Sequence record: SRR22947727_475
Reading direction: 5' to 3' (one strand)
DNA length: 34,822 nucleotides
Shown here: positions 1 through 34,822 of the stretch, piece after piece
Layout of the letters: each line of letters opens with the position of its first letter
Position numbering within the stretch: the first letter of the stretch is position 1
Notes under the pieces: generated by a model
The model's input: the letters and a program-made list of their open reading frames with translations, nothing else
What the model was told of the DNA's origin: nothing
The model's database searches: none
Translations under genes and position numbers: made by a program

Positions 1-2196
1 CAAGGAGGAGACAATCCGCCACCACCTCAAAATGGTGGTGTTGATATAGAAAAAGCTGTAGAAATCTTAAAAGAAGCAGAAGACGAGGTTTTAGAGTGCA
101 TCTCTAAGTCATTGCCAACAGAGATTTATCAAAATATAGTCACTGATTTAAACCCAGATAGTTTTGAGTCAGGAATCGTGATTGCATGTTTTGAAGATCC
201 AAGTAGTTCAAACAATGTAGCTCAACCACCTGCAGGAGGAGGCGATAATAATGGTGACGAGGCAACACCTCCCTCAGGGAACTCTAAACAAGATCGTGAT
301 GACGAAAAAAACACGGGTTCATGGTATGACTTGAGTATTTATGAATACTCTCCAAGTTACTCTGTTGCTACCTCAAATGGAAAAACTGGCTATGGGTTAA
401 ATGAAACAGGAGACATTCTACTTTCCGGGTATGGGTTTGATAATGCAGGAGGTGCTAACAAGTTAAATCACCCTGTCTCAATTTCAGCAAATTATGGAAA
501 GTTAGCCGTTACTGACAGATTTAACAATAGAGTATTAATCTGGAACACTATTCCATCATCAAACACACCGCCAGATTTAGTTTTAGGACAAGCAAATTTT
601 ACAACACATAATTCTGGAACTGGTTTAAACAATATGGATTTTCCAGGTCAAGTAATTATTACTCCCGATGGAAAAGTACTAGTAGCGGATTCAGATAATA
701 ATAGAGTCCTTGTTTGGACATCTTTTCCTACATCTTCCGGCCAGACTGCTGATTATGCACTCCCAATTACTAACTATGTAAATTTTGGTGACTCGTGGCC
801 TTGGGGTGTTTGGTCAGATGGCACGAAAGTTGTTGTTACAGCAACTGTCGCAAAAGCAGTTTTATTTTGGAACTCTTTTCCAGGTCCATCCACATCGCCA
901 GATGTTGTTTTAACATCGAGTCAAGTTGGTACTCCTAGGTCTATTCTTTCAGATGGTAACTATGTAATGCTTGGTGATGAAAATGCAAATGGTCCATGTA
1001 TAGGGTCAAACGGAACTCGCTCAACTCATGTTTGGACTTCATGGCCAACATCTTCAAGAGACCCAGATGCCTGTATAGACAACTGGCTCGCAGGCACTAT
1101 TCATGATTCAAAAATTTATGGTATTGCTGCAGGTGGAGAGACTATGTATTTTTATGATGAACTTTTTACCAGTACGCAAGAGTTACAGGTAAATGTAAAA
1201 ATAGCTAATCCAGGACAAGGCCATAGATGGGCTGGCGGAGATGATGGAGGAGCAACAGTTGTAGATGGTAAATTATTTGTTGCTGAATATAATGGAAACC
1301 GAATATCTGTTTTTGATACAATTCCTACTTCTCCAACAGAGAAACCAGACTGGGCATTGCTTGCTAATGAACCGACAGACTACCCTTTGATAGACGAATT
1401 TATTATTCAAAATCCAATAATTGACTCTAATGGCTCAATGCTTTTTGTCTCATCTGATTTCGATAGATCGCTTTCAATCTGGAAACAGCTTCCTGGAAGT
1501 TCTGGTGCTACACCAGATATAGTCATGCGAAGGTTCGATCAACCACCTTGGGACTTAGTTGTTCACGGTAAAGAGATTTATTTAGCAGGCGGTAACAGTG
1601 TATTTGGATGGAGCGATATTGAAGATACAATAAACACAGGTAATTACAGTTTTGATTTAAATGAAAAGTCTATTGGAAATATCACATTTCAAGGTGTAAG
1701 AGGAATAGCTTATAACGGCAGTTATTTTGCAGTTGCAGATTCAGGCTCGGATACAATTTATATTTGGGAGGGTGTTCCTGAAAAATCTGACAACCCTACA
1801 TATTCACTTCCAAATCTTACAAACTTAGGAAGAATAGATATGAATGATACACATTTAGCAATTGGTTGTTATCCAGGTGGATCAAGTTTCAAAGTGTTAG
1901 AACTTTCTTCTCTAAGCGCACCTTCATACCAAACTGTACCAGGTCAGGACTGCCCGTCAGAAGTAAGCTTCAATGAAAAAGGATTCTTTATCCCAAGCGA
2001 TGACAAGATTATTGGTTGGAACTCAATTTCAGATGCTTTAGCTGGTAGCTCCCCAACGATGAGCTTTGGAGGAAGAACTGATAAAACAAATATGGGTACA
2101 AAGATGGCATCAGGAATTAGTTGGGACGGATATCATTTCTGGGTTGGCGAGTATAAGTTTTCAAATAGGCTTCTAGGCTTTTTGCCTTCAAAATAA
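1..2196 (+). CDS. NHL-repeat / beta-propeller putative extracellular protein, 5' end outside the window
   Basis: Frame is open from base 1 (QGGDNPPPPQNGG...), so the TTG at 112 is not the true start. Repeated NHL-like blades (VTDRFNNRVLIW, VADSDNNRVLVW, VAEYNGNRISVF, VADSGSDTIYIW, VGEYKFSNRLLGF) and Pro/Gly-rich linkers. Confidence 0.8.
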   Translation, partial: QGGDNPPPPQNGGVDIEKAVEILKEAEDEVLECISKSLPTEIYQNIVTDLNPDSFESGIVIACFEDPSSSNNVAQPPAGGGDNNGDEATPPSGNSKQDRDDEKNTGSWYDLSIYEYSPSYSVATSNGKTGYGLNETGDILLSGYGFDNAGGANKLNHPVSISANYGKLAVTDRFNNRVLIWNTIPSSNTPPDLVLGQANFTTHNSGTGLNNMDFPGQVIITPDGKVLVADSDNNRVLVWTSFPTSSGQTADYALPITNYVNFGDSWPWGVWSDGTKVVVTATVAKAVLFWNSFPGPSTSPDVVLTSSQVGTPRSILSDGNYVMLGDENANGPCIGSNGTRSTHVWTSWPTSSRDPDACIDNWLAGTIHDSKIYGIAAGGETMYFYDELFTSTQELQVNVKIANPGQGHRWAGGDDGGATVVDGKLFVAEYNGNRISVFDTIPTSPTEKPDWALLANEPTDYPLIDEFIIQNPIIDSNGSMLFVSSDFDRSLSIWKQLPGSSGATPDIVMRRFDQPPWDLVVHGKEIYLAGGNSVFGWSDIEDTINTGNYSFDLNEKSIGNITFQGVRGIAYNGSYFAVADSGSDTIYIWEGVPEKSDNPTYSLPNLTNLGRIDMNDTHLAIGCYPGGSSFKVLELSSLSAPSYQTVPGQDCPSEVSFNEKGFFIPSDDKIIGWNSISDALAGSSPTMSFGGRTDKTNMGTKMASGISWDGYHFWVGEYKFSNRLLGFLPSK

Positions 2197-2234
2197 TTGA
2201 TTTCATATTGAGTTAATGCTTTTATACTAAACCC

Positions 2235-3002
2235 ATGAATATTGGTTCACATATACCTTCAAAAAATGCAGTTGAGGAGATTAAACTCCGCAAAGGTGAT
2301 ACATTCCAGATTTTTGTCTCCAGTCCACAAATGTGGAAGAGCCCTAAACCCCGTGAAGATATTGACGCATTGCAAGCCTACAAAGGCCCTATATATGTAC
2401 ATGCACCCTATTTAATTAACGTGGCAACACCAAACAATAAAGTAAGACATCCCAGTAGAAAATTACTCAAAGACACATGTAAAGTAGCAGCTTCATTTGG
2501 AGCTAAAGCGGTTATCGTTCACGGAGGCTCTGTTGGTGAAGGTGGAGATATTGCAGAGGGATACGATAACTGGAGAAAAGCCATTGAATTTGTGGAAGAC
2601 ACAGGTATGCGAGTATTGGTAGAAAATACTGCTGGAGGTAAAAACTCCGTTGCTCGTTATATGGACTCTATTGAACGACTCTGGGAAGTGATTGGTGATT
2701 TGAATGTTGGACTTTGTTTAGATACTTGCCACACATGGGCTGGAGGTATCCCCACAGAGAAAGCAGTAAAAGGATTTAAAAAACTCACTAAACAGATAGA
2801 CCTGGTTCACTTCAATGACTCTAAAGATGGATTTGAAAGCAGCAGAGATCGACATGAGAATTTAGGTAAAGGTAATATTCCAAAAGCAGAGCTTGAGTAC
2901 GTTATTAAGAACTGTAAATCAGACATTATTGTTGAAACTCCAGGTGGCGTTGAGGCACAGAAAAAAGATATTGCATGGATAAAGCGTCGTCTTAAAAAAT
3001 GA
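2235..3002 (+). CDS. nfo: Endonuclease IV (AP endonuclease family 2)
   Basis: Metal-ligand motifs HAPYLIN, VHGG, ENTAG, DTCH, HFNDSK, DRHENLG, IVETP. Confidence 0.93.
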   Translation: MNIGSHIPSKNAVEEIKLRKGDTFQIFVSSPQMWKSPKPREDIDALQAYKGPIYVHAPYLINVATPNNKVRHPSRKLLKDTCKVAASFGAKAVIVHGGSVGEGGDIAEGYDNWRKAIEFVEDTGMRVLVENTAGGKNSVARYMDSIERLWEVIGDLNVGLCLDTCHTWAGGIPTEKAVKGFKKLTKQIDLVHFNDSKDGFESSRDRHENLGKGNIPKAELEYVIKNCKSDIIVETPGGVEAQKKDIAWIKRRLKK

Positions 3003-4267
3003 ATTACTTACCCTCTAATCTTTCATTTAAAGATGGAGTCGCTCACATAGGAGATACTTCATTGCTTGATGTTGGTAAAGAATATGGAACACCATTGTAT
3101 GTGTACGACTGGGAGCACCTCAAAGATAATATTGATCACTTCTCAAATGCTTTTGGTTCAGAGACTCTTTTTCGATACGCTGCAAAAGCATTTATCTGCA
3201 AGGCTCTGATAAAAGAATTACATGAAAAAGGTTGGGGAGTAGATGTTGTCTCAGGTGGAGAGATGGCAACTGTACAAGCAGTTACGGGGACCTTAGAAAA
3301 CACGCTATTTAACGGTACATATAAAAGCCTTGAAGAAATTGAGTTTTTCATGCAAAACGAAGGTGGACATATCTCTGTTGATAATCGTTATGAGATTCCC
3401 ATGTTGGAAGCTGCGGCCTCTAAATTAGGCAGAAAACAACCAGTTATTATGCGTATCAATTTAGATGTGGGAGCTGAAACACATCCAATGGTACTGACCA
3501 CAGGATATGACCAACAGTTTGGTATCTCTATTGGTTTTGCTGAAGAGGCCCTGAAACAAATTTATGATGCACCGTCCTTGTTGTTTTCAGGCATTCATGT
3601 CCATATTGGTAGTCAGATAAAAGATCCTGAACGTTATCAAAAAGCAATGAGTGAGTGTGCAGAGTTTCTCTATAAGCATCGTGCTGCTATTCAAGCAGAA
3701 GTTGTCTTTGATGCTGGAGGTGGATTCTTTTCACCCTATGCAGGTGATGAAGTAGACCATGAATTAAAAGTCTATGCTGATGCTATTCATGCTGGTATAC
3801 AAGAACACTGGCAAGATGATTACAGAGTCATGATTGAGCCGGGAAGAGCATTAGTTAATAATCCTGGCGTTATTCTTTACACTGCTGGTGCACTTAAAGA
3901 TGATCGTGGAGAGAAACCCTATATTCTTGTTGATGGTGGCATGTCTGATAACCCAAGGCCAGCATTATATGGTAGTGAACACAAACTCTTCAATATCTCT
4001 GGTGGAAAAAATGAGGAAGACATGGTGCATGCAGTTTCTGGAAGACACTGTGAAAGTGGTGACTTACTTGTAAAAGAGGCAATGTTACCCGGTGACACTC
4101 AGTCAGGTGATATATTAATGTCAACTTCAACTGGTGCATACACCTTTGCTATGGCCAGTAATTACAACAGAGTGCCAAAGTCAGGTGTGGTTGCAGTAAC
4201 TGAATCTGGTGTGGTTGAGTTAGTGAATAGACAAAGTTTTCAAGATACATTTATTAACGATATCTAA
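2999..4267 (+). CDS. lysA: Diaminopimelate decarboxylase
   Basis: YGTPLYVYD, YAAKAF (PLP Lys), HVHIGSQI, EPGRAL, HCESGD, GAY...SNYN. ATGA overlap with nfo. Confidence 0.93.
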   Translation: MNYLPSNLSFKDGVAHIGDTSLLDVGKEYGTPLYVYDWEHLKDNIDHFSNAFGSETLFRYAAKAFICKALIKELHEKGWGVDVVSGGEMATVQAVTGTLENTLFNGTYKSLEEIEFFMQNEGGHISVDNRYEIPMLEAAASKLGRKQPVIMRINLDVGAETHPMVLTTGYDQQFGISIGFAEEALKQIYDAPSLLFSGIHVHIGSQIKDPERYQKAMSECAEFLYKHRAAIQAEVVFDAGGGFFSPYAGDEVDHELKVYADAIHAGIQEHWQDDYRVMIEPGRALVNNPGVILYTAGALKDDRGEKPYILVDGGMSDNPRPALYGSEHKLFNISGGKNEEDMVHAVSGRHCESGDLLVKEAMLPGDTQSGDILMSTSTGAYTFAMASNYNRVPKSGVVAVTESGVVELVNRQSFQDTFINDI

Positions 4268-4277
4268 ATTTTTTAAA

Positions 4278-4382
4278 TTAATTTTTTACAAGAATATCTA
4301 TTAGATAATAAACAATGATAATAAATATAAAAACTCTTAATAAATCAATTACAGTTTCTCTGAAAGGCTTTCCGTTTAACAT
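4278..4382 (-). CDS. Putative 34-aa single-TM small protein (not in ORF track)
   Basis: MLNGKPFRETVIDLFKSFIFIIIVYYLIDILVKN fills the lysA-aquaporin gap. A TATGAT hexamer (4389-4394, minus strand) lies 6 nt before the ATG. Confidence 0.5.
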   Translation of the reverse strand: MLNGKPFRETVIDLLRVFIFIIIVYYLIDILVKN

Positions 4383-4413
4383 ACCAAAATCATAACTCAA
4401 TTATTGTGTTCTT

Positions 4414-5067
4414 ATGAGATTCAAAACAACTGTTCCTGCAATCCTAGCTGAATTCATAGGAACCTATGCCTTAGTTTTTTTTGGATGTGGCGCCATTATA
4501 CTTTCAGAGTTAGAAAACCTATCTTCAGCTGTGATACCTATAATTTTTGGACTAACCATAACAATTTTTGTTTACTTGTTGGGTAGATTCTCTGGTGCAC
4601 ACTTTAATCCCGCTGTAACAATTGGATTTTTATTGAATAAAGAAATATCAATTAAAGATTCAGTTTTTTATATTGGAATACAAATCTTAGGTGGAATGCT
4701 TGCATCCCAGACGCATGTAGCACTATTTGGAAGAATGCATAGCTTTGGCGTAACGACTCTTTCGGTTGATGTCGGCCAAGGCTTTTTTCTGGAGGCTTTT
4801 TGTACCGGTCTTTTGATGTTTGTAATCTTACAAGTAACACGAAAAGAAAATAATATTTATGGAATTGCTATTGGAGGAACAGTATGTATCTCCGCACTAT
4901 TAATTGGAGAATACACTGGAGGTTCACTAAATCCTGCGAGAAGTATTGGACCTGCTTTAGTAAGTGGCAATACAAGGGAGATTTACTTTTATGTCTTGGC
5001 ACCAGTTATAGGAAGCTTAATTTCATCAAAACTATTTATAACAAAATTTTCAAAAAACCCAAAATAA
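4414..5067 (+). CDS. MIP-family aquaporin / aquaglyceroporin
   Basis: AEFIGT, SGAHFNPAVT and GGSLNPARSIGP (two NPA motifs). Confidence 0.93.
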   Translation: MRFKTTVPAILAEFIGTYALVFFGCGAIILSELENLSSAVIPIIFGLTITIFVYLLGRFSGAHFNPAVTIGFLLNKEISIKDSVFYIGIQILGGMLASQTHVALFGRMHSFGVTTLSVDVGQGFFLEAFCTGLLMFVILQVTRKENNIYGIAIGGTVCISALLIGEYTGGSLNPARSIGPALVSGNTREIYFYVLAPVIGSLISSKLFITKFSKNPK

Positions 5068-5100
5068 AAATATAAACCTAAGTAATTTACAATATAAAAT

Positions 5101-5358
5101 ATGGGAACATTTTTTCTTGGACTTACCTTTATAGTTATATTTCAGTTCGCAGTAGTAGGACTTATTATTGGTGCATTGGCAAGAATCCTTATTCCTGGTC
5201 CAAATCCGATGACGTGGGGAAGGACTGCAGTAATAGGTATTACAGGTTCTTTCTTGGGAGGAATAATTGCTAGTATTCTTGGAGTGGAAAACCTGTTTTC
5301 CACATTAATTCAGATTAGTTCTGCAGCTGCAATCATTGTTTACCTTGAGCGTCGATAA
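5101..5358 (+). CDS. GlsB/YeaQ/YmgE (transglycosylase-associated) membrane protein
   Basis: GLIIGALARILIPG...GITGSFLGG pattern; small and hydrophobic. Confidence 0.8.
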   Translation: MGTFFLGLTFIVIFQFAVVGLIIGALARILIPGPNPMTWGRTAVIGITGSFLGGIIASILGVENLFSTLIQISSAAAIIVYLERR

Positions 5359-5395
5359 TTAACCTTAATTTATACAGAGATAGAATTAGATATAT

Positions 5396-5836
5396 ATGGT
5401 AAGTTCATCAGCTACAACCGTCCAACAATATTTAAAAGAGTTGGAACCAGAAAAACGCAAAGTCATTAAAACAGTTCGTCAATTGATTAGAAACAACCTT
5501 CCAAAAGGCATTAAAGAAACTATGGATTGGGGGATGATAAATTATGAAATACCTTTAAAAGACTATCCAATTACATATAACAAAAAACCACTCAGCGTTA
5601 TGTCATTAGCGGCACAAAAACAGCACTTTGCCCTATACCTACATGGAGTGTATTGTGATGATGAACTGTTTGCCTCTTTTTCAATAGATGCGATTAAAGA
5701 GGTTGGTAAATTAGATATGGGGAAATCATGTTTAAGGTTTAGAAGACTCGCAGATTTTCCGGTAGAAACTGTAACAAAAGTCATTACAACGATTACGCCA
5801 AAAGTTTATATAGCGTGCTATGAACGCTTTAAGTAA
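5396..5836 (+). CDS. DUF1801 (YdhG-like) protein
   Basis: TVQQYL...E.MDWGMINY...LAAQKQHFALYL...LDMGKSCLRF. Confidence 0.82.
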   Translation: MVSSSATTVQQYLKELEPEKRKVIKTVRQLIRNNLPKGIKETMDWGMINYEIPLKDYPITYNKKPLSVMSLAAQKQHFALYLHGVYCDDELFASFSIDAIKEVGKLDMGKSCLRFRRLADFPVETVTKVITTITPKVYIACYERFK

Positions 5837-5894
5837 AAAATAACCTTACTAATTGAAATATTCGTAGTTAACTACTCCATTTATACTAATTCTT

Positions 5895-6461
5895 GTGAAA
5901 GAATCAATAATTTTATCTAAAAAACTTATAGTATTTACTATTTGTTACAACTTATTAGAAGGAGTATTTGCATTATATTTTGGCGTTGAGAGCAACTCCA
6001 CAACATTACTTAGTTTTGGTTTAGATAGTTTTATTGAAATCTTTGCATCCATAATTGCTATCTGGGGAATTTCTTCAACCAATAAAAAAGTTCATGATCG
6101 TGCAGAAAAGTTAATTGCCTATTCTTTTTTAGTATTGATTGTATTTATCCTTGCAAAGTCAGCATTGGATTTTCTAAATACAAATAAACCTGAAGTTTCT
6201 ATTTATGGAATAATCATCGCCTGTGTATCCATTCTTGTTGAAGGACCATTGGGTTATCGAAAATTAAAACTTGGTAAAGAATTAAATAATAAAGTCATTA
6301 TTGCTGAGGCAAAGGAGACATTACTTTGCTTAAATCTTTCAGTATTGGTCTTAGTTGGCGTCGGCGTTAATTACTTCTTTGGTCTCTGGTACTTTGATCC
6401 AGTTGCTGCGTTATTTATGATTCCATGGTTATTTAAAGAATTTAGAGAGCACAGAAGTTAA
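5895..6461 (+). CDS. Cation-efflux (CDF-like) membrane transporter, short form
   Basis: YNLLEG...FGLDSFIE...AE..ETLLC...WYFDPVAAL; several TM segments; GTG start. Confidence 0.8.
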   Translation: MKESIILSKKLIVFTICYNLLEGVFALYFGVESNSTTLLSFGLDSFIEIFASIIAIWGISSTNKKVHDRAEKLIAYSFLVLIVFILAKSALDFLNTNKPEVSIYGIIIACVSILVEGPLGYRKLKLGKELNNKVIIAEAKETLLCLNLSVLVLVGVGVNYFFGLWYFDPVAALFMIPWLFKEFREHRS

Positions 6462-6542
6462 TCTTTTTTTTGAAGTCGAATTCTTTTGAAGAAAATAATA
6501 AAATAAACTCGTTAGTACTAAATTAATGTCATACTTAACAAA

Positions 6543-6812
6543 ATGTTTGATGTAGAGCTTAAGATAAGAACAGTCCCAGAAGTTGTTGAACAGTCTAAAC
6601 CACAACTCCTTAAAGTTGTTGACAGTTGGTCAATACTAAAACTTGAAGGAATGTGGAAAGGCATGGCCGAGGAATCAGTCGAACTCTCGATTATCTGTGA
6701 TGTTGATAAATCTAAAGATATTGTAAGAATTATTGCACGAAAAGCTAAACAACTCGGAGAAGACTCAATAATGATAGGAAACTCTTTCCTCTCAGTTAAT
6801 GAGATTGACTAA
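6543..6812 (+). CDS. Hypothetical protein
   Basis: 89-aa ORF preceded by extended -10 (TGTCATACT) 7 nt before the ATG. No family recognised with confidence. Confidence 0.6.
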   Translation: MFDVELKIRTVPEVVEQSKPQLLKVVDSWSILKLEGMWKGMAEESVELSIICDVDKSKDIVRIIARKAKQLGEDSIMIGNSFLSVNEID

Positions 6813-6828
6813 CTAGCTGTAACTAGTC

Positions 6829-7794
6829 TTAAACAGGAACCCCAATATATTTATTTAAAAAACTTCCAAACATTTTAAATGATTCTATAGTTTCAGGCAT
6901 TTCCGCTTCAAGTTGAAATACATGCCACAATTCATCCCATTCTTTGTACTCGTAAGTTACACCATCTCTTTCAAAGACATTTTTTAAGGTTCGAGAATCT
7001 GAGAGCAGTAATTCATGAGCACCAACCTGTACCATAATGGGAGGAGAGTTTGTGTAGTCACCCTTTATCGGACATATGTAAGGATTTTCAGAATCTAAGT
7101 CTTCATCTTGAACAAAATATCCCGCAAAGCCATCAAGGTTAAAATCACTCCACATCTTTGTAAAAATAGGACCCAGCAATAAGTCTTTGGAACACATCTC
7201 ATCATTATAAGAATCTCCAGTAGCAGCTGGATCAGCCCAAGGCGATATGCAAAAGACTGCACTTGGCAGACTCTTTCCTTCGCTTTTTAGCTTTAAAAGT
7301 GTAACAAGGGACATGTTGCCACCTGCAGAATCTCCTCCAAAAGCTATTTGCCCCGGAGAGTATCCTAAGTCATTGATTAATGCTTCAAATGTTTTAACCC
7401 CATCTTCAACTTGAGCAGGATAGTAATGTTCTGGAGCGAGTCTGTAATCTGGTATATAGATTGTAAAACCCGTTTCTCTGGCTAAATGAGTCAACATAGG
7501 GTAGTAACCCTCTGGACTGCCAACTTGATAGGCACCTCCGTGATAATAAAGTAATATTTTTTCAGGATCTGAATTAGGAGTAGTTATTTTCCATGTTCTA
7601 ATACCACCAAGAGTGAGTTCTTCCTTGTGAGCGCCATCCGACTTTGGATTGATTTTTCCTATGAGATTAAAATTCAACCTCTGTAATTTAACTTTCCACA
7701 TTTTTATTTTTTTAGGATCAACTACTAGCAACTTAATAACCGTTCCTAGCTTTGAATATTTCTTTTTTGCTTTTACAGCTTCCTTACTCAACAC
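6829..7794 (-). CDS. Alpha/beta-hydrolase, HSL-like (family IV) esterase
   Basis: HGGAY oxyanion motif, DYRLAPEH, GDSAGG nucleophile, C-terminal WHVF. SD AAGGGGG precedes the GTG. Confidence 0.9.
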   Translation of the reverse strand: MLSKEAVKAKKKYSKLGTVIKLLVVDPKKIKMWKVKLQRLNFNLIGKINPKSDGAHKEELTLGGIRTWKITTPNSDPEKILLYYHGGAYQVGSPEGYYPMLTHLARETGFTIYIPDYRLAPEHYYPAQVEDGVKTFEALINDLGYSPGQIAFGGDSAGGNMSLVTLLKLKSEGKSLPSAVFCISPWADPAATGDSYNDEMCSKDLLLGPIFTKMWSDFNLDGFAGYFVQDEDLDSENPYICPIKGDYTNSPPIMVQVGAHELLLSDSRTLKNVFERDGVTYEYKEWDELWHVFQLEAEMPETIESFKMFGSFLNKYIGVPV

Positions 7795-7931
7795 AAGATT
7801 CCCCCTTAGTTGTTCTTATCTTCAACCTATGGAGAAATGCAACAAATTTCAAACTGAAAGCATGAAAAAATAGTTTTTTTTTGATTCCTTATCTTTTAAT
7901 AGCTAGGATATCGGTCACTCTTAGACTAAAT

Positions 7932-8921
7932 TTACGCTATGGCCCCAACATCGTTGAAAAACTTAAGAGTATCCGTAATCGTTTCCTCAATAGGGCGGGG
8001 AGTGTGATCAAGTTGATCTTTAGATAGTTGGCTTGGAATATTTTTATTTTGTACTTTTATCGTATGAATTGAATCAAGAGTGATAGCTCTAGGTGTATTT
8101 GTAATAAGTGAAAGTAAATAATACATTGGAAGAGAAAGATAGATGCTTGCAAATGGAAGAGTTCCTCTTATAAGTTTTCTTCCCAATTCTTGAGACATAA
8201 TATCGGCCATGTAGACAAAATCCATATAGTTACCTCCAACAATATAATTTTGACCAGAGACTCCCTTCGAAATACAGTTCACTGCTGTTTTACTCAAATC
8301 ACGAACATCAACATAGTCATATCCAACATTGATACTGAAAGGTCTTTTGCTATTAGCAATTTTTATAAATTCCTGCCCAAACAAACTTGGCTTAAAGTCG
8401 TTGGGACCAAAAATTCCTGAAGGGTGGATTATGGATGCATCAAGACCCTTATTGCAATACTCTAAAACAATTCTCTGTGCATCTGCTTTTGATAAATCAT
8501 AAGGAACAGCATTTTGGTCCACAACAAGTGATCTGTCTTCCAACAGAGGGTCCTCTAATGGTTCACGTATAAACGCATCAACAGAAGAAAAATGAATTAA
8601 CTTTCTGATACTGTGCTTGAGTGACATTTTACACACATTCTTTGTTCCCTCAACATTTACAGAGCGAATAAGACTTTTATTTTTTCTCTCCAAACTTATA
8701 ATTGCTGCAGTATGAAAAACTACATCGACTCCCTCAAATGCTTTATCTAAAGTGTCAATATCGGTGACACTGCCTGTAATAAGCTCAACATCATACCCTT
8801 CAAAGGCTCGATGATCTCCATCAAAATCTATGCACCGTACCTTATAATCTTGTGCGGTTAGTTCTCTTACTAAGTTAGCTCCAACGTGCCCTGATCCACC
8901 CGTAATAAGAGCAATGCTCAT
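7932..8921 (-). CDS. NAD-dependent epimerase/dehydratase (dihydroflavonol-reductase-like extended SDR)
   Basis: ITGGSGHVG, FHTAA, NVEGT, YDLSK catalytic motif, YVDVRD. Confidence 0.88.
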   Translation of the reverse strand: MSIALITGGSGHVGANLVRELTAQDYKVRCIDFDGDHRAFEGYDVELITGSVTDIDTLDKAFEGVDVVFHTAAIISLERKNKSLIRSVNVEGTKNVCKMSLKHSIRKLIHFSSVDAFIREPLEDPLLEDRSLVVDQNAVPYDLSKADAQRIVLEYCNKGLDASIIHPSGIFGPNDFKPSLFGQEFIKIANSKRPFSINVGYDYVDVRDLSKTAVNCISKGVSGQNYIVGGNYMDFVYMADIMSQELGRKLIRGTLPFASIYLSLPMYYLLSLITNTPRAITLDSIHTIKVQNKNIPSQLSKDQLDHTPRPIEETITDTLKFFNDVGAIA

Positions 8922-8976
8922 TTCATTCCTTTTTTATAACTTCTCTTATTTTAGATTCAGTTAAAATTGATTGGCT

Positions 8977-10254
8977 ATGGATAAAAAAATATATTTACTT
9001 TGGTTTGGACAAACAATATCTTGGACAGGTTCAGGTATGTCTTTTTTTGCTATTGGAGTTTGGGTATATGAAACGACAGGAAGAGCTAGTGCCCTTTCTA
9101 CGATTTTGTTCACTGTTGCAATAGTTGGTGTTGTTACTGGACCCTTTGGAGGAGTGCTCGCAGATAGGTTTCCCAGAAAAAGATTAATAATTATTTTCGA
9201 TTTAACAATTGCAGTATTGATGTGCATTGTTGGATATCTTGCATTGAATAATATTTTGACACTAACTCTTTTGATACCATTTGCACTTGCTTTTGGAATT
9301 TTTGAAATAGCTCACTGGACAACTTGGAGTGCATTCTTGGGGGATGTTGTAAAAAAGAATGAAGTAACAAAAGTATCAGCTTTATTTGAAAGCGCAGAAG
9401 CAATTTCTGTTCTAATTGCGCCAATAGGAGGAGCTTTTATTTACGCATTCTTTGGTTTACCAGGAGTAATACTTGTTGACATTATTACGTGTATCTTTGG
9501 GATAGCAACTATAACTTTCTTCAAAAGTAAGAAAGTGGAAGTTAAGGAAAAATTAAGTTTTAGAAATGTTTATTTTGACTTAGTTGAAGCTTATAGCTGG
9601 CTAAAAAAACAAAAAGGCTTACTCGCTTTAGTCTCCATCCTCTCGATAGCTAACTTTTTGTGGGGTTTTACTTCAGTACTGCTACCCCCAATGATTCTGA
9701 GCTTTACTGATGCAAGAGGGCTTGGTATTGTTGAGTCGAGTATTGGTTTGGCTTTTCTACTTGGTTCAATTATTTCTTTACGATTGGCTGATAAACTTCA
9801 GGGAAATTTAAAGGTTGCTATATATATGGGACTGTTAAGTGGATTAAGTTTAATTTTAGGGTCAATAAGGCCAAGTATATTTCTCTTATGCATTCACGGC
9901 ATAATCAATGGAGTGAGTGGAACAGTCCAATATACTGTATCTTCTGGAGCATGGCTAGCCATTACAACTGAAGATATTAGAGGTAGAGCTTTGGCACTCA
10001 GAGGTACGATTGCTCAAATGTTACGTCCTCTAGGGGTTATTATTGCTGGGCCATTAGGAGACTACTTAGAATTCACTTTTTATCCCGCAAATGCTGATAT
10101 TTTATCACCACTAGTAGGAACCGGACCAGGAAGAGGCTATGCTTTATTATTTTTCATAATAGGAGTTGCTTATACCATTTTGTGGATACTTAATTACAAT
10201 AATAAAAATCTTAAAAAGCTTTCGATTCAAGTTAAAGAGATCGTTACTGATTAA
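8977..10254 (+). CDS. MFS transporter (DHA3/macrolide-efflux-like)
   Basis: LWFGQTISWTGS, GVLADRFPRK (MFS motif A), about 12 TM segments. ATG at 8977 preferred over TTG at 8971. Confidence 0.87.
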   Translation: MDKKIYLLWFGQTISWTGSGMSFFAIGVWVYETTGRASALSTILFTVAIVGVVTGPFGGVLADRFPRKRLIIIFDLTIAVLMCIVGYLALNNILTLTLLIPFALAFGIFEIAHWTTWSAFLGDVVKKNEVTKVSALFESAEAISVLIAPIGGAFIYAFFGLPGVILVDIITCIFGIATITFFKSKKVEVKEKLSFRNVYFDLVEAYSWLKKQKGLLALVSILSIANFLWGFTSVLLPPMILSFTDARGLGIVESSIGLAFLLGSIISLRLADKLQGNLKVAIYMGLLSGLSLILGSIRPSIFLLCIHGIINGVSGTVQYTVSSGAWLAITTEDIRGRALALRGTIAQMLRPLGVIIAGPLGDYLEFTFYPANADILSPLVGTGPGRGYALLFFIIGVAYTILWILNYNNKNLKKLSIQVKEIVTD

Positions 10255-10264
10255 AGTAAAGTGT

Positions 10265-10864
10265 ATGAATAATTATGACAGCGCTGAAGAAATGCAAGCA
10301 GCTGCAACAAAAATAGCTCCTATAAATAATTTTCATGGAAATATTAATAACTTTAATGAAGAAAATGCAACCATAATTACTGATTTATTCGACTTTGAAA
10401 CCTTGGATTACTATGCAAGAAAAAATTGTGAACTACCTATTTCTCAAGAAGAAAAACTAAAATATGAAACCGAATATAGAGGAGGACTCCAAGGAGATTA
10501 TTCATCTGAAATGGGATCCAAGGTTTCCAACGTAGTGGACTGTTTGAATAGTTTTCCACTATCTAAGAGAGCTGTCATTATGATGAATAATTCATGGTGG
10601 AAACATCAAGATACTGATGAAGCAAAGTGTTGCAGGGAGCTACATTTTTATCTAACAGAAGATGAAGAAAGTAAAAAACTTCTTTTAAACTGTACTGGAA
10701 TCTTTCGGGCACAAGCGGTAGACATCATGCCCAAAAATTTTTATTTTGTATATAAAATTACAGAACTTATTCAGAAGAAGTTAAATAATATGAACAGTGT
10801 TAAGTGTGAAATCGGCTCATACTCACATTTTGTGACGATACTTGTCCCCACGAGAAATGATTAA
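10265..10864 (+). CDS. Divergent thymidylate-synthase-fold protein
   Basis: SKRAVI...AKCCRELHF...LNCTGIFRAQAVDIMPKN...IGSYSHF follows the ThyA core order (SRR..PC..QF..QRSxD..PxN). Start placed at ATG 10265, after the MFS stop. Confidence 0.6.
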   Translation: MNNYDSAEEMQAAATKIAPINNFHGNINNFNEENATIITDLFDFETLDYYARKNCELPISQEEKLKYETEYRGGLQGDYSSEMGSKVSNVVDCLNSFPLSKRAVIMMNNSWWKHQDTDEAKCCRELHFYLTEDEESKKLLLNCTGIFRAQAVDIMPKNFYFVYKITELIQKKLNNMNSVKCEIGSYSHFVTILVPTRND

Positions 10865-10869
10865 ATCAT

Positions 10870-10983
10870 ATGAATTTTAGAAATATTATGGATTGGGTTA
10901 ATAATAAAAAAGTTTCAAAAAAAACTGCAGTTTTCGTCTTCATTATCATCTGGCAGTTAACTACTTTATTATTTAACTCCTAA
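10870..10983 (+). CDS. Putative 37-aa small membrane protein (not in ORF track)
   Basis: MNFRNIMDWVNNKKVSKKTAVFVFIIIWQLTTLLFNS: basic patch then hydrophobic helix; starts 5 nt after the previous stop. Confidence 0.45.
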   Translation: MNFRNIMDWVNNKKVSKKTAVFVFIIIWQLTTLLFNS

Positions 10984-10995
10984 AAAGTTGTATTG

Positions 10996-11191
10996 GCTGA
11001 TTAATAAAAAATGTTAGTAATTTTCCTTACAGTTATATTTTCGCTGATTTTTCTTTGGAACTTTCCAAACTTTACAGTTTTGATAGCTATTATTGGCTTG
11101 TTTATATCAATAAATTGGTTGTTAAAAAATAATAAGTATTACAAATGAAAAAAACATTAATTTTATTACTTCTAGTTTCTTTTTGTGGAGG
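10996..11191 (+). repeat. About 195-bp direct repeat, copy 1 (upstream region + small ORF + signal-peptide codons)
   Basis: Aligns almost without gaps to 12412-12606, from gctgattaataaaaa to ttttgtggagg. Confidence 0.93.
11011..11148 (+). CDS. 45-aa hydrophobic small protein, paralogue A
   Basis: MLVIFLTVIFSLIFLWNFPNFTVLIAIIGLFISINWLLKNNKYYK. ATGA overlap with 11145. Frame conserved in the second copy, with many synonymous changes. Confidence 0.7.
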   Translation: MLVIFLTVIFSLIFLWNFPNFTVLIAIIGLFISINWLLKNNKYYK

Positions 11192-12407
11192 AAGTGAAGA
11201 AGAGTTAAATCAGTCAACACAAAAAAATACTGATAATCCAGTGTCTGTTGTAGAAAAAGATGATGAACCTAATCAGGAAAATAATTCTACCCAAGAATCT
11301 GTTAAAATTTCAAACCTCAGAGCCAAGTGTGAGATATTTACAGATGCTTTAACTATCGAATCTGATGAGTACTTTTTCATTCTAGGAGACGATATATATC
11401 AACGTCATGAAGAATCCATGTACAACCATCCATCTGGAGCTCGAAATGGTCCCTTCCAAACCTGGACATTTCAAGATGCTGTAAGAATTTCATCGGAAAT
11501 CATTCCCGAAGAATTTGATAAAATTAATCCTTTTGAAAATGATATAGGAATCACCTGGGAAAAATTTGAAGAGTTTGCAGATGCACTTTGTTATGCCTAT
11601 GAAAACGATACTGGTTTAAGAGACGTAACAATCTTACATGCGGAACTAATGGGAAGAAGTAATGAGTTGTTAGCATTTGCTGGAAATTGGGAAAATTTTC
11701 CGTACATTGACACAGGAGCTGAAGTCATAGAATCGCCAAGTCCAGAAGGATTAGAGTTTTATACCAAATATACAACTACTTCAGGGGTCATTATTGTTGC
11801 AGGCCCGGATGTCTCAGATGAGGCGGTTTTAGCTAGTAGGCGCTCATTAGAGTATCAACTTTCTGCACGGCCAGACTTTCATAAAATTTTAGAAGATAGT
11901 CACGTCCGAGTTTCCCTTTTTGGACCAGATGGAGATAGTTCAGAGCTACCTGAATACACCGATCACGCCGAATACGGAGGGTTTGCGATGATGAGTACAG
12001 ATACTTCTATGACTGCTAATGCAGGTTGGGTTTGTTATGAAGGTAATCGAGATGAAGATGGTGACCCTGTAATTCATGAAATGGCTCACACATTAAACCA
12101 CATAGTATTTGAGTCAATAAATGAAATTTATTTTTATGAAAATATTTATAAATTAGCTGAAGAAGCATTAGAAAATGGTGATTGGGAAGAAGGAGCACAG
12201 GCAGTTGCAGAGGGAGTGCCTCTTAGTGACATGATTGGTGAGTTCTTTGCTATGAATACAGAGAATTTTATAATTAGTAATGATTCAAGTGCCAAATATG
12301 GAACCAGAGAGAATATTAGAAAATATAATCCAGCAATGTATGAACTATATGCGAGATACTTCCCAACTGAACCTTGGAGTTATTGTAATGACGGGGTTAA
12401 CAAGTAA
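11145..12407 (+). CDS. Secreted/lipoprotein-like acidic protein with zinc-peptidase motif
   Basis: Signal peptide MKKTLILLLLVSFCGG; VIHEMAH (HEXXH) and downstream GEFFA. Confidence 0.7.
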   Translation: MKKTLILLLLVSFCGGSEEELNQSTQKNTDNPVSVVEKDDEPNQENNSTQESVKISNLRAKCEIFTDALTIESDEYFFILGDDIYQRHEESMYNHPSGARNGPFQTWTFQDAVRISSEIIPEEFDKINPFENDIGITWEKFEEFADALCYAYENDTGLRDVTILHAELMGRSNELLAFAGNWENFPYIDTGAEVIESPSPEGLEFYTKYTTTSGVIIVAGPDVSDEAVLASRRSLEYQLSARPDFHKILEDSHVRVSLFGPDGDSSELPEYTDHAEYGGFAMMSTDTSMTANAGWVCYEGNRDEDGDPVIHEMAHTLNHIVFESINEIYFYENIYKLAEEALENGDWEEGAQAVAEGVPLSDMIGEFFAMNTENFIISNDSSAKYGTRENIRKYNPAMYELYARYFPTEPWSYCNDGVNK

Positions 12408-12411
12408 ATTA

Positions 12412-12606
12412 GCTGATTAATAAAAATGTTAGTAATTTTTCTCACAGTTGTATTTTCCCTAATTTTCCTTTGGAACTTTCCAAATTTTACAGTAGTGGTT
12501 GCCATTATTGCCTTGTTTCTAGCAAGTAATTGGTTGTTAAAAAATAATAAGTATTACGGATGAAAAAAACATTAATTTTATTACTTTTAGTATCTTTTTG
12601 TGGAGG
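12412..12606 (+). repeat. About 195-bp direct repeat, copy 2
   Basis: Near-identical to 10996-11191. Confidence 0.93.
12426..12563 (+). CDS. 45-aa hydrophobic small protein, paralogue B
   Basis: MLVIFLTVVFSLIFLWNFPNFTVVVAIIALFLASNWLLKNNKYYG. ATGA overlap with 12560. Confidence 0.7.
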   Translation: MLVIFLTVVFSLIFLWNFPNFTVVVAIIALFLASNWLLKNNKYYG

Positions 12607-13657
12607 TACAGCCGAACCCCTATCTACTTCAGTTGAGGAGAAACAACTAATAGTTGAAGAAGAGCTACCAAATGACGAAAAGCAGATACTTGAAGAGGAA
12701 TCAAAATTAGTTGAAAGTTCTGAAGATTCAGTTAATTCAATTTTCTGGGGAGCAACTGATGCACAGCCAGAAGTCTATGCTGCATCGGATGTATCTCAAG
12801 AAACAATTGAAATTACAGCTGAATGGGTTGATAAAGCTATTGAACTTTGGGGCAACTACGGGCCTCTCGAAATATGGATTGTCGGGGAAGGTAAAGACGA
12901 AGTCATAGCGCTAGATAAAAAATGGTGTGAGGTTAGAACACAAAAAGATCCTTCATGGAATAAAAAGTGGGATTGTGCAAACGGAGATCCTTATGATAGT
13001 GGTGATGGATGGTCTCCATTTTATAGATACGTTAACGAGGGAGGAGCTGCGGTAAGTTCCTACATCAGAGATTATATTGGATACTATTTCAACGCACTTA
13101 TCATGTCATCGAAATATCCAGGTCCTGAAGAGGAAGATTATAAAAAAGTAATTCTTCATGAATATTTTCATGTATATCAGCATGCAAATTTATCCGTACC
13201 AGCTACTGATAAAGATGGTGACTGGAGAACTAGTAATCGCAATATCTACTTTAACGGAGACGAAGTACAGGTTCCATTTTTAATGGAGGGTGGAGCAGAA
13301 TACATGGCACAATACTGGTATTCAAAAGAACCAGGAGTCGACCCAGGATATCTCAAACAAGAAATGCAGTACAAAGCTCAGACTATTGATGCATACCTTA
13401 ATGAAGGAAGAAGTTTAAGAGAGTTAGGGTATAACGAATCATTCCAAAGCTACGATGTTTTAACTTGGTTTGTTGCATACTTGATTCACAACACAAGCGA
13501 AGAAACCTTCAGAGTTAACTTTTGGACCCAAATTGAAGACTTAGGATTTGAAGAAGCTTTTAAATCTAATTTTGGCAAATCAGCTGATGAAATGATTGAT
13601 GAATTTGATGTTTGGGTTAGTCAGCCTGTTGAAGTTTTATTGGAGATAATTCCCTAA
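12560..13657 (+). CDS. Secreted/lipoprotein-like gluzincin-type metallopeptidase-like protein
   Basis: Same signal peptide MKKTLILLLLVSFCGG; ILHEYFHVYQ (HEXXH) and MEGGAEY (third-ligand motif). Confidence 0.72.
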   Translation: MKKTLILLLLVSFCGGTAEPLSTSVEEKQLIVEEELPNDEKQILEEESKLVESSEDSVNSIFWGATDAQPEVYAASDVSQETIEITAEWVDKAIELWGNYGPLEIWIVGEGKDEVIALDKKWCEVRTQKDPSWNKKWDCANGDPYDSGDGWSPFYRYVNEGGAAVSSYIRDYIGYYFNALIMSSKYPGPEEEDYKKVILHEYFHVYQHANLSVPATDKDGDWRTSNRNIYFNGDEVQVPFLMEGGAEYMAQYWYSKEPGVDPGYLKQEMQYKAQTIDAYLNEGRSLRELGYNESFQSYDVLTWFVAYLIHNTSEETFRVNFWTQIEDLGFEEAFKSNFGKSADEMIDEFDVWVSQPVEVLLEIIP

Positions 13658-13875
13658 CGGAAATTATCAAGCCAGCCTTTTCTCCAAGCAAAAAAAACAA
13701 CTGCACTCAGAAGTATTCCAGAAAAGAATGGTGGAATCCTTGATAGAAGAGTCACAAAAGCAGAAATTAGTAATAAATAATCAACATATCTCCAAAATTT
13801 ATTCGACAGACTTGGAATGAGATTAAAATATCTGAAAATAATTAAAACTAATCCAGAGGCTAACAAATAATACAT
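13654..13875 (-). CDS. Small hypothetical membrane protein
   Basis: 73 aa, hydrophobic; TATACT hexamer 7 nt upstream of the ATG on the minus strand. Confidence 0.6.
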   Translation of the reverse strand: MYYLLASGLVLIIFRYFNLIPSLSNKFWRYVDYLLLISAFVTLLSRIPPFFSGILLSAVVFFAWRKGWLDNFR

Positions 13876-13910
13876 CCCTTTAAGTATAGAATTGAAGGAG
13901 TTAAAAAATT

Positions 13911-14747
13911 ATGAAAAAACTAGCAATTGTTACAGGTGCAAACAAAGGTTTAGGGCTCTCTGTTGCTCAGAGATTAGTTCATGATAACTACAAGGTTATT
14001 CTTGCTTGTAGGGATAAAACAAAAGGACAACAGGCTGAAAAGTTTTTAGGAGAAGAAACAACATTTATAGAGTTAAATCTCTCAGATCCTAAAAGTATAG
14101 ATAATTTTTCTAATGAAATTTCTCAATCTTATAGCGGAGTAGATGTTTTGTACAATAATGCTGGATTAATTTATCAAGATTTCAATCTTACAGAAGAGGG
14201 ATTTGAGTCAATGATTGCAGTGAATTATTTTGGGACATACAGACTCACCTTAAAACTTCTAGATAATCTTCTTGAGAACAAGGGAAGGATGGTACAGGTT
14301 TCAAGCCTTTCAATGTACCTCGCAAGAAAAATACAACTAGAAAATCTTCACAGAAAGGAAAATTTTTCTTCAAGTACTCGATACAACTTAACCAATTTGT
14401 ATAGGTCAATGTTTGCTTATGAACTTGAAAAAAGAACTAGTAATAAAGTTTCTGTCGCAATTGCTCATCCAGGTATAACAAAATCAAGACAATCTAGGCC
14501 GTATAAAGTTACAAATATAAGGAAATCAGCCTTCACTTATATATCTACAAACATTAACACAGGAACGGAACCCATTCTCAAAGCAATTAACTCAAAACAC
14601 ACATCAGCTAAAAAAACATATGCACCCAGTGTTTTTGGTATTTATGGAAATCCCACAACAAAAAAACTTAACAAACTTGTTTATAAAGATGACTTGAGGG
14701 AAAAATTATGGAGTTATACGGCAGAAGAGTTAGGCCTAGATTTATAA
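13911..14747 (+). CDS. Short-chain dehydrogenase/reductase (retinol-DH-like)
   Basis: VTGANKGLG, LACRD, NNAG, VNYFG, VSS, HPG; SD AAGGAG. Catalytic motif reads YNLTN. Confidence 0.87.
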   Translation: MKKLAIVTGANKGLGLSVAQRLVHDNYKVILACRDKTKGQQAEKFLGEETTFIELNLSDPKSIDNFSNEISQSYSGVDVLYNNAGLIYQDFNLTEEGFESMIAVNYFGTYRLTLKLLDNLLENKGRMVQVSSLSMYLARKIQLENLHRKENFSSSTRYNLTNLYRSMFAYELEKRTSNKVSVAIAHPGITKSRQSRPYKVTNIRKSAFTYISTNINTGTEPILKAINSKHTSAKKTYAPSVFGIYGNPTTKKLNKLVYKDDLREKLWSYTAEELGLDL

Positions 14748-14768
14748 GTCAATACTAACTTTTCTTCA

Positions 14769-15254
14769 TTAACTCAAACTTTTGGCATAACCCCAAACTG
14801 AATAGTTATCTAAATTAATTGATCTTTCATTATGTTTATCTAATGCAGCAACAATCTGTGCTCTGTGCTCGCCTGCGTGAAAAATCATCTGAGAGAGAAC
14901 CTCGGAGACTTTTGCAGTTTGTTCACCTTTTGAAGTTGTGTAGGTAAACTCCCCATCTTCCCTATCAACATTTTCTATTAAACTTTTATCGATTCTGTTA
15001 AGTTGGGTAAGAAGCTCATCTATCATTTCTGAACCTTCAGTATTTTTTAATTCAAAACGGGAAAAAGGCTCACCATTTAATCTCTGCCCATATAAATGTG
15101 CAGCTCCTGCGATGTGAATCATGATTGTTTTAACAGTCCAATCAGGATCGACAACATAATAATCCAGAACTTTATCATCTAACTTTTGTACTTCTTTGTA
15201 AATTTCTTGGTTAGCCCATGCCATATGCTTAGCCATTAACTCTAGTGATATCAT
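14769..15254 (-). CDS. DinB-family protein
   Basis: HMAWAN...TIMIHIAGA...HAGEHRAQ. Confidence 0.82.
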   Translation of the reverse strand: MISLELMAKHMAWANQEIYKEVQKLDDKVLDYYVVDPDWTVKTIMIHIAGAAHLYGQRLNGEPFSRFELKNTEGSEMIDELLTQLNRIDKSLIENVDREDGEFTYTTSKGEQTAKVSEVLSQMIFHAGEHRAQIVAALDKHNERSINLDNYSVWGYAKSLS

Positions 15255-15547
15255 TTTTCCTCCAGTTCGGATATTCGTCTTTCTAAGTCCTTAGTTGTAT
15301 TCTTTAAATCCCCTATATCGTCTTGATTCTCTGCTGAGCGAACATATCTTTCATTTTGCCATTTCATTCCCCATTTGGTTACCCCTAAAGAGAAGACAGT
15401 GATAGGAACCATTACAAAAAGTGCAGCATACTCGCCACTAAAAATAATTGCTCCATTGATAACACCAAAAACTGCATACATGACATACATAACAACTTTT
15501 TCTATTGTTGAGACGGATCGTTTTTCTTTACTTGCTTGTGAATCCAC
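15251..15547 (-). CDS. Hypothetical membrane protein with C-terminal coiled coil
   Basis: Two TM segments plus heptad tail (LKNTTKDLERRISELE); ATGA-coupled to the DinB gene. Confidence 0.65.
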   Translation of the reverse strand: MDSQASKEKRSVSTIEKVVMYVMYAVFGVINGAIIFSGEYAALFVMVPITVFSLGVTKWGMKWQNERYVRSAENQDDIGDLKNTTKDLERRISELEEK

Positions 15548-15581
15548 ATGGTTATGGTACTAATTTGAATAGAATATATTT

Positions 15582-15986
15582 ATGAAAATAATAGTAATTT
15601 GTACCGGAAACACTTGTAGATCTCAAATTGCGGAGGGCTTACTTAAAAATAAATACCCAGATGCTGAAATTTACTCAGCAGGAACCCATCCTGAAACTCA
15701 AGTAAATCCATATGCTGTAAAAGCTATGGCAGAGATTGGCCACGATATTAGTCAGCAGTATCCTAAATTAGTTAATGATTTTATTAATCAGGAATTTGAC
15801 CATGTGCTCACAGTCTGCGACTCTGCAGAAGAAACTTGTCCAGTTTTTCCGAATACAAAAAATAGACTTCACAATTCTTTTATTGACCCCAGTAGATCTT
15901 CATATAATTCTGAAGATCATGCGTTGGAAGTTTATATAAATACTGTAAAAGAAATATCAAACTGGATAGACAACCTTAACTTATAA
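15582..15986 (+). CDS. arsC: Arsenate reductase (LMW-PTP/thioredoxin-coupled family)
   Basis: CTGNTCRSQIAEG, SAGT, TVCDSAEETCP, FIDP. Confidence 0.85.
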   Translation: MKIIVICTGNTCRSQIAEGLLKNKYPDAEIYSAGTHPETQVNPYAVKAMAEIGHDISQQYPKLVNDFINQEFDHVLTVCDSAEETCPVFPNTKNRLHNSFIDPSRSSYNSEDHALEVYINTVKEISNWIDNLNL

Positions 15987-16017
15987 CATCTAATCTATTT
16001 AGAAGAAGGGGGAATTT

Positions 16018-18543
16018 TTGAGAAAGTTCTTTAAGTGGTTAGTAGTCACACTTATTGGCATACAGGCACTAATCATAATTGTGGGAATAGTAATTTTTAG
16101 AATGCCTCTTCCAGATCATGAAATCGATGTTACTGGACTTCCGCTAACTGATTTTGTCGAAATCATAAGAGATGAAAGAGGGGTACCTCATATATATGGA
16201 ACAAATGTAGATGACATACTCTTCGCTCAAGGATATGTGCACGCTCAAGATAGATTTTGGCAACTTGAATTTTGGAGCCATCTAAGTACAGGTCGTCTTG
16301 CATCTTTAATTGGAGAACCTGGTGTTGGTGCAGACTTATTATTTAGGACATTTGGTTTTCATAAAGTTGCTCTTGAAGAGTACGAAAACCTAGAGCCTGA
16401 ATTCAAGAATGACTTAATAAACTACACAGCTGGAATTAATGCTTATATTGAATCACGACCGCAAAACAGATTAAGCCTTGAACATTTTGTTCTTCAGTTT
16501 TTAAACCCAGACTATGTCGTAGATACCTACGAACCTCATTATCCATTAGCTTGGGCAAAAATGATGGCTTACGACTTGAACGGCAATTATAGATCAGAGA
16601 TTTCAAACTCAAAAACATACAATACATTAACTCCAGAGATAGCAGATTTACTTGTTCCACCATTCCCAGATGAACACCCATATATAGTTGAAGAGTGGGA
16701 AGGGAAAGGCTCATTTGCCTCCATGGGAAATTCAAAAAATTTCCAACAGATGACTCAGTCCTTTTTTATTAAATATGTAACAAAAGATATGCAGACAAAC
16801 CAGTCATTAGGGTCTAATTCATGGGTAGTAGACGGTACGCATACAGATACAGGAATGCCACTCTTAGCTAACGATCCACATTTATCAGTGCAGCTGCCTG
16901 CAATCTGGTATGAAAATGGTTTACACTGCTTTCCTAAAAACCGTGATTGTGAATTAGATTCAGTCGGATTTTCATTTGCTGGTTCACCTTATGTGATCAT
17001 TGGTTACAACAGTGATATTGCATGGGGGTTTACAAATATGGGTCCAGACGTACAAGACTTATTTATTGAAAAAATTAATCCTGGAAATGAAAATCAATAC
17101 CAAGTTGATGATGTCTGGATGGACATAGAGAGAACAACTGAAATAATCGAGGTTGCAGGTTCGGAACCCATAGTTATTGAAGTAAGAGAAACACACCACG
17201 GCCCAATTGTTTCAGATAGAAGTTTTCCAATAAATCTAATTTCCGAAGACGGAGAAAGTACTTTTAGAGAAGAAGCAAGGATTAGCTTGCCTGATGATTT
17301 TGCAGTCTCACTTTCATGGTCAGCCTTAACCCCAGGAGAAACTTTCGTAGGAATTAGAGATTTCAACTATGCATCAAACTGGGAAGAATTTAGAGAGGCA
17401 ACTAAGAAGTTTCACGTTCCTGCTCAAAACTTATTGTATGCAGATAGAGATGGCAATATTGCTTATCAATCACCTGGAAAATTACCAATTCGAAGAGAGG
17501 GTTTATTGGGAGATTTACCAATCGAAGGTTGGATAAGCGAAAATGATTGGCAGGGATTTGTTGCTTTTGAAGATTTACCATTTACCTTAAACCCATCTTC
17601 TGGATATATTATTACTGCCAATCAGTCTGTTCATCCAGATCAACCATGGCCAAATTACTACTCAAGAGGTTATAGAGCCGAAGCTATAGAAAGAGTAATT
17701 AATCAGTATATGGTAGATAAGATTTCTATAGACGATATGCAGACCATGCAAATTAATAATTTTGATTACTCAGCTGCTTATGTTTTACCCTATGTTTTCA
17801 ATAATGTGTATATTGATTCACAAGTTCTGACCGAACTTAAAGAGTGGGCTATAAGTGAAGAAAAGTTCGAAATGAACAAAGAGTCTACAGGAGCAGCTGC
17901 TTGGGCGGTATTTTACAAAACTTTAGCTGAACAAACTTTTGAGGAATTAGTAGTCTTTGATAATGCCGGTAATGAGATATCACTTCAACCGGGTAACTCT
18001 GATTCAACATCTGAAATATTTAGAACTCTGCTTAAAGATCCGAATCATATTATGTGGGATGATGTGAACACTTCAGGTAAAGAGAACTTAACTGATATTT
18101 TGGAAAGAACATTAAATATTTCTGATAAGGTGATAGTTGAGATTTTTGAATCTTCAGATAGCAAAGATTGGGAGTGGGGAAAAATACATACCATTACGTA
18201 TCCAACAAACTTATTAGGAGAAGCAGGAATCCCAATACTCACAGGTCTGGTAAATATTGGCCCTGTTGAAACAAGTGGATCCAACTTTGCCATAAACTCA
18301 ACAGACTGGGGTTTTGGAGATGATTTTACAATAGGGAGTTATCCTTCTATGAGAATGGTTGTTGATTTGAGTAATTTAGATAATTCAAGAACAGTACTTC
18401 CATCAGGACAATCTGGTCACGTCATGTCTAAGTACTATGATGACCAAGTTGATAATTGGATAGAAAATGATATGTATGCAAACTATTTTTCACGAGAAAT
18501 GGTTGAATTAAACCAAAAAGATTTAATGTATCTTAGGCCTTAA
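16018..18543 (+). CDS. Penicillin-acylase-family Ntn hydrolase with N-terminal membrane anchor
   Basis: RDERGVPHI, AQGYVHAQDRFWQ, GSNSW (beta-chain Ser nucleophile), LANDPHL, SGQSG. TTG start after SD GAAGGGGG. Confidence 0.92.
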   Translation: MRKFFKWLVVTLIGIQALIIIVGIVIFRMPLPDHEIDVTGLPLTDFVEIIRDERGVPHIYGTNVDDILFAQGYVHAQDRFWQLEFWSHLSTGRLASLIGEPGVGADLLFRTFGFHKVALEEYENLEPEFKNDLINYTAGINAYIESRPQNRLSLEHFVLQFLNPDYVVDTYEPHYPLAWAKMMAYDLNGNYRSEISNSKTYNTLTPEIADLLVPPFPDEHPYIVEEWEGKGSFASMGNSKNFQQMTQSFFIKYVTKDMQTNQSLGSNSWVVDGTHTDTGMPLLANDPHLSVQLPAIWYENGLHCFPKNRDCELDSVGFSFAGSPYVIIGYNSDIAWGFTNMGPDVQDLFIEKINPGNENQYQVDDVWMDIERTTEIIEVAGSEPIVIEVRETHHGPIVSDRSFPINLISEDGESTFREEARISLPDDFAVSLSWSALTPGETFVGIRDFNYASNWEEFREATKKFHVPAQNLLYADRDGNIAYQSPGKLPIRREGLLGDLPIEGWISENDWQGFVAFEDLPFTLNPSSGYIITANQSVHPDQPWPNYYSRGYRAEAIERVINQYMVDKISIDDMQTMQINNFDYSAAYVLPYVFNNVYIDSQVLTELKEWAISEEKFEMNKESTGAAAWAVFYKTLAEQTFEELVVFDNAGNEISLQPGNSDSTSEIFRTLLKDPNHIMWDDVNTSGKENLTDILERTLNISDKVIVEIFESSDSKDWEWGKIHTITYPTNLLGEAGIPILTGLVNIGPVETSGSNFAINSTDWGFGDDFTIGSYPSMRMVVDLSNLDNSRTVLPSGQSGHVMSKYYDDQVDNWIENDMYANYFSREMVELNQKDLMYLRP

Positions 18544-19492
18544 TAGATTTTTCAGTTCTAAAAAAATTAAAGAAACTTAAAGTTGCGACTGCGCAAAGTA
18601 AATGCCAAACCATATGTGCCTGTAGCCATGAATCTGGTTCACACCATGGATGTTCTGGAACACCAGTTTCCCAGATAATAAGCGCTCCAAAGAATGAAGC
18701 AACACCAATAAAGAACCATGGAGTGTACTTTCTTTTAGTACCTTTTTTTAAATTAGGAATTAATGCTGGAATAAAATATAAAAACATCTCCCAGTTTTCT
18801 TGTATGTTCTGCATAGAATCAATAACCGGACTACCAAATAGTTGTTGAGTTAATAAGACAGTTAAACCAGAAAGTAGTCTCCCATAAATATTTGGCATCT
18901 TTACCAGTACCTCAGTTGCAATCCATAAACCAATACTAAGTTCAAATAAGTCAACACCAATCCCTAATCCGCTATCAAGATACCAATAGCTATAGGCGTA
19001 ATATGCTAATAGAGTTAAATATGTTATGAAGAATGACTGTGAAGAGAATTTTGTAAGTTTTTTTAAGTTATAAATCCACAAAATAAGAACATAAGAAATC
19101 ATTGATACATTGTCTAACCACGCGCCAAATCTAGTATGAGTTCCATGCATAGCCATTGAAGCTGGTCCTAAAAAGGTTGAGGCTGAGGCATAAAGAAGAG
19201 CAATCTTGAATGATCCAAATAGAGGGGTATTTCCCTGTGTTGCATCTTTTGAAAGTCTGAAAAACATATACAAGCCGACAACTACAAATCCTAAGTTTCC
19301 TAAGGTATTAGCTGGTTCTCTAAAGAATCCACTACTTACACGTTCACACCACCTAGAAACCTCACCAATAGCTTGTTCATTTTCTGCTGCTGGTCCCCAG
19401 CCGTTATAACCAAAGAATGCAAAGAGTAAAAATGTAGTGAAAATACTTATTAAAGCAAGTGAGAAAGGATTAAGTTTATTTCTTTGCAGCAT
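18533..19492 (-). CDS. Ceramidase-like (CREST superfamily) membrane hydrolase
   Basis: WCE...EPANTLGN, SMAMH...D, HMVWH metal-binding pattern; multiple TM segments. Confidence 0.8.
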   Translation of the reverse strand: MLQRNKLNPFSLALISIFTTFLLFAFFGYNGWGPAAENEQAIGEVSRWCERVSSGFFREPANTLGNLGFVVVGLYMFFRLSKDATQGNTPLFGSFKIALLYASASTFLGPASMAMHGTHTRFGAWLDNVSMISYVLILWIYNLKKLTKFSSQSFFITYLTLLAYYAYSYWYLDSGLGIGVDLFELSIGLWIATEVLVKMPNIYGRLLSGLTVLLTQQLFGSPVIDSMQNIQENWEMFLYFIPALIPNLKKGTKRKYTPWFFIGVASFFGALIIWETGVPEHPWCEPDSWLQAHMVWHLLCAVATLSFFNFFRTEKSIKA

Positions 19493-20642
19493 TTAATGCG
19501 GACTCTAAATCACTTATAAGGTCTTCTGTATTTTCTAATCCCACAGAGATTCGTACAAGATCATCATCAATTGACGCCTCAGTCCCTTCAGCAGAATCAT
19601 GAGTCATTAGCCTAGGCAATTCGATTAATGATTCAACGCCACCTAAACTTACTGCTAATTTAAAAAGCTCTAAATTCTCCCAAAATAATTTGAGATTTAT
19701 ATGGTCTTCAACATTGAAACTTAGCATTCCACCAAACATGTCCATTTGTTTTTCAGCTATTAAGTGATGTGGATTACTTTCTAGTCCTGGATAAAATACT
19801 TCTTTAATATGTTCAGAGTTTTCTAAGTATTCAGCCAACTTATGAGCATTTGCAGAATGCATGACAAGTCTAGGTCCTAATGTATACAAACCTCTTTGGC
19901 AAAGGTAAGCATCGAATGGTGACATAATTGCACCACTTGTTTTTTGGTATTCAAACAAGACTTCCCAGACTTTTTCATTATTTGTTGTTACAACACCACC
20001 CAGAGTGTCACTATGCCCACCTATATATTTTGTCGTTGAATGAAACACAATATCTACACCATGTTCAAGGTGTCTTGTTATAAAAGGTGAGGTAAATGTA
20101 CCATCAGCAACTAAATAGGCATTACTTTTGTGGACTATCTCTGCATATTTGGCAATATCAAAAATATTTATTCTTGGATTAGAAGGGGATTCAAACCATA
20201 CCAATTTTGTCTTTTCATTTATTAAAGAGGTTAGTTTTTCCTCATCATAAAGATCACAAAAGTTTACTTCAATACCTCTTTTTGTCATTACCTGTGAAAA
20301 AAACCTAGTAGTACCTCCGTATACATCTCTGGTAATCACAACATTTTCACCAGGTTCAACTAGCTCACCAATTAGTGTTACAGCAGCCATTCCCGAGGCC
20401 ATTCCAAATGAGTGCATAGATTCAAAGTCTTCCACACCCTCGAGAGATGCCATTGTTCTTTCAAATAGTTCTCTAGTTGGGTTACCACTTCTTCCATAGA
20501 AGTATTCATATTCACCAGGTTGAGAGTTTTCAAAAGTTGTGGACAGATGTATTGGCGGCATCACATCACCTGTTGGAAGTTCAACTCTTTTTTTAGTATG
20601 AATAGCTTTGGTATTCATACCATATTTTTTAGAATTACCCAT
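19476..20642 (-). CDS. Cystathionine gamma-synthase/lyase-family PLP enzyme
   Basis: PPIHLSTTF, YGRSGNPTR, ASGMAA, ESPSNP, HSTTKYIGGHSD, SLGGVESL, RISVGLE. Confidence 0.92.
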   Translation of the reverse strand: MGNSKKYGMNTKAIHTKKRVELPTGDVMPPIHLSTTFENSQPGEYEYFYGRSGNPTRELFERTMASLEGVEDFESMHSFGMASGMAAVTLIGELVEPGENVVITRDVYGGTTRFFSQVMTKRGIEVNFCDLYDEEKLTSLINEKTKLVWFESPSNPRINIFDIAKYAEIVHKSNAYLVADGTFTSPFITRHLEHGVDIVFHSTTKYIGGHSDTLGGVVTTNNEKVWEVLFEYQKTSGAIMSPFDAYLCQRGLYTLGPRLVMHSANAHKLAEYLENSEHIKEVFYPGLESNPHHLIAEKQMDMFGGMLSFNVEDHINLKLFWENLELFKLAVSLGGVESLIELPRLMTHDSAEGTEASIDDDLVRISVGLENTEDLISDLESALNAAKK

Positions 20643-20733
20643 AAAAAGAGTTTAAGACTTATTGAGACAATTGGTAGAAAAATACTATTTTTTTACCTTG
20701 TTGATTCAGCGAAAAGCTTTTAATTTAAATAAT

Positions 20734-21159
20734 ATGATTAAAAAAATATACATTGCAGGACCACTTTTTAACGTACATGAAAAAAAATACCTTGAAGATA
20801 TAGCAGAAGTTCTAGAGGGTGCTGATTTCGATTGTTTTTTGCCCCATAGAGATCAAACAGGTATAGATCCAGAAGAATTAAAGAATAATGAAATGTCACA
20901 AGAAACTAAAGACATTATTTTTCAAACTGATATTGAAGCTTTGAAAGAAGCTGATTTAATAGTTGCTTTAGTAACCGGTCAAGATATAGATTCAGGAACG
21001 GCATCCGAAATAGGATTTATGTACGCTAGCAACAAACCCGTAATTGCAATTACTGCTGAAGAACGCAGATACAGAAATTTATTTACTGCAGGTATGTTCA
21101 CCAAAACAGTACATAATATCCAAGAAGTATTGTCATCAGTAGAGCAATTTAATTCTTAG
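20734..21159 (+). CDS. Nucleoside 2-deoxyribosyltransferase / nucleotide N-glycosidase family protein
   Basis: IYIAGPLF, FLPHRD, DI..L..AD, DSGTASEIG (catalytic Glu). Start placed at ATG 20734. Confidence 0.87.
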   Translation: MIKKIYIAGPLFNVHEKKYLEDIAEVLEGADFDCFLPHRDQTGIDPEELKNNEMSQETKDIIFQTDIEALKEADLIVALVTGQDIDSGTASEIGFMYASNKPVIAITAEERRYRNLFTAGMFTKTVHNIQEVLSSVEQFNS

Positions 21160-21166
21160 AGAAAGA

Positions 21167-22411
21167 TCAGCCTCTTACCAGTAGATTCTCATAGCCTCTG
21201 ATGCCAAACGCACCAGTTCTTTCTGGTTCTGTTTCTAAAGTTAGATTTTGCTTTAACAGATGTTTGAAGGATACTTCTAATTCCAGTCTTGCTAAGTGAG
21301 CACCAATACAAAAATGAATACCACCACCCCAACTACTGTGGTCTTTATTTTCTCTATTAAAGTTAAGTTCTGAAGGCTTTTCAAAAACTTCAGGATCTCT
21401 ATTGGCTGAGCCAAGTAAGATTGCAACCTTAGATCCTTTAGGAATTTTGTAATCTTCAATTTCAGTATCTTCAAGAACATACCTTTGAAAAAACTGCAAA
21501 GGACTGTCCCACCTAATTAGCTCTTCAACAACATCAGTCATAGTTGAAGATTCTTCGCTTACTTGTTCGTATGTTTTTTGATTTGAAAGCAAACCATAAA
21601 AACCATTTCCAAGTGTATTAACTGTTGCTTCGTGGCCAGCGTTTAAAAGGAGTATTATTGTGCAAATAATTTGATGGTCAGTTAATCGGATATCATTTTC
21701 ACTAACTTGAGATAATCGTGTAATCATGTCGTCTTCAGGATTAATTCTCCTCCTATCCAGTAGATCTTGTGCATAATCAAAAAAATCTTTAGCAGCTTCT
21801 TCAGCATTCTTAGCGTCAACTTCAGTGACTTTGAAATCGTACATCTTAACTATTTTATGAGACCAATCTAAAAATTTCCCATGGTCAGAGGCAGGGACTC
21901 CCAGGAGTTCTCCAATAATACTTATTGAGTATGGCTGTGCATAATCTTTGAGTAAATCAAAGTCTGATCCATTCTTTTCACTCAGCAACTCTAGTGATTT
22001 TTTTTCCATGAAGGGAACAAGTTTTTGAACAGCTCTTGGTAAAAATGCTTTAGCTACAAGACCTCTTAATTCTTTGTGTAACTCTCCTTCAAGGTTTAGA
22101 AGTGAAAATTGTTCTGATTTCCAGAAATAATCATAAGATTCATATTTTTCTGATCTTTTATAACCTACATAAGTTAATGGGACATTGGAGGATTCAACAT
22201 CACTTTCAAAATTTTCTATATGATTATGAGTTGTGCCAAACATTTTACTGGTTTGTATATTTCTCACATCCCTATGTCGAGTCACAAATAATAAATTATT
22301 AATCTCATCCCAAAAAATTGGAGTTTTACTTCTGAATTGGTCAAAAGTCGGATAGGGATTTTTGATAAAGTCTTGATCTTCGGTGGGTAGGTGTAGTTCT
22401 GGAATATTCAT
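21167..22411 (-). CDS. Cytochrome P450
   Basis: I-helix AGHEAT, EELIR (ExxR), GSANRDP, WGGGIHFCIG heme-Cys motif. Confidence 0.95.
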   Translation of the reverse strand: MNIPELHLPTEDQDFIKNPYPTFDQFRSKTPIFWDEINNLLFVTRHRDVRNIQTSKMFGTTHNHIENFESDVESSNVPLTYVGYKRSEKYESYDYFWKSEQFSLLNLEGELHKELRGLVAKAFLPRAVQKLVPFMEKKSLELLSEKNGSDFDLLKDYAQPYSISIIGELLGVPASDHGKFLDWSHKIVKMYDFKVTEVDAKNAEEAAKDFFDYAQDLLDRRRINPEDDMITRLSQVSENDIRLTDHQIICTIILLLNAGHEATVNTLGNGFYGLLSNQKTYEQVSEESSTMTDVVEELIRWDSPLQFFQRYVLEDTEIEDYKIPKGSKVAILLGSANRDPEVFEKPSELNFNRENKDHSSWGGGIHFCIGAHLARLELEVSFKHLLKQNLTLETEPERTGAFGIRGYENLLVRG

Positions 22412-22494
22412 CTTATAATTTTAAATAGTTAGAAGAATGTCTGTCATTAAAAATTATAAAATTTTACAAATTAAAAGCAAGATTTAAAACAAGA

Positions 22495-22503
22495 TGATAT
22501 TAT
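22495..22503 (+). promoter_or_regulatory. Putative extended -10 promoter for the ECF operon
   Basis: TG-A-TATTAT immediately upstream of the hairpin + aptamer leader. Confidence 0.45.
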
Positions 22504-22540
22504 CAAAAACATGCAAACTTAATAATTTAAGTTTTGTAAT

Positions 22541-22577
22541 CGATGTTTAATAGGATAACCTTCGTAAAAAAACCTGG
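22541..22577 (+). ncRNA. preQ1-I-like riboswitch aptamer, copy 1
   Basis: Stem CGAUG/CUUCG (one U-U), loop UUUAAUAGGAUAAC, A-rich tail UAAAAAAACCUGG. Loop UAGG can pair with tail CCUG (H-type pseudoknot). Preceded by hairpin AAACUUAA/UUAAGUUU (22515-22534). Lies about 20 nt before the ECF ATPase. Confidence 0.72.
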
Positions 22578-22598
22578 ATTTTTAAAAAAGGGGTGTAC

Positions 22599-23429
22599 AT
22601 GTCCATTATTAAAATTGAAGATCTTACAGTTCAATATTTAGAACAAGAGGAAAATGCCTTAGATAAAATCTCTCTCGAAGTAGAAGAAGGTGAGTTTGTA
22701 GCTATTCTAGGGGCTCATGGTGCTGGAAAGACAACCCTCTGTTTATCAATAAATGGAATAGTCCCAAATATGATAAATGCTGATATGTTTGGAAAAATAG
22801 AAGTCGCGGGAGAAATTCCACCTAACATTCCAGTCAGAGAGCTTGCAAGCAAAGTTGGGAGTGTTTTTGATAATCCGGAATTTCAAATGAGTCAACTCAC
22901 CGTTTTTGAAGAAGTTGCACTTGGCTTACAAAATCTAGGCGTCGATAAAGACACGATAATTGAAAATATAACGACATCATTAGAATTAGTTGGACTTGCA
23001 GGATTTGAAGAGAGATCACCTTTTGAAATCTCAGGAGGTCAACAGCAAAGACTTGCGATGGCATCAGCTCTTTCAATGAAGCCACAGATTTTGGTACTTG
23101 ATGAGCCAACATCTAATCTTGATCCCATAGGAAAAGAAGAAGTCTTTACAGTAACTAGGAAAATAAACCAGGAAGAAGGATTAACTGTCATAATTGCAGA
23201 ACACGAGGTTGAAGTAATTGCCGAGTATGCAGACAAAGTTATTTTATTAGAACAGGGTAAAATTACCCAAGTAGGGACTCCTGAAGAGCTATTTCCAAAT
23301 ATTGTAGATATCCAAAGTAATGTAGGTGTAAGAATTCCCCAGATTACAGATTTCGCATCACGGGTTCCAGATAAATTTACAGGTAGTATTCCAGTTACTG
23401 TTGACAAAGCTATAGAAAGGTATAACTAA
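22599..23429 (+). CDS. ECF transporter ATPase (A component)
   Basis: GAHGAGKT, VFDNPEFQ, ISGGQQQR, VLDEPTSNLDP. ATG 22599 follows SD AAGGGG. Confidence 0.92.
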   Translation: MSIIKIEDLTVQYLEQEENALDKISLEVEEGEFVAILGAHGAGKTTLCLSINGIVPNMINADMFGKIEVAGEIPPNIPVRELASKVGSVFDNPEFQMSQLTVFEEVALGLQNLGVDKDTIIENITTSLELVGLAGFEERSPFEISGGQQQRLAMASALSMKPQILVLDEPTSNLDPIGKEEVFTVTRKINQEEGLTVIIAEHEVEVIAEYADKVILLEQGKITQVGTPEELFPNIVDIQSNVGVRIPQITDFASRVPDKFTGSIPVTVDKAIERYN

Positions 23430-24238
23430 TGAGTGGAACAGATATTAAATGTATCAAAGTTGGACATACTTACCCAAATGGAGTTCAGGCAATCAAGGAT
23501 GTCGACGTAACAATTAAACAAGGCGAGATAGTATCGGTAGTTGGTCAAAATGGTTCAGGTAAAACGACACTAGTTAAACATTTCAATGGATTACTCAAAC
23601 CAACAGATGGAGACATTACTGTAGGAGATCTCAACACTAGAGATAATCCAGTAGGTTTACTTGCCGAGAGCGTAGGTTATGTATTCCAGAATCCCAATCA
23701 CCAAATATTCGCTGCCTCAGTCCACGAAGAGTTATCTTTTGGTCTGAAAAATATTGGATTGGAAGACTCTGAGATTGAAAAAAAAGTTAAAGAAATAGCA
23801 GAAGAGTTTTTATTAACGGAGTATTTGGAGTTAAATCCCTATCGTCTAGGCTTTTCCCTGAGAAAAACAGTAGGCATGGCATCAATAATAGCTATGGAGC
23901 CTAATGTTGTAATTTTGGATGAACCCACCACAGGTCAGGATTTTTCTGGAGTTAAGACCATTAAAGATTCTATGACAAAGCTTAAAGGTGAAGGAAAAAC
24001 AGTTATAGTTGTTTCTCATGACATGCCATTAGTTGCTGAAGACACAGATAGAGTCCTTGTAATGTGTAATACTGAGTTAATATTTGACGGTCCGCCAGCT
24101 GATTTGTTTATAAATAAACCTATATTAGAAAAGACTAATTTGAAACCTCCTCAAATAACTGCATTTGCCGAGGCCAAAAATTTTGGTAATAATAAAAAAG
24201 CTATACTTTCAGTAGAAGACGCTCTCAAACACGTATAA
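23429..24238 (+). CDS. ECF transporter ATPase (A' component) with degenerate signature motif
   Basis: GQNGSGKT, VFQNPNHQIF, ILDEPTTGQD, VSHD; signature region reads LGFSLRK. TAATG overlap with the A gene. Confidence 0.92.
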   Translation: MSGTDIKCIKVGHTYPNGVQAIKDVDVTIKQGEIVSVVGQNGSGKTTLVKHFNGLLKPTDGDITVGDLNTRDNPVGLLAESVGYVFQNPNHQIFAASVHEELSFGLKNIGLEDSEIEKKVKEIAEEFLLTEYLELNPYRLGFSLRKTVGMASIIAMEPNVVILDEPTTGQDFSGVKTIKDSMTKLKGEGKTVIVVSHDMPLVAEDTDRVLVMCNTELIFDGPPADLFINKPILEKTNLKPPQITAFAEAKNFGNNKKAILSVEDALKHV

Positions 24239-24378
24239 GAAATTAAATTAAAGAAATCAAGTTAAATTGAAGAAAAGATACATCTCTTTGTGCAAAGTTG
24301 GTTTTAATTTTGTAAAATTAACTTGTATTTAAAAATGTTTAAACTTTCTCCTTCGAGTTTGTAAAACGTATTTAGATA

Positions 24379-24414
24379 ACGATGTTTATTAGGTAACCAC
24401 CGTAAAAAAACCTG
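24379..24414 (+). ncRNA. preQ1-I-like riboswitch aptamer, copy 2 (first of a tandem pair)
   Basis: Stem ACGAUG/CACCGU (one A-C), loop UUUAUUAGGUAAC, tail AAAAAAACCUG; UAGG/CCUG pseudoknot. Very similar to copy 1. Confidence 0.75.
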
Positions 24415-24451
24415 ACGGTGTTTGTAAAGGTTCCACCGTAAAAAAAACTAA
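24415..24451 (+). ncRNA. preQ1-I-like riboswitch aptamer, copy 3 (second of a tandem pair)
   Basis: Perfect stem ACGGUG/CACCGU, loop UUUGUAAAGGUUC, tail AAAAAAAACUAA resembling the classic preQ1-I 3' tail. Confidence 0.72.
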
Positions 24452-24489
24452 TTTATATTAAAAAAATATAAAAATAGAAGGGGGGATTT

Positions 24490-25179
24490 GTGAAAGACCA
24501 AGATACTTCACAAAGACTAAGCAGCGCTACAGGCGGCGGTGTTCCATTAACTTACGTGATTGCGTTAGTACCAGTTGCTTCCGTTTTGAACGTAATTGGA
24601 GGAACCGTAGCTGGTGCGCTTAAATTACCCATATTCCTAGATATGATCGGAACAGCAGTAGTTGCTATGACGATCGGTCCTTGGTGGGGAGCACTTGTTG
24701 GAGTTATAACTAACGTAACAAGCGGGTTCATTACTGGACCAGTATCAATTCCATTTGCAGCGTGTAACGTTGTTGGAGCATTGATTTGGGGATATGGAAC
24801 TAAATGGGGTTGGGCAAATGACAAGCTAAAATTCTTTGGATTGTCAGTGGCTTCAGCCGTAGGCGTTTCGTTAATGGCAGCACCAATAGTTATATTTGTG
24901 TTCGGAGGTGCAACAGGTCACGCATCTGATGTTCTTACTGCAGGTTTAATTGCAGCAGGAGGAGATATGTGGACTTCAGTATTCTCAAGTAACATAATTG
25001 TTTCTTCAGCTGATAAAATTCTTTCGTCATTCTTGGCGTTAGCAATAATTGGAGCACTACCTACTAATTTGCAGGTAACTGGACCAATTATGAAAGCTGA
25101 AAACATGGGTAAAGCTGTCTTGATTACAGCAGGTACAGTTGTAGGAGTCATTCTTACAGTCGTATCTATGAACCTATAG
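24490..25179 (+). CDS. ECF transporter S component, QrtT/STY3230-like (queuosine-regulated ECF type)
   Basis: LNVIGG..LKLPIFLDMIGT..GPWWGALVG..TN..FGGATG..D..ADKIL matches my recollection of the QrtT family. Has an extra C-terminal TM. GTG start after SD GAAGGGGGGA. Confidence 0.82.
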   Translation: MKDQDTSQRLSSATGGGVPLTYVIALVPVASVLNVIGGTVAGALKLPIFLDMIGTAVVAMTIGPWWGALVGVITNVTSGFITGPVSIPFAACNVVGALIWGYGTKWGWANDKLKFFGLSVASAVGVSLMAAPIVIFVFGGATGHASDVLTAGLIAAGGDMWTSVFSSNIIVSSADKILSSFLALAIIGALPTNLQVTGPIMKAENMGKAVLITAGTVVGVILTVVSMNL

Positions 25180-25191
25180 GAGGTAGATAGT

Positions 25192-25383
25192 ATGAGAGAA
25201 GTAACATCTAAAGATGGTCTTGGTGCTGGTATTGTCGGCCTTGGTGTAATGTATATGGTTTATCCATATGCAGCGTCGGAGTTAGCTCCGGATGCATCAT
25301 TCGGAACACTAGCAGGAATGTGCTTAGTAGCTGGTTTCCTCACAGTATTGTGTGGAATAGCTGTTATTAGATTCAAAGACTAA
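25192..25383 (+). CDS. 63-aa two-TM small membrane protein in the ECF operon
   Basis: Strong SD AGGAGGT; two Gly-rich hydrophobic helices; tight spacing to both neighbours. Confidence 0.75.
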   Translation: MREVTSKDGLGAGIVGLGVMYMVYPYAASELAPDASFGTLAGMCLVAGFLTVLCGIAVIRFKD

Positions 25384-25399
25384 AAGAAAGTATTTAATT

Positions 25400-26140
25400 A
25401 TGTTCGACAATAAAGTTGAGCAGGTTAAACACTTACCCTTGAAGATCGACGAGGTTGCCCGGTATGTAATAGTACCGGGCGATCCAAACAGGGTTGAAAT
25501 TATTGCTTCGGTTTTTGACGAATATAAACTCCAGGGAAGCAATAGAGAGTTTAACGCTGCAAGAGGAACTTATAAAGGTACAGATGTATCTGTAGTTTCA
25601 ACAGGAATAGGATGTCCATCAACAGCCATTGCAGTTGAAGAGTTAGCTTATATCGGCGCAGAGGTCTTTGTTAGAATTGGCACTTCTGGATCCGTTGACA
25701 ACTCAGTAAAAAAAGGAGATATTTTCATTGCTACAGGTGCAGTTAGAGATGACGGCACTTCTAAACAATACATACCAATAGAATTTCCAGCAATAGCCGA
25801 CTTTGAATTGGTAACAAACTTAATAAAAGCAGCAAAAGATTTAAATATTAAATCTAAGGTTGGAATTTGTCAGTCAAAGGATTCATTTTTTGGAGAGGTT
25901 GAGCCAGAAAGAATGCCAGTTGCACCCTATCTAGATAACAAATGGAAAGCTTGGCAAAAAGGAGGAGTTGGTGCGTCTGAAATGGAGGCAGCCACTTTAT
26001 TTACGGTAGCCCAAATAAGGAAATTAAAAGCTGGAGCAGTATTAGCTGTAGAAGTTTCAGATGAGGAAACTGTAAAAAAAATGACAAAAATTGTTTTAGA
26101 ATGTATAAATATTATGGAAAGGGATAGAAGAAATGAGTAA
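25400..26140 (+). CDS. Nucleoside phosphorylase (NP-I, uridine-phosphorylase-like), paralogue 1
   Basis: VPGDPNRV, NREF, STGIGCPSTAIAVEEL, RIGTSG, SKDSFFGE, SEMEAA. Confidence 0.9.
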   Translation: MFDNKVEQVKHLPLKIDEVARYVIVPGDPNRVEIIASVFDEYKLQGSNREFNAARGTYKGTDVSVVSTGIGCPSTAIAVEELAYIGAEVFVRIGTSGSVDNSVKKGDIFIATGAVRDDGTSKQYIPIEFPAIADFELVTNLIKAAKDLNIKSKVGICQSKDSFFGEVEPERMPVAPYLDNKWKAWQKGGVGASEMEAATLFTVAQIRKLKAGAVLAVEVSDEETVKKMTKIVLECINIMERDRRNE

Positions 26141-26924
26141 AAAAGAAAAAGGCGGTCTTTTAAAAAGCGAAATTCAATATCACATTCAAATGAAAAAAGG
26201 TGATGTTGCAGATTTCGTTATATTACCTGGTGACCCTGGAAGAGTCGAGTTTATTGCCGATCACTTTGATACAGCAAAAGTTGTTGCTGATAACAGGGAA
26301 TATAAGACAATGACTGGAAAGTATAAAGGAAGATCTATCTCAGTAACATCAACAGGAATAGGCTGTCCTTCAACAGCTATTGCGGTTGAGGAGTTGGCAA
26401 ACATAGGTGCGAAAACATTTGTAAGGATGGGAACGTCTGGCGCAATGCAAGACTTCACAAGAGTAGGAGATAAAGTTATTGCTACAGGTGCTGTTAGGTT
26501 TGAGGGAACGTCAGTTCAATATATGCCAATAGAATTTCCTGCTGTGGCCTCTCACGAAATGGTAACAGCGTTGGTTCGCTCAGCATCTGATGCTAAATTA
26601 AATTATCACACTGGAATAGTTCAATCTAAAGATTCTTTTTATGGACAACATAGTCCAGAAGATATGCCTATAGCTCAAGAATTATTACAAAAATGGGATG
26701 CTTGGGTAAAAGGTGGAGTCCTCTGTTCGGAGATGGAAGCAGCTACTTTATTTGTAGTTGGATCATATAGAAAACTTCGTACAGGTGCGGTTTTATTAGT
26801 TGCTGGAGACCAAGCAAAAGGAGAGTCTTTAACAAAAGAAGATTATCAGCAAAATATGACAGAATCAATAAACATGATATTAGAAGCAAGTTTGGATATA
26901 GAGGAGGAAAGTAGTAATGGCTAG
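26133..26924 (+). CDS. Nucleoside phosphorylase (NP-I, uridine-phosphorylase-like), paralogue 2
   Basis: LPGDPGRV, NREY, STGIGCPSTAIAVEEL, RMGTSG, SKDSFYGQH, SEMEAA; 8-nt overlap with paralogue 1. Confidence 0.92.
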   Translation: MSKKEKGGLLKSEIQYHIQMKKGDVADFVILPGDPGRVEFIADHFDTAKVVADNREYKTMTGKYKGRSISVTSTGIGCPSTAIAVEELANIGAKTFVRMGTSGAMQDFTRVGDKVIATGAVRFEGTSVQYMPIEFPAVASHEMVTALVRSASDAKLNYHTGIVQSKDSFYGQHSPEDMPIAQELLQKWDAWVKGGVLCSEMEAATLFVVGSYRKLRTGAVLLVAGDQAKGESLTKEDYQQNMTESINMILEASLDIEEESSNG

Positions 26925-27816
26925 AGTACCTGTAGGAGCTTATGTTCCAGGAGATTCATTTTTCCATAAAGCACACCCATTTGTTAAATTTTACTGGGTT
27001 CTTTCATTTGTATTTTTTTGTTTCTTGAATAAGAATCCGTACATAAATTATGCATTGACTGCTATAGGATTAATTTTTGTCGTTCTTGCAAAAACTTTTC
27101 CCAGCTACATAAGATCAATGGTTATATTTGGACCAGCTGCTTTTGCTATGATTTTCTTGCAGTCTATTGTACCCCCTGCAGTTTTTGATAACCCCCAGTA
27201 CTTGGCAGATTTAGGACCCTTTTCACTCTATACAGAGTCAATAATTTATGGAATGGTGTTTAGTAGTAGAATTTTGTGTATTTGTACTTGGTCTATATTG
27301 ATGCTGATGACTCTGCATCCCGGAGAACTATCATCAGCGCTTCAGAGAGCCAAGGTACCATACACCGTAAACTTTATGATTACCACGACTCTGCAGTTAA
27401 TTCCTATCCTTCAAAGGGAATTTGGAATAATTTTATCTGCTCAGAAGTCAAGAGCAATGAAAGCTCAAGGATTTAAAGCATTACTACCAAGTATCATTCC
27501 TGTTTTTGCCGGTGCTATTGATAGAGTTCAGCAATTATCTATGAGTTTAGAGACAAGAGCATTTGGATCAGAGAATGAAAGAACTCTCTTGAGATACAAA
27601 ACATTTACAAGCAAAGAAATTGCTCTATCAATTGCAGCTTTAGTTCCAGTTGGTTTAAGCATTTATGGAAGGATTAGTTTAAATGGTTTTGCACCTAGCG
27701 GGGGATTTACGTTATCCCCACAAGTAGGAGTATTCCTTGTTGGGTTTTGTGGTCTTGCATTTCTTTCAATAATCTTTGGTGCTGGAATAGCGATAAGACT
27801 TTTTGGCAAAAAGTAA
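26917..27816 (+). CDS. ECF transporter transmembrane T component
   Basis: YVPGDSFFHKAHP.VK and two coupling Arg motifs (AQKSRA, LETRAF). Confidence 0.92.
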   Translation: MARVPVGAYVPGDSFFHKAHPFVKFYWVLSFVFFCFLNKNPYINYALTAIGLIFVVLAKTFPSYIRSMVIFGPAAFAMIFLQSIVPPAVFDNPQYLADLGPFSLYTESIIYGMVFSSRILCICTWSILMLMTLHPGELSSALQRAKVPYTVNFMITTTLQLIPILQREFGIILSAQKSRAMKAQGFKALLPSIIPVFAGAIDRVQQLSMSLETRAFGSENERTLLRYKTFTSKEIALSIAALVPVGLSIYGRISLNGFAPSGGFTLSPQVGVFLVGFCGLAFLSIIFGAGIAIRLFGKK

Positions 27817-27825
27817 TAAACTTAA

Positions 27826-29100
27826 TTGATTAATACTCAAGATTTTATTAAAAAAAATTATGTATTCAATTACTGTATGTTCATATTTGATGCAATCGGA
27901 TTTGGATCAGCGTTTGCATTATTAATTCCAGGAAGTTATTTGCCAGATGTAGCAATAGCTATTTCTGACAAATGGTATACACCTTCATTAATTGTAATTA
28001 TTTTTTATGCGGTAGGTATTTTTTCACAATTTCTCACATCTGCAAGAAGAAATAAAGAGCAAGACTCAAAAAGAGGAGTCATTTTCTGGGGTATTTGCGA
28101 GAGAATTGGAATAATTGTTTTAGCCTTAACTTTAAGCAGCTATTCAAAAACTGATATGGGATTTATTTTTTTTGTTGTAGCGTATATAGTTTTTGTATTT
28201 AGCGCTGGTGCAATTCTTCCTTCATATTTTGACCTTGTTTCTCGTGTACTTTATAAATTTCGATCGGTATTTTTTGCATTAAATTTAACTTTTGGCTCCG
28301 CTGCAGGCTATTTAGTTTCTAGATATGTTGATTTTAAAATATTAGAAAACGGCTTAATAGAAGGTTATTTATCCGGACTAATTCTGGTAATAGCTGTTAC
28401 CTCTCTCTCTATGATCCCTCTTTTCTTAATTCGAGAACCTCAAACGGGTAATAAGCCTACAACAAAACTTTCAATAACCTCATTAAGTGCTCAGATAAAG
28501 GTGTGGAAAGAAACTTATAAAAATAATGTAGGTTTGAATGCGGTCTCCTTATCTAACTTTTTTAGTGCCGTACCAGAGGCGATTACTCCATTTTTTAGTA
28601 TTTGGTTAATTAGTTTTCACAACATACCAACAAACAGATTAGGTATGTGGGTGACATTTTTATTATTAAGTCAAAGCATTGGAAGCTTCTTCGTTCCAAT
28701 TATAGGGATCAAAATTGGCTTCAAGTACACATACATACTTGGGCTAGGCATGCACTTTATAGCTAGCGCAATATTTATTCTTACAGATTCAACTTTTCAG
28801 AATCTGATATTTATATTTGCAGGTCTTGGACTTGGGATCTTTAACACCTCGCAAAGTAACTTAGCTGTAGAGTTGGGAGATGTTGGAGATGCCGGCAACA
28901 CTAACGCAATGCTTACTGCTTTCAGAGTTCCAATCTTTATCTCGGTTCCATTATTAGTTGGTTTTTTTAACTCAAGTAGTTCCATTTTTTTAATTTTATT
29001 ATTTTCAATGAGTTCAGCAATCATTGGTATCTTGATAGTCGCTTTTAAATTAACAGATCCTGTTCTACCAAAAGTTAGATTTTGGCTCAAAGATTCTTAA
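27826..29100 (+). CDS. MFS-type transporter
   Basis: 424 aa, about 12 hydrophobic segments in two halves; TTG start 9 nt after ecfT. Confidence 0.78.
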   Translation: MINTQDFIKKNYVFNYCMFIFDAIGFGSAFALLIPGSYLPDVAIAISDKWYTPSLIVIIFYAVGIFSQFLTSARRNKEQDSKRGVIFWGICERIGIIVLALTLSSYSKTDMGFIFFVVAYIVFVFSAGAILPSYFDLVSRVLYKFRSVFFALNLTFGSAAGYLVSRYVDFKILENGLIEGYLSGLILVIAVTSLSMIPLFLIREPQTGNKPTTKLSITSLSAQIKVWKETYKNNVGLNAVSLSNFFSAVPEAITPFFSIWLISFHNIPTNRLGMWVTFLLLSQSIGSFFVPIIGIKIGFKYTYILGLGMHFIASAIFILTDSTFQNLIFIFAGLGLGIFNTSQSNLAVELGDVGDAGNTNAMLTAFRVPIFISVPLLVGFFNSSSSIFLILLFSMSSAIIGILIVAFKLTDPVLPKVRFWLKDS

Positions 29101-29369
29101 TTTCTACCTTTATAAAGAAAGAAAAGTCCACCAGCTAGAACTGTTAATGAAGTGTATAAATAAACTTCAAAAAAGACACAAATTGCTGAAACTAATATGA
29201 GGGAAAATCCTACACGTAAATCACTATTGTAATTTGGAAAATAGTGAAAAATTTTATTCAGTATATGATTTTTATTTTTTGATCTTCGATCGTCTACCAG
29301 GATTAATATAAATACACCAACAAGTGCTGCCAATATGATTAACTGCTCACGTAAAGGTACAACTACCAT
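29097..29369 (-). CDS. Small hypothetical membrane protein
   Basis: 90 aa with about 3 hydrophobic segments; begins 6 nt downstream of the ribokinase stop on the same strand. Confidence 0.6.
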   Translation of the reverse strand: MVVVPLREQLIILAALVGVFILILVDDRRSKNKNHILNKIFHYFPNYNSDLRVGFSLILVSAICVFFEVYLYTSLTVLAGGLFFLYKGRN

Positions 29370-29375
29370 TTCAAC

Positions 29376-30248
29376 TTAAGCCTTATAAGAAGACTGAGTT
29401 CCAGTTCTTGTAACCGAATCGCTTGCTTTTTGTATTCCCAGAGATATTGATTCCTCTGGTGACTCTCCTGAAGCTAGTCCAAAAGCAAAAGCACCAACAA
29501 AAGCATCACCAGCTCCAGTTGTATCAATAGCAGTAACATGCGGAGCTGATATTTTTACCACAGAATTTTCCGAAACCAATGCAGCTCCATTTTCTCCAAG
29601 AGTAACAATTAAATTAGATGAAATTGTATTGGCATAGGAGATTAAGTTTTCATCGTTATAAGCATCCATTCCAGTAATTGTTGAAAACTCAACCTCATTT
29701 GGTACAAACCAATCTGTTAATTGCAGTAATTCATCTGAGGGAATTTTTGCTGGTGCTGGGTTGAGAATTGTTGTAATGTCATTATTTTTTGCAACGGAAA
29801 ACACTTCCTGAGTAACACTCATAGGTATTTCAAATTGGCCAATTAATACATTCAAATTTCCTATTTCTAAAAGTGAAGATGCAGCTTTTTTTGCATCAAT
29901 TTTATCATTTGCTCCAGAGACTACAATTATTCTATTTTGTCCGGACTGGTCAACCCAAATTGGTGCGACACCACTTGAACCATCTACTCTTTGAATATGT
30001 TCTACATTTACACCACATTTGATGTAATTATCAATTGTCATATCTGCATAAACATCATCACCAAGGCATGTAATCATGAAAGTTTCAGCACCTAACAGTC
30101 CAGCCATTACAGCTTGATTGGCACCCTTACCACCAAAACCCATTTGATAAGAATTACCAAAAACAGTTTCTCCGTCTGACGGTATTGTTTCTACGTAGGA
30201 AATTTGGTCAATATTGGAGCTTCCAACTACACATATTTTAGGATTCAT
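29376..30248 (-). CDS. rbsK: Ribokinase (PfkB family)
   Basis: VVGSSNID, GGKGANQA, GQNRI, NPAPA, PNEVE, VTLGENG, DTTGAGDAF. Second ATG (30248) lies 6 nt after a TATAAT. Confidence 0.9.
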   Translation of the reverse strand: MNPKICVVGSSNIDQISYVETIPSDGETVFGNSYQMGFGGKGANQAVMAGLLGAETFMITCLGDDVYADMTIDNYIKCGVNVEHIQRVDGSSGVAPIWVDQSGQNRIIVVSGANDKIDAKKAASSLLEIGNLNVLIGQFEIPMSVTQEVFSVAKNNDITTILNPAPAKIPSDELLQLTDWFVPNEVEFSTITGMDAYNDENLISYANTISSNLIVTLGENGAALVSENSVVKISAPHVTAIDTTGAGDAFVGAFAFGLASGESPEESISLGIQKASDSVTRTGTQSSYKA

Positions 30249-30251
30249 CAT

Positions 30252-30297
30252 TAGATTATATCTTCATGTGAGAATCATTTCTAGTATGATTTAAAAT
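30252..30297. promoter_or_regulatory. Compact divergent promoter pair (rbsK / qng1), both apparently leaderless
   Basis: TATAAT on the minus strand (30255-30260) and TATGAT on the plus strand (30285-30290), each 6-7 nt before an ATG, with no SD. Confidence 0.55.
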
Positions 30298-31281
30298 ATG
30301 GATATTGACTGGGATGCAAGAGTATTAAGTTCCCTTGATCCTGTTGTCAGCAACCTTAAAGAAGTCCAAATAAATAATCAGGAAATTGAAAATGTTGCTG
30401 ATTGGCTTGCATATGAAGAATTTCCCTCGCCTGAAAATAATAAAACACAAAAAAATCCTGAGGAAGTAATTAGAACAACACTTCTTATAAATACTCTTAA
30501 TTTTGCATTTACTGATTTTGAAAAAAGTGTTAAATATGAAATTGAACGTGATGGTTATATTTTTTCAGATAGTGAGGCTATGTTTACACAAATAAATGAG
30601 GCACTTGCATCTGGCGTAAAGCTTTATGATGGTGAGGTACTTTCATCTTTAGACATGGACAAATTGAATAAAATATTTTCTGGAAATATTGAAATGCCAA
30701 TGATGAATGAGAGGTTGGAAATATTAAATGAAGTCGGAGAAAAATTATCCTCTGAATATAAAGGGGATTGGATTAACTTTATAAATCAAGGCCCCAAGAA
30801 ATTGTACAGTAATGGCGAGGGTTTAATTGAAAGATTAATTACAGAATTTCCAAGATTTGATGATAAGACAATCCTTGAAGATGGACATGAAGTTCATTTT
30901 TATAAATTAGCTCAATTGGCTTTTTGGGGAATTCATGGAGAACTTTCTGGAGCAGGCCATTTTGTGGTTGAAGATATGCATAAAATGAGTGCATTTGCAG
31001 ATTACATTGTCCCTGTTGCCCTAGAAGTAATGAAAATTATTACATATTCAGAAGCATTAAATAATAAAATCATGAATGGTGAGATTATAGAGAGGGATTC
31101 ACAAGAAGAGGTTGAAATTAGAGCTGTGAGTTTATACACAACAGCAAAGCTTACTGAAGAAGTTAATAAAAGAAGACCATTAGACAAACAAATAATAATC
31201 CCTCAACTCGATTACAGATTATGGAAACAATATCATGCTACACATAGACCTCATCACCTAACAGTTACAACGATGTACTAA
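30298..31281 (+). CDS. qng1: Queuosine-nucleotide N-glycosylase/hydrolase (Qng1, DUF2419, Q_salvage)
   Basis: LNFAF, FPRFDD, FYKLAQL, FADYIVP (catalytic Asp), EVEIRA, LDYRLW, C-terminal PHH.T.T.Y. Confidence 0.9.
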   Translation: MDIDWDARVLSSLDPVVSNLKEVQINNQEIENVADWLAYEEFPSPENNKTQKNPEEVIRTTLLINTLNFAFTDFEKSVKYEIERDGYIFSDSEAMFTQINEALASGVKLYDGEVLSSLDMDKLNKIFSGNIEMPMMNERLEILNEVGEKLSSEYKGDWINFINQGPKKLYSNGEGLIERLITEFPRFDDKTILEDGHEVHFYKLAQLAFWGIHGELSGAGHFVVEDMHKMSAFADYIVPVALEVMKIITYSEALNNKIMNGEIIERDSQEEVEIRAVSLYTTAKLTEEVNKRRPLDKQIIIPQLDYRLWKQYHATHRPHHLTVTTMY

Positions 31282-31282
31282 T

Positions 31283-32269
31283 TTGAAAAAGTTTATTATA
31301 GACGCAGATACAGGCTCAGATGATGCTGTAGCTATATTATTAGCACTCCAAGATCCTTCAATCGAAATTTTGGGAATATCAGTCGTATCAGGAAATGTTC
31401 CATTACAACAAGGAATTAAAAATACTATTTCAACAATGGACATGACTGGAAAAAAAGTAAAAGTATTTGCTGGTGCGGATAAGCCACTAACAAGAGAGTA
31501 CGAAGAGGTATATGTACTAGAGAAATTTATGGATCATGTTAAATCATTAAAATCTAGCTCTGCAAGTGGTCAGTGTGTTCATGGTATAGACGGAATGGGT
31601 GATATAGGTATAGAGTCTTCGACAGAAGAGTATGAAGAGAAAAATGCAATAGACTTCATAATAGATACAGTTAATGAAAATCCTAATGAGGTAACACTTG
31701 TAACTCTTGGGCCACTAACAAATATAGCTCTAGCAATACAAAAAGATTCATCAATATCAAAAAAAATAAAACATTGTTATGTAATGGGAGGCACCTCTGA
31801 TGGGACAGGTAATGTATCAGCTGCAGCAGAATATAACATCTGGGTGGACCCAGAAGCTGCAAAAATATGCTTTGATTCAGGCATGAATATAACAATGGTG
31901 GGTTGGGACAATTCCTATAAATACGCGATGCTTAAAGAAGAGGAGATTGAAGATTTGAGATCTCTAAACAGTAAGCTAGCTGATTTTTCAGTTGATATTC
32001 AAAAAACACTAATTGACCTAACTTTTACAACCTACGGCTTTCATGGATTTGACTTACCTGATCCCATCACTATGGCTATTGCTTTAGATAATTCAATTAT
32101 TGAAGACTCTGAGCAGTTACACGTAATAGTCGACACTAGAGATGGTATTACTAGAGGACAAACAATAGTTGATTATTTTAACGTAGAAGAAAAAAATCAG
32201 AACATAAGAGTTGTAACAAAGTCAGATAAAGATAAATTTATGAATTTATTAACAAAATCTTTAAAGTAA
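31283..32269 (+). CDS. Nucleoside hydrolase (IU-NH family)
   Basis: DADTGSDDAVA, SGNV, VHGIDG, LGPLTNIA, MGG, AEYNIWVDPEAA, LPDP; starts 1 nt after the qng1 stop. Confidence 0.93.
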   Translation: MKKFIIDADTGSDDAVAILLALQDPSIEILGISVVSGNVPLQQGIKNTISTMDMTGKKVKVFAGADKPLTREYEEVYVLEKFMDHVKSLKSSSASGQCVHGIDGMGDIGIESSTEEYEEKNAIDFIIDTVNENPNEVTLVTLGPLTNIALAIQKDSSISKKIKHCYVMGGTSDGTGNVSAAAEYNIWVDPEAAKICFDSGMNITMVGWDNSYKYAMLKEEEIEDLRSLNSKLADFSVDIQKTLIDLTFTTYGFHGFDLPDPITMAIALDNSIIEDSEQLHVIVDTRDGITRGQTIVDYFNVEEKNQNIRVVTKSDKDKFMNLLTKSLK

Positions 32270-32314
32270 TAAATTAATTTACACCTAAATCGAAAAGGGT
32301 ATAACAATGTGTAA

Positions 32315-33505
32315 GTGCTTAAAGAATCCACTTACAAAACTCTCATAAGCCTTAAAGGTGCAAAAAATCTAATATTTTTTGGATACCTTGGGAGAGCTCC
32401 TTATGCAATGCTCCAAGTGGGTATGGTCATATTTGGAAACTACAAGACTGGTTCTTATGCAGTAGGTGGTGCTATGGCAGCTGGATTCAGCATTTCCAAT
32501 GCTTTAATCCAACCAGTAAATGGCAGATTAGTTGATAAAATTGGCCAAAGAAAAGTTGTAAGTTTTTTACTTGCTGGATTTATCATGACTTCTTTACTCG
32601 TAACCATTGGGGAGTTCGAAAGAGATTTAATCTACATTGTGTTATCAGTTTTTCTAGGAGTTACAGTTCCAAACATTGGAGCATATACGAGAAGAAACTG
32701 GAAAGTAATAACTGAAGAAGCAGACAATCAAAAAGTTCAGGCAATAGAATCTTCAATAGATGAGCTCAACTTTCTAGTAGGTCCATCTGTTTTTGCCACT
32801 GTATCAAACTACTTAAATCCTATAATTGCACTTTATATAGCAATCGTGAGTTCAATAGTGGGAACAATTGGAGTAGTGTTTTCAAGGTCAATTGAAGTTA
32901 CGAACCATCAAAGTCTTAATAATGATAAGACATCTATATGGATTTCAAAAAATAAACTACCTTTATTAACAACGTTAATCTTTGTAGGTGCTTGTTTAAG
33001 TTCAATTTCTGTTTATGTTGTCGCAAAAGAAGATATAGAGAATATTAAAAACCTGACAGCCTTTTATTATTTAATTAATGGCTCAACAGCGCTACTTAGT
33101 GCATTATTTTATGGATATTATTTCAGCAACACGAAGAATTTGAACAAGTACAATATTGTATTTGTCTACCTAGCAATATCAGTTTCTACTTTTTTCTTTT
33201 TCAATACCAAGAATCTAATTTTATCGGCTGGTTTACTAAGCGGTTTCGGTATAGGTCCAATATTTTTACTTGCAAACAGTTATGTGTCAAACGTTACAAA
33301 AAGTAGTACTTTAACGGAGGCTTATTCTTGGCTAGCCAGCTCTGTAGGATTTGGAATCGCCCTAGGTTCTAGTCTTTTTGGTTATGTAATCGAGTCCTAT
33401 TCACTCAGTAGTGCAAAAAATCTTTTCTTAATATTTACGATTATCCCACTTTTTCTTTTACCATTCAATAAGGGATGGCATGCTAAAGAAAAAATTAAAT
33501 CATAA
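32315..33505 (+). CDS. MFS transporter
   Basis: GRLVDKIGQR (motif A), ES.IDE.NF.VGP, TEAYSW; about 12 TM segments. Confidence 0.85.
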   Translation: MLKESTYKTLISLKGAKNLIFFGYLGRAPYAMLQVGMVIFGNYKTGSYAVGGAMAAGFSISNALIQPVNGRLVDKIGQRKVVSFLLAGFIMTSLLVTIGEFERDLIYIVLSVFLGVTVPNIGAYTRRNWKVITEEADNQKVQAIESSIDELNFLVGPSVFATVSNYLNPIIALYIAIVSSIVGTIGVVFSRSIEVTNHQSLNNDKTSIWISKNKLPLLTTLIFVGACLSSISVYVVAKEDIENIKNLTAFYYLINGSTALLSALFYGYYFSNTKNLNKYNIVFVYLAISVSTFFFFNTKNLILSAGLLSGFGIGPIFLLANSYVSNVTKSSTLTEAYSWLASSVGFGIALGSSLFGYVIESYSLSSAKNLFLIFTIIPLFLLPFNKGWHAKEKIKS

Positions 33506-34067
33506 AGTATTAATACTTTCACTTTTTTTTGGTTACTGTTCAATAAATACAATTGCAGATAGTGATATTAAGATAAACAATTGTATTGAGTTAGCTGATG
33601 AAATTGAAAAAATATTTGATGTAATTCAGATTGAAGCTTACGAAAGTGAAATTTATAAAACATACTCTTACGTTGATGCGACAAAACTAGACTATGTTTA
33701 CGAAGCTTTAAGAATTAACAAAATAGGACTTAATGGCCTAGATAGTATTCTTGCCAACTATGAAATTAATAATTCAGATTTACAAAGTCTAATCGATGGC
33801 TTTTATGGAAATTTTGAAGATTCAAAAAATGCTAATACCGCTCTTGAACAACATTTAGTTTCAATCGGAAATAATTGGACAATTCAAGATGAAGTTCAAT
33901 GGTGGGAAGAAAATCAGGAGTACAGCATTAAATTTTGGAGAACCTCTGACGAATATAGAGACCTTTTGTCTTCAAAATCTCAAAACACCCTAACACCAGA
34001 TCCGGATTTTGTTGTCAGCGACAGTTACCCCACAGGTGTTTTAAGAAAATATTGTGGAAGTTTATAG
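33480..34067 (+). CDS. Hypothetical exported/lipoprotein-like helical protein
   Basis: Basic N-terminus and hydrophobic stretch ending in FGYC; acidic body. No family recognised. Confidence 0.6.
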   Translation: MLKKKLNHKVLILSLFFGYCSINTIADSDIKINNCIELADEIEKIFDVIQIEAYESEIYKTYSYVDATKLDYVYEALRINKIGLNGLDSILANYEINNSDLQSLIDGFYGNFEDSKNANTALEQHLVSIGNNWTIQDEVQWWEENQEYSIKFWRTSDEYRDLLSSKSQNTLTPDPDFVVSDSYPTGVLRKYCGSL

Positions 34068-34179
34068 GTCATCAGTCACATAAAAGCTTGTATACGATTA
34101 TGGTGTTTGTTATGGTCTTTAGAACTCAAATAGTTAGCTCCTTATGTAGTTTTGACAAACTTATGGAAATCCGTAGTCA

Positions 34180-34822
34180 ATGACTGATACAATAAAAGGC
34201 TCTTTATGGATGGTTGGCGGAGTTTTCTGCCTCACTTCCATGGCAGTTGCTGGAAAAGAGATTTCACTCCAAATAGATACTTTTGAAATTTTATTTTATA
34301 GAAGTGTAATAGGGGTATCTATTATTTTGTTTTTTCTAATAAAGAAGGACCTACTTCATGAAGTAAACTTAAAAGAGATAAGAACACACCTTAAAAGGAA
34401 TATTGCTCATTTTACTGGTCAAAACCTTTGGCTCTATGCATTGGCATCAATCACTCTTGCTGAAGTTACTTCACTAGAATTTACAATGCCTATCTGGATA
34501 GTATTGTTTTCATACTTAATGCTCAACGAGCAACTAGATAAATATAAAATATTATCTGTGCTCGTAGGGTTTCTTGGTGTGTTAATTACAGTAAGACCAG
34601 ATATTGAAAGCATCAATCTAGGATTAGTCGCCGCAGCAATCTCTGCAATTGTCTTTGCGCTAACGAATATTTATACGAGAAGACTTACAAGAACTGAATC
34701 AACTCTAGCTATTTTATTCTTCTTAACTACGATGCAGTTAATATTCGGTTTAATCACATCTCTTCTAGATGGAGAGTTAGATATACCAACGAACGAAAAT
34801 ATAGCATGGATTATAGTAATTG
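34180..34822 (+). CDS. DMT/EamA-family transporter, 3' end outside the window
   Basis: Reads MTDTIKGSLWMVGGVFCLTSMAVAGKE...TFEILFYRS...LAEVTSLEFTMPIW...GFLGVLITVRP. Missing from the ORF track because there is no stop in the window. Confidence 0.85.
   Translation, partial: MTDTIKGSLWMVGGVFCLTSMAVAGKEISLQIDTFEILFYRSVIGVSIILFFLIKKDLLHEVNLKEIRTHLKRNIAHFTGQNLWLYALASITLAEVTSLEFTMPIWIVLFSYLMLNEQLDKYKILSVLVGFLGVLITVRPDIESINLGLVAAAISAIVFALTNIYTRRLTRTESTLAILFFLTTMQLIFGLITSLLDGELDIPTNENIAWIIVI

Follow-up and report, generated by a model that had tools for sequence, protein, structure and literature searches.

The window, by which we mean the whole 34,822-nucleotide stretch of DNA analysed here (35% G+C), carries an ECF importer operon on its + strand, flanked by genes of nucleoside and queuosine salvage. 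Its host is a small, abundant, uncultured, genome-streamlined marine actinobacterium. The operon opens with two ECF ATPase genes (22593..24238; Pfam ABC_tran E 1e-24 and 9e-24): ecfA, which likely runs from an ATG at 22600 through 23429, a start taken from Shine-Dalgarno spacing and the sequence of the related genome G001, and ecfA' (23429-24238). These are followed on the same strand by the gene for the importer's substrate-binding (ECF S) component, which belongs to an uncharacterised family (24490..25179), two paralogous uridine-phosphorylase-like genes (25400-26140 and 26133-26924; PNP_UDP_1 E 3.5e-40 and 5.5e-39), ecfT (26917-27816; CbiQ E 1.7e-24) and, at the operon end, an MFS transporter gene (27826-29100; MFS_1 24.3 bits, below cut-off). 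A ribokinase-like gene on the − strand (29376..30251; TIGR02152 295.2 bits, cut-off 299.65) lies between this operon and a second one on the + strand, which holds genes for a Qng1-type queuosine salvage protein (30298-31281; PF10343 Q_salvage E 6.8e-51), a nucleoside hydrolase (31283-32269; PF01156 E 1.8e-89) and another MFS transporter (32315-33505; MFS_1 E 3.3e-24). Upstream, Pfam matches identify a nucleoside 2-deoxyribosyltransferase-like gene (20662-21159, + strand) and a cytochrome P450 gene (21167-22411, − strand), the latter divergent from the ecfA leader and found at the same position in G001 and in the related locus L171, whose copy is 72% identical.

The initial annotation of this DNA, made from the sequence alone, linked the importer to QrtT/QueT transporters and took the neighbouring enzymes to release queuine; neither attribution was supported. 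The S component matched PF12822 at 26.4 bits (below cut-off) and the NCBIfam ‘CD3073 family’ at 109.5 bits (sub-threshold; cut-off 180), and gave no match to PF06177 (QueT); it is not a QueT/QrtT protein. Both phosphorylase-like proteins proved closest to uridine phosphorylases (TIGR01718, 263 and 296 bits; best PDB match of each 3qpb, titled uridine phosphorylase) and not to known queuosine hydrolases. The queuosine context of the window is stronger than a reader of the sequence alone could have known, as the PF10343 gene adjoins the nucleoside hydrolase gene.

Three preQ1-I-like units lie on the + strand: a single unit precedes ecfA-ecfA', and two arranged head to tail precede the S-component gene. 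They thus stand both at the operon head and internally, as first described. Unit 1, in the ecfA leader (22541..22577), reads CGAUG, the 14-nt loop UUUAAUAGGAUAAC, CUUCG and U-A7-CCUG. Its P1 joins 22541-22545 to 22560-22564 with one U-U mismatch, the loop (22546-22559) starts with UU and ends with C22559, the tail comprises U22565 and A7 at 22566-22572, and P2 joins UAGG (22551-22554) to CCUG (22573-22576); G001 carries an identical copy. Unit 2, the first of the pair in the S-gene leader (24379..24414), reads CGAUG, the loop UUUAUUAGGUAAC, CACCG and U-A7-CCUG, with P1 at 24380-24384 and 24398-24402 plus A24379-U24403 (one A-C mismatch), the loop at 24385-24397 ending in C24397, A7 at 24404-24410, and P2 between UAGG (24390-24393) and CCUG (24411-24414). 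Unit 3, the last before the S gene (24415..24451), reads CGGUG, the loop UUUGUAAAGGUUC, CACCG and U-A8-CUAA; its P1 (24416-24420 with 24434-24438, plus A24415-U24439) is perfect, its loop (24421-24433) ends in UC, and the A8 run (24440-24447) precedes a minimal P2 of AG (24428-24429) with CU (24448-24449). The existence of the three units is confirmed, with sequence and stem mismatches as originally reported. The single mismatch in the 5-bp P1 of units 1 and 2 counts against a preQ1-I reading.

Detection and covariation

The pattern TGTTT-N7-11-CNNCGTAAAAAAA matched the window three times, at the three units and always on the + strand, and had no match in any of 100 dinucleotide-preserving shuffles of the window. 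A covariance model, R2, was built from 71 relatives and run over the whole window with filters off; it returned only the three units, unit 2 at 56.3 bits (58.8 bits with R1), unit 1 at 50.4 and unit 3 at 19.7, the last being reported only in part because it overlaps with unit 2, and the next-best match reached 13.2 bits (E 0.22).

The units are too divergent for the standard preQ1 model, RF00522 (gathering cut-off 39 bits), which bears out the early suspicion that such models would miss them. Rfam gave no match at gathering score over the whole window and none at E ≤ 10 for positions 22400-24520. In a 111-nt search, unit 3 aligned to the full length of RF00522 at 14.8 bits (E 0.54), the best score obtained, and unit 2 was absent from the same report at E ≤ 10; unit 1 gave no match at E ≤ 10 in an 81-nt search. 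Five related genomes had no RF00522 match at or above the cut-off, with the units absent among matches at E ≤ 1, and a gathering-score search of 20 related and distant loci returned nothing.

Several wider searches yielded candidates that we rejected. When genome contigs were scanned with the pattern, at least 120 stretches matched; among the matches listed, the true units were confined to L079 (two sites), L087 and L138, three further sites with 5/5 P1 pairs look like chance, and many are one recurrent sequence with 1-2/5 P1 pairs, taken as a presumed conserved coding motif. A looser unit finder let through far too much in A+T-rich DNA and its output was thrown out, and weak R2 matches in G026 (28.2 bits) and G071 (26.2 bits) were chance-like on inspection.

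Relatives were drawn from 80 metagenome loci and from the genomes of one close relative and seven further members of the genus. A regular-expression parse gave 151 matches, from which 23 (inside genes, with ≤3 P1 pairs or with a different first base) were dropped to leave 128 units, 71 of them unique. Among these 71, covariation is seen in the P1 stem as well as in the P2 helix that joins loop and tail: 83.7% of paired cells were complementary compared with 76.9% in shuffles, a value reached by none of 500 shuffles, and sliding the partners left 14-54% paired. P1 pair 4-26 was AU in 43 units and GC in 28 and never unpaired, P1 pair 5-25 was AU in 48, GC in 11 and other in 12, and P2 pair 14-41 was AU in 19, UA in 17, UG in 15, CG in 2, GU in 2 and other in 16. 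Independent changes in P1 are few because the sequences are related and show, in essence, two or three kinds of stem. The longest loop-tail helix averaged 5.03 bp when loops were paired with their own tails and 4.50 bp with the tails of other units, and none of 2,000 permutations reached the observed mean.

Nucleotides characteristic of preQ1-I aptamers are also conserved. UU directly after P1 is invariant (71/71 unique units), as are, or nearly so, the columns of the A-run. Of 67 unique cores, 53 end their loop in C, 9 in U and 5 in G; the window's loops end AAC, AAC and UUC, giving the specificity C in all three units, and this feature is not universal in the family (U or G in 14/67 cores). 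For the U- or G-ended cores, a possible alternative is a register shift in which the top G-C pair supplies the C. The units carry AC or UC directly 5′ of the P1 3′ strand, a mark of the preQ1-I types described in the cited excerpt (PMC11625349). This evidence supports an H-type pseudoknot with preQ1-I hallmarks and upholds the initially proposed architecture of P1, loop-to-tail P2 and A-rich tail.

Placement, transcription and leader folds

Placement is strict. All 91 R1 matches lay on the gene strand, and in the five genomes with strong R2 matches every match fell in an ecfA or S leader. The ecfA leaders always hold one unit (29 loci); S leaders hold one, two, three, four or five (26, 16, 2, 3 and 3 loci, respectively), so that tandem arrays of 2-5 units occur in 24 of 50 unit-bearing S leaders. 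Within arrays the units abut without a spacer, with no expression platform between them. Copy number in the S leader is two in the window and four in G001, where neighbouring copies are identical. Orthologous S genes in other lineages (proteins 88-89% identical) have leaders with no unit at all, and the element is therefore dispensable. Among known riboswitch aptamers, that of preQ1-I is the smallest. In Table 3 of a 2022 survey, PreQ1-I stands among the classes not found in tandem (PMC9481103), and the arrays described here place tandem arrangements in a preQ1-I-like subtype of a class so listed. Leaders with one to five units also offer a natural series for studying cooperativity and how aptamer number relates to dose response.

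The region is transcribed: eight runs recorded as RNA contained 72-83% of the sampled words of the stretch, and RNA contigs span the units. A metatranscriptome contig starting at 22542 is a weak hint only, as contigs give no transcript ends. The same holds for the S gene, whose contig depth was roughly ten times higher in three runs from a single study, as contigs give no levels. Contig breaks at 24440 fall at the A-run and were discounted as assembly artefacts.

Scans for promoters and terminators in the window and two relatives performed no better than shuffles, and the minimum free energy (MFE) folds of the window's leaders, which are pseudoknot-free, were no better than shuffles either (z 0.5-0.8). 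An A+U-rich hairpin is predicted between the last unit and the Shine-Dalgarno sequence (24448..24477, + strand; MFE fold, not significant against shuffles, z 0.47), and its predicted CUA/UAG base shares the CU of the 3′ strand of unit 3 P2. Two expression platforms could be envisaged: in single-unit relatives a downstream hairpin may sequester the Shine-Dalgarno sequence, while in the window's lineage aptamer P1 stems may compete with inter-unit hairpins, and P2 with the A+U hairpin. Pairing of the A-tail with the U-run of the sequestering hairpin in single-unit leaders, just five A-U pairs by eye, was not adopted.

Queuosine context and candidate ligands

The Qng1-type gene and the nucleoside hydrolase gene lie about 5 kb downstream of the units, which thus occupy leaders of an ECF importer with PF10343 Q_salvage nearby, the setting of queuosine-related genes expected for preQ1-I, the importer's substrate being putative. 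The S gene is present in only 8 of 64 genus genomes and PF10343 in all eight of these. In L226, a distant S homologue (51% identity) adjoins PF10343, a nucleoside hydrolase gene and a PNP_UDP_1 gene; in G142, a homologue with 43% identity is accompanied by genes for ribose uptake and for a nucleoside hydrolase, without PF10343. Among five related genomes checked, tgt and queA were present in four, queF, yhhQ and queT (PF06177) were found in none, and queC gave N-terminal partial matches only, with no full-length copy. The relatives' tgt encodes a GGLAIGE motif with a bulky Ile and has queA beside it, from which the cell appears to insert preQ1. G010 and G012 have tgt and queA and lack the S gene, so the importer is not the general preQ1 route of the genus.

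We consider it somewhat better than an even chance that the units are a divergent, lineage-restricted preQ1-I riboswitch subtype, with preQ1 or a close 7-deazaguanine as the most likely ligand. Each would be a preQ1-I-type aptamer folded as a minimal H-type pseudoknot, with a P1 of 5-7 bp, a ligand pocket lined by the first two U and the last C of the loop, a P2 formed by loop (N)AGG with (N)CCU after the A-tract, and the A-rich tail in the P1 groove. Situated in the 5′ leaders of what would be two transcripts of one ECF importer operon, the units would bind preQ1 or a very close relative and, when the base is plentiful, probably turn the importer down, by analogy with preQ1 riboswitches of queT and qrtT. 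Weighing against this reading are the low RF00522 scores, the P1 mismatches, the U or G loop ends, the unit-free orthologous leaders, the rarity of the S gene in the genus, the uridine-phosphorylase-like enzymes, the unremarkable leader folds and the few independent P1 changes. From the initial interpretation, the architecture, the escape from standard models and the placement are retained, whereas the QueT/QrtT link and queuine release by the neighbouring enzymes gain no support.

Other explanations must be set against this one. The same fold and role with queuine or queuosine as ligand, giving an uptake and breakdown system that controls itself, possibly through an ON switch, strikes us as rather unlikely. 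It would suit a downstream island that releases queuine (the Qng1-type and nucleoside hydrolase genes), an importer paired in its operon with two nucleoside phosphorylase-like enzymes, S-family relatives alongside nucleoside hydrolase and ribose genes, and an L1 and P2 longer than in canonical types; yet the bulky Ile in the relatives' tgt and the adjacent queA speak for insertion of preQ1, the pocket hallmarks (UU, C and A-tract) are those of preQ1 binders in the part of PMC11625349 drawn on here, and our literature searches revealed no queuine-sensing RNA, hence no precedent. The MFE fold of the S leader, which pairs the 3′ half of the last unit with the Shine-Dalgarno run so that ligand-driven P1 formation would free the latter, would fit an ON switch but is not significant (z 0.47). 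Retuning of the pseudoknot to guanine or another ordinary purine or nucleoside, serving a general nucleoside-scavenging importer, we regard as very improbable: two unrelated lineages show linkage of PF10343 with the S gene, and the C and UU of preQ1 binders are kept in all three window units, even though most nearby salvage genes are generic (uridine-phosphorylase-like, ribokinase, nucleoside hydrolase and deoxyribosyltransferase), the G142 homologue has the ribose uptake and nucleoside hydrolase setting without PF10343, and the U or G loop ends of 14/67 cores could mean that other bases are read.

Structured leader elements with no small-molecule ligand, whether a protein site, a translation or stability element or a repeat amplified recently and tolerated in the leader, would account for the rapid change in copy number from one to five, the identical neighbouring copies in G001, the absence of the unit from some orthologous leaders, the poor Rfam score and the P1 mismatches. 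This is unlikely, given that P2 covariation between loop and tail is not needed by a hairpin-loop protein site, that the units are confined to two leaders and always on the sense strand, and that their conserved positions are ligand contacts of preQ1-I in the cited excerpt (PMC11625349). No CsrA was found in the five unit-bearing genomes, and the idea of a CsrA site was dropped accordingly. CsrA binds GGA loops. Chance similarity in A+T-rich intergenic DNA, where A-runs are common at 35% G+C, is refuted, since not one of the 100 shuffles held even a single pattern match and, over dozens of loci, the units are preserved with compensatory changes.

A bolder combination, which we hold to be distinctly improbable, would make the arrays a cooperative, register-shifting queuine or queuosine sensor and an ON switch for a previously unrecognised queuosine importer. 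When ligand is absent, each unit would pair the 3′ strand of its P1 with the 5′ strand of the following unit's P1, and when it is present every unit would snap into the aptamer register; the S component would represent a new ECF S family, the phosphorylase-like enzymes would free queuine, and the neighbouring P450 might perhaps trim queuine to preQ1. Under the preferred reading of a preQ1-I subtype, the units flag the uncharacterised ECF S family and the two uridine-phosphorylase-like enzymes as candidates for taking up and processing queuosine precursors, in organisms that retain tgt and queA yet have none of the known precursor transporters; the portion of the salvage literature drawn on here states that such a gap exists (PMC11130926).

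Comparison with known preQ1-I types and tandem riboswitches

The loop end UAAC resembles that of the Thermoanaerobacter tengcongensis aptamer. With type II preQ1-I riboswitches (T. tengcongensis, Bacillus subtilis queC), as characterised in the cited excerpt, the units share the H-type pseudoknot with a 5-bp P1 and A-rich tail, the AC that leads into the P1 3′ strand (seen in units 1 and 2 and most relatives) and a position in leaders of queuosine-related transport genes (PMC11625349). They differ from type II in the invariant UU after P1, a loop of 10-15 nt with a longer L1, a longer P2, mostly of 4-5 bp (the longest helix between loop and tail spans 3-8 bp), whose purine strand AGG lies on the loop side and CCU on the tail side, RF00522 scores of at most 14.8 bits, and tandem arrays. 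Unit 3 and the lineage's last array units carry the three marks given for type I (Carnobacterium antarcticum), which in the same source binds two stacked preQ1: UU following P1, UC directly 5′ of the P1 3′ strand, and a tail C (PMC11625349). Unit 3 is also the unit that RF00522 aligns, but its score is well below the cut-off and it is the last of an array whose upstream members are of AC type. Type III (Escherichia coli), reported almost only from Pseudomonadota in the pages drawn on, likewise has UU after P1 and AC at the specificity position; there, a Shine-Dalgarno AAGG in the tail pairs with a pyrimidine-rich loop (PMC11625349), whereas the units have the opposite polarity, with the real Shine-Dalgarno sequence 9-30 nt downstream.

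At the level of the operon, the closest likeness is with queK-qrtT-queL of Clostridioides difficile, where, in the part of the report used here, a riboswitch precedes an ECF S component and enzymes that release the base from queuosine (PMC11477304). In the window, the S family is not QueT/QrtT, the enzymes are phosphorylase-like and Qng1-type in place of QueK/QueL, and a separate unit precedes the ATPase genes. The arrays resemble tandem riboswitches (glycine, c-di-GMP-I and others) in placing several aptamers of the same kind in one leader, and differ from them in being spacer-free, in numbering up to five and in having no platform between aptamers.

Three preQ1-I-like units in an ECF importer operon

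The window carries three preQ1-I-like units, whose sequences agree exactly with the initial annotation. Unit 1 (22541-22577, +) consists of CGAUG, the 14-nt loop UUUAAUAGGAUAAC, CUUCG and the tail U-A7-CCUG; unit 2 (24379-24414, +) of CGAUG, UUUAUUAGGUAAC, CACCG and U-A7-CCUG; and unit 3 (24415-24451, +) of CGGUG, UUUGUAAAGGUUC, CACCG and U-A8-CUAA. The shared-letter pattern matched three times in the window, always on the plus strand, and never in 100 dinucleotide-preserving shuffles, while a covariance model built from relatives and run unfiltered over the whole 34.8 kb returned these three sites only. Rfam gave no match in the window at the gathering score and none at E ≤ 10 in a 2.1-kb search around the units. 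In very short searches, unit 3 alone reached RF00522, the Rfam preQ1-I model (14.8 bits against a cut-off of 39), and unit 1 gave no match, bearing out the prediction that standard models may miss these units.

Unit 1 lies before ecfA-ecfA'; units 2 and 3 precede the gene for the ECF substrate-binding (S) component, which is followed by a 63-codon frame (25192-25383, +) with no family match, two uridine-phosphorylase-like genes, ecfT and an MFS transporter gene. The S protein is neither QueT nor QrtT; it matches Pfam ECF_trnsprt and NCBIfam ‘CD3073 family’, each below cut-off. The nearest PDB entry for both phosphorylase-like enzymes is 3qpb, titled uridine phosphorylase. A ribokinase-like gene on the opposite strand separates the ECF operon from a downstream three-gene operon encoding a PF10343 Q_salvage protein (Qng1-type, E 6.8e-51), an inosine-uridine-type nucleoside hydrolase and an MFS transporter.

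Upstream neighbours are a nucleoside deoxyribosyltransferase-like gene and a cytochrome P450 gene (21167-22411, −), which is divergent from the ecfA leader and conserved in that position (also L001 4364-5608 and L171 707-1957) and whose product is 72% identical in a lineage with a 92%-identical S protein. P450s carry out N-dealkylations and QueL is oxygen-sensitive; that the P450 could trim queuine to preQ1, replacing QueL, is pure speculation.

Distribution and covariation among relatives

In G001 (1.1 Mb), the nearest genome, the locus is 83% identical to the window; an identical copy of unit 1 precedes ecfA, and four head-to-tail units precede the S gene. Using the S component as a protein query against metagenome contigs, we obtained 80 loci; parsing of metagenome and genome loci by regular expression gave 151 matches, of which 128 were kept as units (71 unique sequences, or 67 unique cores) and 23 dropped as gene-internal look-alikes with a poor hairpin stem (P1). 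All 91 matches of our first covariance model were on the gene strand. Leaders of ecfA always held one unit (29 loci), and S-gene leaders held one, two, three, four or five units in 26, 16, 2, 3 and 3 loci, respectively. The broader model R2 produced strong matches, exclusively at ECF leaders, in 5 of the 65 genomes searched from the order, plus two weak ones judged to be chance. R2 had no match in a further 150 genomes taken from the phylum, nor did the first model in another 24 from the class. Among the matches listed from a pattern scan of the collection (L027-L146), dozens of records from Clostridia, Selenomonadales and others have in common an almost invariant sequence that satisfies the pattern yet is unable to form P1; it is probably a conserved coding motif.

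Unit-free S leaders occur in three S-bearing genomes of the genus and about a dozen metagenome loci, some carrying a conserved CGCAUG box along with a hairpin of another kind. In such leaders of orthologous S genes from other lineages (L193 1830-1990, L196, L197, L199, L201, L202 and L233), the common box is CA(U/A)CGCAUG and the hairpin (G/A)AAUAUC...GAUAUU(C/U), with one compensatory pair; together they may be an alternative element regulating this importer. Another box, UCAUUGGGUGGAGGAUA, lies about 20-60 nt upstream of units or the S gene in L171, L172, L187, L189 and L194, preceding units in one clade and also present in one unit-free leader. Distant S-ecfAA'T-PNP_UDP_1 operons (L214, L216, L218, L220 and L223) occur with a URO-D-like gene and, in divergent orientation, a GntR/UTRA regulator. 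A near-palindrome of the form ACGUAUAUAGACGUC lies in the leaders of these operons and, with the regulator, suggests control by protein rather than RNA. One bin (G034, contigs C38 and C53) contains two ECF operon copies with units and three PF10343 matches, and could represent two strains or a true duplication.

P1 is CGGUG/CACCG in the window and CAAUG/CAUUG in more distant relatives, and the loop-to-tail helix (P2) co-varies as UAGG/CCUG, AAGG/CCUU, UUAGG/CCUAA, AAAAGG/CCUUUU, AUUGGG/CCCAAU and AAGGA/UCCUU. Across the 71 unique sequences, paired cells made up 83.7% against 76.9% in shuffles (0/500 reached the observed value), pairing dropped to 14-54% when the partner was slid along the alignment, P1 pair 4-26 was AU in 43, GC in 28 and unpaired in none, P2 pair 14-41 took five pair types, and the longest loop-tail helix measured 5.03 bp when loops were matched to their own tails and 4.50 when matched to those of other units (0/2000 permutations reached the observed value), all figures that overstate independent events because the sequences are related and P1 types few. 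The direction is nonetheless clear for P1 and P2 alike, and covariation in both helices supports the proposed preQ1-I-like architecture.

Leader folding, proposed switching and queuosine context

Eight runs on record as RNA contain 72-83% of the stretch's sampled words. RNA contigs cross the units, one starting at 22542, in the first bases of unit 1, and contig depth is about tenfold higher over the S gene than over ecfA-ecfA' (three runs, one study); start and depth hint weakly that there are two promoters and that the aptamers lie at the 5′ ends. Leaders of single-unit relatives fold into the aptamer, a middle hairpin abutting P2 and a hairpin burying the Shine-Dalgarno sequence and start codon (Z-scores −2.0 to −3.3); the window's leaders gave no significant fold (z 0.5-0.8). 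In the window's minimum free energy (MFE) structure, itself not significant, the 3′ strand of unit 2's P1 pairs perfectly with the 5′ strand of unit 3's P1, and unit 3's P2 shares its CU with the closing base of a downstream A+U hairpin, two predicted competitions that are suggestive. A single P1 sequence is used by all units of an array (window 24398-24420; L001, L150, L156, L159), making each unit's P1 3′ strand perfectly complementary to the next unit's P1 5′ strand; given this and the A-C mismatch in the first unit's own P1 (12 unique sequences), the aptamers may face competition from inter-unit hairpins in a shifted register.

From the Shine-Dalgarno-burying folds and the MFE competitions, we propose that ligand would promote pseudoknot formation and so reposition P1, P2 and hairpin strands. 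By analogy with known preQ1 switches, the switch is most likely OFF with preQ1. The main rival is an ON switch for queuine or queuosine; our literature search found no report of a queuine-sensing RNA. The relatives' tgt carries GGLAIGE, which we take to mark a preQ1-type pocket by comparison with Zymomonas Val233 versus the eukaryotic Gly.

Several lines of evidence favour a queuosine context. Among five related genomes, tgt and queA are side by side in four, QueG has weak matches in two, queC only partial PP-loop matches, and queF, yhhQ, queT and QueH none. In the tgt of G002 (L014 1501-2544, −), Leu at the D-x-C position (Cys in T. maritima and the second-listed aligned chains) is combined with Ile in GGLAIGE, and the pocket may be unusual. 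PF10343 is present in 38 of 64 genus genomes, including all eight with the S gene, and in six of these lies 5-6 kb from it on the same contig; an unrelated, G+C-rich contig (L226) has a 51%-identical S homologue beside PF10343, nucleoside hydrolase, MFS transporter and PNP_UDP_1 genes. Other findings speak against a strictly queuosine-related role: the S gene occurs in only 8/64 genus genomes, the ECF operon's enzymes resemble uridine phosphorylases, and S homologues lacking PF10343 adjoin ribose uptake genes and a nucleoside hydrolase or, in other distant cases, GntR regulators or URO-D-like genes.

Comparison with known preQ1-I riboswitches

The interest of the units lies in their array architecture and in their pointing to a candidate, unrecognised uptake system for queuosine precursors. 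Table 3 of a 2022 survey of tandem riboswitches (PMC9481103) groups PreQ1-I with the classes for which no tandem arrangement was found. In the literature we searched, neither tandem preQ1-I arrays, nor a riboswitch at this locus in Actinomarina, nor the CD3073 S family is reported.

In the typing scheme of a 2024 review (PMC11625349), preQ1-I riboswitches fall into three types: type I combines UC ahead of the P1 3′ strand with UU following the 5′ strand and a conserved C in the tail; type II has AC; and type III has UU with AC, and a Shine-Dalgarno AAGG in the P2 3′ strand. Set against that scheme, UU after the P1 5′ strand is invariant in our aligned units; AC, as in types II and III, is found in units 1 and 2 and the majority of relatives, and UC with the tail C, as in type I, in unit 3 and the units that end the arrays of this lineage. 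The units differ from all three types, as described there, in a longer L1, a longer P2 with its purine strand in the loop, loops of 10-15 nt, and a loop end of U or G in 14 of 67 cores; in several of the latter, P1 is extended and its top pair could supply the C. By curated score the units are not members of preQ1-I (RF00522); by architecture and hallmark nucleotides, they would be preQ1-I-like in their working.

Follow-up and report, generated by a model that had tools for sequence, protein, structure and literature searches.

A Glu-type paralogue of uridine phosphorylase beside a Gln-His-type copy in the ECF importer operon of a small marine actinobacterium

Why would a tiny marine actinobacterium place two uridine phosphorylase-like genes, which we call Udp1 and Udp2, in the operon of a vitamin-type ECF importer, after its S gene and before its T gene? 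We examined a stretch of 34,822 nucleotides of its DNA (the window), and we based gene comparisons on the nearest genome (G001, which is 92% complete) and its relatives. In G001, this pair accounts for every member of the PF01048 family.

The importer genes all lie on the plus strand. The ATPases EcfA1 (22593-23429) and EcfA2 (23429-24238) match PF00005, and they score 212-234 bits against TIGR04520/TIGR04521. The next gene encodes the S component, or substrate-binding subunit (24490..25179); its match to PF12822 (E = 8.2e-6, 26.4 bits) is below the cut-off of 30.7, and its match to NF045596 (the "CD3073 family") is at 109.5 bits, under the cut-off of 180. A literature search for CD3073 found no paper. 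A predicted membrane protein of 63 amino acids follows (25192..25383). Searches of Pfam and NCBIfam gave zero matches for this protein, which is kept after EcfS in 12 Actinomarinales loci and is found at 33–40% identity in four Chloroflexota loci. Then come Udp1 (25400..26140, 246 amino acids), Udp2 (26133..26924, 263 amino acids), and the transmembrane component EcfT (26917..27816; PF02361, E = 1.7e-24); the Udp1 and Udp2 reading frames overlap by 8 nt, as do those of Udp2 and EcfT. The last gene of the operon encodes an MFS-like membrane protein (27826..29100; PF07690, E = 1.7e-5, below the cut-off), and it is syntenic in Actinomarinales loci.

The rest of the island includes further nucleoside enzymes. 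On the minus strand, and divergent from Qng1, is a PfkB-family (ribokinase-like) kinase (29376..30251; PF00294, E = 2.2e-59). It scores 295.2 bits against TIGR02152, just short of the cut-off of 299.65, and only weakly against models of R1P kinases (74.6–98 bits, with cut-offs of 330–500). The Qng1-family (DUF2419) protein (30298..31281, plus strand; PF10343, E = 6.8e-51) aligns with the structure 7uk3 (E = 1e-30), including K199, D231, Y232, D298, W302, and the C-terminal Tyr; W48, H53, Y93, and W94 are not conserved in this alignment. It is followed by an IunH-type nucleoside hydrolase from the family that includes QueK (31283..32269, plus strand; PF01156, E = 1.8e-89), whose top NCBIfam model is UriH (211.7 bits, under the cut-off of 450). 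A cytochrome P450 (21167..22411, minus strand; PF00067, E = 7e-32) is at the flank of the island. We saw no radical-SAM QueL in the window.

Both Udp1 and Udp2 belong to the NP-I superfamily (138.3 and 134.4 bits for PF01048, with a cut-off of 25.1), and they are 56% identical to each other (127/226, E = 4e-88). The closest solved relative of both is the uridine phosphorylase (UP) of Streptococcus pyogenes (3qpb), with E = 1.1e-62 for Udp1 and E = 5.5e-74 for Udp2. The two proteins have in common an N-terminal His (H11 in Udp1 and H17 in Udp2, which align with the His of E. coli Udp) and the motifs GDPxR, N-R-E, R-x-G-T-S-G, and E-M-E. In alignment A1, the fold and the phosphate and ribose motifs are also common to E. 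coli Udp (b3831) and DeoD (b4384). In alignments A1 and A4, conservation of R31, R49, R92, G94, E194, M195, and E196 is 90% or higher, up to full invariance, and the N-terminal His is likewise invariant or almost so; the cross-subunit His and Arg49 are retained in both proteins. Judging from these sequences, Udp1 is probably catalytically competent.

In the S. pyogenes structure (3qpb), the Lys, Gln, and His of the motif KDxFYGQH reportedly contact uracil, and the essential contact is said to be that of Lys162 to O2. Udp2 has the complete motif (SKDSFYGQH), and so it has all three of these residues. It also has a complete gate loop, with AGDQ where 3qpb reads VGNQ (Asp for the Asn of GNQ). Udp2 passes the cut-off of the uridine phosphorylase model TIGR01718 (296.1 bits versus 280.3), its dN/dS is 0.02–0.06, and its orthologue is the sole Udp of relatives that lack the importer. 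Overall, Udp2 fits the S. pyogenes subclass and has the appearance of an ordinary uridine phosphorylase.

Udp1 differs from the S. pyogenes enzyme at several places around the base. Its corresponding segment is SKDSFFGEV (K160, F164, E166, and V167). K160, which we take to be the counterpart of Lys162, is kept, but Glu-Val replaces Gln-His, and so the Lys-Gln-His set is incomplete. Furthermore, Phe replaces Tyr, Lys (K10) replaces the aromatic residue before the N-terminal His, and the gate loop is gone. The connection from the last strand to the C-terminal helix, where this loop would be, is 11 residues shorter than in Udp2 or in E. coli Udp. In an AlphaFold2 model of Udp1 (pLDDT of 96.8), strand 210–217 is joined to helix 222–245 by just four residues (E218-V-S-D221). 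The top Foldseek match of this model is 3qpb (TM of 0.94), with which both proteins share 43–46% identity. On TIGR01718, Udp1 scores 263.3 bits, which is below the cut-off of 280.3, and this match extends only to residue 224, short of the model's C-terminal part.

Is Udp1 then a purine enzyme of the DeoD type? It is about 42% identical to E. coli Udp (by MAFFT) and 31.5% identical to the DeoD type (by tblastn), and it scores far below the cut-offs of DeoD-type models (132.7 versus 230 bits for NF004489 and 109 versus 232.25 bits for TIGR00107). Since Udp1 retains the insertion that distinguishes UP enzymes, located after the FY motif, it is not of the DeoD type. We had also considered that D221 might correspond to the catalytic Asp204 of DeoD, and we dropped this idea: the alignments either set Asp204 opposite the column of E. 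coli Udp Asn222 or are ambiguous through the deletion. In that column, Udp1 has S220 and Udp2 has the Asp of GDQ.

The features of Udp1 are fixed. K10, K160, F164, E166, E218, and D221 are present in 11 of 11 distinct orthologues, of which seven have Val and four have Thr as residue 167. These 11 sequences differ from 28 Udp2-type sequences in 33 alignment columns (30 with substitutions and 3 with deletions), including K10 versus Tyr, F164 versus Tyr, and E166 versus Gln. Given this consistency, the features are not due to sequencing noise or chance. Udp1 is also under purifying selection, with dN/dS values of 0.097, 0.073, and 0.130 for three pairs of orthologues with dS under 0.6. A preliminary description of this DNA, made from the sequence, had reported tandem uridine phosphorylase paralogues within a transporter operon, intact phosphate and ribose residues in both, KDSFYGQH and GDQ in the second paralogue, and, in the first, Glu-Val for Gln-His and a lid that had lost about a dozen residues. 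All of these observations were borne out.

Udp1 also goes with the importer. Udp1 orthologues (72–88% identity) occur in nine genomes, G001 among them, and EcfS is present in 9 of 65 Actinomarinaceae genomes, which are exactly these nine. At the loci of other species of the genus that lack the importer, we found one Gln-His Udp in 21 of 21 cases and no ECF genes. Because the Udp2 proteins of the ECF-bearing genomes form one clade, the co-occurrence of Udp1 with the importer within Actinomarina is probably one evolutionary event.

Our preferred explanation, to which we give a probability of roughly 40%, is that Udp1 is a specificity-switched paralogue that cleaves the nucleoside cargo of the importer, and that this cargo is unlike uridine. 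The base pocket would have been switched by the change of Gln to Glu and of His to Val or Thr, by the replacement of the cross-subunit aromatic residue by Lys, and by the loss of the gate loop, which leaves E218 and D221. Udp1 would then phosphorolyze the imported nucleoside to a free base and ribose-1-phosphate. A carboxylate in place of an amide, together with the loss of the His donor, suggests a base with hydrogen-bond donors and hence a guanine-type edge, so the substrate may be guanosine or a 7-deazaguanine riboside. Other nucleosides or nucleotides of this scavenging island would be processed by Udp2, the Qng1-like enzyme, the PfkB kinase, and the IunH-type hydrolase. The data show the layout of the locus and its conservation, the purifying selection, the co-occurrence of Udp1 with the importer, and the return of Glu and Gln-His pairs in a second phylum (below); that Udp1 is active, that its substrate is something other than uridine, and that its base is of the guanine type, we infer.

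Pairs of the same kind are present in a second phylum. All four of the Chloroflexota ECF loci (L079–L082) have a Glu-type Udp in the ECF operon as well as a Gln-His type. The motifs of the Glu-types are GEM, GEV, GEV, and GEI, respectively, and the EcfS proteins are 47–63% identical to that of the window. Three of the four loci also have Qng1, the PfkB kinase, and a P450, and a P450 of 35% identity adjoins the Udp genes in three of the four. In both phyla, PfkB accompanies the Gln-His Udp. Where they are full-length, the ECF-linked Glu-types of Chloroflexota are 261–288 amino acids long (the L081 protein has 248, with an uncertain start), and the gate loop is long in L081 and L082, the two loci whose loop regions we inspected. 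K10, E218/D221, and the lid changes are found in the Actinomarina Udp1 only, and so the ECF-linked enzymes share just the change of Gln to Glu and the loss of His. All four of the Chloroflexota Glu-type singletons that we examined lie outside of any ECF/Qng1 island, and three of the four adjoin a HAD hydrolase, a setting that would suit a housekeeping enzyme.

Across the wider family, Glu is found at the position of E166 in 45 of 136 representatives, and its exchange with Gln accounts for nine changes among 52 rows of the tree. In a careful tree, the Glu-type of each lineage groups with the Gln-His type of that lineage, and forcing the 10 ECF-linked Glu-types into a single clade costs 70.5 units of log likelihood (AU test, p = 0.017). 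Thus, Glu at this position arose repeatedly and in parallel, and the "GEV" enzymes are not the special subfamily that had been proposed. Since Glu is so common and flips so often, it may also allow the cleavage of uridine.

That possibility is central to one alternative, which is that Udp1 is an isofunctional or nearly isofunctional pyrimidine nucleoside phosphorylase (acting on uridine, thymidine, or modified nucleosides such as 5-methyluridine) and that the pair raises the capacity or the range of general scavenging. Besides the frequent interchange of Glu and Gln, this alternative is favored by the retention of K160, by the 263 bits that Udp1 still scores on the uridine phosphorylase model, by the singletons, which are the sole Udp-like gene of their loci, and by the ribokinase-like gene and the general IunH-type hydrolase in the island; also, Glu could presumably still accept the N3-H of uracil. 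On the other hand, Glu-types have been retained beside Gln-His-types in at least three lineages in parallel and Udp1 is under strong purifying selection, which argues against the two states being interchangeable, and losing a His donor and a gate loop and exchanging a base-capping aromatic residue for Lys are large changes to make for the same substrate. We consider this alternative unlikely, if well within reason. An obligate hetero-hexamer, with Udp1 as a regulatory or pocket-completing subunit, is most improbable. NP-I active sites borrow residues from the neighboring subunit, the cross-subunit cap residue of Udp1 is altered (K10 versus Tyr), and the two genes overlap in the window; however, the genes do not always overlap (in L004, L007, and L011 they are separated by 16–28 nt), each protein keeps all of the catalytic residues and both cross-subunit residues, and Udp2-type enzymes occur alone in the 21 ECF-less loci. 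Furthermore, L079 has three Udp paralogues, and in L080 and L081 the two types are 7 kb apart in different operons. This separation in two of four loci, together with the presence of the cross-subunit His and Arg in both proteins, counts against the hetero-oligomer of the preliminary description, at least in an obligate form. It is also very unlikely that the pair is a transglycosylation couple in which Udp2 makes ribose-1-phosphate from uridine, Udp1 ribosylates an imported base, and PfkB phosphorylates the product. UP/PNP pairs perform such reactions in vitro, and a PfkB gene is consistently kept next to the Gln-His Udp, but the island has no phosphoribosyl step or nucleotide-consuming step for the product, TGT requires a base rather than a nucleoside, and ECF-less relatives have Udp2 and PfkB without Udp1.

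A more specific version of a guanine-type substrate is that Udp1 phosphorolyzes queuosine or another 7-deazaguanine riboside (preQ1 riboside, preQ0 riboside, or archaeosine) that is imported by the ECF transporter, to give queuine or preQ1 for TGT. We view this as rather unlikely. TGT is present (5/5 and 5/5 genomes), as is QueA (4/4), and we did not find QueF (0/4) or QPTR/PF02592 (0/5), so these bacteria need an external precursor of queuosine; QueC had partial PP-loop matches only. We found no known importer of queuosine precursors in these genomes. Qng1, the QueK-family hydrolase, and PfkB adjoin the operon, and such genes recur in three of the four Chloroflexota ECF loci. Also, Glu could play the part that D298 has in Qng1, the binding of N1-H and N2-H2, and the deleted lid and the acidic E218 and D221 are located where a 7-aminomethyl group would project, if the geometry of E. 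coli UP applies. The leaders seem to point the same way. We noticed two adjacent candidate H-type pseudoknots with a preQ1-I-like architecture in the EcfS leader (24379-24415 and 24415-24451, plus strand) and a third pseudoknot-like copy in the EcfA1 leader (22540..22577, plus strand), with one mismatch in P1. P1 is 93.6% paired, with two pairs altered on both sides (13 units), the motif is confined to ECF loci (five genomes), and homologous copies lie upstream of EcfA1 in L003, L004, L005, and L012. The match to the Rfam PreQ1 model at 24411-24451 has just 14.8 bits, however, versus a gathering score of 39 (E = 1.6), and there was no PreQ1 match in L004. At the gathering threshold, Rfam identified no family in the window, and in the ECF leaders of seven loci it identified only glycine riboswitches, in L081. 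Nor was there a clear pseudoknot in the Chloroflexota leaders that we read (none in L080 or L082, and at most a loose look-alike in L079). Other evidence against this alternative is that ECF-less species keep Qng1 (13/21) and PfkB (20/21) beside a Gln-His Udp, so a gene of the queuosine family is not specific to the Glu-type; that the Qng1 of the window does not conserve W48, H53, Y93, and W94, which belong to the cyclopentenediol pocket; that the island already has two types of base-releasing enzyme; that other ECF-linked Glu-types have not lost the lid; and that 7-deazapurines have no N7. Extending this idea, a Glu-type Udp might stabilize the 7-deazaguanine leaving base via Lys and the carboxylate, without protonation of N7, in an aerobic island for queuosine salvage: the ECF transporter would import the nucleoside, PfkB would be the missing queuosine kinase and would supply Qng1 with its substrate, and the P450 would dealkylate queuine to preQ1 for TGT and QueA. 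We find this full scheme quite doubtful. Our literature searches found no paper on a queuosine kinase, no paper that joins queuosine, queuine, and a nucleoside phosphorylase, and nothing relevant that links Actinomarina with queuosine or that joins uridine phosphorylase, energy-coupling factor, and nucleoside. The preliminary description had tied the Glu-type Udp to queuosine, and this was upheld in part: there is a link to Qng1 islands (in three of the four Chloroflexota ECF loci as well), and TGT and QueA occur without QueF or QPTR, but Qng1 also accompanies the ordinary Udp, the singletons lie outside of the islands, and the association with preQ1 riboswitches did not hold up at the Rfam threshold.

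Queuine salvage in Clostridioides difficile by QueK, QueL, and QrtT, and salvage by Qng1, rely on hydrolases and not on phosphorylases (PMC11130926, PMC9881137). As in C. difficile, the window has an ECF importer beside base-releasing enzymes in an organism without preQ1 synthesis, and its island includes a hydrolase of the IunH family along with a member of the Qng1 family. The S component differs from QueT and QrtT: of the models, CD3073 fits it best, at a score below the cut-off. What is new here is the frequency and the repeated origin of Glu, the co-occurrence of Udp1 with the importer, and the Chloroflexota ECF loci with Glu-type and Gln-His-type enzymes.

A two-residue switch (from Gln-His to Glu and a hydrophobic residue) has been fixed repeatedly beside an unchanged copy in abundant, streamlined marine bacteria, each time in an island that combines this importer with nucleoside enzymes, and the Udp1/Udp2 pairs are a clean case for studying how the specificity of nucleoside phosphorylases evolves. 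Thousands of database entries for "uridine phosphorylase" may have another substrate. If the cargo is a 7-deazaguanine nucleoside, then the island would fill several gaps in queuosine salvage, with an importer, a kinase, and a route to preQ1 that tolerates oxygen, and it would reveal where ocean bacteria get a tRNA micronutrient that they are unable to make. Should the cargo be plain guanosine or uridine instead, the island would remain a compact model for nucleoside scavenging by oligotrophs.

There is a precedent for a guanosine-preferring member of the Udp family. As described in PMC9700705, Hlac_2318 (the haloarchaeal "Urdpase1") is annotated as a uridine phosphorylase and prefers guanosine, its gene shares an operon with that of a PfkB kinase, and each genome has a second Udp paralogue besides it. 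By that description it resembles Udp1 in its family, in being one of a pair, and in its PfkB-family neighbor. That operon belongs to a pentose-bisphosphate pathway with an R15P isomerase, and we saw no R15P isomerase in the window. Among 150 family representatives, none looked haloarchaeal by composition, and a tblastn search of PLSDB plasmids gave no haloarchaeon among the best 60 of 93 records. Two of the loci that we collected are labeled as archaeal, and these are from a phylum of small-genome archaea that accounts for 6 of 251 hits.

The source of the window is a marine actinobacterium resembling Candidatus Actinomarina, a group with related genomes of roughly 1.1 Mb. Two phosphorylase paralogues of the NP-I family, Udp1 (246 amino acids; 25400-26140) and Udp2 (263 amino acids; 26133-26924), lie within a tight plus-strand operon for an ECF importer. 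The operon begins with EcfA1 (22593-23429) and EcfA2 (23429-24238) and continues, after a spacer of 250 nt, with EcfS (24490-25179), a 63-amino-acid membrane protein without a family match (25192-25383), Udp1, Udp2, EcfT (26917-27816), and an MFS-like protein (27826-29100). The Udp1/Udp2 and Udp2/EcfT junctions are both 8-nt overlaps. Upstream are a cytochrome P450 (21167-22411, minus strand) and a nucleoside 2-deoxyribosyltransferase-family gene (20662-21159; PF05014, E = 8.7e-25), which is syntenic with the P450 across most Actinomarinales loci. Downstream are a PfkB kinase (29376-30251, minus strand), a Qng1/DUF2419 protein (30298-31281, plus strand), and a hydrolase of the IunH/QueK family (31283-32269, plus strand). 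Besides the operon's own MFS-like gene, an MFS transporter gene is also among the neighbours.

Both paralogues belong to PF01048 (138.3 bits for Udp1 and 134.4 bits for Udp2). They are 56% identical to each other, and the nearest relative of known structure for each is the uridine phosphorylase of S. pyogenes (3qpb). In alignments, both keep the residues that contact phosphate, ribose, and the neighbouring subunit, and, judging from its sequence, Udp1 retains everything required for phosphorolysis. Udp2 retains the K, Q, and H of the motif SKDSFYGQH and scores 296.1 bits against the curated uridine phosphorylase model TIGR01718 (cut-off 280.3 bits), and we predict with good confidence that it is a uridine phosphorylase. 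Udp1 scores 263.3 bits, under the cut-off, and its motif is SKDSFFGEV. In the solved uridine phosphorylases of E. coli and S. pyogenes, the Gln and His lost here read N3/O2 and O4 of uracil. Udp1 is also 11 residues shorter in the loop that leads from its last strand into its C-terminal helix: in an AlphaFold2 model (pLDDT 96.8), strand 210-217 is linked to helix 222-245 by E218-V-S-D221 alone. Across 11 distinct Udp1 orthologues, there is no variation at K10, K160, F164, E166, E218, and D221, while position 167 holds Val in seven and Thr in four. Overall, 33 alignment columns (30 substitutions and three deletion columns) split these 11 from 28 Udp2-type sequences. Both genes are under purifying selection (dN/dS of 0.07-0.13 for Udp1 and 0.02-0.06 for Udp2, using pairs with dS < 0.6). 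The preliminary description of the pair was accurate as to family, the kept phosphate and ribose residues, GQH versus GEV, and the lid-loop deletion in Udp1, and the difference is real and conserved.

Udp-like genes were present in 123 of the 301 genomes of the class that we searched (this tally takes in one unpublished genome, G259, on which no result rests) and in 52 of 64 genomes within the genus. Udp1 orthologues (72-88% identity) occurred in only nine genomes (G001, G022, G086, G166, G190, G234, G250, G254, and G258), and the S component was found in exactly the same nine among 65 genomes of the family. Loci fetched from other species (21 in all) contain a single Udp of the ordinary Gln-His type, about 70% identical to Udp2, and neither ECF genes nor Udp1. 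Their gene order is CGL (a PLP enzyme of Cys/Met metabolism), P450, Udp, PfkB, and Qng1, with the P450 in 21/21, PfkB in 20/21, and Qng1 in 13/21. Thus, Udp1 tracks the importer, and the ordinary Udp tracks PfkB and Qng1. Because the Udp2 proteins of the ECF-bearing genomes form one clade, the co-occurrence within Actinomarina is probably a single evolutionary event. Two contigs with Actinomarina-type loci (L002 and L010; Udp1 identities of 90% and 72%) are filed under archaea-labelled MAGs, which is probably binning contamination.

A search of 301 Chloroflexota genomes, seeded by locus L013, gave matches in 63, and we cut out ten regions. Four of these (L079-L082) have a homologous ECF system, with identities to the window of 47-63% for EcfS, 45-55% for the EcfA proteins, 38-40% for EcfT, and 33-40% for the 63-amino-acid protein. 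The latter follows the S component in every Actinomarinales locus and may be an extra subunit of the ECF system. Within the ECF operon, all four loci have a Udp with Glu at the uracil-contact pair ("Glu-type"), and each locus also holds a Gln-His type. In L079, three Udp genes in tandem (GQH, GQM, and GEM) and then an MFS gene come after genes in the order S-A-A-T. L080 and L081 have P450-Udp(GEV)-EcfT-A-A-S, then Qng1 (E = 2e-48 and 5e-51), MFS, IunH, Udp(GQH), and PfkB. L082 has S-A-A-T-Udp(GQH)-Udp(GEI)-P450, with Qng1 and PfkB close by. The two phyla arrange these genes differently, and their proteins are 35-63% identical, from which we infer an ancient module whose genes were reshuffled but remained linked, rather than a transfer in recent times. 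A P450 adjoins the Udp/ECF genes in both phyla (L080:7964-9214, L081:3874-5259, and L082:10730-11971) and is 35% identical between them.

The Glu state itself is not confined to the window's lineage, and GEV is not the special subfamily it had been taken for. In a census of the best 150 representatives at 50% identity (136 of at least 200 amino acids were counted), the column of Udp1 residue 166 was Glu in 45 and Gln in 45, and the residue pair was EV in 11 and QH in 36. On an LG+C20 tree of 52 rows, the Glu/Gln label requires 9 changes, so by this reconstruction Glu has recurred within the S. pyogenes-type clade, which retains the Lys. The Glu-type of each lineage is closest to the Gln-His type of the same lineage (support 98/87 and 97/97 for two Chloroflexota groups and 81/92 for Actinomarina). 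Constraining the ten ECF-linked Glu-types, a group chosen after the tree was seen, to one clade cost 70.5 log-likelihood units (AU p = 0.017). Either there were at least three independent Gln-to-Glu switches, or gene conversion homogenised the paralogues while selection kept their pocket residues apart; on either reading, the island would need both kinds of enzyme. Only two changes are common to the ECF-linked Glu-types, Q to E and His to a hydrophobic residue (V, I, M, or T). The Lys that caps the pocket, E218/D221, and the shortened lid of Udp1 are specific to Actinomarina.

Our best reading is that Udp1 would cleave the nucleoside cargo of the importer and that the base of this cargo is not uracil but most likely has a guanine-type edge. 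The N1-H/N2-H2 edge of guanine is usually read by a carboxylate acting as acceptor of two hydrogen bonds; in Qng1, the carboxylate of D298 reads an edge of this type, and E166 would be its counterpart in Udp1. Comparative genomics gives good support both to a switch in specificity and to its link with the importer. Beyond the pair, G001 (92% complete) has no PF01048 member, and hence neither a PNP nor an MTAP of its own was found in that genome; G003-G005 have a third member. A characterised Udp-annotated enzyme of haloarchaea prefers guanosine and is paired with a PfkB kinase (PMC9700705). Among the matches listed by our literature search, none links ECF importers to uridine phosphorylases.

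The overlapping genes had suggested a hetero-oligomer of Udp1 and Udp2. An obligate one is unlikely: the overlap is not conserved, the two types are in different operons in L080 and L081, L079 has three paralogues, and neither protein has lost the residues that are lent to the neighbouring subunit. The idea that Udp1 acts on queuosine (Q) or another 7-deazaguanine nucleoside also seems improbable to us, though several observations favour it. Qng1 and an IunH/QueK-family hydrolase lie inside the island, and the genus seems to rely on uptake of a Q precursor. In our survey (genomes including G001, G003-G005, G010, G016, G032, G037, and G042), TGT was found in two sets of five genomes (10/10) and QueA in 4/4 genomes examined, QueF in 0/4, and QPTR (PF02592) in 0/5, with partial PP-loop matches and no real QueC, so the precursor must be taken up; no known family of Q-precursor importers was found in the surveyed genomes. 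(One TGT match, G042:C4:112171-113217, has an in-frame TGA.) Furthermore, the leaders of EcfA1 (22540-22577) and EcfS (24379-24415 and 24415-24451) carry three small candidate H-type pseudoknots laid out much like preQ1-I. Each has a P1 of 6 bp, an L1 rich in U, the sequence UAAC, an L3 rich in A, and a P2 formed by pairing with the loop. Over 13 units, P1 is 93.6% paired, with two pairs altered on both sides. In five related genomes, the motif was found twice per ECF locus and nowhere outside these loci, and a reversed control gave none.

However, the PreQ1 model of Rfam gives 14.8 bits in the window (E = 1.6) versus a gathering score of 39 and does not match the L004 unit, and the motif was undetected in L007-L011 and in the Chloroflexota leaders examined. 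Qng1 is tied to the ordinary Udp even without the importer and Udp1, and the Chloroflexota Glu-type singletons (4/4 examined) lie outside ECF/Qng1-type islands. Three of these (L083, L085, and L088) directly adjoin a HAD-family hydrolase, which hints at a nucleotidase-phosphorylase pair. Finally, relative to S. thermophilus Qng1, the window's protein keeps the catalytic and 7-deazaguanine-contacting residues (K199, D231, Y232, D298, W302, and the terminal Tyr), whereas those of the cyclopentenediol pocket (W48, H53, Y93, and W94) are not conserved; its substrate may differ in the 7-substituent or lack one.

PMC9881137 describes the kinase that supplies Qng1 with Q-5'-phosphate as unidentified. 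Because PfkB recurs with Qng1 (and the Gln-His Udp) and, in L013, shares an ORF with a weakly matching Q_salvage-like domain (24 bits), it is a candidate for this kinase. The fusion (L013:14674-16464, minus strand), from a locus with the order Udp(QH)-TenA-Udp(EV), is the one we examined of two ORFs of about 600 amino acids in that genome (L013 and L048), each with such a domain. Our literature search found no mention of "queuosine kinase" and, among the matches listed, no tie between Actinomarina and queuosine salvage or between queuosine and nucleoside phosphorylases. For the P450, one putative role is to convert queuine into preQ1 by oxidative N-dealkylation, which would make it the oxygen-tolerant equivalent of the radical-SAM enzyme QueL. 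L081 also has a tandem glycine riboswitch (18914-19126, minus strand; 58.1 and 38 bits) that is unrelated to the island.
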